In this document: positions 1 through 42,292 of the stretch, piece after piece
Layout: each line of letters begins with the position of its first letter
How positions within the stretch are numbered: position 1 is the first letter of the stretch
From: an uncultured Desulfobacteraceae bacterium
Lineage (GTDB): Bacteria; Desulfobacterota; Desulfobacteria; Desulfobacterales; Desulfosalsimonadaceae
DNA length: 42,292 nt
NCBI GenBank assembly: GCA_964481615.1
Contig: CAYZXZ010000002.1
Span: forward strand, 1-42,292
Reading direction: 5' to 3'
Notes under the pieces: generated by a model
The model's database searches: none
Seen by the model: the letters and a program-made list of their open reading frames with translations, nothing else
Told to the model about the DNA's origin: nothing
Made by a program: the position numbers and the translations under genes

Positions 1-1
1 T

Positions 2-499
2 GATCCCGGGGCCGAGCAGGAGATGTCGCTGATCATGGGGATCATCAACGCCATCCGCAATATTCGGGGAGAGATGAACATCCCGCCGTCCCAGGCCCTG
101 GCGGTGGTCGTTCAGACCGAAATCGAACAGAACAGATGCCTGCTCGATGTACAGCAGGGTCTGATCATAACTATCGCCCGGTTGTCTGAATTGCGCATTG
201 AGCCGGCGGGGCAAAAACCCAGGGCATCGGCAACTGCGGTTTTCAAAGACGCCGTGATCTCGGTGCGACTGGAAGGGGTGATCGATTTTGCAGTGGAGTC
301 GGCCCGGCTGGAAAAGGAAATCGTAAAGCTCGATACGGAAATCAATAAACTGAATGCCAAACTCAACAATTCAGCTTTTATGGAAAAGGCCCCGGAAAAC
401 GTGGTCGAAAAAGTCAGGGATCAGCACCGGGCGTGGAGCGAAAAAAAAGAGAAACTCTCCCATCAACGGGAGCGGATAAACGCGTTCCGTTTAGAATGA
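2..499 (+). CDS. valS: valyl-tRNA synthetase, C-terminal fragment (5' end lies outside the window)
   Basis: The frame is open from the window edge. The coiled-coil tail (LEKEIVKLDTEINKLNAKLNNSAFMEKAPENVVEKVRDQ) is typical of the ValS C-terminus. Stop TGA at 497-499. Confidence 0.85.
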   Translation, partial: DPGAEQEMSLIMGIINAIRNIRGEMNIPPSQALAVVVQTEIEQNRCLLDVQQGLIITIARLSELRIEPAGQKPRASATAVFKDAVISVRLEGVIDFAVESARLEKEIVKLDTEINKLNAKLNNSAFMEKAPENVVEKVRDQHRAWSEKKEKLSHQRERINAFRLE

Positions 500-528
500 A
501 AAAGCCGGAGACACAGGAGAGAAAACCT

Positions 529-1428
529 ATGACCCAACAGGAGTTTGACATATCTTCGGGCCGGGTGGATCATCTCATCGATCTGGCTCTTGAAGAAGAC
601 ATCGGACCCGGAGATATTTCCACCGCTTTTATCCACGGCATCCTTCGGCAAGGGCAGGGCCGCATCATGGCCAAGCAGGATCTGGTGGTCGCGGGCATAG
701 ACGTGGCCCGGCGGGTATTTGAAAAACTGGACCCCCATGTTGCGTTTTCCGCGAAATGTGCGGACGGGGAGGCTATTGAAAAGGGCCGGGTGATGGCCGA
801 GGTTCGTTCGTCCCTGCGGGTTCTGCTGATGGGTGAACGCACGGCCCTTAATTTTCTGCAACGGATGTCGGGCATTGCCACCCATGTCCGGGCCCATGTG
901 GACCTGCTTTCCGGAACGGCCGTGCGCCTGGTGGATACCCGCAAAACCATTCCCGGCTGGCGGGTTCTGGAAAAATACGCCGTGCGGATCGGCGGGGCTC
1001 ACAATCATCGCATGGGCCTTTTCGACGGGGTTCTACTCAAGGACAATCATATTGCGGCTGCGGGCGGCATTGCAAAGGCCGTGGATGCCGCCCGCGGCAA
1101 TGTATCCCATCTATGCCGGATCGAGGTGGAAGCCGCCAACACGGATGAGGTGGCACAGGCGTTAGAAGCCGGGGCCGACATCATCATGCTTGACAACATG
1201 GGAACCGAAGAGATCCGGGCCGCCGTCCGGATGATCAATGGCCGGGCCGTGGTGGAGGTGTCCGGCGGTGTGACAAAGGATCGCCTCCGGGAACTGGCTG
1301 ATACCGGTATTGACATCATTTCAGCCGGAGCACTGACCCATTCCGCCATTGCAGTGGACATCAGCATGAAAATTGCCCCGGCCGCGCCTCATGCCCCGGC
1401 TGCGATCATTTTGCCGTCCGATGGGTAA
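529..1428 (+). CDS. nadC: nicotinate-nucleotide (quinolinate) pyrophosphorylase
   Basis: QPRTase signature TRKTIPGWRVLEKYAVRIGGAHNHRMGLFDGVLLKDNHI. ATG 529 is preceded by AGGAGA (515-520). An alternative ATG at 496 overlaps the valS stop (ATGA). The ORF-track start at 433 lies inside valS. Confidence 0.9.
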   Translation: MTQQEFDISSGRVDHLIDLALEEDIGPGDISTAFIHGILRQGQGRIMAKQDLVVAGIDVARRVFEKLDPHVAFSAKCADGEAIEKGRVMAEVRSSLRVLLMGERTALNFLQRMSGIATHVRAHVDLLSGTAVRLVDTRKTIPGWRVLEKYAVRIGGAHNHRMGLFDGVLLKDNHIAAAGGIAKAVDAARGNVSHLCRIEVEAANTDEVAQALEAGADIIMLDNMGTEEIRAAVRMINGRAVVEVSGGVTKDRLRELADTGIDIISAGALTHSAIAVDISMKIAPAAPHAPAAIILPSDG

Positions 1429-1443
1429 TGGGACGGACGCCCC

Positions 1444-2424
1444 ATGATTCCGCTCCGGGACACGATCCCTTCTCAGACCTACCCGATTGTCACCTACACC
1501 CTGATCGGAATCAATATCGCCGTCTACCTGATCCAGCTGTCCAAGGGGCCGGCCATGGCGGAATTCGTTTACACCTACGGGCTGGTTCCGGCCCGTTTCA
1601 CCGATGCCGGCATCCGATCCGAGTTCCCCTTGATTGCGCATTTGACGGCCATGGTGTCGTTTATGTTCCTGCACGGCGGCTTCTGGCATATTCTCGGGAA
1701 CATGTGGACCTTATACATCTTCGGCGATAATGTCGAAGACCGTCTCGGATCTTTTTCCTATCTGGTGTTCTATCTGGCGGCCGGGTTCGTTTCCGGCATC
1801 CTTCACCTGTTCCTTAATCTGGATTCCAATATTCCCACCATCGGCGCAAGCGGGGCCATTGCCGGGGTCATGGGCGCCTATTTCATCTTGTATCCCAGAG
1901 CCCGGATCATCACACTGATACCGATTTTCATCTTTCCGCTGATCATCGAGATCCCTGCGTTTTTTTTTCTGGGCTTCTGGTTTTTTCTTCAAGTGTTAAA
2001 CGCCGCGGCCACCAGCGGTTTTGTCAGCGGCATTGCCTGGTGGGCGCATATCGGCGGGTTCGTGTTCGGGGTCGTCTTTCTGCAATATTTCCTGCGTCTG
2101 CCGGAAAAAGGGTTTTCGGGAAAGTTGAAACAGGCCTCGGTGAAAAAGAAGACGTCCGACCGTATTCAGGTGCTCTATCCCATGGGAGACGCCGGTGATA
2201 TTCATTTATACGAAATCCTCCGGATCACGCCCCATGAGGCCTCTGTGGGCGCAAAAAAGATGGTCAACATTCCCTGGAGTTTTTACAAACGGCTTTACCG
2301 GGTCAACATCCCCGCCGGGGTGAAAGACGGCACGATATTGCGGTTGAGCGGACAGGGCAGGCAGATGCCGGACGGACGCAAAGGCGATCTGTTTCTAAAA
2401 GTGAGAATCGAACAAACGCGGTAG
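1444..2424 (+). CDS. rhomboid-family intramembrane serine protease with a C-terminal DnaJ-C-like domain
   Basis: Multi-TM core with the rhomboid catalytic motifs GASGAIAG (Ser) and WWAHIGGF (His). Residues ~252-324 (VNIPAGVKDGTILRLSGQGRQMPDGRKGDLFLKVRIE) resemble the DnaJ C-terminal substrate-binding domain. Confidence 0.85.
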   Translation: MIPLRDTIPSQTYPIVTYTLIGINIAVYLIQLSKGPAMAEFVYTYGLVPARFTDAGIRSEFPLIAHLTAMVSFMFLHGGFWHILGNMWTLYIFGDNVEDRLGSFSYLVFYLAAGFVSGILHLFLNLDSNIPTIGASGAIAGVMGAYFILYPRARIITLIPIFIFPLIIEIPAFFFLGFWFFLQVLNAAATSGFVSGIAWWAHIGGFVFGVVFLQYFLRLPEKGFSGKLKQASVKKKTSDRIQVLYPMGDAGDIHLYEILRITPHEASVGAKKMVNIPWSFYKRLYRVNIPAGVKDGTILRLSGQGRQMPDGRKGDLFLKVRIEQTR

Positions 2425-2434
2425 ACTTTCAGGA

Positions 2435-3418
2435 TCAGCGGATCAGGTGAGCGACGCAGTTTCGACCCGCTTCTTTTGCCATATACATGGCCTTGTCGGC
2501 CCGACGGATAAATTCGGTCAGGGAATCCCCGACGGCATACCCGGTAACGCCGATACTCACGGTGACTTTTTCAGGTTCCGGAACGGATAGGAAATTGTTT
2601 TCAATCGTTTCCCGGGTACGTTGCGCCACATTGACGGCTGCCGAACAATCGGTTTCCGGTAGAAGCGCGGTGAATTCCTCCCCTCCGTAACGATAGACCG
2701 AATCCAGGGTCCGCATGCACGAGACGATGAGTTGGGCCGTTTCCCGCAGGACCTTGTCTCCCTCGAGATGGCCGTTTCGATCATTGTATTTCTTGAAATG
2801 ATCGATGTCGATGAGCAGCATGGAAAGAGGGCGGCCATATCGGTTGAACCGGCTGATTTCCGTTTCCAGCTGGTGATAGAAGTGCCGGCTGTTGAACAGT
2901 TTTGTGAGGCCGTCGGTGATGGCGAGTTCCTTGAGTTGTTCGAGCATCCGGTCCCGTTCCCGGGTCAACTCCCGTTCCTTGAGCACCCGCTTTAATCGCA
3001 GCAACAGTTCCTCGAGCTTGAACGGTTTGAAAAGAAAATCATCTGCGCCTTTTCCGATGGCCTCTTCGTAAAAATAATCTTTGGTATAGCCCGTGATGAC
3101 GATGATATCCGTGTCATACCGTTTCTTGATGTATTGCGTCATTTCAAGGCCGTCCATTCCGTTCATGATGATATCGGTGATCACAACGTCGATTTTTTTA
3201 GATTTCAGGATGACAAGAGTCTGTTCGGCGTTTTCGGCGCTGTCAGCGGAAAAACCGGCGAGGCTCAAATATTCGGCGATGGAGCTGCGGATCTCCGGAT
3301 CATCATCAACAATGAGAATGGCGGCCGGCGTCAAGGGTTGTTTGAGGGAATTTGAAAGTGATGAATGCATGCCCGTATTGACATGTAAGAGTTCATATGG
3401 TATTTTTCGTATTTCCAT
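2435..3418 (-). CDS. response regulator receiver + GGDEF diguanylate cyclase
   Basis: REC domain (ILIVDDDPEIR...DVVITDIIMNGMDG...KPF), a coiled linker, then a GGDEF domain with an RYGGEEF active site. The start is uncertain (3418 or ATG 3370). Confidence 0.9.
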   Translation of the reverse strand: MEIRKIPYELLHVNTGMHSSLSNSLKQPLTPAAILIVDDDPEIRSSIAEYLSLAGFSADSAENAEQTLVILKSKKIDVVITDIIMNGMDGLEMTQYIKKRYDTDIIVITGYTKDYFYEEAIGKGADDFLFKPFKLEELLLRLKRVLKERELTRERDRMLEQLKELAITDGLTKLFNSRHFYHQLETEISRFNRYGRPLSMLLIDIDHFKKYNDRNGHLEGDKVLRETAQLIVSCMRTLDSVYRYGGEEFTALLPETDCSAAVNVAQRTRETIENNFLSVPEPEKVTVSIGVTGYAVGDSLTEFIRRADKAMYMAKEAGRNCVAHLIR

Positions 3419-3498
3419 ATAAAAAAGAATCTAACACAAACGGCAAAAAAGTGTCAAATATCTTTTTGCCGTTTTTTTTCAACGACAGATTGGAATTT

Positions 3499-5313
3499 AT
3501 GAAAACTACGCATGTCAAAATGGACCGGATCCGCAATTTCAGCATCATCGCCCATATCGATCACGGCAAATCCACCCTTTCGGATAGGCTGATACAAGCG
3601 ACGGGTGTCGTATCCGAGAGGGATTTCCGGGATCAGATTCTCGACAACATGGATATCGAGCGAGAGAGGGGAATCACCATCAAGAGCCAGACCATATGCC
3701 TTCCCTACACAGCGGAAGACGGGGCGAACTATCACTTAAACCTGATCGATACGCCCGGTCACGTGGATTTCACGTACGAAGTTTCCCGGGCGCTGGCGTC
3801 CTGCGAGGGCGCGCTCCTGCTCATCGATGCCAGTCAGGGCGTTGAGGCCCAGACCATCGCCAACATGTACCTGGCGGTGGATCACAACCTTGAAATCATT
3901 CCCGTCATCAACAAGATCGACCTGCCTTCAGCAGACATCGATATAGTCATGGAACAGATCGCCGAAGATCTCGGCCTGGATCCCGAGACCGCTATTTTAT
4001 GTTCGGCAAAGGAAAATATCGGAATCGACCAGATGCTGGAGGTGATCGTCAATCGTTTTCATCCGCCGTCCGGCGATCCCGACGATCCTCTGAGGGCTCT
4101 TATTTTCGACTCGCATTATGACCCGTATCGTGGGACCATCATTCATGTCCGGGTGTTTGAGGGAACCGTTCGGCCCGGTGATGAAATCCTTTTCATGGCT
4201 ACCAACGCCCGACATGTCGTCGAAGAAGTCGGCATTTTCCAGCTGACCCGCATCCCTCGTGACCGTCTGTCCGCTGGAAGCGTCGGATATGTTATCTCCG
4301 GTATCAAGACCGTAGACGAAACCCGGTGCGGTGATACGGTCACGCTCAAAAACAGGCCCTGCGCCGAACCGCTGCCCGGGTTCAAGGAAACCAAGCCTGT
4401 CGTCTTTTCATCGCTTTATCCCGTTTCGTCGGATGACTACCCGGAACTGGCCGCGGCCCTGGAAAAACTCAAGCTCAATGATGCGTCACTGATCTATGCC
4501 AAGGATTTTTCCACCGCCCTGGGATTCGGTTTCCGTTGCGGATTTCTCGGTCTGCTTCACCTGGAGGTGGTCCAGGAAAGGCTGGAAAGGGAATATGATC
4601 TTTCGCTGATCCTGACGGCCCCATCCGTGGAATACCGGTTGATCCTCAAGAACGGCGAAAACTTGACCATTGACAACCCCGCGGTCTATCCGGATCCCAT
4701 GAAGATTGAAAAGTCCCTTGAGCCTTTCATCAAGGCATCCATCATGATTCCGGACAAGTACATGGGACCGGTGATGAGCCTCTGTCTTGAGCGCCGTGGG
4801 ATCAATACCAATTACCAGTATTTCAGCAGCAGCCGCATGGAAATGATCTTTGAACTGCCCCTGGCCGAAGTGATCTACGATTTTTATGATAAACTCAAAT
4901 CCGTGACCCAGGGCTACGGCTCATTTGACTATGAATTAATCGATTATCGCGAAACCGATCTGAGCAAGGTTGATATCCTGGTCAACGGCGAGCGGGTGGA
5001 TGCCCTGTCCCAGCTGGTTCATCGGGACCGGGCCGTTGAACGGGCCAAGTTCGCCTGCGAGAAACTCAAGGATGAAATCCCCCGTCAGATGTTTAAAATC
5101 GCCATCCAGGGGGCCATCGGCGCGAAAATCATTTCCCGCCAGACCATCTCTCCGTTTCGAAAGGATGTGACCGCCAAATGTTACGGCGGCGACATCACCC
5201 GAAAACGGAAATTGCTGGAAAAACAGAAAAAAGGAAAAAAACGGATGAAAATGGTGGGGGATGTGATGATCCCCCAGTCTGCGTTTTTGTCCGTGTTGAA
5301 GAGCAAGGATTGA
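3499..5313 (+). CDS. lepA: translation elongation factor 4
   Basis: IRNFSIIAHIDHGKSTL, DTPGHVDF and NKIDL GTPase motifs, plus a full-length LepA-like C-terminus. ATG 3499 matches the usual LepA N-terminus. The ORF-track start at 3397 adds a low-complexity extension. Confidence 0.95.
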   Translation: MKTTHVKMDRIRNFSIIAHIDHGKSTLSDRLIQATGVVSERDFRDQILDNMDIERERGITIKSQTICLPYTAEDGANYHLNLIDTPGHVDFTYEVSRALASCEGALLLIDASQGVEAQTIANMYLAVDHNLEIIPVINKIDLPSADIDIVMEQIAEDLGLDPETAILCSAKENIGIDQMLEVIVNRFHPPSGDPDDPLRALIFDSHYDPYRGTIIHVRVFEGTVRPGDEILFMATNARHVVEEVGIFQLTRIPRDRLSAGSVGYVISGIKTVDETRCGDTVTLKNRPCAEPLPGFKETKPVVFSSLYPVSSDDYPELAAALEKLKLNDASLIYAKDFSTALGFGFRCGFLGLLHLEVVQERLEREYDLSLILTAPSVEYRLILKNGENLTIDNPAVYPDPMKIEKSLEPFIKASIMIPDKYMGPVMSLCLERRGINTNYQYFSSSRMEMIFELPLAEVIYDFYDKLKSVTQGYGSFDYELIDYRETDLSKVDILVNGERVDALSQLVHRDRAVERAKFACEKLKDEIPRQMFKIAIQGAIGAKIISRQTISPFRKDVTAKCYGGDITRKRKLLEKQKKGKKRMKMVGDVMIPQSAFLSVLKSKD

Positions 5314-5320
5314 TGGCCTT

Positions 5321-5336
5321 GCAGACGATCGTCTGC
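5321..5336. terminator. perfect 16-nt palindrome GCAGACGATCGTCTGC between convergent lepA and ndk; possible bidirectional terminator stem
   Basis: Read directly. It lies in the 88-nt gap between the two stop codons. The only downstream T-tract is a weak CTTTTCT. Confidence 0.3.
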
Positions 5337-5401
5337 GAGCCTTTTCTGACCGGTTAACGGCAGGAAGTTCCGTGGAGGCCCGACTTCTTTGTCGCACCGC
5401 A

Positions 5402-5824
5402 TCATCCTGAAAAGACTTCGAGTCCATTAAAGAAGAAGCCGATTTCAATGGCGGCGGTCCCGGGCGCATCCGATCCATGGACGATGTTTTTTTCGATATC
5501 GGTTGCAAAATCCCGGCGGATCGTGCCTTCTTCCGCGTCCTTGTAATTGGTGGCGCCCATGAGGGTCCGGTTTTTTTCGATGACGTTGTCGCCTTCGAGA
5601 ATCATGACCACAACCGGCCCCGAGGACATGAATTGCGTCAGGCTGTCAAAAAACGGCCGGTCCTTGTGGACCGCGTAGAAACGCCGTGCCTGTTCCACGT
5701 TCAGATGCACCATTTTCATGGCCATGATCCGGATGTTGTTTTTTTCAAATCGACCGACCACTTCTCCGATCAGTCCGCGGGCAACACCGTCTGGTTTGAT
5801 GATTGATAAAGTCTTCTCAGTCAT
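5402..5824 (-). CDS. ndk: nucleoside diphosphate kinase
   Basis: TLSIIKPDG...NIVHGSD (active-site His). AAGGAG Shine-Dalgarno sequence upstream on the minus strand. Confidence 0.95.
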
Positions 5825-5944
5825 TTTTAAAGCTCCTTATTTTATATCATGAGGTTTGGGGTTTTTCACGTCGGTTGTGAGTGTTCGGCGAGATATCAAA
5901 AGCATAACGGCAAGTCAACCCAATCATCACCATGAGGAGGGGAA

Positions 5945-6496
5945 ATGAGCAAAACGATCATAGACAGAATTGAAATCATGCAGGGAGACATCACCCGATT
6001 GATCGTGGATGCCATCGTCAATGCGGCCAACAAAACACTGCTGGGCGGAGGCGGGGTGGACGGCGCCATTCATCGGGTCGCCGGACCCCGGCTCCTGGAA
6101 GTCTGCCGAAAACTGGGCGGCTGCGAAACCGGACAGGCCAGGATTACAGACGGTTATGATCTGCCGGCCCGGTATGTGATCCATACGGTGGGGCCGGTAT
6201 ACCGGGGAACGGCAGAGGATGAAAAGCTGCTGGCCGACTGTTACCGGAACAGCCTACAAACAGCGGTGAGCCATCGGGTTGCAACGATTGCGTTTCCGGC
6301 CATCAGTTGCGGTGTATACGGATATCCCGTCGAGGAAGCTTGTGAAATCGCGGTGGGAACCACCATCGATTTTCTTAAAAAGAACGAGAGCATCCGCAAG
6401 GTAATTTTTGTACTGTTTTCCGACCGGCATTTGCAGGCATACCGAAGCGTCCTCGATTTTCACGCGGGCGCCGCCGGCGACAGTCAGGATGACTAA
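5945..6496 (+). CDS. macro-domain protein (O-acetyl-ADP-ribose deacetylase, YmdB-like)
   Basis: IVNAANKTLLGGGGVDGAIH...VIHTVGPVY...IAFPAISCGVYGYP. GAGGAGG Shine-Dalgarno sequence upstream. Confidence 0.9.
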   Translation: MSKTIIDRIEIMQGDITRLIVDAIVNAANKTLLGGGGVDGAIHRVAGPRLLEVCRKLGGCETGQARITDGYDLPARYVIHTVGPVYRGTAEDEKLLADCYRNSLQTAVSHRVATIAFPAISCGVYGYPVEEACEIAVGTTIDFLKKNESIRKVIFVLFSDRHLQAYRSVLDFHAGAAGDSQDD

Positions 6497-6612
6497 CCCG
6501 AATATTTTGCGCAAATGATATTGACAAGCCATTGGAGAATCACTACGTTGACATCAAAGATTTTGTGATGTTTATTAATTTTTTGGTCATAATTTCATAA
6601 ATGGAGGCTGGC

Positions 6613-6924
6613 ATGTTTGAAGTTACCGAAGCCGCACAACAGCAGGTTGCGGCGTATTTCAAGGACAAGGAAGTAAAGCCCATCCGGCTTTTTCTGAATC
6701 AGGGCGGTTGAGGAGGCCCTTCACTTGCACTGGTTCTGGATGAACCAAATGATCTGGATGCGGTTTTTGATATCGATTCCTATAAATTTATCGTCAACAA
6801 GCGACTGCTTCAGGAAGCCGAACCGGTTTCCATTGATTTCACCGGGTATGGATTTAACATTTCCTCCAGTCTGAAAAAAAGCGGCGGGTGCTCGAGTTGC
6901 GGTACGACTGACACCTGCGGCTGA
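6613..6924 (+). CDS. HesB/IscA-like selenoprotein, 103 aa, with in-frame TGA (6709-6711) read as selenocysteine at residue 33
   Basis: Absent from the ORF track. GGAGG at 6603-6607, 5 nt before ATG 6613. Translation: MFEVTEAAQQQVAAYFKDKEVKPIRLFLNQGG-U-GGPSLALVLDEPNDLDAVFDIDSYKFIVNKRLLQEAEPVSIDFTGYGFNISSSLKKSGGCSSCGTTDTCG. The TGA sits where A-type Fe-S carrier proteins carry the first conserved Cys. The frame stays open for 70 more codons, to TGA 6922-6924. Confidence 0.8.
6731..6747 (+). promoter_or_regulatory. SECIS-like hairpin downstream of the Sec UGA
   Basis: UGGUUC-UGGAU-GAACCA: a 6-bp stem with a 5-nt G-containing apical loop. The stem begins 19 nt after the UGA, within the spacing range usual for bacterial SECIS elements. 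Confidence 0.55.
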
Positions 6925-6952
6925 CCATCGGTCATTGTATCGATCGCGGATC

Positions 6953-6993
6953 ATATGGCGATATTGCCGGCATGGCGTATCGCCATATTTTTT
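6953..6993 (+). terminator. rho-independent terminator of the selenoprotein gene
   Basis: An 11-bp stem, ATATGGCGATA (6953-6963) / TATCGCCATAT (6978-6988), is followed by TTTTT (6989-6993). It lies 29 nt after the stop codon. Confidence 0.7.
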
Positions 6994-7009
6994 ACCGGCA
7001 ACGTGACGG

Positions 7010-8296
7010 TCATCCCATCCATGCGAGAATGCCGAAATAAAGTATGCTCACAGCCATTACGGCCCCGCAAGGCATCCAGAGCCGGCGGTACACGTCTTTC
7101 ATATCAGCGTTGAAATAATGGTTTGAAAGAATCAGACAGAGATGCAGTGGGGACAGCAGGACGCCTGTGAATCCCGAGCAGAGCAGGAGCATCATATAGG
7201 CCGGTATAATCTGCCCATGATCGACGGCGTGAATCAGGGGAAGGATAATGGGAAGGGTGGCGCCTACGCATGCTACCGTAATACCCGTGACCATGCCCAC
7301 CAGAAATGGCAGCAGAATGGTGATGATCACGACCGGAATTTTGAGCATCGCCAGTTCGTTGCTGACGGCGTTGACCGCGTGGCTGTCCTCCAGTATTTGT
7401 TTGAAGGCGAAAATGGCAAAGATCATATAAATCATTTTGACCAGTTCCGGCCGGACGATGATCCGTAGCAGTGTGTCCGCGTTCATGCCGTCCTGAATCA
7501 TGATCCAGGCGATAGCGATTGCCAGGGCCGTGATCAGTCCGAGTTCCTTGCCCGCCCTGAAATCCGGAAGCAGGGCCGACAAGGCCCAGCCCAGGCCCAG
7601 TCCGATAACAATGACGATGCCGATGGGAAACAGATCCTTGAGGAAGGGGATCACGCTTTTATCGGCTTCGAACGGCGGCCCCAGCCCGGTGATTTCCTTC
7701 CGGAGTTTCAGGTATCCGAAACCCGTAGCGCAAATGCTTACCGGCAGCATGCAGAGGATGAACAGGGCCATATGAACCTCCGACATCACGATGATCAGCA
7801 GGAAACCGGGATACATTGGCCACCAGTATTCCCAGATATGCCGAAACCAGTAATTGACGAAACTCAGCTGTGCGCCTGACAACTTCAGGGTCCGGCCGAG
7901 TTCCTTAACCATGGGCGCGGAAAAAATCGCACCCCCCGGCATGGGCAGAAGACCGATAATCGATGGAAAAACAATGAGATTGATACGCGGATGTGAAAGA
8001 ATGCCCTTGAAATTATCAAGCATGCGCACCATGCGGCCGGTTTTTTCCATGCACTGGCTCAACACCAGGATCATGGAGACCACAACAGCCAGAGACAGGG
8101 ATTGCAAGGACGTTGTTGATACCCAGAGGGATCGCGGGATACCGGTTACGGTCATGCCGAACAGCAAGCCAAGCAGGCAGGCCCCTATCAGGAACGCATT
8201 TCCCAGGGAAAATTTTCTGCGGATGGCCAGAAGGATGAATACAAAGGCGATGCCGACGCGAAGGACGGCGGGAACAGCATCAATCATCAGCGGCAT
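7010..8296 (-). CDS. polytopic inner-membrane permease (DUF401-like / ion-transporter superfamily; substrate unknown)
   Basis: About 12 predicted hydrophobic helices throughout. The family assignment is from memory only. Start chosen at MPLMIDAV (8296); the ORF-track start at 8365 adds a non-membrane, Cys/Arg-rich extension. Confidence 0.6.
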   Translation of the reverse strand: MPLMIDAVPAVLRVGIAFVFILLAIRRKFSLGNAFLIGACLLGLLFGMTVTGIPRSLWVSTTSLQSLSLAVVVSMILVLSQCMEKTGRMVRMLDNFKGILSHPRINLIVFPSIIGLLPMPGGAIFSAPMVKELGRTLKLSGAQLSFVNYWFRHIWEYWWPMYPGFLLIIVMSEVHMALFILCMLPVSICATGFGYLKLRKEITGLGPPFEADKSVIPFLKDLFPIGIVIVIGLGLGWALSALLPDFRAGKELGLITALAIAIAWIMIQDGMNADTLLRIIVRPELVKMIYMIFAIFAFKQILEDSHAVNAVSNELAMLKIPVVIITILLPFLVGMVTGITVACVGATLPIILPLIHAVDHGQIIPAYMMLLLCSGFTGVLLSPLHLCLILSNHYFNADMKDVYRRLWMPCGAVMAVSILYFGILAWMG

Positions 8297-8396
8297 GGGG
8301 GAACCATCGCATCGGTATTCCCCGCATGCCCCAGGACGCGGACGGGCAGCGACATCCTGAGGCATGCGGGGATGGACAGGCGTCAGATTGTGAAAA

Positions 8397-8666
8397 CTAT
8401 TTCACGGAATCTTTCAATGCTTTTCCGGCGGAAAACTTCGGAACATTGCGGGCCTTGATGTTGATGGGTGCGCCGGTTTGGGGATTTCTTCCTTTTCGTG
8501 CCGATCTTTTGACCGGTTTGAATGTGCCGAAACCCACCAGCGTGACCGTGTCGCCGTTGGACAGTGCATCGGTGATGGATGAGAAAACGCAATCAACCGC
8601 CGCCTGCGCATCTTTTTTGGTTCCGACCACTTTTGCCACTTCGTTGACTAAGTCCTTTTTGTTCAC
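8397..8666 (-). CDS. hup: DNA-binding protein HU
   Basis: MNKKDLV...[33 protein letters not shown] start with AAAGGAGA 7-8 nt upstream. Confidence 0.95.
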
Positions 8667-8978
8667 TTTTTTTCTCCTTTCATTTCGTTGATGTTATGAG
8701 GTTGATGGACTTGCGCCGCACTACAATAAAACCGGTCAGACAAATCGACGAGATGGATGAAATCCTGAAAATGGAACGGACACCGTCGGTTAAGCGTGGT
8801 GTCAGGGGTTTGCGGCTGTACTGTCAGGAAACGACATATGGTCGAACTTACTTGCATGCCTGGTGTGTGTCAAGAAAAATAAGCGGTTTACAGTGTTTTT
8901 GTCGTGCGTGTCCGGCGCCAATGGCTTTATCGATGATTTGCCGACTTCGGCCGGACACTGTTAAAGAAAATTGAAATA

Positions 8979-9776
8979 TCAATATCCTATCGACCATCCA
9001 TACCAATACCAATGAATCAGTTCCTGACCGATAAGCACATGGGCGATGGCGCCGCTGGCCAGAAACGGGCCGAAGGGGAGTGCGTATTTAAGATCTTTTT
9101 GAAGGACCATCATGACAAGAACGCCGATGACCGTACCCACCGCCGAGCTGATAAAAATCGTCACCAGTACCCCCTGCCAGCCGATAAACGCGCCGATCAT
9201 GGCCAGCAGTTTGATATCACCGCCGCCCATGCCTTCATTGCCGGTCATTGCATGATACCCCCATGCCAAGGCGTACAGAATGCCTCCGCCGATAAGTACA
9301 CCCAGACATGCATCCGGAAAACCAACGGCCGGCAGCGCCAGGGATGCAACCAGGCCGACCGGAATGCCAGGCAGGGAAATAATATCGAGAATGATCTTAT
9401 GATCGATGTCAATCCCCGATACCACGATGAGCGTGGCGATAAAGGCAAAATAGATCAGTGATTCAACGGTTAGGCCGAATTTTACGACAACGGCCAAGGC
9501 GGCAAGGCCGGTCAGCAATTCAATAGCCGGGTAGCGGATGGATATGGTCTGTCTGCAGAAACGGCATTTTCCCTTGAGCCAGAGATAGCTCAATATGGGA
9601 ATGTTGTCATAAAATCGAATGGGCGTCCGGCATGTAGGACACATGGAACCGGGCCGGACAATGGAGAGGGAGGCGGGAAGGCGGTAAATACAGACATTGA
9701 GAAAACTGCCGATGCAGGCTCCCATGATGAAAACCAGAAGCGGGATGATCCATGTCGGTGAAAATGCCGCTGTCAT
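8979..9776 (-). CDS. pilD: prepilin peptidase / N-methyltransferase (A24 family)
   Basis: Zinc-binding CPTC...CRFC pairs, DNIPILSY, and a GGGDIKL aspartyl-protease motif in a polytopic membrane protein. Confidence 0.9.
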   Translation of the reverse strand: MTAAFSPTWIIPLLVFIMGACIGSFLNVCIYRLPASLSIVRPGSMCPTCRTPIRFYDNIPILSYLWLKGKCRFCRQTISIRYPAIELLTGLAALAVVVKFGLTVESLIYFAFIATLIVVSGIDIDHKIILDIISLPGIPVGLVASLALPAVGFPDACLGVLIGGGILYALAWGYHAMTGNEGMGGGDIKLLAMIGAFIGWQGVLVTIFISSAVGTVIGVLVMMVLQKDLKYALPFGPFLASGAIAHVLIGQELIHWYWYGWSIGY

Positions 9777-9893
9777 AGCAAAATACCTTGATCTTTGGGT
9801 TGTATGTTTTGTGCATGGATGCCATAAGCGGGTTTCCGTTAAAGCACCGTTTGCAACAGGTATGGATTACATATCACATTTACCGATGTATGA

Positions 9894-9919
9894 CATTAAT
9901 TTATGGCATTAATTTATGG
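9894..9919. repeat. perfect tandem duplication of the 13-mer CATTAATTTATGG
   Basis: 9894-9906 and 9907-9919 are identical. The repeat lies in the divergent pilD-lon intergenic region. Confidence 0.9.
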
Positions 9920-10084
9920 CTTGCAAAAATCAATAAATCAATTGATCTTCCATATCAAACATATTAGGAAACGGGGCGACCGTCGATTTTTTCATTGACA
10001 TCATACTGTTGCCGACGGAAAAAGGTTATAATGTTGAATATGATCCCATCGGATCATTTGTTAATCATGAATGCAGGTGTGTAA

Positions 10085-12508
10085 ATGGCTGAAATGGATA
10101 AAGACGATATCGTCAGTATTCTTGAGGAGCGCGACGATAAAACCCGTATGCCGGACAAATTGCCGCTTCTTCCGGTGCGGGACGTGGTGGTGTTCACGGA
10201 CATGGTGCTGCCGCTTTTTATCGGACGTGATAAATCCGTTAAAGCGGTGGAATCCGCCATGCGAAAAGACCGGCTCCTGTTTCTGGTCACCCAGAAAGAC
10301 CCGGCGATGGAAGACCCCAGGCCGGATGACGTTTATCATATCGGCACCGTCTGCCGGATCCTTCGTGTTGTCAAGCTTCCGGATGGCAATTTCAAAACCC
10401 TGATTCAGGGTATCGATAAAGGCAGAATCACGCGTTTTATCAGTCAAAAAAGCATATATAATGTAAAAATTGAAGTCATTAAGGATATATATTATGGACA
10501 ACTTAATGTAGAACATCAGGCTTTAATGAGAACTATCCGAGAAAACTGTGAAAAGATATTAACCATTCGTGGCGATTTCACAACGGAAATCGGCATCCTT
10601 TTAAATGAAATTGAAGATCCCGGCAAACTGGCGGATCTGGTCTCATCGAATCTGAATCTCAAGATCGAGGAAGCCCAGGAATTACTCGAATTAACGGACC
10701 CCATCGACCGTCTGCGGAAAGCCAATGCGTTGCTTTCCCGAGAGGTTGAACTCTCCATGGTGCAGGCCAAAATCCAGAGCAATGTCCGGGATGAAATATC
10801 GAAAAGTCAGCGGGACTATTTCCTGCGGGAACAGATGCGCGCCATCAATAAGGAACTGGGCGAATTTGACGAAAAAGCTGAAGAGATCAATACGTATAAA
10901 AAGCAGCTCAAACGCGCCAAGCTCCCGCCCGAGGCCCGTAAAGAAGCGGAAAAACAGCTTAAACGGCTTGATCAGGTCCACCCGGATGCATCTGAATCCT
11001 CCGTGATCCGCTCCTATCTCGAATGGCTCATCGAACTTCCCTGGAGCAAATCCACCCGGGATGTGCTCGATATTCCGGCGGCAAAAAAAATTCTGGACAA
11101 GCATCATCACGGACTCGAAAACGTCAAAGACCGGATACTGGAATACCTGAGCGTTCGAAAACTCAACCCGAAGAAAAAGGGGCAGATCCTCTGTTTTGTC
11201 GGGCCGCCGGGCGTTGGAAAAACTTCTCTTGGCCAGGCCATTGCAAAAGCCATGAATCGAAAATTTTTCAGGGTTTCCCTTGGCGGCATCCGTGACGAGG
11301 CGGAAATCAGGGGGCACCGGAGAACCTATATCGGCGCTATGCCTGGCCGTATCCTTCAGGGCATGAAGCAATGCGGCAAAAACAATCCGATATTCATGAT
11401 GGATGAGATCGACAAGATCGGCGTGGATTTCCGGGGCGATCCTGCCTCTGCCCTGCTGGAAGCACTTGATCCGGAACAGAATACGAATTTCAGCGATCAT
11501 TATCTCAATATCCCTTTTGATCTGTCGAATGTCATGTTTATTCTGACCGCCAACATGACCGATACGATCCCTTCGGCCCTGCTCGACCGGATGGAAGTGA
11601 TTTACCTGTCGGGATATACCGCCGATGAGAAAGCCGCCATTGTGCGGACCCATCTGCTGACGCGCCAGATCGCTGATCACGGGTTGACCCAAAAAAAGGT
11701 TTCCTTCAGCGACAGTGCCGTCCGACAGATCATCGAGGAATACACCTCCGAAGCCGGATTGCGTAACCTCGAGCGGGAACTGGCCACCGTCTGCCGGAAA
11801 ATCGCCCGGCAGATCGCCGAGGGAAAAAAGGGATCCTTTGTTGTCACCAGGAACAACCTTCAGAAATACCTGGGCGTGGCCAAGTTCATTCCGGAAATGG
11901 ATCAGGAGGAGAGCCAGATCGGCCTGGCTACGGGGCTGGCCTGGACCCACGTGGGCGGCGAAGTGCTCTATGTCGAGGCCTCATTGCTGGAAGGCAAGGG
12001 AGATCTGATCATCACCGGCCAATTGGGGGAAGTGATGCAGGAGTCGGCCAGGGCAGCGGTCAGTTATGCACGATCCCACTGCCAGTCTTTCGGTTTGAAT
12101 AAAAATTTTTTTGAAAATCTCGATATCCATATTCATGTGCCCGCGGGCGCGATCCCCAAGGATGGCCCGTCCGCCGGCATCGCAATGGCAACGGCCCTGA
12201 TATCGGCCATCACCGGGAAACCCGTCAACACGGACGTGGCCATGACCGGAGAAATCACCCTTCGGGGCCGGATTCTGCCCATCGGCGGTCTGCGCGAAAA
12301 ATCGATCGGCGCCATCCGGGCAGGCATCAAGACCATTATTATTCCGGAAAAAAACAAAAAGGAATTGACGGAGATCCCCAAGGTCGTCAAGCGCAAAATC
12401 AAGTTCATGCCCGTCTCCCATATTGATGAGGTCATCACCATCGCCATCGGCAAGGATGCCTTTCGTCCCGCGCCGGCCGAAAAAAAAGCGCGCAAGAAAA
12501 AGAAATGA
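10085..12508 (+). CDS. lon: ATP-dependent Lon protease
   Basis: LON N-domain, Walker A GPPGVGKTS, and catalytic PKDGPSAG...K dyad. 807 aa. Confidence 0.97.
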   Translation: MAEMDKDDIVSILEERDDKTRMPDKLPLLPVRDVVVFTDMVLPLFIGRDKSVKAVESAMRKDRLLFLVTQKDPAMEDPRPDDVYHIGTVCRILRVVKLPDGNFKTLIQGIDKGRITRFISQKSIYNVKIEVIKDIYYGQLNVEHQALMRTIRENCEKILTIRGDFTTEIGILLNEIEDPGKLADLVSSNLNLKIEEAQELLELTDPIDRLRKANALLSREVELSMVQAKIQSNVRDEISKSQRDYFLREQMRAINKELGEFDEKAEEINTYKKQLKRAKLPPEARKEAEKQLKRLDQVHPDASESSVIRSYLEWLIELPWSKSTRDVLDIPAAKKILDKHHHGLENVKDRILEYLSVRKLNPKKKGQILCFVGPPGVGKTSLGQAIAKAMNRKFFRVSLGGIRDEAEIRGHRRTYIGAMPGRILQGMKQCGKNNPIFMMDEIDKIGVDFRGDPASALLEALDPEQNTNFSDHYLNIPFDLSNVMFILTANMTDTIPSALLDRMEVIYLSGYTADEKAAIVRTHLLTRQIADHGLTQKKVSFSDSAVRQIIEEYTSEAGLRNLERELATVCRKIARQIAEGKKGSFVVTRNNLQKYLGVAKFIPEMDQEESQIGLATGLAWTHVGGEVLYVEASLLEGKGDLIITGQLGEVMQESARAAVSYARSHCQSFGLNKNFFENLDIHIHVPAGAIPKDGPSAGIAMATALISAITGKPVNTDVAMTGEITLRGRILPIGGLREKSIGAIRAGIKTIIIPEKNKKELTEIPKVVKRKIKFMPVSHIDEVITIAIGKDAFRPAPAEKKARKKKK

Positions 12509-12526
12509 AGGCCGGTTGGATGTATC

Positions 12527-13210
12527 ATGAAAATCCTTTCCGTTGATACGGCCACCAAAACATGCAGTACGGCCATTGTCTGTGATGACGCCGTGCTTGC
12601 CGAAACCGTCCTCGACCATGGAGAGACTCATACTCGGGTCCTGATGAAGATCATCTGCGACATGCTTTCGGACGCCGGGATGCGCACGACAGATATCGAC
12701 GGCTTTGCCGTCACCATCGGACCGGGGAGTTTCACGGGGCTTCGCATCGGCCTCGCCACGGTTAAGGGGCTGGCCTTTGCAGCAGGGAAACCGATTGCCG
12801 GCATTTCCACCCTCGACGCCCTGGCAGCTCCTTTTACCGACGCGACCGGCCATGTGTGCGCCATGATCGATGCCAGAAGAGGGGAGGTGTATACAGCCCT
12901 TTACCGGTGCGGTTCTTCGCGCTTGATTCCCGACGGCCCGGCTCGGGCTGCATCCCCTGATCAAGCCATTGTGGACATTTCCGGTCCCGCGCTTTTTGTG
13001 GGCGACGGGGCCTTGGCCTACAAGGACCGGATTATGGCCGAACTCGGGGAAAACGCCCGATTTGCAGAACCAGGACAGCATGTGATCCGGGCATCTGCCG
13101 TGGGAAAACTCGGTATGGAGCGGATCATTGCCGGTGAAATCGTCGATGCCTTCACCCTGGTTCCGGTTTATCTGCGCAGATCGGATGCGGAAAAAAAGAT
13201 CTCAGGATAG
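12527..13210 (+). CDS. tsaB: tRNA threonylcarbamoyladenosine (t6A) biosynthesis protein TsaB
   Basis: MKILSVDTAT...GPGSFTGLRIG, a YeaZ-type fold. Confidence 0.9.
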   Translation: MKILSVDTATKTCSTAIVCDDAVLAETVLDHGETHTRVLMKIICDMLSDAGMRTTDIDGFAVTIGPGSFTGLRIGLATVKGLAFAAGKPIAGISTLDALAAPFTDATGHVCAMIDARRGEVYTALYRCGSSRLIPDGPARAASPDQAIVDISGPALFVGDGALAYKDRIMAELGENARFAEPGQHVIRASAVGKLGMERIIAGEIVDAFTLVPVYLRRSDAEKKISG

Positions 13211-13248
13211 GGAAAGCCCCATGAATACCCGATGCTTTCCTGTTTTTG

Positions 13249-13276
13249 TTGACTTCATCAATATCGCTGATATAAA
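13249..13276 (+). promoter_or_regulatory. candidate sigma-70 promoter for psd
   Basis: TTGACT (13249-13254), a 16-nt spacer, then TATAAA (13271-13276) preceded by TGA (extended -10 form). It lies 77 nt upstream of ATG 13353. Confidence 0.5.
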
Positions 13277-13352
13277 GAACAATTACCGTTCCAAAGGGAG
13301 CGGGTATGGCGGCCCCGAAAAAAGGGTCGAATATACTTTCGAGGTTTTTGCG

Positions 13353-14027
13353 ATGACCCAAAAATATGTATGGGCCGACCCGCCGGCACAGACGGCTTTT
13401 CCCATTGCACGGCCCGGTCTGCCTTTTATTTTCGCAGCGGCATTTGTCACCTTTGTTCTGGCACTTGCGGGTTTCGGCATCGCCGCCCTGATCGGCATTG
13501 CCATCACTCTTTTTATATGTTATTTTTTCAGGGATCCGGACAGGGTCACGCCGGATGTTGCCGATGCGGTCATCTGCCCGGCCGACGGCAGGGTTGTTTT
13601 TACCGGCATTGTCGAGACCAATCCGTTTCTGCCGGGTCGACGCATGAAAATCGGCATTTTCATGTCGGTTTTCAACGTGCATGTAAATCGTGTGCCCATG
13701 ACCGGCAGGATCGAAAAAATATCCTATTTCCCCGGAACGTTCATGCCGGCAGACCGGTCGGCCGCATCCACGAAAAACGAACATAACGCCGTGATCATAG
13801 AAACCGTTGCCGGCGTCAAAATCGGGTTCGTTCAGGTAGCCGGACGGATCGCAAGGCGCATTATCTGCAACGTAAGGGAAGGGGATGCCATGGCCGCTGG
13901 TCAGCGATTCGGAATGATCTGTTTCGGATCACGTGTGGATGTCTATCTGCCGCCGGAAACAAAACCCGATGTCCGGAAGGGCGACCATGTTCAAGCAGGG
14001 ACGACGATACTGGGTCGGATGCAATAG
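13353..14027 (+). CDS. psd: phosphatidylserine decarboxylase family proenzyme (short, membrane-anchored type)
   Basis: Two N-terminal TM helices and an FGSRVDVYLP self-cleavage (G-S) site. The ORF-track start at 13128 overlaps tsaB, so ATG 13353 with GAGG upstream is preferred. Confidence 0.85.
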   Translation: MTQKYVWADPPAQTAFPIARPGLPFIFAAAFVTFVLALAGFGIAALIGIAITLFICYFFRDPDRVTPDVADAVICPADGRVVFTGIVETNPFLPGRRMKIGIFMSVFNVHVNRVPMTGRIEKISYFPGTFMPADRSAASTKNEHNAVIIETVAGVKIGFVQVAGRIARRIICNVREGDAMAAGQRFGMICFGSRVDVYLPPETKPDVRKGDHVQAGTTILGRMQ

Positions 14028-14103
14028 CCTACGGTCTTTTTGTTTGTCGCGCAAATCCGGAAATTTTACCATATCGAATCAATTCATGATTTTGTAATAA
14101 TGT

Positions 14104-14137
14104 GATGGTCCTGCAAAGACGCCTTTGCGGGACCATC
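14104..14137 (+). promoter_or_regulatory. 15-bp hairpin in the psd-leuB intergenic region (psd terminator or leuB leader structure)
   Basis: GATGGTCCTGCAAAG-ACGC-CTTTGCGGGACCATC, with one G-U pair. The sequence after it is ATCTTTAATATT, a poor U-tract. Confidence 0.45.
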
Positions 14138-14179
14138 ATCTTTAATATTGACGGCATCAACAAGGGAGGCATGAATTAC

Positions 14180-15256
14180 ATGGCAAGGAAATATCAGATC
14201 GCGGTCGTTCCCGGAGACGGCACAGGACCGGAAGTTGTGGCCGAAGGAATCAAAACATTGAATGCCGCGTCCGCCAGACATGGGTTTGAACTACAGTACA
14301 CGACCCATACCATCGGCGGCGAACATTATAAAAAAACCGGGGAAATCCTGCCGGATCACGTGATCGAGTCCCTTTCCGGCGCGGACGCGATTTTTCTGGG
14401 CGCCATCGGGCATCCGGACGTCAAGCCGGGAATTCTTGAACAGGGGATTCTGTTGAAACTGCGATTCACCCTCGACCAGTACATCAACCTTCGGCCCGTC
14501 AAACTCTATGAAGGGGTTTCAACACCGTTGAAAAACAAAACCTCCAAAGACATCGATTTTGTCGTTGTACGGGAAAACAGCGAAGGTCTTTACGCCGGTG
14601 CGGGCGGATGCCTGAAACGGGGAACACCGGATGAGGTGGCGATCCAGGATTCCATCAATACCCGAAAAGGGGTGGAACGCTGCATCCGGTATGCCTTTGA
14701 ATACTGCCGGAAACGCAACAAAGCAAAAAAACTGACGCTGTGCGGCAAGACCAATGTCCTGACCTATGCCTTTGATCTCTGGGAACGAACGTTTAATGAA
14801 GTGGCAAAGGAATATCCGGATATTGAAACCGATTACGCCCACGTGGATGCCATCTGCATGTGGATGGTAAAGAATCCGGAATGGTTCGACGTCATTGTGA
14901 CCGATAATATGTTCGGAGATATCATCACCGACCTCGGTGCCATGATCCAGGGCGGCATGGGAATCGCCGCCGGCGGCAACATCAACCCTGAAGGCGTTTC
15001 CATGTTTGAACCCATCGGTGGATCCGCACCCCGCTATACCGGCAAGGGAGTGATCAACCCCATCGCTGCCATTTTATCCACCCATCTGCTTCTCGATACC
15101 ATCGGCGAACCTGATGCGGCCGTATCCGTCGAATCCGCAGTCAAGAAAGTCTTAAGAGACGACATCAAGGATGTCGCCGCCGGAAAGATGGGCTATACAA
15201 CAAGCGAACTGGGCGATCTTATCGCCAGATACATTACAGACGGCACAGGAGTCTAG
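14180..15256 (+). CDS. leuB: 3-isopropylmalate dehydrogenase family protein
   Basis: [16 protein letters not shown]...DQYINLRP...[10 protein letters not shown]...GSAP. GGGAGG lies 10 nt upstream of ATG 14180. Confidence 0.85.
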
Positions 15257-15258
15257 CG

Positions 15259-15726
15259 GTGGAACAGATACCGATGACCCGACAAGGATATGAAACGCTT
15301 CGAAACGAGCTTCATCGTTGTAAAGCGATCCTTCGGCCCCAGACCATAAGGGCCATCGAAGAGGCCCGGGCACACGGCGATCTTTCGGAAAACGCCGAAT
15401 ATTCAGCGGCAAAGGAACGCCAGGGATTTATCGAGGGGCGGATCAATGAACTTGAATACAAGCTGGCCCATGCCAATGTCATTGATCCGTCAAAGCTCAG
15501 CAAGGACAGCGCCCTGTTCGGCTGCATCGTGGTGCTGGAAAATGTTGACACCGGAGAAGAAGTCGAGTACCAGCTGGTCGGCCCGGATGAATCGGACGTC
15601 AAGGAAGGCCGCATATCCGTGACATCGCCCATCGGCAAAGCCCTTCTGGGCAAGAAACTCGGGGATGAAATTGTGATTCAGGTGCCGGCCGGCCAGCGGC
15701 ATTACGAAGTGATCGATATCCAGTAA
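15259..15726 (+). CDS. greA: transcription elongation factor GreA
   Basis: [15 protein letters not shown]...[18 protein letters not shown] start with AGGAG (15247-15251). Confidence 0.93.
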
Positions 15727-15799
15727 CGGTGCTTTCCCTTATGCCGGAATTTTCCGGCGGATCAGAAAGAACCGTCAATCGCAGTTTGGAGGTAATAGT

Positions 15800-16003
15800 A
15801 TGGCAAGGGTCACGATTGAAGATTGTCTGAAACGCATACCCAACCGTTTTTTGCTGGTGCATGTGACCACAAAACGCGTTCGTCAGATTTTGGACGGCAG
15901 CCCACTGCTCATCAAGGCATCCGGTAATGAAAATGTCGTCACAGCGTTACGGGAAATCGCATCCGGAAAGGTGTTTGTCAAACAAGACAAAACAAAGGAA
16001 TGA
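15800..16003 (+). CDS. rpoZ: DNA-directed RNA polymerase subunit omega
   Basis: MARVTIEDCLKRIPNRFLLVHVTTKRVRQI. 67 aa. Confidence 0.92.
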   Translation: MARVTIEDCLKRIPNRFLLVHVTTKRVRQILDGSPLLIKASGNENVVTALREIASGKVFVKQDKTKE

Positions 16004-16746
16004 TTCCTTTGCGCCGCACACCCGGAACTGACGATGACTATCGTCACCTGAACCGGGATATCGGCAGGGCCGTCAATGATTACCGCATGATTGAAGACGG
16101 CGACCGGATCCTTGTGGGAGTGTCCGGAGGCAAAGACAGCCTCACGTTGCTCTGGGCGTTAACGGAACGGCTTTCGCGCATTCCCGTGTCGTATGTCTTG
16201 TACGGTGTTTATGTGGACCCCGGTTTTGAACCGGGTTTTGCCCGTGATCTGGCTGAATGGGCGCGCACGCATGGTTTTTCTCTGCGGGTGGAGCATACTG
16301 ATTGCGGCATTGTGGCCCACAGTGAAACAAATCGCGAAAATCCCTGTTTCCTGTGTGCGCGACTTCGCCGGAAACGTATTTTTGAAGTCGCGGATGAACT
16401 CAATTGCAATAAAGTTGCTTTCGGACATCACAAGGACGATATTATTGAAACTTTTTTCATCAATGTCTGCTATGCGGGCGCCATGTACACCATGCGACCG
16501 AAGCAGGCGTTTTTTGACGGCAAGATTACCGTGATCCGTCCGATGGCCTATGTTGATGAAGAACGGATCAAACGATTTTCCGAGGACGCCGGATTCCCAA
16601 AGTTTGATAACCCGTGTCCCACAGCCAGGGTTTCCCGACGCATGGAAATCAAAACGCTGTTGAAACAATTTTACAGGAGTAACAGGAATATAAAAGGAAA
16701 TATTTTCCGTTCGTTGCGACGCGTCAAACCGGAATATTTTCTTTAA
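16000..16746 (+). CDS. ttcA: tRNA 2-thiocytidine biosynthesis protein TtcA-like PP-loop ATPase
   Basis: PP-loop SGGKDS, CFLCARLRR, GHHKDDIIETFF and a C-terminal NPCP. The start overlaps the rpoZ stop (ATGA). Confidence 0.88.
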   Translation: MIPLRRTPGTDDDYRHLNRDIGRAVNDYRMIEDGDRILVGVSGGKDSLTLLWALTERLSRIPVSYVLYGVYVDPGFEPGFARDLAEWARTHGFSLRVEHTDCGIVAHSETNRENPCFLCARLRRKRIFEVADELNCNKVAFGHHKDDIIETFFINVCYAGAMYTMRPKQAFFDGKITVIRPMAYVDEERIKRFSEDAGFPKFDNPCPTARVSRRMEIKTLLKQFYRSNRNIKGNIFRSLRRVKPEYFL

Positions 16747-16824
16747 ATCACCGATGCCCGTGCAGGGCATGGGCCAAAACGGGGGGCGTCCGTGAAATCG
16801 ACGGAACCGGGCTGTGGCCAAGCA

Positions 16825-17604
16825 ATGAAAGATATCCAGAACGAGCCGGATTACCGGAATATCGACATCGACAAGGTCGGCATCAAGGGATTACGCTATC
16901 CCATCGCCGTGCTCGACCAAAACCGCGGTGAACAGAATACCATTGCGTCCATCAACATGTATGTGGATCTTCCCCATGAATGCAAGGGAACCCACATGAG
17001 TCGTTTTGTGGAGCTGCTGCACCTGTTTCGGCCCCAGATTTCCTTAAGGACGTTTTCCGAGATCCTAACCCAGATGAAGCAGCATCTCAACGCTGCATCC
17101 GCCCACATCGAGGTGACCTTTCCCTATTTTATCGAAAAGTGCGCACCAATCAGCGGGGCTGCCGGTCTCATGGATTACACATGCAAGCTGATCGGCACCA
17201 TCAATCCCGAAGGCCGGATCGACCTGGTTTCAGAAGTGATCGTTCCCATATCCTCGGTCTGCCCGTGCTCAAAGGAAATCAGCAGCGAAGGCGCCCATAA
17301 CCAGCGCGGCATGGTTCACCTAAAAACGCGGTTTAAAAAATTCATTTGGATCGAAGACATGATTGCGCTGGTGGAAAAAGCCGCGTCATGCGAGGTCTAT
17401 TCGGTGCTCAAACGGGCCGATGAGAAATACATCACGGAAAAGGGATTTTCCAATCCGAAATTTGTCGAAGATATTGTCCGTGATATCGCCTTTGCGCTCA
17501 ATTCAGACAAAAACATCACCTGGTTTTCCGTGGAAGTGGAAAACTTCGAATCCATCCACAACCACAATGCTTACGCCTCCATCACCCGCGGACAGAAACC
17601 GTAG
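16825..17604 (+). CDS. folE2: GTP cyclohydrolase I type 2 (FolE2/MptA family)
   Basis: DYRNIDIDKVGIKGLRYPI...CKGTHMSRF...SVCPCSKEIS. ATG 16825 is preferred to the GTG at 16792. Confidence 0.9.
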   Translation: MKDIQNEPDYRNIDIDKVGIKGLRYPIAVLDQNRGEQNTIASINMYVDLPHECKGTHMSRFVELLHLFRPQISLRTFSEILTQMKQHLNAASAHIEVTFPYFIEKCAPISGAAGLMDYTCKLIGTINPEGRIDLVSEVIVPISSVCPCSKEISSEGAHNQRGMVHLKTRFKKFIWIEDMIALVEKAASCEVYSVLKRADEKYITEKGFSNPKFVEDIVRDIAFALNSDKNITWFSVEVENFESIHNHNAYASITRGQKP

Positions 17605-17670
17605 TTGCGCGCGGCACATAACCGCATCAGCCTTTTTTGCGTTGCCATAAAATTTTACCAAACTTCCGGG

Positions 17671-18894
17671 TTATTGATCCAGGTGTGAGATAATTCGTTT
17701 AATAATGGGATCGACCGTTTTATCAGGCGTGTTCAACAGAATCACGTAACGATAGAGTTTGCCGCTGCCGGCGCGGATATAACCCACCCGGGTGCGGATC
17801 CCGGTTAGGGTACCGGTCTTGTAATAATCCCTGCCTTCTGTCTGCATCAGCGCATGATACGGGGCAAAGGCGTCTAATATTTTAAGAATCGCGGCCGCCG
17901 ACATCCGGTTTTCCCGGGAAAGGCCGGACCCTTCCGCCAGCGCCAAGTCTCCGATACCAAGAATATTATCCGAATACTGTTTTGCCGCAGCTACGCCTTT
18001 TTCAAGAGTTCCCGGCGTTCCGTAAACTGCGGCGCCAACGGAAATCAGCAACTGGTTTGCGATGTAATTGTTGGAGTATTTCAACAGCCGTTCGATGATG
18101 TCGGTGACGGAATATTCTGATTGATACCGGTAAATTAACCGGTCTTTGGCCGCATCGACCCTGCCGAGCCGTAACTTTCCAGTAATGGTCATACCGGCGG
18201 CCCGGAAAAAATGGATGAACAGCTCGCCGGAATAGTTGGTGATTTCTTCGCCGTCAAAGGAAAAAGTGATTCTTCCGGAATCGGGATTGTCCGTCCGGAT
18301 CCGCTTTAATGCCAGTGGGAGCAGGGGGGTCTGCGGTTCGGCGGAAACCGTAACACCTTTTTCACGTTTGAAATGCACGGTGTTGAAATTCACGCACAAG
18401 GCACCGTTGGGCGCATTGAAGGGATCGCGGGACAGGGTGGATGCGCCGGGAATATCGATGGGTTTGGCAAAGAAAGTATCATCCAACACGATGTCCGCAA
18501 CCACCGGTAAGCGCCGGGCAACTTGCACTGCGATTTTTTCAACGGTTTCCGAAATCAGCAGGGGATCGCCGTACCCCTTGATGATAAGGTTATTGTTTCC
18601 ATCCTGATAAAATTCCGTGTGAAAGCGATAATCCGGCCCGAGATGATGAATGGCCGCCAGAGCCGTAAAGACCTTCAGGGCCGATGCGGGAACCAGTTTC
18701 AGGTCGGCGTTTCTGCTGAAAATGACTTTTCCGCCTGGATCAGCCACCAGCACCGCATCCCGGCTGCTGATCCAACTGTCGATCCCGAAAGGATCGCCCG
18801 TTTGGGCATGCGGGCGGGAGCTGTCTGCCATCAGCAGGCAAAAGACGAGTGCCGGCATGATCCGGCGTATGAACAACAACCTGGTTTTTTGCAT
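17671..18894 (-). CDS. dacB: D-alanyl-D-alanine carboxypeptidase/endopeptidase (PBP4, S13 family)
   Basis: Signal peptide plus the three motifs SALK, YSNN and KTGT. Start chosen at MQKTRLLF (18894), just downstream of the dtd stop. Confidence 0.88.
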   Translation of the reverse strand: MQKTRLLFIRRIMPALVFCLLMADSSRPHAQTGDPFGIDSWISSRDAVLVADPGGKVIFSRNADLKLVPASALKVFTALAAIHHLGPDYRFHTEFYQDGNNNLIIKGYGDPLLISETVEKIAVQVARRLPVVADIVLDDTFFAKPIDIPGASTLSRDPFNAPNGALCVNFNTVHFKREKGVTVSAEPQTPLLPLALKRIRTDNPDSGRITFSFDGEEITNYSGELFIHFFRAAGMTITGKLRLGRVDAAKDRLIYRYQSEYSVTDIIERLLKYSNNYIANQLLISVGAAVYGTPGTLEKGVAAAKQYSDNILGIGDLALAEGSGLSRENRMSAAAILKILDAFAPYHALMQTEGRDYYKTGTLTGIRTRVGYIRAGSGKLYRYVILLNTPDKTVDPIIKRIISHLDQ

Positions 18895-18907
18895 GATCTG
18901 TAGTTTT

Positions 18908-19351
18908 TTATCCCCGCGTATCAAGAATGAGGGTCACGGGGCCGTCGTTGATCAGGGAAACATCCATCATGGCGCCGAATACGCCGGCTTTGACGGTAAT
19001 GCCGGATTGACCCGCGTACCCGATAAATGCTTTATACAGGGCTTCGGCGACATCCGGAGGGGCCGCAGCGGTAAAAGAAGGACGACGACCCTTGCGACAA
19101 TCCCCGTACAAAGTGAACTGGGACACCACCAGCATTTCACCGCCAACATCCACCAGGGACCGGTTCATTTTACCCGCCGCATCTTCAAAAATACGCAGGC
19201 CGGCGATCTTGTCTGCCAGAAACCGGGCATCCGAAGGCTGATCATCAGCAGCCACCCCGAGCAATACCAGCAAGCCAGGGCCGATATCGCCGACAAGCCG
19301 GCCGTCAACGGTCACGGCGCTTTGTTTTACTTTTTGAATCACAACGCGCAT
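18908..19351 (-). CDS. dtd: D-aminoacyl-tRNA deacylase
   Basis: MRVVIQKV...SQFTLYGD...NDGPVTL. Start at ATG 19351. Confidence 0.93.
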
Positions 19352-19637
19352 GATCCGGTTTATATGCCGACAGAGCATCCGTTGTCAAGATACTGCTCCT
19401 GGTTGCTCCTGGACAACCGCTGGAACAACTGGTCAGATCGTTGCAGGGATTGTGCGTCTGATCAATTTACGGTCGCTGACGTTATCCTTCACGACTATGT
19501 CCCGTTTACATTGATTTCCCGCTTATTTCCTTGACACATTTATGGATTGTAGCTTACATAACAAATCTTTTTATACGCAGTATTCCAATGTTGCTTGCAA
19601 GTCCTGTTAAGCGATATACCCGTTTCCGGAGGAAATA

Positions 19638-22442
19638 ATGGATTACAAGGACACGCTGAATCTGCCGTCAACCCAGTTTCCCATGAAGGCGAACCTGGCA
19701 AAACGCGAGCCCCAACAGCTGGCGCAATGGGAAGAACAGGAACTCTATGCGCAGGTCCGTCAGGCCGCCAAGAGTCGCCCGACCTTTATTTTGCACGACG
19801 GCCCCCCATATGCCAACGGCAATATTCATATCGGCACGGCACTTAACAAGATTTTAAAGGACATGGTGGTCCGGTCCCGGCAGATGAGCGGTTATGATGC
19901 GGCGTTTGTCCCCGGCTGGGATTGTCACGGCCTGCCGATCGAACACAACGTTGACAAGCAACTATGCAAAAACAAGCAGCAGATGTCAATCGTGGAAATC
20001 CGCAAAGCCTGCCGGGCCTATGCGGAAAAATTCATCGATATCCAGCGCTCCGAATTCAGGCGGCTCGGGGTGATGGCTCAATGGGATGATCCCTACCTGA
20101 CCATGGCCTTTGCCTATGAGGCCGTTATCGCGAAAAAATGCGCGGAGTTTGCTTTAGACGGCAGCCTCTACCACAGCAAAAAGCCGATCTACTGGTGCTC
20201 CAGTTGCAAAACCGCGCTGGCTGAAGCTGAAATCGAATACGGTGATGAAAAATCTCCCTCGATTTACGTTAAATTTCCATTAAACAGGGATCCGGGCTCT
20301 CTGCATCCGGAAATATCTGGAAAACAAGCCTTTATGGTTATCTGGACCACCACGCCCTGGACGCTTCCGGCCAACCTGGCTGTTGCGCTACACCCTGATT
20401 TCATCTATTCGGCCGTTGAAACCGATGCCGGGGATATACTTATCCTGGCAAGAGAACGGATCGCAGATTGCATGAAAACGTTTGGCGTCTTGTCGTATCG
20501 CATCATTGTCGATGTGGACCCAAAAAATTTGGAAAATCAGACCTGCCGTCACCCCCTATACAACAGAGAATCCGTAATCGTACTCGGAAGCCATGTCGCG
20601 CTGGAAACCGGCACCGGGTGCGTGCATACGGCGCCGGGACACGGCCGCGAGGATTTTGAGATCGGCACTGCCTACGGCCTGGAACCGTATTCGCCGGTGG
20701 ACGACAACGGCTGTTTCACCGAAGAGGTGAAAGATTTTGCCGGTCGGTTCGTCTTTGATGCAGATTCCGGCATTATCGACCGGCTCAGGGAAACTGGCAT
20801 GTTGCTGGCTTCCGGCGCCATCTCCCATTCCTACCCCCACTGTTGGCGGTGTAAAAAATCCATCATTTTTCGAGCCACTCCCCAGTGGTTCATTTCAATG
20901 GATAAGACCGGCCTTCGCAAAAAGGCCCTGGCCGCCATTGACACGGTATCCTGGATCCCCGCCTGGGGCAGGGACCGGATCTACGGAATGATTGAAAAGC
21001 GGCCGGACTGGTGCGTTTCCCGCCAGCGATCCTGGGGGGTTCCCATTACGGTGTTTTATTGCCGGAAATGTACGAAAATGATCCTTACCCCCGAAATCGT
21101 CGACCGGATTTACGCCCTTTTCACACAACACGGCGCCGATATCTGGTTTGAAAAGGAGGCCGCGTTTTTCCTACCGGAAGGCACCGTGTGCGACGCATGC
21201 AGGTCAATGGATTTCGACAAGGAAAACGATATTTTAGATGTCTGGTTTGATTCCGGTGTCAGCCATGCCGCTGTCCTGGAGGAACGATCCGGCCTTTCAT
21301 GGCCGGCGGATCTTTACCTGGAAGGCAGCGACCAGCACCGGGGATGGTTTCACAGTTCCCTGTTGACTGCCGTGGGTATTAAAGGGACCGCGCCATACCG
21401 CACCGTCCTGACCCATGGATTCGTGGTGGACGGCGACGGCAAGAAAATGTCCAAATCCATCGGAAACGTCATCGCACCTGAAAAGGTCATCGACCGTTAC
21501 GGCGCGGAAATCCTCAGGCTCTGGGTGGCGGCCTCGGATTACCGGGACGATATCCGGATTTCTGAAAAGATCCTGACTCAGCTCAGTGATGCCTACCGCC
21601 GAATCCGCAATACCTGCCGGTTTATTCTGGGCAATCTCTATGATTTTGAACCGGCCCCGCACATGACCGATATTGCGGACATGCCGGAAATGGACCGATT
21701 TCTGCTGCACCGGCTGCACGGACTGATTGCAAAAACCACCACCGCTTACACGGCATATGAATTTCACACGATCTATCACGCCCTGCACAATTTCTGCACC
21801 CTGGATTTGTCCGCGTTTTATCTCGATATCTTAAAAGACCGGCTTTATACGTCTCCTGCGGCGTCAGTTCAACGACGCAGCGCCCAGACGGTCATCTGGC
21901 ACGTGGTTGACGCTGTGGCCCGCATCATGGCCCCGATTCTCCCATTTACCGCCGAAGAGATATGGGCACATATGCCGGCGCTGCCGGACAAGACGGGCAG
22001 TATTCACCTGGCGGATTTTCCGGCTCTTGACCCGAGATTCAAAAATGATGCCCTGGCCGGAAAATGGCAGGTGATCCTCGATGTCCGCCAGGAAGTGACC
22101 AGGGCACTGGAAACCGCCCGGGCTGCCAAAATTATCGGCCATTCCCTTAATGCTTCGGTGACGCTCTGCTGCGACGATGCGCTGCATGACCGGCTTAGTG
22201 CTTACGCGGATGAACTCAAGGCCATTTTTATCGTGTCTGAAGCCCGCCTGGTGCGGTCGGCATCCTGCACCGCGTCCTGCGCGCCTACGGAAATGGAAGG
22301 CCTGGCGATCAATGTGTCGCTCGCGCCCGGGGAAAAATGCAACCGTTGCTGGGTAGTCCATCCAAGTGTAAGCATGGATGGCGAAAACCCGGATATCTGT
22401 GACCGGTGCCGGTCGGTCCTGGCCGCGGGTATCAACCCTTAA
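19638..22442 (+). CDS. ileS: isoleucyl-tRNA synthetase (type 1, with C-terminal Zn-finger)
   Basis: [30 protein letters not shown], and C-terminal CNRC...CDRC. 934 aa. Confidence 0.97.
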
Positions 22443-22470
22443 ATTCTTAAAATGAAAATATTTTTCCGCC

Positions 22471-22977
22471 ATGAACCGATACACGATGCATATGCTGACC
22501 GGAAAATACCGACTGCTGCTGGCCGTGGCCATGCTCGTGGTCATCTTTGACCAGGTCGGCAAATATCTCATTGTCGCTTATGTGGGCATGTATGAGACCA
22601 TTGCGGTGATCCCCGGGTTCTTTAATATTGTGCATGTACGAAACCCCGGGGCCGCGTTCGGCCTGTTCGCAAATCAGGCTCCGATGATCCGCAATATCGT
22701 ACTGATCAGTGCATCTGTTGTTGCAATGGTCTTCATTTTATATCTTTTCCACCAGACTCCGACGACCTATCCGCTGCTGTCGGTCGGATTTGCGATGATT
22801 CTGGGAGGGGCCGCCGGCAATCTGATCGACAGGATCCGGTGGGGAAGAGTGGTGGATTTTCTCGATCTCCATATTGGTTCGTTTCACTGGCCGGCCTTTA
22901 ATATTGCCGACAGTGCGATATCGGTCGGCATAGTGATATTCGCTTATTACGTTATTTTCCGCAAAGTCCCGATATAA
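22471..22977 (+). CDS. lspA: lipoprotein signal peptidase II
   Basis: NPGAAFG, VVDFLD and FNIADS motifs, with four TM segments. Confidence 0.92.
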   Translation: MNRYTMHMLTGKYRLLLAVAMLVVIFDQVGKYLIVAYVGMYETIAVIPGFFNIVHVRNPGAAFGLFANQAPMIRNIVLISASVVAMVFILYLFHQTPTTYPLLSVGFAMILGGAAGNLIDRIRWGRVVDFLDLHIGSFHWPAFNIADSAISVGIVIFAYYVIFRKVPI

Positions 22978-23013
22978 CCGCGCCTGGACATTTCCCAGGA
23001 GATAAGGTATCCC

Positions 23014-23778
23014 ATGTTTCCGGTTCTGTTTGATTTCGGTCCGTTTACCGTTCACACATACGGCTTTTTTGTGGCACTGGGCCTGCTGGCGGGTATTTTC
23101 CTGGCCGGTCGTGAAGCGCGGCGCTTAGATCTCGACCCCGATAAAATCATTGATATGTGTTTTTATATCGTTGTGGCCGCCATTGTGGGCTCCCGCCTGC
23201 TGTTTGTGATCCAGAATCCCGACACATTCAGGGTCGCGCCGCTGGAAGCCGTCAAAATCTGGAAAGGCGGCCTGGTCTTTTACGGCGGATTTGCCGGCGC
23301 CATGGTCGTTGTTTTCCTCTATCTGATGGTTTATCGGCTTCCTCTGGGAAAAGTCGCCGATATTGCCGCTCTTTCCGTACCCCTGGGTCATTTTATCGGC
23401 CGTATCGGATGTTTTTTCGCCGGCTGCTGCTACGGAAAAACCTGTGACTGCCTGTGGGCGATCACGTTTAGGCACTCCGAGGCCCTGGCGCCTTTGCATG
23501 TGCCGCTGCATCCGACCCAGTTGTATGAATCCGGAGCCAACCTGATGATTTTCCTGATTTTGTTTTTTTCCAGTACCCGCAAGCAGTATCACGGACAACT
23601 GTTCTGGATATATGCCCTGCTCTACGGTGTTATCCGGGCGTTTATTGAAATGTATCGGGGGGATTTTCGGGGAACGGAGGTTTTCGGGATTCTGTCCGTA
23701 TCCCAGACCATCGGCATCAGTCTTGCCGTTATTGCGGTCGGTATGCTGGTCATCTTTCGAAAACGAACTCTGTCGTAA
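23014..23778 (+). CDS. lgt: prolipoprotein diacylglyceryl transferase
   Basis: YGFFVALG...GRIGCFFAGCCYG...HPTQLYES. Confidence 0.93.
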   Translation: MFPVLFDFGPFTVHTYGFFVALGLLAGIFLAGREARRLDLDPDKIIDMCFYIVVAAIVGSRLLFVIQNPDTFRVAPLEAVKIWKGGLVFYGGFAGAMVVVFLYLMVYRLPLGKVADIAALSVPLGHFIGRIGCFFAGCCYGKTCDCLWAITFRHSEALAPLHVPLHPTQLYESGANLMIFLILFFSSTRKQYHGQLFWIYALLYGVIRAFIEMYRGDFRGTEVFGILSVSQTIGISLAVIAVGMLVIFRKRTLS

Positions 23779-23784
23779 ACGGAT

Positions 23785-25299
23785 ATGGCTGAAATCGTTC
23801 ATGCGAAGCTCAACCAGCATTTCAAGGAATCTGTGCCAGATTCTTTCGCCCCGGTCTACCTGGTGTACGGCGAGGAGTTCATTTACGAACAGGCGGTCCG
23901 GACCATTGTCGACGCCATGCTTCCGGATCCATCCAGACAGAGGCTCCAACATGAAATTCATAATGCCCAGGAAGGCGCGGGTCTGGGAGAAATCATCGAG
24001 AAACTCAATACCTATTCTTTTTTTTCCGGCAGAAATATTATTGAATTCCGGACCCCGTCCATCTTTGTGAACAAGTTTGATCCGGGCAAGCTGATCCAGC
24101 GGATTCAAAAAGCCCATAAAACAATGGATGCAGCCCAGGCCCGCCGACTCTACCTCGAACTTTTGGGACGGCTCCGGCTTGATCCTGAAGCGATCACTCC
24201 GGAAACCCTTCATGAAAAACTGGGCATTGATCCGGCGACTTTCGGTGATGCGGCGTGGCTGATCGCCATTAACGCGGATTGTCTGAAAAATAATCTTGTC
24301 GCGCCGGAATTATCCGCCGATATTGAAATACTGCAGCGTGCCGTTGAAAAGGGATTTCCCAAAAACAAACATCTGATTATCGTTACTGACACTGCGGACA
24401 AGCGCACCGGATTGTATCTGGCCATCCGCAAAACCGGCGTGATCGTGGAATGCACCATTCCAAAGGGCACACGCAAGGCCGACCGGGACGAACAGAAGCG
24501 CATTTTTTCTCAGCACGCCAGCCGGATCACGCAGCAATATAAAAAAATCATCGAGCCCGCAGCGTTTGATGCCATGCTTGATTTGATCGGTTTTGATCTG
24601 CGGGTGTTTGCCTCCAATCTGGAAAAACTCATCGATTATGCCAGGGATAGGGATCGCATCACGGCCCGGGATGTCCGGGCCGTGATCCATCCACTCCGGG
24701 ATGATCCGGTTTATGAACTGACCGGCGCCATTGCCGATCGAAACACCGGCAAGGCTCTCCCGGTCCTGTTTTCGCTGCTGTCGTCGGGCATCCATGAATT
24801 GCAGATTATCATGGCCGTGACCAACCAGGTCCGACGCCTGCTGCTCATCCGCAGTTTTATGGAAAGCGACCTTGGACGGGTCTGGCACCCTGGGGTGACA
24901 TATGACCGGTTTCAGAGCGATGTCCTGCCGGCTGCCCGGCAATACGATGACCTTCTTGCGGCGAAGCGGGCACATTCATTTCAACCGGACGCAGGCGGGT
25001 ATGAAGACGGAGAAAGGGAGGGGGACACGGATGGATCTGGTGAAGAAGAAACACCTGCGGGGAAAAACCCGGACAAGCTGCCGGAAGATCTTTGCATCGC
25101 CCGGAAAAAAGAGCATCCCTATGCTGTTTATTCCTTGTTTTTAAAAGCCAAAAACTTTCATACCCGGGAACTGGTGACGGCATTTAGCGCCCTTAACCAG
25201 GCGGATGTGGCTCTTAAAACCGTTGGTCAATCTCCAAAGGCGGTTCTTGAATTCCTTATCATCGGCATTTGCGGCATCAATAGTGACGCATCCAAATGA
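23785..25299 (+). CDS. holA: DNA polymerase III delta subunit (HolA-like), unusually long at 504 aa
   Basis: N-terminus PVYLVYGEEFIYEQA and C-terminus HPYAVYSLFLKAKNFHTRELVTAFSALNQADVALK match the delta-subunit pattern. Extra segments include an acidic stretch at nt 24979-25092. Confidence 0.7.
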   Translation: MAEIVHAKLNQHFKESVPDSFAPVYLVYGEEFIYEQAVRTIVDAMLPDPSRQRLQHEIHNAQEGAGLGEIIEKLNTYSFFSGRNIIEFRTPSIFVNKFDPGKLIQRIQKAHKTMDAAQARRLYLELLGRLRLDPEAITPETLHEKLGIDPATFGDAAWLIAINADCLKNNLVAPELSADIEILQRAVEKGFPKNKHLIIVTDTADKRTGLYLAIRKTGVIVECTIPKGTRKADRDEQKRIFSQHASRITQQYKKIIEPAAFDAMLDLIGFDLRVFASNLEKLIDYARDRDRITARDVRAVIHPLRDDPVYELTGAIADRNTGKALPVLFSLLSSGIHELQIIMAVTNQVRRLLLIRSFMESDLGRVWHPGVTYDRFQSDVLPAARQYDDLLAAKRAHSFQPDAGGYEDGEREGDTDGSGEEETPAGKNPDKLPEDLCIARKKEHPYAVYSLFLKAKNFHTRELVTAFSALNQADVALKTVGQSPKAVLEFLIIGICGINSDASK

Positions 25300-25634
25300 T
25301 CATTCAGCCTTGACCCGGAAAATGATGGAACTGATCGCCGTGTAGGCCGGAAGCCAGAAGGGAAAATTCACCGGAAGGATCAATGCCTATCGTGTCGGGT
25401 ATCTTATGAAAACGCGCAAAAAGCGAGTAAAATCAGACTTTTTACGAGTGCATTAAACAAGTTGTATCAATCAAATCTTGTAATGAATGCTTGCAATCAT
25501 TTTCAAAACAATGTTATTTTTAAACTCTGAAAGAATTTTTCGGTAAAGGCGATCAATATCAATCTTTTTTAGCGATTCCTGTATCTTACAGACCAATCTC
25601 GGTCACTCCTCATTTCACCCCGGAGGCGGAGAAT

Positions 25635-27212
25635 ATGGCCAACCTGGAACTACCGGAAAAGGCATCCTTTGAACATAAAATTGTTCCGGACCACGCACAT
25701 TCTGAAAAACCAGTGATCCCGAAGAAAAAAGCATGGAAAATCATTATCGCCGACGATGAATCCGAAGTGCACGGCGTCACCCGGATGGTTCTTGGTGATT
25801 ATGTTTTCGAAGGCAGATCCCTTGAGTTCATAAGCGCCTATTCCGCTCATGAGACCAAGACGCTGCTGGAAAAAAATCCGGATACGGCAATCATCCTGCT
25901 GGACGTGGTCATGGAAACCGATGACGCCGGTCTGCAACTGGCACGATGGATCCGTCAGGATCTGAATAATTCATTTGTCCGTATCGTCCTGCGCACCGGT
26001 CAACCCGGCAAGGCCCCTGAAAAAAGAGTGATCATCGACTATGATATCAACGAATATAAGGAAAAAACCGAACTGACCGTACAAAAGCTTTTCACCACCA
26101 TCACGACGGCGCTCCGCTCCTACCGGGACATGCGGATCATTGAAAAAAGCCGCATCGGCCTGGAGCAGATCATCAAGTCATCGGCCCATCTTTTCGAGCA
26201 CCAGCCACTTAAGGATTTTGCAAAAGGGGTGCTGATCCAGCTCATATCCATTCTGAAGCTTGATGAAAATTCCGTATATGTTCAACTCTCCGGGTTCAGC
26301 GCCATCAACGAAAAAAGTAACGGTGAAGATTTCATTATCCTGGCCGCCACCGGCAAGTATGAAAACGCGGTCGATCATTACGTGTCCGATATTTTCCCGG
26401 ATGATGTCATTAAATATCTGAAACAGGCGGTGCGTGAAGAACGCAGTCTTTTCATCGACGATGTTTATGTGGGATATTTTGTGACCCGCAACGGGAAAAA
26501 GAATCTGCTCTATCTGAAATACTGCACGAACCTGAGCAAGCTCGACCGGGACCTGATCCGGATATTTTCAAACAATGTGGCCATTGCCTTTGAAAATATC
26601 CTGTTAAACAGCGAAATCGTCGATACCCACAAAGAGATGCTGATGACCCTCGGGGAGGTGGTTGAAAACCGGTCCCTGGAAGTGGGTAAACACGCCCACC
26701 GGGTTTCCCTGTTCTGTCATCTGCTGGCCATTAAGGCCGGACTGAGCCGGGAGGAAGCCGATCTGTTGCGCATGGTGGCGCCCATGCACGATGTGGGAAA
26801 GGTTGCCATTCCGGATGCGATCCTTCTCAAATCCGCAGGCCTGACGTCGGATGAATTTGAGCTGATCAAGCTCCATACCACCATAGGGTACGAGCTTTTC
26901 AAATGTTCCAATCGGTCGATCATGAACGCGGCCGCCATTGTCGCGCACCAGCACCACGAACACTGGGACGGCACCGGCTATCCCAATGGGCTCAAAGGCG
27001 AGGATATCCATATTTTTGGAAGGATCACCGGACTGGCCGACGTTTTTGATTCCCTGTCACACTGTCGGATATACAAGAAAAAATGGCCCATCGACCAGGT
27101 CATTTCCTTTATCACACAACAACGGGGGCTCCGATTCGACCCCCTACTGGTGGATCTTTTTCTTGAAAATCTCGATGCGTTTATCGTCATCAACGAACAA
27201 TATCCGGATTGA
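25635..27212 (+). CDS. response regulator receiver + central sensor-like domain + HD-GYP c-di-GMP phosphodiesterase
   Basis: REC domain (KIIIADDESE...LLDVVMETDDG...RTG) and HD-GYP domain (HDVGKVAIPD...HQHHEHWDGTGYPNGLKGEDI). Confidence 0.88.
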   Translation: MANLELPEKASFEHKIVPDHAHSEKPVIPKKKAWKIIIADDESEVHGVTRMVLGDYVFEGRSLEFISAYSAHETKTLLEKNPDTAIILLDVVMETDDAGLQLARWIRQDLNNSFVRIVLRTGQPGKAPEKRVIIDYDINEYKEKTELTVQKLFTTITTALRSYRDMRIIEKSRIGLEQIIKSSAHLFEHQPLKDFAKGVLIQLISILKLDENSVYVQLSGFSAINEKSNGEDFIILAATGKYENAVDHYVSDIFPDDVIKYLKQAVREERSLFIDDVYVGYFVTRNGKKNLLYLKYCTNLSKLDRDLIRIFSNNVAIAFENILLNSEIVDTHKEMLMTLGEVVENRSLEVGKHAHRVSLFCHLLAIKAGLSREEADLLRMVAPMHDVGKVAIPDAILLKSAGLTSDEFELIKLHTTIGYELFKCSNRSIMNAAAIVAHQHHEHWDGTGYPNGLKGEDIHIFGRITGLADVFDSLSHCRIYKKKWPIDQVISFITQQRGLRFDPLLVDLFLENLDAFIVINEQYPD

Positions 27213-27297
27213 TCGCAGCGATTTTTATTTCCATCCCGTGTTATGAAGTCATTCCATTCGGAATCAGTATCATGAAAAGACGTCCATCTCATAATCA

Positions 27298-27311
27298 ATG
27301 ATTTTGCAAAA
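27298..27311. promoter_or_regulatory. candidate operator half 1: ATGATTTTGCAAAA (contains the palindrome TTTTGCAAAA)
   Basis: It is the exact reverse complement of 27390-27403. Confidence 0.35.
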
Positions 27312-27389
27312 AGCTCCTTCCGAATATATTTTTAGATAAAAAAACATTGTTTATTGTTCTGAACTATGGTATTATTAAAATTTTAGATA

Positions 27390-27403
27390 TTTTGCAAAAT
27401 CAT
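27390..27403. promoter_or_regulatory. candidate operator half 2: TTTTGCAAAATCAT, 27 nt upstream of the TetR start codon
   Basis: It is the exact reverse complement of 27298-27311 and sits in the AT-rich region immediately upstream of the tetR RBS (AGGAGGAG, 27416-27423). Confidence 0.4.
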
Positions 27404-27429
27404 GACACGTTTATCAGGAGGAGCAGGCA

Positions 27430-28041
27430 GTGGGGGATAAATCCACTTTCAAACAATTACGGGAAGATGAGAGGGAAATTCGAAAGCAGCTGATCATCAA
27501 GGCGGCTAAGGAGATTTTCGAGGAAAAATCCTTTCATGAAATCGGCATGCGCGATATCGCTGTAAAGGCGGGGGTATCGGCTGCATCCATTTACCGGTAT
27601 TTCCCCAGCAGGGATGATCTCTTTGTCGAGGCCCTGATTCAGGACATCAATGAAATCGAAGAGCGCTTTCAACGGCGGCTGAAACACGGTGATACCATTG
27701 AAGATATCACACTGGCAGTGGTGGATTACATGATCGACAATGAAGCCGCCTTCCAGATGATGTGCCATTTCATGATCCGTGGGGAACTCAACCCCCAGGC
27801 ATTGAAAAAATTCAACGGGGTCCAGCGGTATTTTCTGAACATGTTCGACAAAGTGGTGAAAAACACCGAGGGTTCTGGCAAACTCCGCCTGAACACCCAG
27901 GCGTTTTTCGCATCTCTTGCCGGAATCGTATTGACCTTCAGAAACTATCCGGGCCGGACCGCCGAGGAAAAACGCAAAGCTATCCACAAGCTGGCCTTGA
28001 TCATCATGCGCCAGGGTACGGACGCGCTGGACAAGGTATAG
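27430..28041 (+). CDS. TetR/AcrR family transcriptional regulator
   Basis: HTH segment FHEIGMRDIAVKAGVSAASIYRYFPSRDDLF. GTG start with a strong Shine-Dalgarno sequence. Confidence 0.9.
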   Translation: MGDKSTFKQLREDEREIRKQLIIKAAKEIFEEKSFHEIGMRDIAVKAGVSAASIYRYFPSRDDLFVEALIQDINEIEERFQRRLKHGDTIEDITLAVVDYMIDNEAAFQMMCHFMIRGELNPQALKKFNGVQRYFLNMFDKVVKNTEGSGKLRLNTQAFFASLAGIVLTFRNYPGRTAEEKRKAIHKLALIIMRQGTDALDKV

Positions 28042-29068
28042 CAGTGCCTTTTGACTGGTGCGCCGTCGCTTTTCCCAACGCATTGGAAGCCTCTTCGTAA
28101 AAGCAATGCGACATGCCCTCATATCTGGGCGAAAAATGAAAGAGGGTATATCGCCGGACTCCGGCCGCAGCCGCGATTTCGCCGGCCTGGCGGGCTGTCA
28201 GGTGATGTTTCCGGCGGGCATGGCCGGCATCTTTTTCAAGAAACGCCGATTCAATAAACAGATGGTCCGCGCCGTAAATCATGTTGATGATTTTCTCACG
28301 ATTGGACCGGCTGTATCCCGCGTCGCAGATATAGGCGATTTTTTGACCTTTTGTCACCATCGCCAGCTCACGGGACAGATCGCCGAGCCGCCATTCCGAA
28401 AAAACCCCTGACTTCCCCCGGGGTACCTGGATCAGGCCATCGGAATCAGCGTCCGCATACAGGGCTTGTTTGAATTCCTGCAGCCAGGGTCCGGGGCAAA
28501 GATCCATTCTTTCCAGGGCGTCTTTCCGGATATTGATGGTGAATTTTTCCTCAACGGCAAAACCAAGCACGGGCATACCGTGATCCAGCACGATTCCGAA
28601 AACCGAAAACGCCGGTTCCTCGTGCAGTAGAGGTCGTTGCTGCCAGATGGATTCTTCGGCAGGACCGGGCGAAAACTTTTCCTGGCTCAGGTACCGCCTC
28701 CGGATCAGCGCATCTTCGGATACTTCCACGGCGTCTATCGTCAGGCAGCTTGCGTAACTATCCACGAGGTTCCATGAATAACCGGCCAGTTTACCTTCCA
28801 GGTTGACCAGAAAACCCTCGGGCCCAAAAAGCACCACGGCTTTGTCCCTGCCGAGAAGGATGCGGAGAAGTCGATCAAACCCGGCAAAATGATCCATATG
28901 CGTATGGCTGATAAAAACATGACTGATTTTCAGAATTTCGCGGGAGGGGAGGGCGGCGATATCGCCCAGATCCATCAGGATGGCCCGCCGCTGAAAAAAC
29001 AGCGGGATGAACAGACCCGGGTCACCGGTGGGCGGGTTGACCAGAACGGGATGGAATACGGGCGGCAT
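28004..29068 (-). CDS. MBL-fold metallo-hydrolase (RNase Z/ElaC-like architecture)
   Basis: HTHMDHFAGF metal motif, a central insertion, and a C-terminal LFHFSPRY. Start chosen at ATG 29068, which shares one base with the upstream gene's stop (TGATG). Confidence 0.8.
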   Translation of the reverse strand: MPPVFHPVLVNPPTGDPGLFIPLFFQRRAILMDLGDIAALPSREILKISHVFISHTHMDHFAGFDRLLRILLGRDKAVVLFGPEGFLVNLEGKLAGYSWNLVDSYASCLTIDAVEVSEDALIRRRYLSQEKFSPGPAEESIWQQRPLLHEEPAFSVFGIVLDHGMPVLGFAVEEKFTINIRKDALERMDLCPGPWLQEFKQALYADADSDGLIQVPRGKSGVFSEWRLGDLSRELAMVTKGQKIAYICDAGYSRSNREKIINMIYGADHLFIESAFLEKDAGHARRKHHLTARQAGEIAAAAGVRRYTLFHFSPRYEGMSHCFYEEASNALGKATAHQSKGTAIPCPARPYPGA

Positions 29069-29493
29069 CACCTGGAAAGATGATCGATGACCGGCCGATT
29101 GATGCATGCATAAATTTCTTCATCCGACCCGTATACATCTACAATATCCTTGTGTCTGATCAGGTGTTCGATGACAAAGGCGGTGACGTAAAGGGTGACG
29201 ATATGCGGGTTGGGAACGAGCATGCGGATCGGGGCGATTTGATAGTCGATATCGAAATCATCGGCCCGGGACAGTTTTTCAAGACAGTATTCAATCTGTT
29301 CTTCGAGAATGCGTTTGTTGTTGGTTTCAACCAGTTCGCTTTCTATGAGCTTCATTGCAATGGCGTTGCTCAGCCCTTCCAGGTGATCGGAAACGGAGCT
29401 GATGACGCGCCTGCGTTCATGTTCCGTGGTGGACGCGATTTTGGAAATCAACCGCGATTCCCCAAGGTTGCCCGGACGAAATCGTTTTGACAT
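29068..29493 (-). CDS. hypothetical 141-aa protein, translationally coupled to the MBL hydrolase
   Basis: Uninterrupted ORF with protein-like composition, and its stop overlaps the next start. I do not securely recognise a family (there is a vague DUF507-like flavour only). Confidence 0.55.
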   Translation of the reverse strand: MSKRFRPGNLGESRLISKIASTTEHERRRVISSVSDHLEGLSNAIAMKLIESELVETNNKRILEEQIEYCLEKLSRADDFDIDYQIAPIRMLVPNPHIVTLYVTAFVIEHLIRHKDIVDVYGSDEEIYACINRPVIDHLSR

Positions 29494-29605
29494 GGACCAG
29501 ACCTTTTTTCAGTAATGGTTTAATAAAATCTCTAAAACGAATTATTATAAAATCAATACAAGTTGATTTCAAGAAAAAAGTCATTAAAAACACTCCACGC
29601 CATGA

Positions 29606-31327
29606 CTACCAGACATCTTCGATCATGATCTGAAGAGTTGTTTTGCCGTTCCAGCGGTTGCGCCGCAGCCGGTATGCCATGTTGGCGAAATACCGCTGGT
29701 GGATCATATCCATGTCCGCGTTAAACCAGATGGCCGGGACAGGCGGTGCATCCCGGCGATTGGGATGGGTCATCGCAAAACGCAAATGCGCGTTTCCGGC
29801 CGCCTTTGCAAAGGTGACAATCACGTTTGCAGCCAGAAAGACCGGTTCTGGATGCTCCGGGCCGAAGGGTTGCAGGGCCTCGATTTCATCCATGAGCGGA
29901 TCTGAAATCATGTCCAGGTTGAGCGCGCAGTCGATCTCAGCGGTCGGGGTCAGGTCCATGCAGGCGGTCATTGTTGAGATGATTTTTTCAAAAGCCTGCT
30001 TGAACGGTTCGTAATTTTCCGGCCGGAGCCGTATCCCGGCTGCCATGGGATGTCCGCCGAAATCATCGAGATATTCGGCGCAGGCCGCAATGGCTGCATA
30101 CAGATTGACGCCGGGGATGCTCCTGGCCGATCCTTTGCCCCATCCCTCCCTGAAGGAAACCAGCACCACCGGCCGGTAAAATTGGTCCACCAGCCGGGAG
30201 GCCACAATCCCCAAGACTCCATCGTGCCAGTCGGAATGGCAGAGCACAATAGATTTTTTTTCGAGCGTCTCGGGCGATTCCTTGAAATACATACCGATCC
30301 GGTGCAGGATCTGCTGTTCAACCGTCTGGCGCTCCTGGTTGAGGGTATTGATTTTTTCCGCCAGCACCCTGGCTTCGGTTGCGTCCCTGGCCCGAAGAAC
30401 CGCCACGCCCAGATCTGCGTGGTCCATGCGGCCGGCCGCGTTAAGACGCGGCCCGATGCGAAAGCTGATGTCTTCTTCGTTGATAAACGGCCCGGCATTT
30501 CCGCTGACATCCATAAGCGCGCGGATGCCTGGCCTCGGACGGGCGTTTAATATGTAGATTCCGTCTTTGGTGATGAGACGGTTCTCCTGAATCATGGGCA
30601 CCACATCCGAAATGGTTCCCAGTGCCGCCAAGTCGCAATAATCCTTCAGGTTCGGCTCGGGCCTGCCGGAATGCCAGAAACCAGTGTCCCGCAGATGAGC
30701 GCGCAGGCGGATGAGCAGAAAAAAGACAACTCCGACCCCGGATAAATAGGCGGCTTTTGACAGGCAGTCGCGCCGGCGGGGATTGATGAGTGCGCAAGCC
30801 TCGGGCATGGCGTCGGAAACCGTGTGATGGTCGGTAACAATGGCATCGATTCCGTATTGGCGCGCCCGCTTTACGGCATCGTGGCTGTCGGATCCGCAAT
30901 CTACGGTAATCAAAAGCGTGGCGCCCTTGTGTCGGACCACAGCATCGATATGGCGGGTGTTTAAGCCATATCCTTCAGTCATGCGATGGGGAATGTAATA
31001 CGTCGCATCGGCGCCGGCGTGCAGGAGAAATTCGAGCAGGATCGTGGTGGCGGTGATGCCGTCAACATCATAATCACCGAAAATCAGGATTTTTTCGTTG
31101 CAACAGACGGCATCCGCGATGCGGCGGACGGCCTTGTCCACATCAACCAGCCGTTCAATGGCCCGGACGCGCGACCATGAAGGATTCAGAAACGCGTTCA
31201 GATCGGTACCGGAGGCGATGCCGCGGCTGGCCATGATGGCCGAAATAACACGATGGCAGCCGGATTCACGGCATATCCGATCCATTGCAAGGGGATCCGG
31301 CTGTTTCAGTCGCCATCGTTTTTTCAT
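29606..31327 (-). CDS. recJ: single-stranded-DNA-specific exonuclease RecJ
   Basis: DHH-family motifs FGDYDVDGITA, DCGS and VTDHH, plus a DHHA1 GGHPMAAG. Start at MKKRWRL (31327). Confidence 0.93.
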   Translation of the reverse strand: MKKRWRLKQPDPLAMDRICRESGCHRVISAIMASRGIASGTDLNAFLNPSWSRVRAIERLVDVDKAVRRIADAVCCNEKILIFGDYDVDGITATTILLEFLLHAGADATYYIPHRMTEGYGLNTRHIDAVVRHKGATLLITVDCGSDSHDAVKRARQYGIDAIVTDHHTVSDAMPEACALINPRRRDCLSKAAYLSGVGVVFFLLIRLRAHLRDTGFWHSGRPEPNLKDYCDLAALGTISDVVPMIQENRLITKDGIYILNARPRPGIRALMDVSGNAGPFINEEDISFRIGPRLNAAGRMDHADLGVAVLRARDATEARVLAEKINTLNQERQTVEQQILHRIGMYFKESPETLEKKSIVLCHSDWHDGVLGIVASRLVDQFYRPVVLVSFREGWGKGSARSIPGVNLYAAIAACAEYLDDFGGHPMAAGIRLRPENYEPFKQAFEKIISTMTACMDLTPTAEIDCALNLDMISDPLMDEIEALQPFGPEHPEPVFLAANVIVTFAKAAGNAHLRFAMTHPNRRDAPPVPAIWFNADMDMIHQRYFANMAYRLRRNRWNGKTTLQIMIEDVW

Positions 31328-31576
31328 AGCCGTGCCTATAACGCAATCCACCGATTGATACAATGATAAAAAGCCATGATAAAAAACCGCGAGATGGTGA
31401 TGTCCGGATTTTCTGTTGATAAAATGACGGTCTGTCGATATGAATAACCGTACTTTTGTAAAAAGTCCGATGTTGCGCGATTCATAAGCCTTTTCAGGAG
31501 ACGCTCAATCTTGCTCGCAAAAGATTTTTTACAAGAGTGTAAGTGATCAATATGATGGTGTTGAAAAAGGAAAATA

Positions 31577-31798
31577 ATGTTGTCAACGCGTAAGCGATAC
31601 CGGATCGACCGTAAATCGGTCGGTTGGCTCAAATTCATTTTTGAAGCCTATGACGGGATTGCCCTGATCTCCACCAAAGACCCTTACGCGGCAGAAGTCG
31701 AGCTTCTGATCCCGCCGGGCTGCGAGGCGGATGTGGATGACCTGATCCGGGACCTGAGACGCGATATGATCATCGAACCCGTAAATTCAAATAGTTGA
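31577..31798 (+). CDS. DUF4911 domain-containing small protein
   Basis: RIDRKSVGWLKFIFEAYDGIALISTKDP...LLIPPGCEADVDDLIRDL matches my recollection of DUF4911 proteins, which precede miaB in deltaproteobacteria. Confidence 0.7.
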   Translation: MLSTRKRYRIDRKSVGWLKFIFEAYDGIALISTKDPYAAEVELLIPPGCEADVDDLIRDLRRDMIIEPVNSNS

Positions 31799-31818
31799 TA
31801 GAGGTTTACCAGCGTATC

Positions 31819-33246
31819 ATGACATCTTCTTCTAAAGTCTTTGTTCATACCATCGGATGCCAGATGAACGTCTATGATTCCGAGCGGATGCTTCAGCAGT
31901 TGCACGTCCTTTCATTTTCCGCGATCGACGACATCGACGATGCCGATGTGATCATCTTAAACACCTGCGCCATCCGTGAAAAAGCCGTTCAGAAGGTTTA
32001 CAGTTTCCTTGGGAGACTGACTGCCCTTAAACGAAAACGACCGGATGTATGCGTCATCGTGGCCGGTTGTGTAGCCCAGCAGATGGGGAAAAATCTTGTC
32101 GACCGTTTCCCCACGATCGATATTGTGATAGGCACCCACGCGGTGCATCGTCTTCCCGAATATCTGGAGCGTCTTTTTCGTGATGGCGGTCCTGTCATCG
32201 ATACGGAAATGACGGACGATATACCCGAATTCCCGGCCGACATGCCCATACTCCCGCAAACCATCGCCTCACGTCACGTCACCATCATGCGGGGATGTGA
32301 TAATTTCTGCGCCTACTGCGTGGTTCCTTATGTTCGGGGCATGGAAATCAGCCGCCGGCCGGAAGATATCATCTATGAAATCAAAATGCTGGTGCGTTCG
32401 GGCGTGAAAGAGGTCACTCTTCTCGGACAAAACGTCAACAGTTACGGAATCAAGGAAGGCCTGGTTTCCTTTCCGCAACTGCTGCAACAGGTAAATGAGC
32501 TTAACGGCTTGGAAAGAATCCGGTTCGTGACTTCCCATCCCAAGGACCTTTCGGAAGACCTGATGAATTCGTTTGCCAGGCTCGACAAATTATGCAATCA
32601 TATACATCTGCCGGTTCAATCCGGTTCAAATCGGATTCTGGCGACGATGAACCGGAAATACACGCGTGAAATCTACATGCACAAGCTTGAAAAACTGCGT
32701 ACCATATCCCCCGGCATTGCCGTGACCACCGATATCATCGCCGGGTTTCCGGGGGAAACGGATGACGACTTTGCACAAACCCTCGACTTGATGACCACTG
32801 TCGGGTTTGATCATATTTTCGCTTTTGTTTATTCGGACCGCCCGGATACTCCGGCATCCCGTTTTCCGGAAAAAGTGCCGGAGACGGTCAAGGGATCGCG
32901 GTTGCGCAGGGCGCTAAAAACCCAGGAAGAGATCACCCGGCAGATTTATCGCCGTCTGATTGGACATGTGTTTCCGGTCCTGGTGGAAGGATATAGCAAA
33001 AATCAACTGAAATCAGACGGGGTCTCGCCGTTGCCGCACCTTGAACTGTCGGGAAGGACCCCTGAAAACCGTATCGTCAATTTTTATGTGCACGCGTCCG
33101 GTCCCGAGGCGGATACGGATTTATTCAACGGCCGCATCCGTAGTGTCCGGATCGACCGTGCATGTGAAAATTCCCTCCAGGGAACAGCGCTTGATGAGGC
33201 GGACCATTGCATCGCCTCGAAAGGAGGTCAAGTTTATGTTGCATGA
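31819..33246 (+). CDS. miaB: tRNA-2-methylthio-N6-dimethylallyladenosine synthase
   Basis: UPF0004 N-domain (VFVHTIGCQMNVYDSE), radical-SAM CDNFCAYCVVP, and a TRAM C-terminus. Confidence 0.93.
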   Translation: MTSSSKVFVHTIGCQMNVYDSERMLQQLHVLSFSAIDDIDDADVIILNTCAIREKAVQKVYSFLGRLTALKRKRPDVCVIVAGCVAQQMGKNLVDRFPTIDIVIGTHAVHRLPEYLERLFRDGGPVIDTEMTDDIPEFPADMPILPQTIASRHVTIMRGCDNFCAYCVVPYVRGMEISRRPEDIIYEIKMLVRSGVKEVTLLGQNVNSYGIKEGLVSFPQLLQQVNELNGLERIRFVTSHPKDLSEDLMNSFARLDKLCNHIHLPVQSGSNRILATMNRKYTREIYMHKLEKLRTISPGIAVTTDIIAGFPGETDDDFAQTLDLMTTVGFDHIFAFVYSDRPDTPASRFPEKVPETVKGSRLRRALKTQEEITRQIYRRLIGHVFPVLVEGYSKNQLKSDGVSPLPHLELSGRTPENRIVNFYVHASGPEADTDLFNGRIRSVRIDRACENSLQGTALDEADHCIASKGGQVYVA

Positions 33247-33745
33247 AATGAAAATCGGCGGGCTGGCCATGGATCCATCCACCAATGCCCCGATTCTGAT
33301 ATTGAATTCCATCAATGATGATTTTTCCATCCCCATATGGATCGGCTTGCTGGAAGCCGCTGCCATTGCATCGGTTCTCCAAAACATCACCTTTGACCGT
33401 CCCATGACCCATGACCTGTTCCAGAAATTCATCGAAAAAGTCAATATCAGCATCCCGCGAATCGAAGTGTGCGACCTGAAAAATAATACCTTCTACGCAA
33501 AAATCCATTGCCAGTCGCTGGACGGGACCTTTGTAATGGATGCCCGGCCCAGCGACGCTATTGCCCTGGCTCTTCGCGTCAACGCCGCCATATACGTAGA
33601 TGATAAGGTCATCGAGAATTTGAAAATCAAGGACGATCCAGCCAACGGTGAATATGAAAGCGTCGACGACAGCGATCAGGGAAAGCAATGGGAGGATTAT
33701 CTGAAAAATCTTTCCAGGGACGATTTTGGCAAATACAAGGTTTGA
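33236..33745 (+). CDS. bifunctional nuclease (BFN/DUF151) family protein
   Basis: PILILNSINDDFSIPIWIGLLEAAAIA...RPMTHDL...DARPSDAIALALR. AAGGAGG at 33221-33227. The gene overlaps the miaB 3' end by 11 nt. Confidence 0.85.
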   Translation: MLHEMKIGGLAMDPSTNAPILILNSINDDFSIPIWIGLLEAAAIASVLQNITFDRPMTHDLFQKFIEKVNISIPRIEVCDLKNNTFYAKIHCQSLDGTFVMDARPSDAIALALRVNAAIYVDDKVIENLKIKDDPANGEYESVDDSDQGKQWEDYLKNLSRDDFGKYKV

Positions 33746-33827
33746 CGGCTTCGTAATAAGTCCTTTTGCGAGCAAAATTGGATTTTTTTACGAAACCGTC
33801 AAGGTGTAAAGAAAAGGCTGGACGAAC

Positions 33828-34484
33828 ATGATTGACCTGCACGCGCATTCTATTTTCAGCGACGGGGAACTGATCCCCTCAGAGCTGGCCATACGTGCCG
33901 AGGCCCGTGGCCTGACCGCCATCGGCATAACGGATCACGGGGACCTGTCCAACCTTGATTTTATCATTCCAAGAATCGTCTCGGTTACCGAGCAGTTGAA
34001 TCCAGTGATATCCATCCGCATCATACCAGGCATCGAAATCACCCATGTGCCACCTCGGCTTATTAGGGACACCATCATGAAAGCACGGGATCTGGGGGCT
34101 TGCATCGTCATTGTTCACGGGGAAACCATCGCCGAGCCCGTGGCACCCGGCACCAATTCAGCGGCCATTGAGGCGGGGGCCGACATCCTGGCCCATCCGG
34201 GGCTGATCAGTGAGCACGATGTCATGGCGGCACGGGACGCTCAGGTGCTGCTGGAGATTACCGCCCGAAGGGGGCACTGTCTCACTAACGGTCATGTGGC
34301 CCGAATGGCCCGGCAATACGGCGCGAAACTGGTGATCAATACCGATTCCCATAGTCCAGGCGACCTGATCGACGACAAGACTGCCGAATGCATCGTCTGT
34401 GGCGCCGGTCTCGATATAGGCGCTTTTGCACAGATGCAGCAGAACGCTGCAGCGTTGATTGAAAAAAAGTATAAAAAAACTTGA
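33828..34484 (+). CDS. PHP-domain (histidinol-phosphatase-like) metal-dependent phosphoesterase
   Basis: MIDLHAHSIFSDG...GITDHGD...VHGE...NTDSH metal ligands. Confidence 0.8.
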   Translation: MIDLHAHSIFSDGELIPSELAIRAEARGLTAIGITDHGDLSNLDFIIPRIVSVTEQLNPVISIRIIPGIEITHVPPRLIRDTIMKARDLGACIVIVHGETIAEPVAPGTNSAAIEAGADILAHPGLISEHDVMAARDAQVLLEITARRGHCLTNGHVARMARQYGAKLVINTDSHSPGDLIDDKTAECIVCGAGLDIGAFAQMQQNAAALIEKKYKKT

Positions 34485-34510
34485 CATTTGTTCCGGGTTG
34501 GGTCAGATAG
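34481..34510 (+). promoter_or_regulatory. possible promoter of the aro leader transcript
   Basis: A perfect TTGACA (34481-34486) overlaps the PHP gene's stop. The only -10 candidates are weak (GATAGT at a 19-nt spacer, CAGATA at 17 nt). Confidence 0.3.
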
Positions 34511-34562
34511 TCAAGAAATTCAATAGCGACAACCAAAAGAAACAGATGAGACATCATCCGTG

Positions 34563-34652
34563 ATGGAAACTTTTTTAAGCAGACGCAGCTTTTATTACTA
34601 CTGGTATTATCGCTATTGTTGCGCCTGCGCAAAAGGCTCCCCTCCGGTATGA
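34563..34652 (+). CDS. putative aromatic amino-acid leader peptide METFLSRRSFYYYWYYRYCCACAKGSPPV
   Basis: 29 codons, ATG 34563 to TGA 34650-34652. Seven of nine consecutive codons (34590-34616) are Phe/Tyr/Trp. The ORF lies between a candidate promoter and an intrinsic terminator directly upstream of the aro operon. The Shine-Dalgarno sequence is weak. Confidence 0.65.
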   Translation: METFLSRRSFYYYWYYRYCCACAKGSPPV

Positions 34653-34696
34653 GATGATGACATACTGAAAATACGTGAGACCTTAAAGCCGCAGGC
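34623..34696 (+). promoter_or_regulatory. candidate antiterminator helix of the aro attenuator
   Basis: GCCTGCG (34623-34629) pairs with CGCAGGC (34690-34696), which is the terminator's 5' arm. AAGGCTC (34633-34639) pairs with GAG(A)CCTT (34677-34684). GCCTGCG is an exact copy of the terminator's 3' arm (34703-34709). Confidence 0.55.
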
Positions 34697-34718
34697 AAAA
34701 AAGCCTGCGGCTTTTTTT
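34685..34718 (+). terminator. intrinsic terminator (attenuator) 36 nt upstream of the aroA' start
   Basis: AAAGCCGCAGGC-AAAAAA-GCCTGCGGCTTT forms a 12-bp stem and runs into a 7-T tract (34712-34718). Confidence 0.85.
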
Positions 34719-34754
34719 GTTGTTAAATCCCAACATCAACAAAAGGAGAAGACC

Positions 34755-35547
34755 ATGACCATCATCGGCAAACAGATTCGCATGGAACGCATCATGGACC
34801 GCAATACCCGCAAGACCATCATCGTGCCGCTGGATCACGGGGTTTCCGTCGGACCCATTGAAGGTATTTGCGACATCCGTGAAACCGTGGCCCTTGTGGC
34901 CGAGGGCGGCGCTAAGGCAATTGTCGAACACAAAGGACTGGTGGGAGCCGGACATCGGCGCAGCGGCTCGGATATCGGGCTCATCATCCATCTGTCCGCA
35001 TCCACTGCACTGTCGCCGCATCCCCATTCGAAAACGCTTGTCAGCTCGGTGGAAGAGGCCCTGAAGCTGGGTGCGGATGCGGTCTCCATCCATGTGAACA
35101 TCGGCGACGAACAGGAAAAGGATATGCTCAATGATTTCGGACGGGTCAGTTATGAGGCGCGCAACTGGGGCATGCCGCTGCTGGATGTATCCGAGGGGGC
35201 AGAAAATCAGGGATGAATATGATGTGGAAGTAGTTAAGCATGCGGCCCGGGTAGGATGCGAAATGGGCGCTGATATCGTCAAGGTCTCCTACACCGGTTC
35301 GCCGGAAACCTTTCGCCGGGTGGTTGAAGGAAGCACCGTGCCGGTGGTTATTGCAGGCGGGGCAAAGATGGGATCGGATCGCGATATTCTTGAGATGGTT
35401 AGAGGCGCCATGGATGCCGGGGCAGCAGGCGCATCCATCGGCCGAAATGTTTTCCAGCATGTTGACCCTCCTCGTATGGTCAGGGCCATGGCAAAAATCA
35501 TCTTTGAAAACGCCTCGGTGGACGCTGCCCTACAAATACTGGAATAG
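34755..35547 (+). pseudogene. aroA': 2-amino-3,7-dideoxy-D-threo-hept-6-ulosonate synthase (class I aldolase, DhnA/FbaB family), interrupted by a +1 frame change near 35184
   Basis: ORFs 34755-35216 and 35131-35547 are the N- and C-terminal halves of one ~265-aa enzyme. Frame 0 reads ...NWGMPLL then [10 protein letters not shown]-stop. The +1 frame reads [38 protein letters not shown] from ATG 35185. The cause could be a sequencing indel, a real pseudogene or a split gene. Confidence 0.8.
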
Positions 35548-35588
35548 CGGCTCCGCCGCTTCTGGATCTCATCAAGGAGAGCACGGAC

Positions 35589-36581
35589 ATGCGAAAAATT
35601 TGGATTAACGTTGTTCCATGGGACAAGGAGCTTGTAACCACTGCTCTGGAAGGCGGTGCGGACGGCGTGCTGGTTCCTGCCGGATATTCGGAAAAAGTCA
35701 AAGCCCTGGGCCGGATCGACACTATAGCCGAAGATGGGGATATACGGCTCGGGGTGGATGTTGTCACCCGCACCATCGAAAGCGGTCTGGACGAGGACGA
35801 GATCGCCCGGATATCGAAAACCACACCGGTGATTTTGGAATGCACCGACTGGTCGGTCATCCCTCTTGAAAACCTGATCGCCAAAGGCGCCGATGTCATT
35901 GCACGGGTTGGTTCCATGGAAGAAGCGGAAACCGCTTTCGGCATCCTTGAAAAAGGCGTGGACCGTATTCTGCTCTGCACCCGTGACCCGCTGGAGATCA
36001 AAAAAACCCTTGGCCGCCTTAAATCCGATGTTGAGACAATCGTCTTAGAGATAGCTGAAATCACCGATATTCGTCCGGCGGGCATGGGAGACCGGGTCTG
36101 CGTGGACACCTGCACCCACATGGAAAAAGGGGAGGGGATGCTGGTGGGCAACAGCAGCGGGGCACTGTTTTTGGTGCATGCCGAAAGCGTGGTCAATCCC
36201 TATGTTTCGCCACGGCCGTTCCGGGTTAATGCCGGACCGGTGCATGCCTATACCCGGGTTCCGGGTAACAAAACCCGTTACCTTTCCGAACTGGTGGCTG
36301 GTGATCCGGTGCTGATCACCGATTACTCGGGACGATCACATGTGGGAACGGTGGGCCGGGTCAAGATTGAAAAACGGCCTTTGCTCCTGGTCCGGGCAAA
36401 AGCTGGCGGGCAAGAGATCACCGCCATTGTCCAGAACGCCGAAACCATCCGCCTGACCGATCCTGACGGAAATCCGGTCTCTGTCGTTGAGTTAAAACCG
36501 GGCGACAGCGTACTGGTGGCGCTGGAATCCACCGGCCGGCATTTCGGCATAAAAATAGACGAAACCATCAGGGAAAAATAA
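35589..36581 (+). CDS. aroB': 3-dehydroquinate synthase II (archaeal-type)
   Basis: MRKIWINVVPWDKELVTTALEGGADGVLVP..., ~330 aa, typical of the DHQS-II family. AAGGAGAG Shine-Dalgarno sequence. Confidence 0.85.
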   Translation: MRKIWINVVPWDKELVTTALEGGADGVLVPAGYSEKVKALGRIDTIAEDGDIRLGVDVVTRTIESGLDEDEIARISKTTPVILECTDWSVIPLENLIAKGADVIARVGSMEEAETAFGILEKGVDRILLCTRDPLEIKKTLGRLKSDVETIVLEIAEITDIRPAGMGDRVCVDTCTHMEKGEGMLVGNSSGALFLVHAESVVNPYVSPRPFRVNAGPVHAYTRVPGNKTRYLSELVAGDPVLITDYSGRSHVGTVGRVKIEKRPLLLVRAKAGGQEITAIVQNAETIRLTDPDGNPVSVVELKPGDSVLVALESTGRHFGIKIDETIREK

Positions 36582-36632
36582 TGAACATTACTGCCGCTAC
36601 GCATCCTTTCGGGTAAAGGAGACAGGATCGCC

Positions 36633-37889
36633 ATGATGGAAATCATTCCCCGGACACTGACCGACAATATTGTCCGTGTTCCCGGGTCTAAAAGCTATAC
36701 CCATCGGGTCTGCATGGCCGCTGCCCTGTCCGATGGCCCCTGCCGCGTGTTCGGAGCCTTAGACAGCGAAGACACCCGGCTGACCCTTTCCGCACTGGAA
36801 AGCATGGGCATTATTGTCGACCGCGCATCGGACGTGATCCGGATCACAGGCGAAAAAGGGACATTTGCTCCCTGCGATCATCCGATCCACCTGGGAAACT
36901 CGGGGACATCCATGCGCCTGTTAACGGGCCTTGCGGCCCTGGGCGCCGGCGAATATCTTTTGACCGGATCGGCCCGCATGCAGGAGCGGCCCATCCATGA
37001 TCTGCTGGCGGCCCTGCAGAAACTCGGAGTTTTTGTTGCGTCCGTCAACAACACCGGCTGCCCGCCGATCCGCATCACCGGCGGAACCATCACCCGGACC
37101 CGAACCCAAATCGATTGCAGCACCAGCAGCCAGTATCTTTCCGCGCTTCTTCTGATCGCGCCCTGCACCTCAGGCGGCCTTGAGATCGAAGTGACCGGCG
37201 GGCCGGTCTCCAAGCCTTATATTGATATGACGTTAGATATTATGGAACGGTTCGGGATCATTTTTTCACGTCAGGGATATACCGGCTTTCATATACCGGG
37301 ATCTCAAGTCTACCGTTCCGGTGATTATATCGTGGAACCCGATGCCTCCCAGGCCGGCTATTTCTGGGCCGCGGCCGCGGTCACCGGTTCCCGGGTCAAG
37401 GTTCCCGGGATTACAAAGATATCTCGACAGGGGGATGTCCGTTTTACCGAGGTCCTGGCCGCGATGGGATGCCGGGTAGAGCACCATGCCGACGGAATTT
37501 CCGTTATCGGCGGGCCTTTGTCGGCCGTCACCATCGACATGGCCGACATGCCCGATCTCGTACCCACACTTGCGGTGATTGCCGCCTTTGCCCGGGGCAC
37601 CACCGTGATTCAAAATGTGGCGCATCTTCGGGCAAAAGAAAGCGACCGGCTCGAAGCGGTAAAAACCGAACTTCGAAAAATGGGGATCGACGCTAAGACT
37701 ACGGACACCGGCATCGCGGTGACCGGAGGACCGGTTCACGGGGCCCGGATCAAAACCTATGATGATCACCGGATCGCAATGTGTTTTTCAGTAGCGGGCC
37801 TGGTGGTGTCCAACGTCATGATCGAAAATGAGGACTGCGTGGCCAAGTCCTTTCCCGGATTTTTCAATGTATTAAACGCACTGTCATAG
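36633..37889 (+). CDS. aroA: 3-phosphoshikimate 1-carboxyvinyltransferase (EPSP synthase)
   Basis: VPGSKSYTHR...LGNSGTSMRLLTG...DHRIAM. Confidence 0.95.
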   Translation: MMEIIPRTLTDNIVRVPGSKSYTHRVCMAAALSDGPCRVFGALDSEDTRLTLSALESMGIIVDRASDVIRITGEKGTFAPCDHPIHLGNSGTSMRLLTGLAALGAGEYLLTGSARMQERPIHDLLAALQKLGVFVASVNNTGCPPIRITGGTITRTRTQIDCSTSSQYLSALLLIAPCTSGGLEIEVTGGPVSKPYIDMTLDIMERFGIIFSRQGYTGFHIPGSQVYRSGDYIVEPDASQAGYFWAAAAVTGSRVKVPGITKISRQGDVRFTEVLAAMGCRVEHHADGISVIGGPLSAVTIDMADMPDLVPTLAVIAAFARGTTVIQNVAHLRAKESDRLEAVKTELRKMGIDAKTTDTGIAVTGGPVHGARIKTYDDHRIAMCFSVAGLVVSNVMIENEDCVAKSFPGFFNVLNALS

Positions 37890-37901
37890 CGGAGAAGAGA
37901 T

Positions 37902-38444
37902 ATGAATGTCTTTCTGATCGGATACCGTTGCACGGGCAAGACGACCGTTGGCCGGCGCCTGTCCCATCTGTTGCAGTGGCAATTTATGGATTCTGATGTT
38001 ATTCTCATGGCCAAGCACGGCATGACCGTTGCCGACATGGTCTCCCGGCTCGGCTGGGACGAATTTAGATCCAGGGAAAAAACCGTGATCAGCGAACTGG
38101 GAAAAATGGATCGGATCATCGTGGCCACGGGGGGCGGCGTGGTGCTGGATCCGGAAAATGTGGCCTGCATGAAAAAAAACGGGCATGTGGTGATCTGGCT
38201 GACCGCGAAAACCGAGACCATCCTTGCACGGATGGGGCAGGATCCTGAGACAAAACAACTCCGTCCGGCGCTTACCGATCGTCCGCAGGAAGCGGAAATC
38301 GCGGAAACCCTTTCCCAGCGGACACCCCTTTACCATGCGGCAATGGATATGCGGATCGCAACGGACAATTTTGACACAGACCAGATCTGTCGCAAAATTC
38401 TAACTCGATTAAGGAAATCATATGCCGGGAAATTCATTCGGTAA
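37902..38444 (+). CDS. aroK: shikimate kinase
   Basis: Walker [14 protein letters not shown]...ATGGG. Confidence 0.9.
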
Positions 38445-39477
38445 ACTGTTTCGCATCACCACCTGGGGCGAATCCCACGGGCCTGCCGTAGGCGTGGTCA
38501 TTGACGGCTGTCCACCCGGAATCCCCCTTGAAGCCGCCGACATCCAGACCATGCTCGACCGCCGACGACCGGGCAAGACCGTCACCAGCACGACGCGAAG
38601 GGAAAAGGACAGGGCGATCCTTCTATCCGGTGTTTTTGAGAGCAAAACCACGGGCACGCCCATTGCCGTCATGGTGGAAAACAAAGATGCGGATTCATCC
38701 GCGTATCAACCTTTTGCCGAATTGTTTCGGCCGGGACACGCGGATATCACCTACCAGGCCAAATACGGGATCCGGGACTGGCGGGGCGGGGGCAGGGCAT
38801 CGGCCCGGGAAACCGTGGGCCGTGTTGCGGCCGGAGCCGTGGCCCGAAAGATCCTGTTAAAAGAAGGGATCGACATTGTCGCCTATACCCGGTCTCTCGG
38901 GCGTGTTGCCGCCGCGACCTTTGACCGCGGCGCCATTGACCGCAACCTCTTCGGGACCCCGGATATGGATGCGGCCGCATATATGGAAACGGAAGCGGTC
39001 GAAATCCGGAAAATTGGCGATTCCCTAGGCGGTATCGTGGAGGTCCTAGCCTCGGGGGTTCCGGCGGGCCTTGGAGAGCCAGTGTTTGACAAACTGGACG
39101 CGGACCTGGCAAAGGCATTAATGAGCATCGGCGCGGTCAAGGGCATCGAAATCGGGTCCGGGTTTCAGGCAGCGGCCATGACCGGTTCCCGACACAATGA
39201 CCCGATCCTGCCGGACGGGTTTGCCACCAATAACAGCGGCGGGATACTGGGCGGTATTTCCAGCGGCGGCGACATCCTGGTCCGGGTGGCGGTCAAACCC
39301 ATCCCTTCTATCGCCATTGAACAGGAGACCATCGATGTCCACGGCAATCCGCGCAAGATCACCGTCACGGGCCGCCACGACATATCCGCCATCCCCCGGA
39401 TCAACGTGGTGTGCGAGGCAATGGTCTGCCTGGTGCTGGCGGATCACCTGCTCCGCCAGCGTGCCATCCGGGGTTAA
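38422..39477 (+). CDS. aroC: chorismate synthase
   Basis: [26 protein letters not shown]...RPGHAD...GRHD. The start overlaps the aroK 3' end by 23 nt. Confidence 0.95.
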
Positions 39478-42209
39478 ATGCCTCCCCTTTTTTCTTCCGC
39501 TTCGATCGCAGCCTGGGCCGCGGCCAGGCGGGCGATGGGCAGGCGGTAGGGCGAACAGCTCACGTAATCAAAACCGCAGTCAAAACAGAACTTGACCGAT
39601 TCCGCGTCTCCGCCGTGTTCGCCGCAGATGCCGATTTTCAGGTTCGGCCGGGTGCTTCGGCCCTTTTGCACCGATTCCCGGATCAGGGGGCCGACGCCTT
39701 CGAAATCAATGGTCTGAAAAGGGTCTTTGATCAGGATCTTTCTGTCAATATAATCCACCATGAACCCGCCGATATCATCCCGGCTGAATCCGAAAAACAT
39801 CTGGGTCAGGTCATTGGTGCCGTAGGAAAAAAATTCCGCGGTCTTTGCCATCTGATCGGACAAGCGGGCCGCCCGGGGAATCTCGATCATGGTGCCGTAC
39901 TGGCATTCGATGGTTTCGATTTTATATTTGGCAATGACCTCGGCATAGACCCGGTCAAAAATAATTTTGACCTCATCGAGCTCCCGCACATCGCAGGTAA
40001 CCGGCACCATGATTTCGGGAACCGGGTTTTTGCCGTAGATGATCAGTTCCGCGGCGCCTTCCAAAATGGCGCGAATCTGCATCTCCGCAATTTCCGGATA
40101 CGTGATGCCCAGTCGCACCCCCCGATGACCCATCATGGGGTTGCTCTCGGAAATGGCCTCGCTGCGCTTGGCGATTTCTTTTTCATCAATCCCCAGTGCC
40201 TGGGCCAACTTGCTCCGCATTTCAGGCCGTTTGGGCACGAATTCATGCAACGGCGGGTCCAACAGCCGGATGGTGACGGGCAGGCCATCCATGATTTCAA
40301 GAGCAATTTCCACATCATCCCTGACAAAGGGAGCCAGCTCGTCTAAGGCCGCCCGCCGTTCGTCCCTGGTATTGCTCATGATCACCTTTCGCAGCAGAAA
40401 CAGCGGTGTTTCCGCCCCTTCGCCGTAAAACATGTGCTCCGTGCGGAACAGGCCGATGCCTTCGGCCCCGAACTCCTTGGCCATCCAGATATCCTTGGGG
40501 GTTTCGGCATTGGTGCGGACCTTCATGGTGCGAAAGGTGTCGACGATTTCTAAAAATTCCCGCAGCCGTGGGCTTTCCGTGGCGTCCATCATGGGGAGTT
40601 CCCCTTCATAGACCAGGCCCCTGGTTCCGTTTAAGGTGAACAGGTCGCCCTCATGATAGGTTTTGCCGTCGATGGTCATTGTTTTTTCATGTAGATCGAG
40701 TTTCAATGCGCCGGCGCCTACAATACAACATTTTCCCCAGCCCCTGGCCACCAGTGCGGCATGACTGGTCATGCCGCCCCGGGCCGTAAGAATGGCCTCT
40801 GCGGCCCGCATGCCTTCCACATCTTCCGGATTGGTCTCTTCCCGGACCAGAATGACCTTTTTGCCGGCCTTGTTCCAGGTCACGGCATCCACGGAATTAA
40901 ACACGATCCGACCGAAGGCGGCCCCCGGCCCGGCGGGCAGGCCCTTGGCGATCACCCGGGCGTTTTTTTCCGCTTCCGGATCCACCAGGGGATGGAGCAT
41001 TTCATCGAGTTGGGGCGGCATAACGCGGGTGACCGCGGTTTTTTCGTCGATCAGGCCTTCTTCCAGCATATCCATGGCCATGTTAAGGGCCGCAAGGCCG
41101 GTGCGCTTGCCCACCCGGGTCTGGAGCATATAGAGACGGTTTTCTTCGATGGTGAACTCGATATCCTGCATGTCGCTGTAGTGGGTTTCAAGCCTTTGGC
41201 GGACATCTATAAGCTGCTGGTACGCATCGGGCATGGCCGCTTCAAGGGAGGGCAGGTGCGCGTTCTGCTCGTTCTTGGTGGCGTCGTTGATGGGGTTGGG
41301 GGTACGGATGCCGGCCACCACGTCCTCGCCCTGAGCGTTAGGGAGCCATTCACCGTAGAAAGTGTTTTCGCCGGTGGCCGGATTGCGGGTGAAGCCCACG
41401 CCCGTGGCCGATGTATTCCCCATGTTGCCGAATACCATGCTCTGCACATTGCAGGCCGTTCCCCATTGATCCGGAATGTTTTCGATCCGGCGATAGGACA
41501 TAGCTCGTTTGCCGTTCCAGCTTTTAAACACCGCGCCAACAGCCCCCCACAACTGGGACATGGGATCATCAGGAAACGCCGTGCCCATAACCTGATGGAC
41601 TTTTTCCTTAAACTGTTCCGATAGAATTTTTAAATCATCGGCCGTAAAATCGGTATCACCCGCATAGCCTTTTTTCTGCTTCATGGCTTCCATGATGTGC
41701 TCGAGCTGCCCGCGGATAGCCTTGCCTTCTTCGGGCTCGATGCCTTCGGCCTTTTCCATGACTACATCCGAATACATCATGATCAGGCGGCGGTAGGCGT
41801 CATAGACAAATCGGGCGTTGCCGGTTTTTTTGATCATTCCCAAAATGGTGCCGGTGGTCAGCCCGACATTGAGAACGGTTTCCATCATGCCGGGCATGGA
41901 CCGCCTGGCCCCGGACCGGCAGGAGACCAGAAGCGGATTTTCCGGGTCGCCGAATTTTTTTTCCATCACCGATTCCACCCATGCCAGGGACTTTTCCATT
42001 TCGCCCTTAAGTGAGGGCGGGTACTGGCCTTTGGATTCAAAATATGCGGTGCAGGCTTCGGTGCTTATGGTGAACCCGGCGGGTACCGGAAGACCCAGAC
42101 GGGCCATTTCCGCCAGGCCCGCGCCCTTGCCGCCCAGCAGGTCCTTGCGGGAACCGTCGCCTTCAGCGGTTCCATTGCCGAATGCATATACGTATTTTGT
42201 TATTGTCAT
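39474..42209 (-). CDS. ppdK: pyruvate, phosphate dikinase
   Basis: [12 protein letters not shown], catalytic-His loop [14 protein letters not shown], and a C-terminal PEP-utilising TIM domain. 911 aa. Confidence 0.97.
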
Positions 42210-42292
42210 CTGTCTGGCATTCCTTTCTTTTCTGATCTATCTAGTGTTTGAACGGAAAAAATTATAATCAATAATAACTGATTGTTATAAAT

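Follow-up and report, generated by a model that had tools for sequence, protein, structure and literature searches.

The cataloguing of HesB-like selenoproteins goes back to the mid-2000s (PMC1088965, PMC1794560), and the current review gives UxGP as their motif (PMC13188914 Table 1). They are among the selenoproteins in which the Deltaproteobacteria are rich (PMC1794560, PMC1976440), and the Methanococcus maripaludis member has been confirmed by 75Se labeling (PMC1794560, PMC11097638). Structures resembling a SECIS and regarded as its remnants have been described in the forms that carry cysteine (Cys) in place of selenocysteine (Sec; PMC13188914, PMC1794560). A published account calls the function of HesB-like selenoproteins "not clear," that of the 75Se-confirmed archaeal protein included (PMC11097638).

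We analyzed a stretch of 42,292 nt from an uncultured Desulfobacteraceae bacterium, called the window in the following, and found in it a gene of the NCBIfam family NF038090 (IscA_HesB_Se). The initial annotation had considered the family probably not new, and indeed the kind of selenoprotein is already known: NCBI maintains an HMM dedicated to precisely this subfamily, with "_Se" in its name, and we detected no difference between the window gene and that family. In the literature searched, no paper citing the accession NF038090 was found, and the Desulfobacterales subfamily, with its CxxC tail and minimal SECIS, is thus curated but without a description in print there. The locus holds no new biology, HesB-like selenoproteins having been known for about two decades. 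Its main value lies in annotation: gene callers cut the gene into stubs of 32 aa and ~64 aa or read the UGA as Trp (code 4). We estimate at roughly 90% the probability that positions 6613-6924 of the forward strand are a monocistronic gene for a 103-aa NF038090 selenoprotein and that the UGA at 6709-6711 is recoded as Sec.

Gene structure and family membership

Table 1. Positions in the window of the gene and the sequence elements associated with it
Feature	Positions	Strand	Basis
-35 box TTGACA of a putative sigma-70-type promoter	6521..6526	+	Invariant in 16/16 aligned upstream regions
Putative -10 box TACGTT, 17 nt past the -35 box	6544..6549	+	TAnnTT at the same spacing in 16 loci
Shine-Dalgarno sequence GGAGG, 5 nt before the ATG	6603..6607	+	Conserved in 16 aligned loci
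CDS of the 103-aa IscA/HesB family protein, predicted to contain Sec	6613..6924	+	Stop codon included; NF038090 match, frame kept in 82 related loci
In-frame UGA, candidate Sec33, at the first cluster-ligand Cys position of A-type carriers	6709..6711	+	TGA/Cys alternation in 83 loci; aligns to PDB 1nwb and 1r94
Candidate SECIS hairpin, 5-bp stem 6732-6736/6742-6746, loop U6737-G-G-A-U6741	6732..6746	+	Covariation, RNAalifold
C-terminal Cys cluster C93-S-S-C96-G-T-T-D-T-C102	6889..6918	+	Conservation among 28 diverse members
Intrinsic terminator: stem at 6953-6988, then a U-run	6953..6994	+	12+3-bp stem, -27.4 kcal/mol, z = -2.13

The reading frame starts with an ATG at 6613-6615, ends with a TGA at 6922-6924, and contains a single in-frame TGA (Table 1). 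Its read-through product of 103 aa is MFEVTEAAQQQVAAYFKDKEVKPIRLFLNQGG-U-GGPSLALVLDEP...GGCSSCGTTDTCG, where the local context of position 33 reads ...IRLFLNQGG-U-GGPSLALVLDEP. At this locus, the mechanical list of open reading frames (ORFs) holds only a forward-strand stub of 36 aa (6601-6711) and an antisense ORF of 77 aa (6721-6954); the latter was rejected as a real gene, the codon-position variation fitting the forward strand. The initial annotation had described a gene hidden from the ORF list and split by the TGA, with a 103-aa read-through product, a GGAGG and a terminator of its own, and all the sequence features it listed are present where it had placed them.

The promoter boxes, the Shine-Dalgarno sequence, and the terminator together suggest that the gene is an independent, monocistronic transcription unit with a putative promoter. 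The -10 box agrees with the consensus at three of six positions, which is under the threshold of the consensus scan. The inner terminator stem was also picked up by the terminator scan, and the next gene, encoding a DUF401 protein (7010-8365), is convergent. A second TTGACA, located 27 nt from the first at 6548-6553 and overlapping the -10 region, occurs in the window alone, apart from a partial copy in its nearest relative (TTGACC in locus L001); of the two, the first is the conserved one.

For the profile scoring, Cys was substituted for Sec in the window protein. NF038090 was matched from end to end, residues 1-95 aligning with profile positions 1-101 of 101, at 108.4 bits (E = 1.8e-31; cutoff 85), and the same model was the top-scoring one for all 28 diverse orthologues studied. 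The Pfam domain PF01521 (Fe-S_biosyn, the HesB/IscA domain) matched residues 3-81 at 29.6 bits, above its gathering threshold of 26.3, and the HesB/IscA-like identity first proposed for the protein is thereby borne out. The TIGRFAMs family of HesB-like selenoproteins that had been named at the same time was the right kind of protein but not the right family: TIGR01911 (HesB_rel_seleno) scored 27.8 bits against a cutoff of 66.35 and covered residues 6-75 only, so the window protein is related to that family but is not a member of it. The two have a common superfamily, Sec at the same ligand-Cys position, a similar alternation of Sec and Cys among homologues, and the UxGP motif, present here as U33-G-G-P36; the window subfamily differs in its C-terminal CxxC(x5C) tail, which extends beyond the TIGR01911 match. 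The models for the A-type carriers IscA, SufA, and ErpA, namely TIGR00049 (33.5 bits, cutoff 58.8), TIGR02011 (31.9 bits, cutoff 150.6), and TIGR01997 (26.8 bits, cutoff 136.2) all remained below their thresholds. Among the 28 diverse members, U/C33 and P36 are invariant and G35 is found in at least 90%; in the tail, C96 is invariant, C93 is present in at least 90%, and C102 is common yet missing from the Desulfosarcina-type clade.

In the PDB, the window protein has sequence matches to Aquifex Aq_1857 and to IscA and SufA of E. coli. In Aq_1857 and E. coli IscA (PDB 1nwb and 1r94), the residue aligned with position 33 is the Cys of the GGC(S)G loop, in agreement with the original placement of the UGA at the first conserved Cys of HesB/IscA proteins, and the C-terminal Cys residues align with the tail cysteines of all three proteins. 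As a proxy for the fold, we used the AlphaFold (AF2) model of P0011, the closest natural Cys form, which is 62% identical to the window protein; its mean pLDDT is 80, and the C-terminal tail, modeled with low confidence, was taken as disordered. Compared with IscA (1r94/1s98 and, with a bound [2Fe-2S] cluster, 1x0g), SufA (2d2a), and DsrR, the model gave TM scores of 0.6-0.74, those with 1r94/1s98 being 0.67-0.74. The Cys-form proxy has the IscA fold and the three-ligand layout of the A-type carriers IscA, SufA, and ErpA, in which the GGC(S)G loop supplies a single Cys and the flexible C-terminal tail the other two. The window protein is thus predicted to have an IscA/SufA-like fold with Sec in place of the first cluster-ligand Cys. 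Unlike the A-type carriers, it would have Sec as the first ligand, its tail has the spacing CxxC and not CxC, and it scores below every curated cutoff for them; its gene lies outside an isc/suf operon, is monocistronic, and adjoins a Macro-domain gene.

Orthologues and the codon at position 33

The orthologue set consisted of 83 loci, 80 of which came from a scan of one genome per species, the others being the window itself and the loci L001 and L002. All 80 scanned loci belong to Desulfobacterales, and L001, a Logan contig, is fully syntenic with the window (LepA-NDK-Macro-[gene]-DUF401-HU-PilD-Lon). Codon 33 is TGA in 69 of the 83 loci, TGC in 13, and TGT in one, and both the frame and the protein sequence are kept on the two sides of the TGA at 43-89% identity. 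The initial annotation expected homologues that cover both halves with Cys or Sec aligned, as opposed to matches in one half only or a frame that is not conserved; the codon is Cys or TGA throughout, and the frame is kept in the 82 related loci. An in-frame UGA aligned with Cys homologues and accompanied by conservation on both sides is the pattern by which bacterial selenoproteins are recognized, and it is the pattern seen here. On a neighbor-joining tree, there are no fewer than three changes between the Sec and Cys states. Upstream as well as downstream of the TGA, the entropy of third codon positions is far greater than that of first and second positions. Since the variation is dominated by third positions on both sides, both halves are translated, and the same pattern indicates that both are under purifying selection.

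The protein search returned matches of three types: full-length proteins with Cys33, proteins with W33, and fragments that end before or start after position 33. Standard callers had been expected to miss or truncate the gene, and both fragments and mistranslations can be seen in public protein collections. The gene calls of L001 are pieces of 32 aa and 64 aa flanking the same TGA, and the database entries P0039, P0052, P0066, and P0067 are N- or C-terminal fragments of the family. Entries with W at the Sec position (P0001-P0006, P0010, P0019, P0037, P0057, P0059, and P0063) are public metagenome predictions and point to code 4 having been applied to short contigs, with confirmation at the DNA level for P0057 only. 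The locus encoding P0057, L002, reads TGA at this position, and its DNA does not yield the database sequence under code 11; the W of P0057 is an artifact of a code-4 gene call. One Cys-form member, from Desulfonema ishimotonii, goes under the name "adhesin" in both GenBank and UniRef.

The hairpin downstream of the UGA

A 6-bp hairpin with the apical loop UGGAU had been noted 19 nt downstream of the UGA. The position and the loop hold, but the conserved stem has 5 bp, formed by the pairs G6732-C6746, G6733-C6745, U6734-A6744, U6735-A6743, and C6736-G6742. The window sequence allows the additional pair U6731-A6747 (UGGUUC-UGGAU-GAACCA at 6731-6747, starting 19 nt past the UGA), and this sixth pair is not conserved, being unpaired in 18 of 68 distinct orthologues. 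All 69 Sec forms read GG(U/C)UC-UGGA(U/C)-GA(A/G)CC at 6732-6746, and RNAalifold, applied without a hint to the 72 nt around the UGA, predicted exactly the 5-bp hairpin and nothing else.

Taken by itself, the hairpin of the window is within chance (z = -0.22 vs. shuffles for the 60 nt from the UGA). Among the 1627 TGA triplets of the window, 33% precede a hairpin with 5 bp or more that fits the published rules for loop, G, and spacing, and 4.8% precede one at least as stable. We relied on comparative analysis because the single-sequence fold started at 6700 showed a competing stem (z = -0.02), and it is the comparison of orthologues, not the window sequence alone, that identifies the element as real. 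No Rfam family matched over the whole window at gathering thresholds, and a permissive scan of 6500-7050 gave no SECIS family, its top match being a spurious antisense plant miRNA.

At the pair 6734:6744, the 69 Sec forms divide into 22 with U:A and 47 with C:G, with no mismatches; without exception, Val GUU at codon 41 goes with Glu GAA at codon 44, and Ala GCU with the synonymous GAG. The same wobble base is free in the 14 Cys forms (C/G in eight, C/A in five, and C/T in one). None of 500 column shuffles reached the observed covariation or pairing, and pairing dropped from 95% to 16-53% when the 3' arm was slid by 1-3 nt. According to the neighbor-joining tree, there were at least two independent switches between U:A and C:G, one in the main clade together with L033 and another in L002. 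The covariation thus amounts to a single base pair and some two evolutionary events.

The third codon positions delimit the element further. Codons +1 to +6 and those from +12 onward have third-position entropies of 1.2-1.9 bits, and for codons +7 to +10 the values, in bits, are 0.00, 0.11, 0.00, and 0.47; codon +11, with 0.90 bits, contains the covarying base. This freeze of synonymous sites is confined to the hairpin and outlines it to the nucleotide. The mean hairpin energy is -8.1 kcal/mol for the Sec forms and +1.9 for the Cys forms, and the hairpin is part of the minimum free energy (MFE) fold of the region from the UGA to +57 in 54 of the 69 Sec forms, the window included, and in none of the 14 Cys forms.

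The published bacterial SECIS model, as given in a figure legend (PMC13188914 Fig. 2 legend), has an apical loop of 3-9 nt (5 nt here), an upper stem of 4-16 bp (5 bp conserved here), a G in the first two loop positions (here at position 2, followed by another G), a distance of 16-37 nt from the UGA to the loop (25 nt here), and an MFE of -7.5 kcal/mol or lower (-14.4 for the UGA to +57 in the window, and at or below -7.5 in all 69 Sec forms). The compatibility with bacterial SECIS spacing that had been suggested thus extends to all the published constraints, and loop, stem, G, spacing, and MFE agree with the consensus (Zhang & Gladyshev; PMC13188914 Fig. 2A). What differs from that consensus is that only a minimal upper hairpin is conserved here. 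The SECIS of E. coli fdhF has a lower stem and a bulged U, and these have no conserved counterpart in the window element. Combined with NF038090, the diagnostic pattern UGA-N20-GGYUC-UGGAY-GARCC would give correct gene calls across Desulfobacterales.

Two Cys-form genes, in L022 (1701-1766) and L065 (1422-1487), lie within or beside Sec clades. The former, with TGT, retains four of the five hairpin pairs (GACUC/GAGCC), possibly as a remnant SECIS like that of a Desulfitobacterium HesB-like protein; in the latter, with TGC, the hairpin has been lost.

Decoding of the UGA and candidate function

The 42-kb window, with ~40 annotated ORFs, contains no selA, selB, selD, or tRNA-Sec, and no other selenoprotein turned up among those ORFs; the flanks of the fetched related loci contain no tRNA-Sec either. 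We infer the competence of the organism for Sec decoding from the conserved TGA and SECIS and from its relatives, the selenoprotein-rich Deltaproteobacteria.

The same SECIS/SelB route could also insert Cys at the UGA, either because CysRS charges a tRNASec-like tRNA or because selenium is limiting. SECIS/SelB-dependent Cys insertion by a tRNASec-like tRNA was reported in 2018, as cited in PMC13582414, and the 14 natural orthologues with Cys at position 33 show that this residue is tolerated. However, TGA is kept at 69 of the 83 loci over deep divergence and has not drifted to TGC or TGT, which is hard to explain if the product contained plain Cys, and neither the window nor the fetched loci hold a tRNASec-like tRNA. 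From this lasting retention of TGA in 69 lineages we argue that the product differs from plain Cys, and we regard insertion of Cys as highly improbable. A nonsense mutation making the locus a pseudogene, or else two unrelated small ORFs, with the hairpin coincidental, would fit the fragments of 32 aa and 64 aa produced by callers and a single-sequence hairpin within chance; this is refuted by the comparative data, as 69 loci with protein identities of 43-89% share the TGA, both halves vary mainly at third positions as expected under purifying selection, the promoter, Shine-Dalgarno sequence, and terminator are conserved, and the hairpin covaries, leaving this reading a negligible probability. 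Equally little weight falls on a genome-wide reassignment by which TGA would mean Trp (code 4) or Gly (code 25), which the W at position 33 of many database homologues might suggest but which is refuted by the stop-codon usage of the window, where TGA is a normal stop that ends 11 of 30 large family-supported ORFs and the Sec-HesB gene itself; moreover, homologues with a sense codon have Cys at the DNA level and never Trp, the one W protein checked against its DNA (P0057) has TGA there and a database sequence that does not match under code 11, and every host belongs to Desulfobacterales.

With recoding of the UGA as Sec, the hairpin whose loop begins 25 nt past the UGA would act as a bacterial SECIS for SelB-GTP-Sec-tRNASec, and that complex would deliver Sec to the A site of the ribosome. 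Stem and loop lie within the codons of the conserved peptide L-(V/A)-L-D-E, and the constraints on protein and RNA therefore overlap. The case is a clear one, as a single RNA base pair is preserved by matching changes in a Val/Ala codon and, synonymously, in a Glu codon. In the protein, Sec33 would stand in for the first of the three cluster-ligand cysteines, and C93 and C96 in the flexible C-terminal tail may stand in for the other two. Most likely, the product would use a selenolate ligand to bind an Fe-S cluster (or iron) and then pass it on, a carrier role suggested by homology. We consider it improbable that the Desulfobacterales subfamily, instead of being a generic Fe-S carrier, is a selenolate-ligated handler of clusters or metals having a dedicated role linked to the Macro-domain gene. 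As a separate matter, its very small SECIS of 5 bp plus UGGAY, coded wholly by L-(V/A)-L-D-E, would make an exceptionally clean minimal element for SelB binding in nature.

Immediately upstream of the Sec-HesB gene lies a Macro-domain gene (PF01661, 156 bits) at 5945-6496 on the forward strand. The two genes are found in this order and on the same strand in 38 of the 82 related loci, the Cys-form locus L065 among them, and the linkage persists at many loci without the LepA/NDK/PilD/Lon synteny. The gap between them is ~120-320 nt in several loci and ~1.1 kb in L014. Since the selenoprotein gene has its own conserved putative promoter, a functional link between the two is no more than possible.

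Elsewhere in the window, a DeoC/LacD-family aldolase is split over two frames at 34755-35547 (+), the part at 34755-35216 covering profile positions 1-129 of 229 and that at 35131-35547 positions 131-229. Its place just upstream of 3-dehydroquinate synthase II, aroA, aroK, and aroC makes it the probable ADH synthase of the alternative route into the shikimate pathway, and the apparent frameshift would be an assembly error or a mark of a pseudogene. A receiver-GGDEF protein at 2435-3418 (-) and a protein combining a response-regulator receiver, DUF3369, and an HD-GYP-type domain (HD_5) at 25635-27212 (+) represent two c-di-GMP signaling genes in a window that otherwise contains housekeeping genes.

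Follow-up and report, generated by a model that had tools for sequence, protein, structure and literature searches.

Organization of the aromatic biosynthesis locus

The window, that is, the whole 42,292-nt stretch of DNA analyzed here, carries an operon for aromatic biosynthesis that opens with aroA' and aroB' and continues through aroA, aroK, and aroC (Table 1). A frameshifting 5-nt deletion in aroA' (GCCAT, ~35184) is found in the window only and in none of its nine closest relatives; intact aroA' in relatives encodes 265 aa. This frameshift may leave the window genome with a defective gene at the head of the operon. Between the operon and an upstream PHP-domain gene lie a short leader ORF, a series of RNA segments with alternative pairing partners, and an intrinsic terminator (T1).

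Table 1. Coordinates of the leader elements and operon genes in the window
Feature	Position	Strand	Detail
-35-like TTGACA box of the putative leader promoter	34482..34487	+	Overlaps stop codon of upstream PHP-domain gene
Leader ORF, 29 codons plus stop, peptide METFLSRRSFYYYWYYRYCCACAKGSPPV	34563..34652	+	ATG 34563, TGA 34650-52
Segment 1 (GCAGACGCAGC), 5' arm of predicted 1:2 anti-antiterminator/pause hairpin	34579..34589	+	Pairs with 34618-34628 in minimum-free-energy fold
Putative regulatory codon run TTT TAT TAC TAC TGG TAT TAT CGC TAT (F Y Y Y W Y Y R Y)	34590..34616	+	
Segment 2	34618..34640	+	Partner of segment 1 through 34618-28 and, in the antiterminator, of segment 3 through 34623-30 and 34633-40
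Hairpin CGGTATG-(9 nt)-CATACTG, 7 bp, holding leader stop codon	34645..34667	+	Arms 34645-51 / 34661-67; nested within antiterminator
Segment 3, partner of segment 2	34675..34696	+	34685-96 also form the terminator 5' arm
Intrinsic terminator T1, 12-bp stem (8 G-C pairs), 6-nt loop, T7	34685..34718	+	-22.9 kcal/mol
Strong Shine-Dalgarno AGGAG (34744-48) and aroA' ATG (34755)	34744..34757	+	
Putatively regulated operon aroA'-aroB'-aroA-aroK-aroC	34755..39477	+	Pfam scan
aroA' (ADH synthase), split by 5-nt deletion at ~35184	ORFs 34755-35216 and 35131-35547	+	
aroB'	35589-36581	+	
EPSP synthase	36633-37889	+	
Shikimate kinase	37902-38444	+	
Chorismate synthase	38422-39477	+	

The leader ORF and its aromatic codon run

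An earlier note on this DNA had described a 29-codon ORF with an aromatic cluster (6 Tyr, 1 Trp, plus Phe). Its coordinates proved right, and codons 10 to 18 of the ORF include eight aromatic codons out of nine; a GTG at 34560 offers an alternative start. The background aromatic-codon rate in the + strand frames of the window is 8.3%, and the number of places with eight of nine codons aromatic that would be expected by chance, calculated over all six frames of the window, is ~0.002. Positions 34590 to 34616 are the sole such place anywhere in the 42 kb. A second aromatic-looking stretch, at window position 3389, was dismissed, as it lies on the opposite strand of the start of a response-regulator gene and lacks its own ORF start. 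The leader ORF was never called as a gene, and none of ten plausible forms in which a gene caller might report the leader ORFs had an exact match in the sequence collection.

The Shine-Dalgarno sequence of the leader is weak in the window's clade, as the note had cautioned and as reading of the window sequence bears out, and many relatives carry AAGGA 6 to 8 nt before the ATG. A mini-ORF (MRHHP, 34546 to 34563) that had been pointed out as overlapping the leader start does exist; we rejected it as part of the device, since it results from a 1-nt deletion that only the window has. Of 33 loci (the window plus the 32 leader-bearing loci described below), 27 have an exact TTGACA at a distance of 38 to 119 nt before the leader start, usually with an A-tract before the box. 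In the window, GATAGT at a 19-nt spacing from TTGACA is a candidate -10 sequence with a placement that is not convincing, and a consensus promoter scan of the region found no + strand promoter.

Alternative RNA structures upstream of aroA'

The textbook terminator claimed earlier, with a 12-bp stem and T7 located 36 nt before the aroA' ATG, lies exactly where it had been placed: T1 has the arms AAAGCCGCAGGC (34685 to 34696) and GCCTGCGGCTTT (34703 to 34714), and T7 occupies 34712 to 34718. Also present are the two copies of GCCTGCG, at 34623 to 34629 and 34703 to 34709, and the extension of the upstream copy by AAGGCTC (34633 to 34639), which lies opposite GAG(A)CCTT (34677 to 34684). The pairing of segment 1 with 34618 to 34628, which was absent from the earlier note, spans the aromatic run and completes a full 1:2 / 2:3 / 3:4 set. 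In the 10 sequences of the window's clade, the stems of the hairpin that holds the stop codon are invariant and its loop alone varies; the hairpin is retained in locus L025 despite a shifted stop codon there.

Folding of the leader region yielded both the terminator and the antiterminator conformers, the former in free and the latter in constrained folds. The free RNA folds into the 1:2 hairpin plus the terminator at -59.2 kcal/mol (z = -4.1), better than 200 of 200 shuffles. When the nascent RNA up to 34702 was folded with a Tyr codon covered by a ribosome footprint, the 2:3 antiterminator formed, and among the constrained folds it formed only with the ribosome on the Tyr run, in agreement with the earlier proposal that a stall there frees segment 2. 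Constrained folding of the full transcript at equilibrium favors the terminator even with a stalled ribosome, so that readthrough would depend on cotranscriptional kinetics, as in all such attenuators. The companion proposal, that a ribosome at the stop codon occludes segment 2, stood only in part: such a ribosome would cover the AAGGCTC extension and leave the GCCTGCG core uncovered, because the window's stop codon lies 20 nt past this core. The corresponding distance is 5 to 14 nt in most relatives.

Conservation and covariation among relatives

Among the 34 Desulfobacterales/Desulfobacteria loci with a locatable aroA' start, 32 carry upstream of aroA' an ORF of 23 to 31 codons encoding 7 to 12 aromatic residues, followed by one or more terminators. 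Seven close relatives, with aroB' 88 to 96% identical to that of the window, retain the window's own leader architecture. Alignment of the regions upstream of aroA', a check that the note had proposed, thus recovered the aromatic ORF in both sets, together with compensatory changes. Codon usage across the family amounts to about 4 Phe and 5 Tyr codons and usually 1 Trp codon, with exactly one Trp codon in 29 of the 33 leaders; the description of the leader as Tyr dominated therefore holds for the window's clade and does not extend to the family, which mixes the three amino acids. Substitutions inside the run stay aromatic (F<->Y), and F, Y, and W occur in freely varying order and number. The peptides are conserved in composition alone, plus a "GLP" tail that is fixed at the nucleotide level (GGTCTGCCTG, corresponding to segment 2), third codon positions included. 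The aromatic run always lies between segments 1 and 2.

The helices are conserved as well. Pairing was found in 78 to 92% of cells for helices 1:2, 2:3, and 3:4, compared to at most 57% when they were slid. For the terminator state, 87% of cells were paired (≤57% slid), with a covariation of 0.217 (≤0.126) and 19 pairs changed on both sides; for the antiterminator, 82 to 84% were paired (≤54% slid), with a covariation of 0.21 to 0.22 (≤0.07). Helix 1:2 was paired in 78% of cells in the family, and five of its pairs changed on both sides. Across the 33 sequences, the T1 stem has compensatory changes at five pairs and the T1 T-run is present in 29, the remaining four having T2. Individual examples include A-U to G.U and G.U to G-C changes in the 1:2 helix of L044-46, compensatory A-U <-> G-C changes in the AAGGCTC/GAGACCTT extension between the window with L044-46 and L001 with L047-50, and G-C to A-U double changes in the 2:3 helix of Desulfoluna. 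T1 of the Desulfonema/N47 and Desulfoluna clades has a conserved A.C mismatch or long loops. RNAalifold, run on the full 33-sequence MAFFT alignment, in which segment 2 of the window clade is misaligned and five sequences lack T2, recovered the T1 stem alone; the other helices were specified by hand for the pairing statistics. The mutually exclusive 2:3 / 3:4 geometry put forward in the note is thus borne out by alternative helices that fold, are conserved, and show compensatory changes.

Most relatives have a more elaborate arrangement, a five-helix relay in which 1:2, 3:4, and 5:6 are set against 2:3 and 4:5, and the window shows the simpler form with four segments. Pairing of helix 4:5 reaches 95%, and in L010, L011/14, and L015, segment 5 follows segment 4 at the cost of its own stem.

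Upstream synteny varies among the relatives, and the leader remains attached to aroA'. The same leader type also precedes class I DAHP synthases (L081, L170, and L155) and an aroK-aroB gene (L101) on metagenome contigs, and the functional link to the shikimate pathway is therefore independent of aroA'. The DNA pattern TGGTAYTWY-N(6-36)-GGTCTGCCTG proved too unspecific for finding such loci in metagenomes, as only 7 of the 120 matches listed were real leaders. The rarity of the codon run (~0.002 expected places), a fold better than every shuffle, and the retention of the element in dozens of related loci together exclude a chance origin.

Covariance model and library searches

We built a covariance model, R1, from 30 relatives, with the window's own clade left out. 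R1 matched the window at 34569 to 34722 (42.8 bits, E = 2.6e-5), its sole significant match in the 42 kb, and gave no significant match on pattern-matched loci that do not carry an aromatic leader. In the R1 alignment, the register of the 1:2 helix differs in the window clade. An Rfam cmscan of 34000 to 35200 at E ≤10 returned unrelated sRNA or terminator-like matches, all far below gathering scores, and no match to Trp_leader, Phe_leader, His_leader, Leu_leader, Thr_leader, T-box, or any other riboswitch model. Seven leader peptides searched against the NCBIfam and Pfam profile HMMs at E ≤10 likewise gave no relevant match.

Could the hairpin simply terminate the upstream PHP-domain gene, or a small-peptide gene, with aroA' served by its own promoter and the ORF arising by chance or encoding a small hydrophobic peptide? 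T1 by itself also reads as a generic intrinsic terminator, the Rfam matches are to generic terminator-containing sRNA models only (E >0.5), and the weak Shine-Dalgarno sequence and the silence of the gene callers fit such a view. We nonetheless consider it very unlikely. The T-run and the aroA' ATG are just 36 nt apart and no promoter-like site was found there, in line with the earlier contention that this gap is too short for a separate promoter, and the stretch from the PHP stop codon to the leader holds the conserved TTGACA. When the upstream gene changes, leader and terminator stay with aroA', the DAHP synthase, or aroK-aroB. The 2:3 pairing is also kept, with compensatory changes, and the peptide is conserved only in composition apart from the nucleotide-level GLP.

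The alternative helices by themselves leave the trigger unspecified, and a real switch might instead respond to TnaC-like arrest by the nascent peptide, to a TRAP-like RNA-binding protein, or to direct binding of a ligand or tRNA. This is unlikely in our view, if a little less so than the previous possibility. The leaders share an aromatic composition in freely varying order and have no fixed arrest motif, the T-box and riboswitch models found no match at E ≤10, and TRAP-type repeats of (G/U)AG triplets are absent from the window sequence as read. Moreover, segments 1 and 2 invariably flank the aromatic run, a position in which ribosome stalling would leave segment 2 free.

Proposed mechanism

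The element is very probably a ribosome-mediated (leader-peptide) attenuator that adjusts expression of aroA'-aroB'-aroA-aroK-aroC to the availability of charged aromatic tRNA. The ORF, the conserved and covarying terminator and antiterminator, the constrained folds, and the leaders before other shikimate genes all favor the note's assignment of an attenuator to the aroA'-aroB' operon. In the proposed mechanism, transcription from the promoter with the -35 box at 34482-87 would run into the leader, and a ribosome would translate its 29 codons. If Tyr-, Phe-, or Trp-tRNA were scarce, the ribosome would stall in FYYYWYYRY (34590 to 34616), covering segment 1 and holding 1:2 open; segment 2 (34623-40) would then pair with segment 3 (34675-96) once the latter was made, sequestering the 5' arm of the terminator and allowing RNA polymerase to read through into aroA'. 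With ample amino acids, the ribosome would cross segment 2, reach the stop codon, and leave. Segment 2 would be occluded during ribosome transit and then paired again with segment 1, and the window would rely on both, since a ribosome parked at the stop codon would miss the GCCTGCG core. Segments 3 and 4 would thus be left to form the 12-bp terminator, and transcription would stop at T7 (34712-18). We infer from these features an amino acid response, ribosome-polymerase coupling, and a transcript 3' end at ~34718.

The attenuator could also be an irrelevant relic in the window genome, if the frameshift has made the head of the operon a pseudogene. The GCCAT deletion, missing from all nine closest relatives, is the lone coding-region indel in a 5.7-kb alignment to the relative L045. 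Yet a single indel in one assembly is a possible consensus error, the other genes of the operon and all parts of the attenuator are intact and seem to be under constraint, and control by the attenuator would still be required for the downstream genes; we therefore find this reading highly improbable.

Comparison with known attenuators

Enterobacterial leader-peptide attenuators include trpL, pheL, pheM, hisL, thrL, leuL, and ilvL, and a single leader can sense several amino acids, as in thr (Thr and Ile) and ilvGMEDA (Leu, Val, and Ile). We know of no classical Tyr leader in Escherichia coli. A "pheL" was reportedly mentioned in 2010 for D. autotrophicum HRM2. Like the enterobacterial systems, the window element combines a short ORF containing a run of regulating codons, a 1:2 pause/anti-antiterminator hairpin, and a 2:3 antiterminator whose 3' half also belongs to a 3:4 intrinsic terminator just before the first biosynthetic gene. 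Unlike them, it brings Tyr, Phe, and Trp codons together, has the common chorismate pathway and not a terminal branch as its target, belongs to a Desulfobacterales host, and has no sequence or covariance-model similarity to the Rfam leader families at E ≤10. The five-helix relay of most relatives resembles the his leader of Salmonella and E. coli (A:B, C:D, E:F versus B:C, D:E). It differs from it in that 3:4 and 5:6 of the relatives usually both carry T-runs, giving two tandem controlled terminators, although Desulfoluna and L030 have a T-run on the second terminator only; the four-segment window element is itself unlike the his leader.

Three published elements come closer in their targets. 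Corynebacterium glutamicum aroR (Neshat et al. 2014, as summarized in PMC11802643) is described as a Phe-Tyr-Phe leader on aroF in which ribosome stalling raises transcription, reportedly in response to Phe, not Tyr, limitation. By that description, aroR is likewise a mixed aromatic leader upstream of a shikimate-entry gene, with three aromatic codons versus 7 to 12 here and with a DAHP synthase of an actinobacterium as its target. The uORFC-13-1 motif of Acholeplasma, found exclusively upstream of aroF/DAHP synthase, is a candidate Phe-codon uORF with an intrinsic terminator (PMC8632094). It shares with the window element the order of uORF, intrinsic terminator, and shikimate-entry gene; it is described as Phe only, with no Tyr or Trp codons, comes from another phylum, and is not among the window's Rfam matches. 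Finally, a putative attenuator taken from the Merino website was listed in 2005 for the aroA' > aroB' > pheA > aroF > tyrA > trp supraoperon of Desulfovibrio vulgaris (PMC1173090, Table 7). This too is a predicted terminator/antiterminator before an operon that starts with aroA' and aroB' in a sulfate reducer; as far as its description allows comparison, it is a structure prediction in Desulfovibrionales with no described leader peptide or effector. Given these three precedents, the earlier statement that no Tyr-dominated leader was known on common-pathway genes or on an ADH-synthase/DHQS-II operon was too strong.

Implications for aromatic biosynthesis in Desulfobacterales

We regard the window element as a real, uncurated addition to the classical ribosome-mediated attenuators. 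Its mechanism is textbook, and our understanding of attenuation is therefore unchanged. The element joins the short list of attenuator types as a tyrosine-rich leader for three amino acids, and R1 would let annotators mark both it and a tiny ORF that gene callers, Rfam, Pfam, and NCBIfam miss.

For the family as a whole, we lean, with some reserve, toward an uncatalogued Phe-plus-Tyr-plus-Trp attenuator family that is widespread in Desulfobacterales and would be the chief means by which entry into aromatic biosynthesis is controlled at the level of transcription. The leaders would be attached to nonhomologous or differently organized entry genes (ADH synthase/DHQS-II, class I-alpha-like and I-beta DAHP synthases, and aroK-aroB), and most members would govern two tandem terminators through the five-helix relay. 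The leader offers a testable regulator for the alternative (aspartate-semialdehyde) shikimate route in sulfate reducers, for which our literature search gave only the 2005 computational prediction. Most likely, the attenuator lets its sulfate-reducer-like host switch on the aromatic pathway only when aromatic amino acids are in short supply.

A leader ORF and an intrinsic terminator precede the aroA' operon

The earlier note had described a short aromatic ORF followed by a terminator upstream of aroA' (ADH synthase), and our reading of the sequence agreed exactly on the ORF, its aromatic run and the terminator (see table). The ORF was not called by gene callers. With aromatic codons making up 8.3% of the plus-strand frames of the window, a run of eight aromatic codons in nine is expected ~0.002 times over six frames of 42 kb, and this run is the only one in the window. 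The terminator (T1) was one strong intrinsic-terminator-like plus-strand site from a consensus scan. By Pfam, the genes 3' of the leader encode a DeoC-family aldolase (aroA'), 3-dehydroquinate synthase II (aroB'), EPSP synthase, shikimate kinase and chorismate synthase.

An exact TTGACA occurs upstream of the leaders in 27 of 33 loci, mostly as an A-tract plus CTTGACAT; no consistently spaced -10 hexamer was identified downstream of it across these loci. The leader ribosome-binding site is weak in the window's clade, and a well-spaced AAGGA is present in many relatives. A five-codon mini-ORF overlapping the leader start was rejected as a part of the attenuator. It exists only in the window because one G is missing there relative to the nearest relatives (CCGGTG to CCGTG), in which these codons (GTG CGA CAT CAT CCG GTG ATG) share the reading frame of the leader.

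Features of the leader region and of related loci (window positions unless a locus is named)
Feature	Position or locus	Strand	Description
TTGACA box	34482-87	+	Overlapped by stop codon of upstream PHP-domain gene
Mini-ORF MRHHP	34546-34563	+	5 codons; overlaps leader start as TGATG
Leader ORF	ATG 34563 to TGA 34650-52	+	Encodes METFLSRRSFYYYWYYRYCCACAKGSPPV
Aromatic run, codons 10-18	34590-34616	+	TTT TAT TAC TAC TGG TAT TAT CGC TAT; 8/9 aromatic
Helix 1:2	34579-82 + 34584-89 with 34618-23 + 34625-28		GCAG.CGCAGC with GUUGCG.CUGC
Upstream GCCTGCG	34623-29		Complementary to terminator 5' arm CGCAGGC (34690-96)
Antiterminator 2:3	34623-30 with 34688-96; 34633-40 with 34675-84		Encloses small hairpin 34645-51 with 34661-67
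Terminator T1 (3:4)	34685-96 with 34703-14; T7 34712-18	+	12 pairs, 8 G-C; 6-nt loop
Family model match	34569-34722	+	42.8 bits, rough E 2.6e-5
aroA' start	ATG 34755	+	Strong AGGAG before; 36 nt past terminator
aroA' ORFs after split	34755-35216 and 35131-35547	+	
Tandem terminators, example	L016, about 3036-3160		Relatives L002-L039
Metagenome leader	L067, L084		aroA' downstream
Metagenome leader	L081, L170		DAHP synthase I-family downstream
Metagenome leader	L155		DAHP synthase with ferredoxin-like regulatory domain downstream
Metagenome leader	L101		Shikimate-kinase/dehydroquinate-synthase-like (aroK-aroB-like) ORF downstream
Metagenome leader	L125		Runs off contig

Aromatic leaders precede aroA' in many Desulfobacterales loci

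The aroB' protein was scanned against one genome per species, yielding 43 loci, and the aroA' start was located by tblastn in 37 of them. An ORF of 23 to 31 codons with 7 to 12 aromatic residues, followed by one or more terminator hairpins, lies just upstream of aroA' in 32 of the 37. All 32 come from Desulfobacterales metagenome-assembled genomes or isolates, including Desulfoluna, Desulfonema, "Desulfobacterium" N47 and Eth-SRB2, and their peptides include MNRTAGKNFNFWYFSYYYFSKGLPVRK, MVHNKSGKYYFYYWYFFNTGRPGVR and MIRFFSAFYYFYYWYHIGVPRHALNHTHL. No aromatic leader was found upstream of aroA' in two more distant Desulfobacteria loci (L032 and L033) or in the archaeal loci. The 33 leaders average 27 codons, with 4.0 Phe, 4.8 Tyr and 0.9 Trp, and 29 contain exactly one Trp. 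Tyr dominance (6 Tyr, 1 to 2 Phe and 1 Trp) is confined to the window's clade. Seven contigs whose aroB' is 88 to 96% identical to that of the window keep the window's own architecture.

The leader RNA can form mutually exclusive helices

The pairing arms of the leader RNA are numbered as segments 1 to 4, such that 1:2 is an anti-antiterminator or pause hairpin, 2:3 the antiterminator and 3:4 the terminator. The fold proposed by the earlier note, of RNA 34540-34725, gave -59.2 kcal/mol, compared with a shuffle mean of -41.5 (z = -4.1; 0 of 200 shuffles as stable). In this free fold, helix 1:2, which the earlier note did not describe, encloses the aromatic run, and the terminator comes next. 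Segment 2 overlaps the upstream GCCTGCG. We also folded the nascent transcript ending at 34702, which still lacks the terminator 3' arm, placing a ribosome footprint on one Tyr codon; here, the minimum-energy structure is the antiterminator. With no ribosome, 1:2 forms and leaves segment 3 free for the terminator. Since the terminator always wins thermodynamically once the whole transcript is folded, the choice between the two structures would have to be kinetic. Such a kinetic decision is common to every classical attenuator.

The earlier note had segment 2 occluded by a ribosome that has reached the stop codon. Because the stop codon lies 20 nt beyond the GCCTGCG core, we retain occlusion by a ribosome and not its parking at the stop: when amino acids are replete, segment 2 would be masked by the translating ribosome and by the re-forming of 1:2.

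Both helix states are supported by covariation

Pairing was assessed in a 33-sequence MAFFT alignment (the window plus 32 loci), using as controls shuffles and partners slid by 1 to 3 columns. For the terminator-state helices (1:2, 3:4 and 5:6, the last being a second terminator in relatives), 87.0% of cells are paired, versus 33 to 57% when slid, and covariation is 0.217 versus at most 0.126, with 19 pairs changed on both sides and no shuffle as high. For the antiterminator 2:3, 81.8% of cells are paired versus at most 54%, with covariation of 0.220 versus at most 0.063; a 12-bp antiterminator helix is 87.7% paired in the 30 main-group sequences. In Desulfoluna, two pairs of 2:3 have changed on both sides from G-C to A-U. 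RNAalifold unaided recovered T1 only, with 5 compensatory pairs.

Among close relatives, AGGGCTC/GAGACCC replaces AAGGCTC/GAGACCTT, so that G-C takes the place of an A-U pair in the AAGGCTC extension of 2:3 proposed in the earlier note. Segments 1 and 2 show A-U to G.U and G.U to G-C changes, the small hairpin varies in its loop only, and L044-46 carry an A.C mismatch in the terminator where the antiterminator has a perfect U-A. The sole conserved non-aromatic peptide motif, "GLP", is conserved at the DNA level as GGTCTGCCTG, third codon positions included; because this DNA is segment 2, its conservation reflects a constraint on the RNA and not on the peptide.

A covariance model was trained on the 30 sequences of the main group, with the window and the rest of its clade withheld, and had one significant match in the 42-kb window, at the leader (see table). 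Relatives in the window's clade scored 39 to 50 bits, and L032, L033 and L035-43 gave no match. In the model alignment, helix 1:2 of this clade is in a different register, which marks the window element as a divergent member of the family.

Most relatives carry a second terminator

In 28 of the 33 sequences, a second terminator (T2, 5:6) directly follows T1; the window, L001, L025, L004 and L024 have the one-terminator form. Complementarity between the 3' arm of T1 (segment 4) and the 5' arm of T2 (segment 5) holds in 94.8% of cells, and in L010, L011/14 and L015 segment 5 is perfect against segment 4 while its own stem pays with a mismatch or bulge. This complementarity, and the way segment 5 tracks segment 4, suggest a five-helix relay in which 2:3 and 4:5 would put both terminators out of action. 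The first hairpin of Desulfoluna (L026-28) and of L030 lacks a T-run, so only relay to T2 can terminate there.

In four loci (L008, L012, L013 and L021), an extra 120 to 170 nt of unrelated sequence separates the second terminator from the aroA' Shine-Dalgarno sequence. L008 and L012 have inserts that resemble each other, and the inserted sequence may represent a small repeat or mobile element.

Related leaders precede other aromatic genes

When metagenome contigs were scanned with a crude DNA pattern, most matches were due to chance, but seven were true leaders by ORF content and family model (39 to 113 bits; see table). Given the genes that follow them, the leader travels with common-pathway aromatic genes of differing, partly non-homologous kinds, as predicted for a sensor of aromatic amino acid supply. 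Its presence before class I DAHP synthase and aroK-aroB-like genes indicates that the family is not tied to the aroA'/aroB' route.

The operon and other observations in the window

In the window, the loss of 5 nt (GCCAT, at about 35184, between CTGCTG and GATGTAT) divides aroA' into two ORFs. None of the nine closest relatives has this deletion, and each of them encodes an intact 265-residue aroA' product; no other coding indel occurs across 5.7 kb of alignment with a 93%-identical contig. Either the assembly is in error here or aroA' has recently become a pseudogene. In L047-L049 (aroB' 88 to 90% identical), aroB' is followed by a shikimate dehydrogenase gene ahead of the EPSP synthase gene; the dehydrogenase gene is missing there from the window (36581-36633) and its 96%-identical relatives, and main-group loci have pheA after aroB' instead. 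Gene content 3' of the attenuator is fluid.

Elsewhere, a terminator-like plus-strand hairpin (ACGGCAAAAAAG ... CTTTTTGCCG plus T8; 3441-3480) lies in a divergent intergenic region before an elongation-factor-4 gene, with no plus-strand gene upstream to terminate. This lepA-like gene probably has its real start at ATG 3500. Before the hairpin, a 26-nt palindrome (about 3393-3418) lies at the start of an opposite-strand response-regulator/diguanylate-cyclase-like gene.

Relation to known attenuators

The conserved leader, helix statistics, family model and downstream gene functions all favor the attenuator reading of the earlier note. The element is of the same mechanistic type as the trp, phe and his attenuators, and every testable sequence-level feature of that type was found in it. 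Judged from sequence, it is very probably a ribosome-mediated attenuator that senses the supply of aromatic aminoacyl-tRNA.

The leader region had no Rfam match at E ≤10, and the peptides had none in Pfam or NCBIfam; the element belongs to no curated family in these databases. The earlier note's claim of novelty was nonetheless too strong. In Corynebacterium glutamicum, the operon of aroF (DAHP synthase) is attenuated through aroR, a leader with Phe-Tyr-Phe (PMC11802643), an Acholeplasma uORF-plus-terminator motif is found only upstream of aroF (PMC8632094), and Song et al. (2005) placed a putative attenuator before the D. vulgaris aroA' > aroB' > pheA > aroF > tyrA > trp supraoperon (PMC1173090, Table 7). 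Gurvich et al. stated that Desulfobacterium autotrophicum "potentially" uses pheL (PMC3082878). Within the searchable papers, none of these four reports describes the Tyr/Phe/Trp leader family, its helices or its distribution. What is new is a member, and in fact an entire family, that databases have not curated, of an attenuator type that is itself well known. The mechanism itself holds no surprise; the value lies in a tidy annotation of use for gene regulation, with attractive features in the three-amino-acid leader, the control of an alternative shikimate entry route and, in relatives, a putative tandem-terminator relay.
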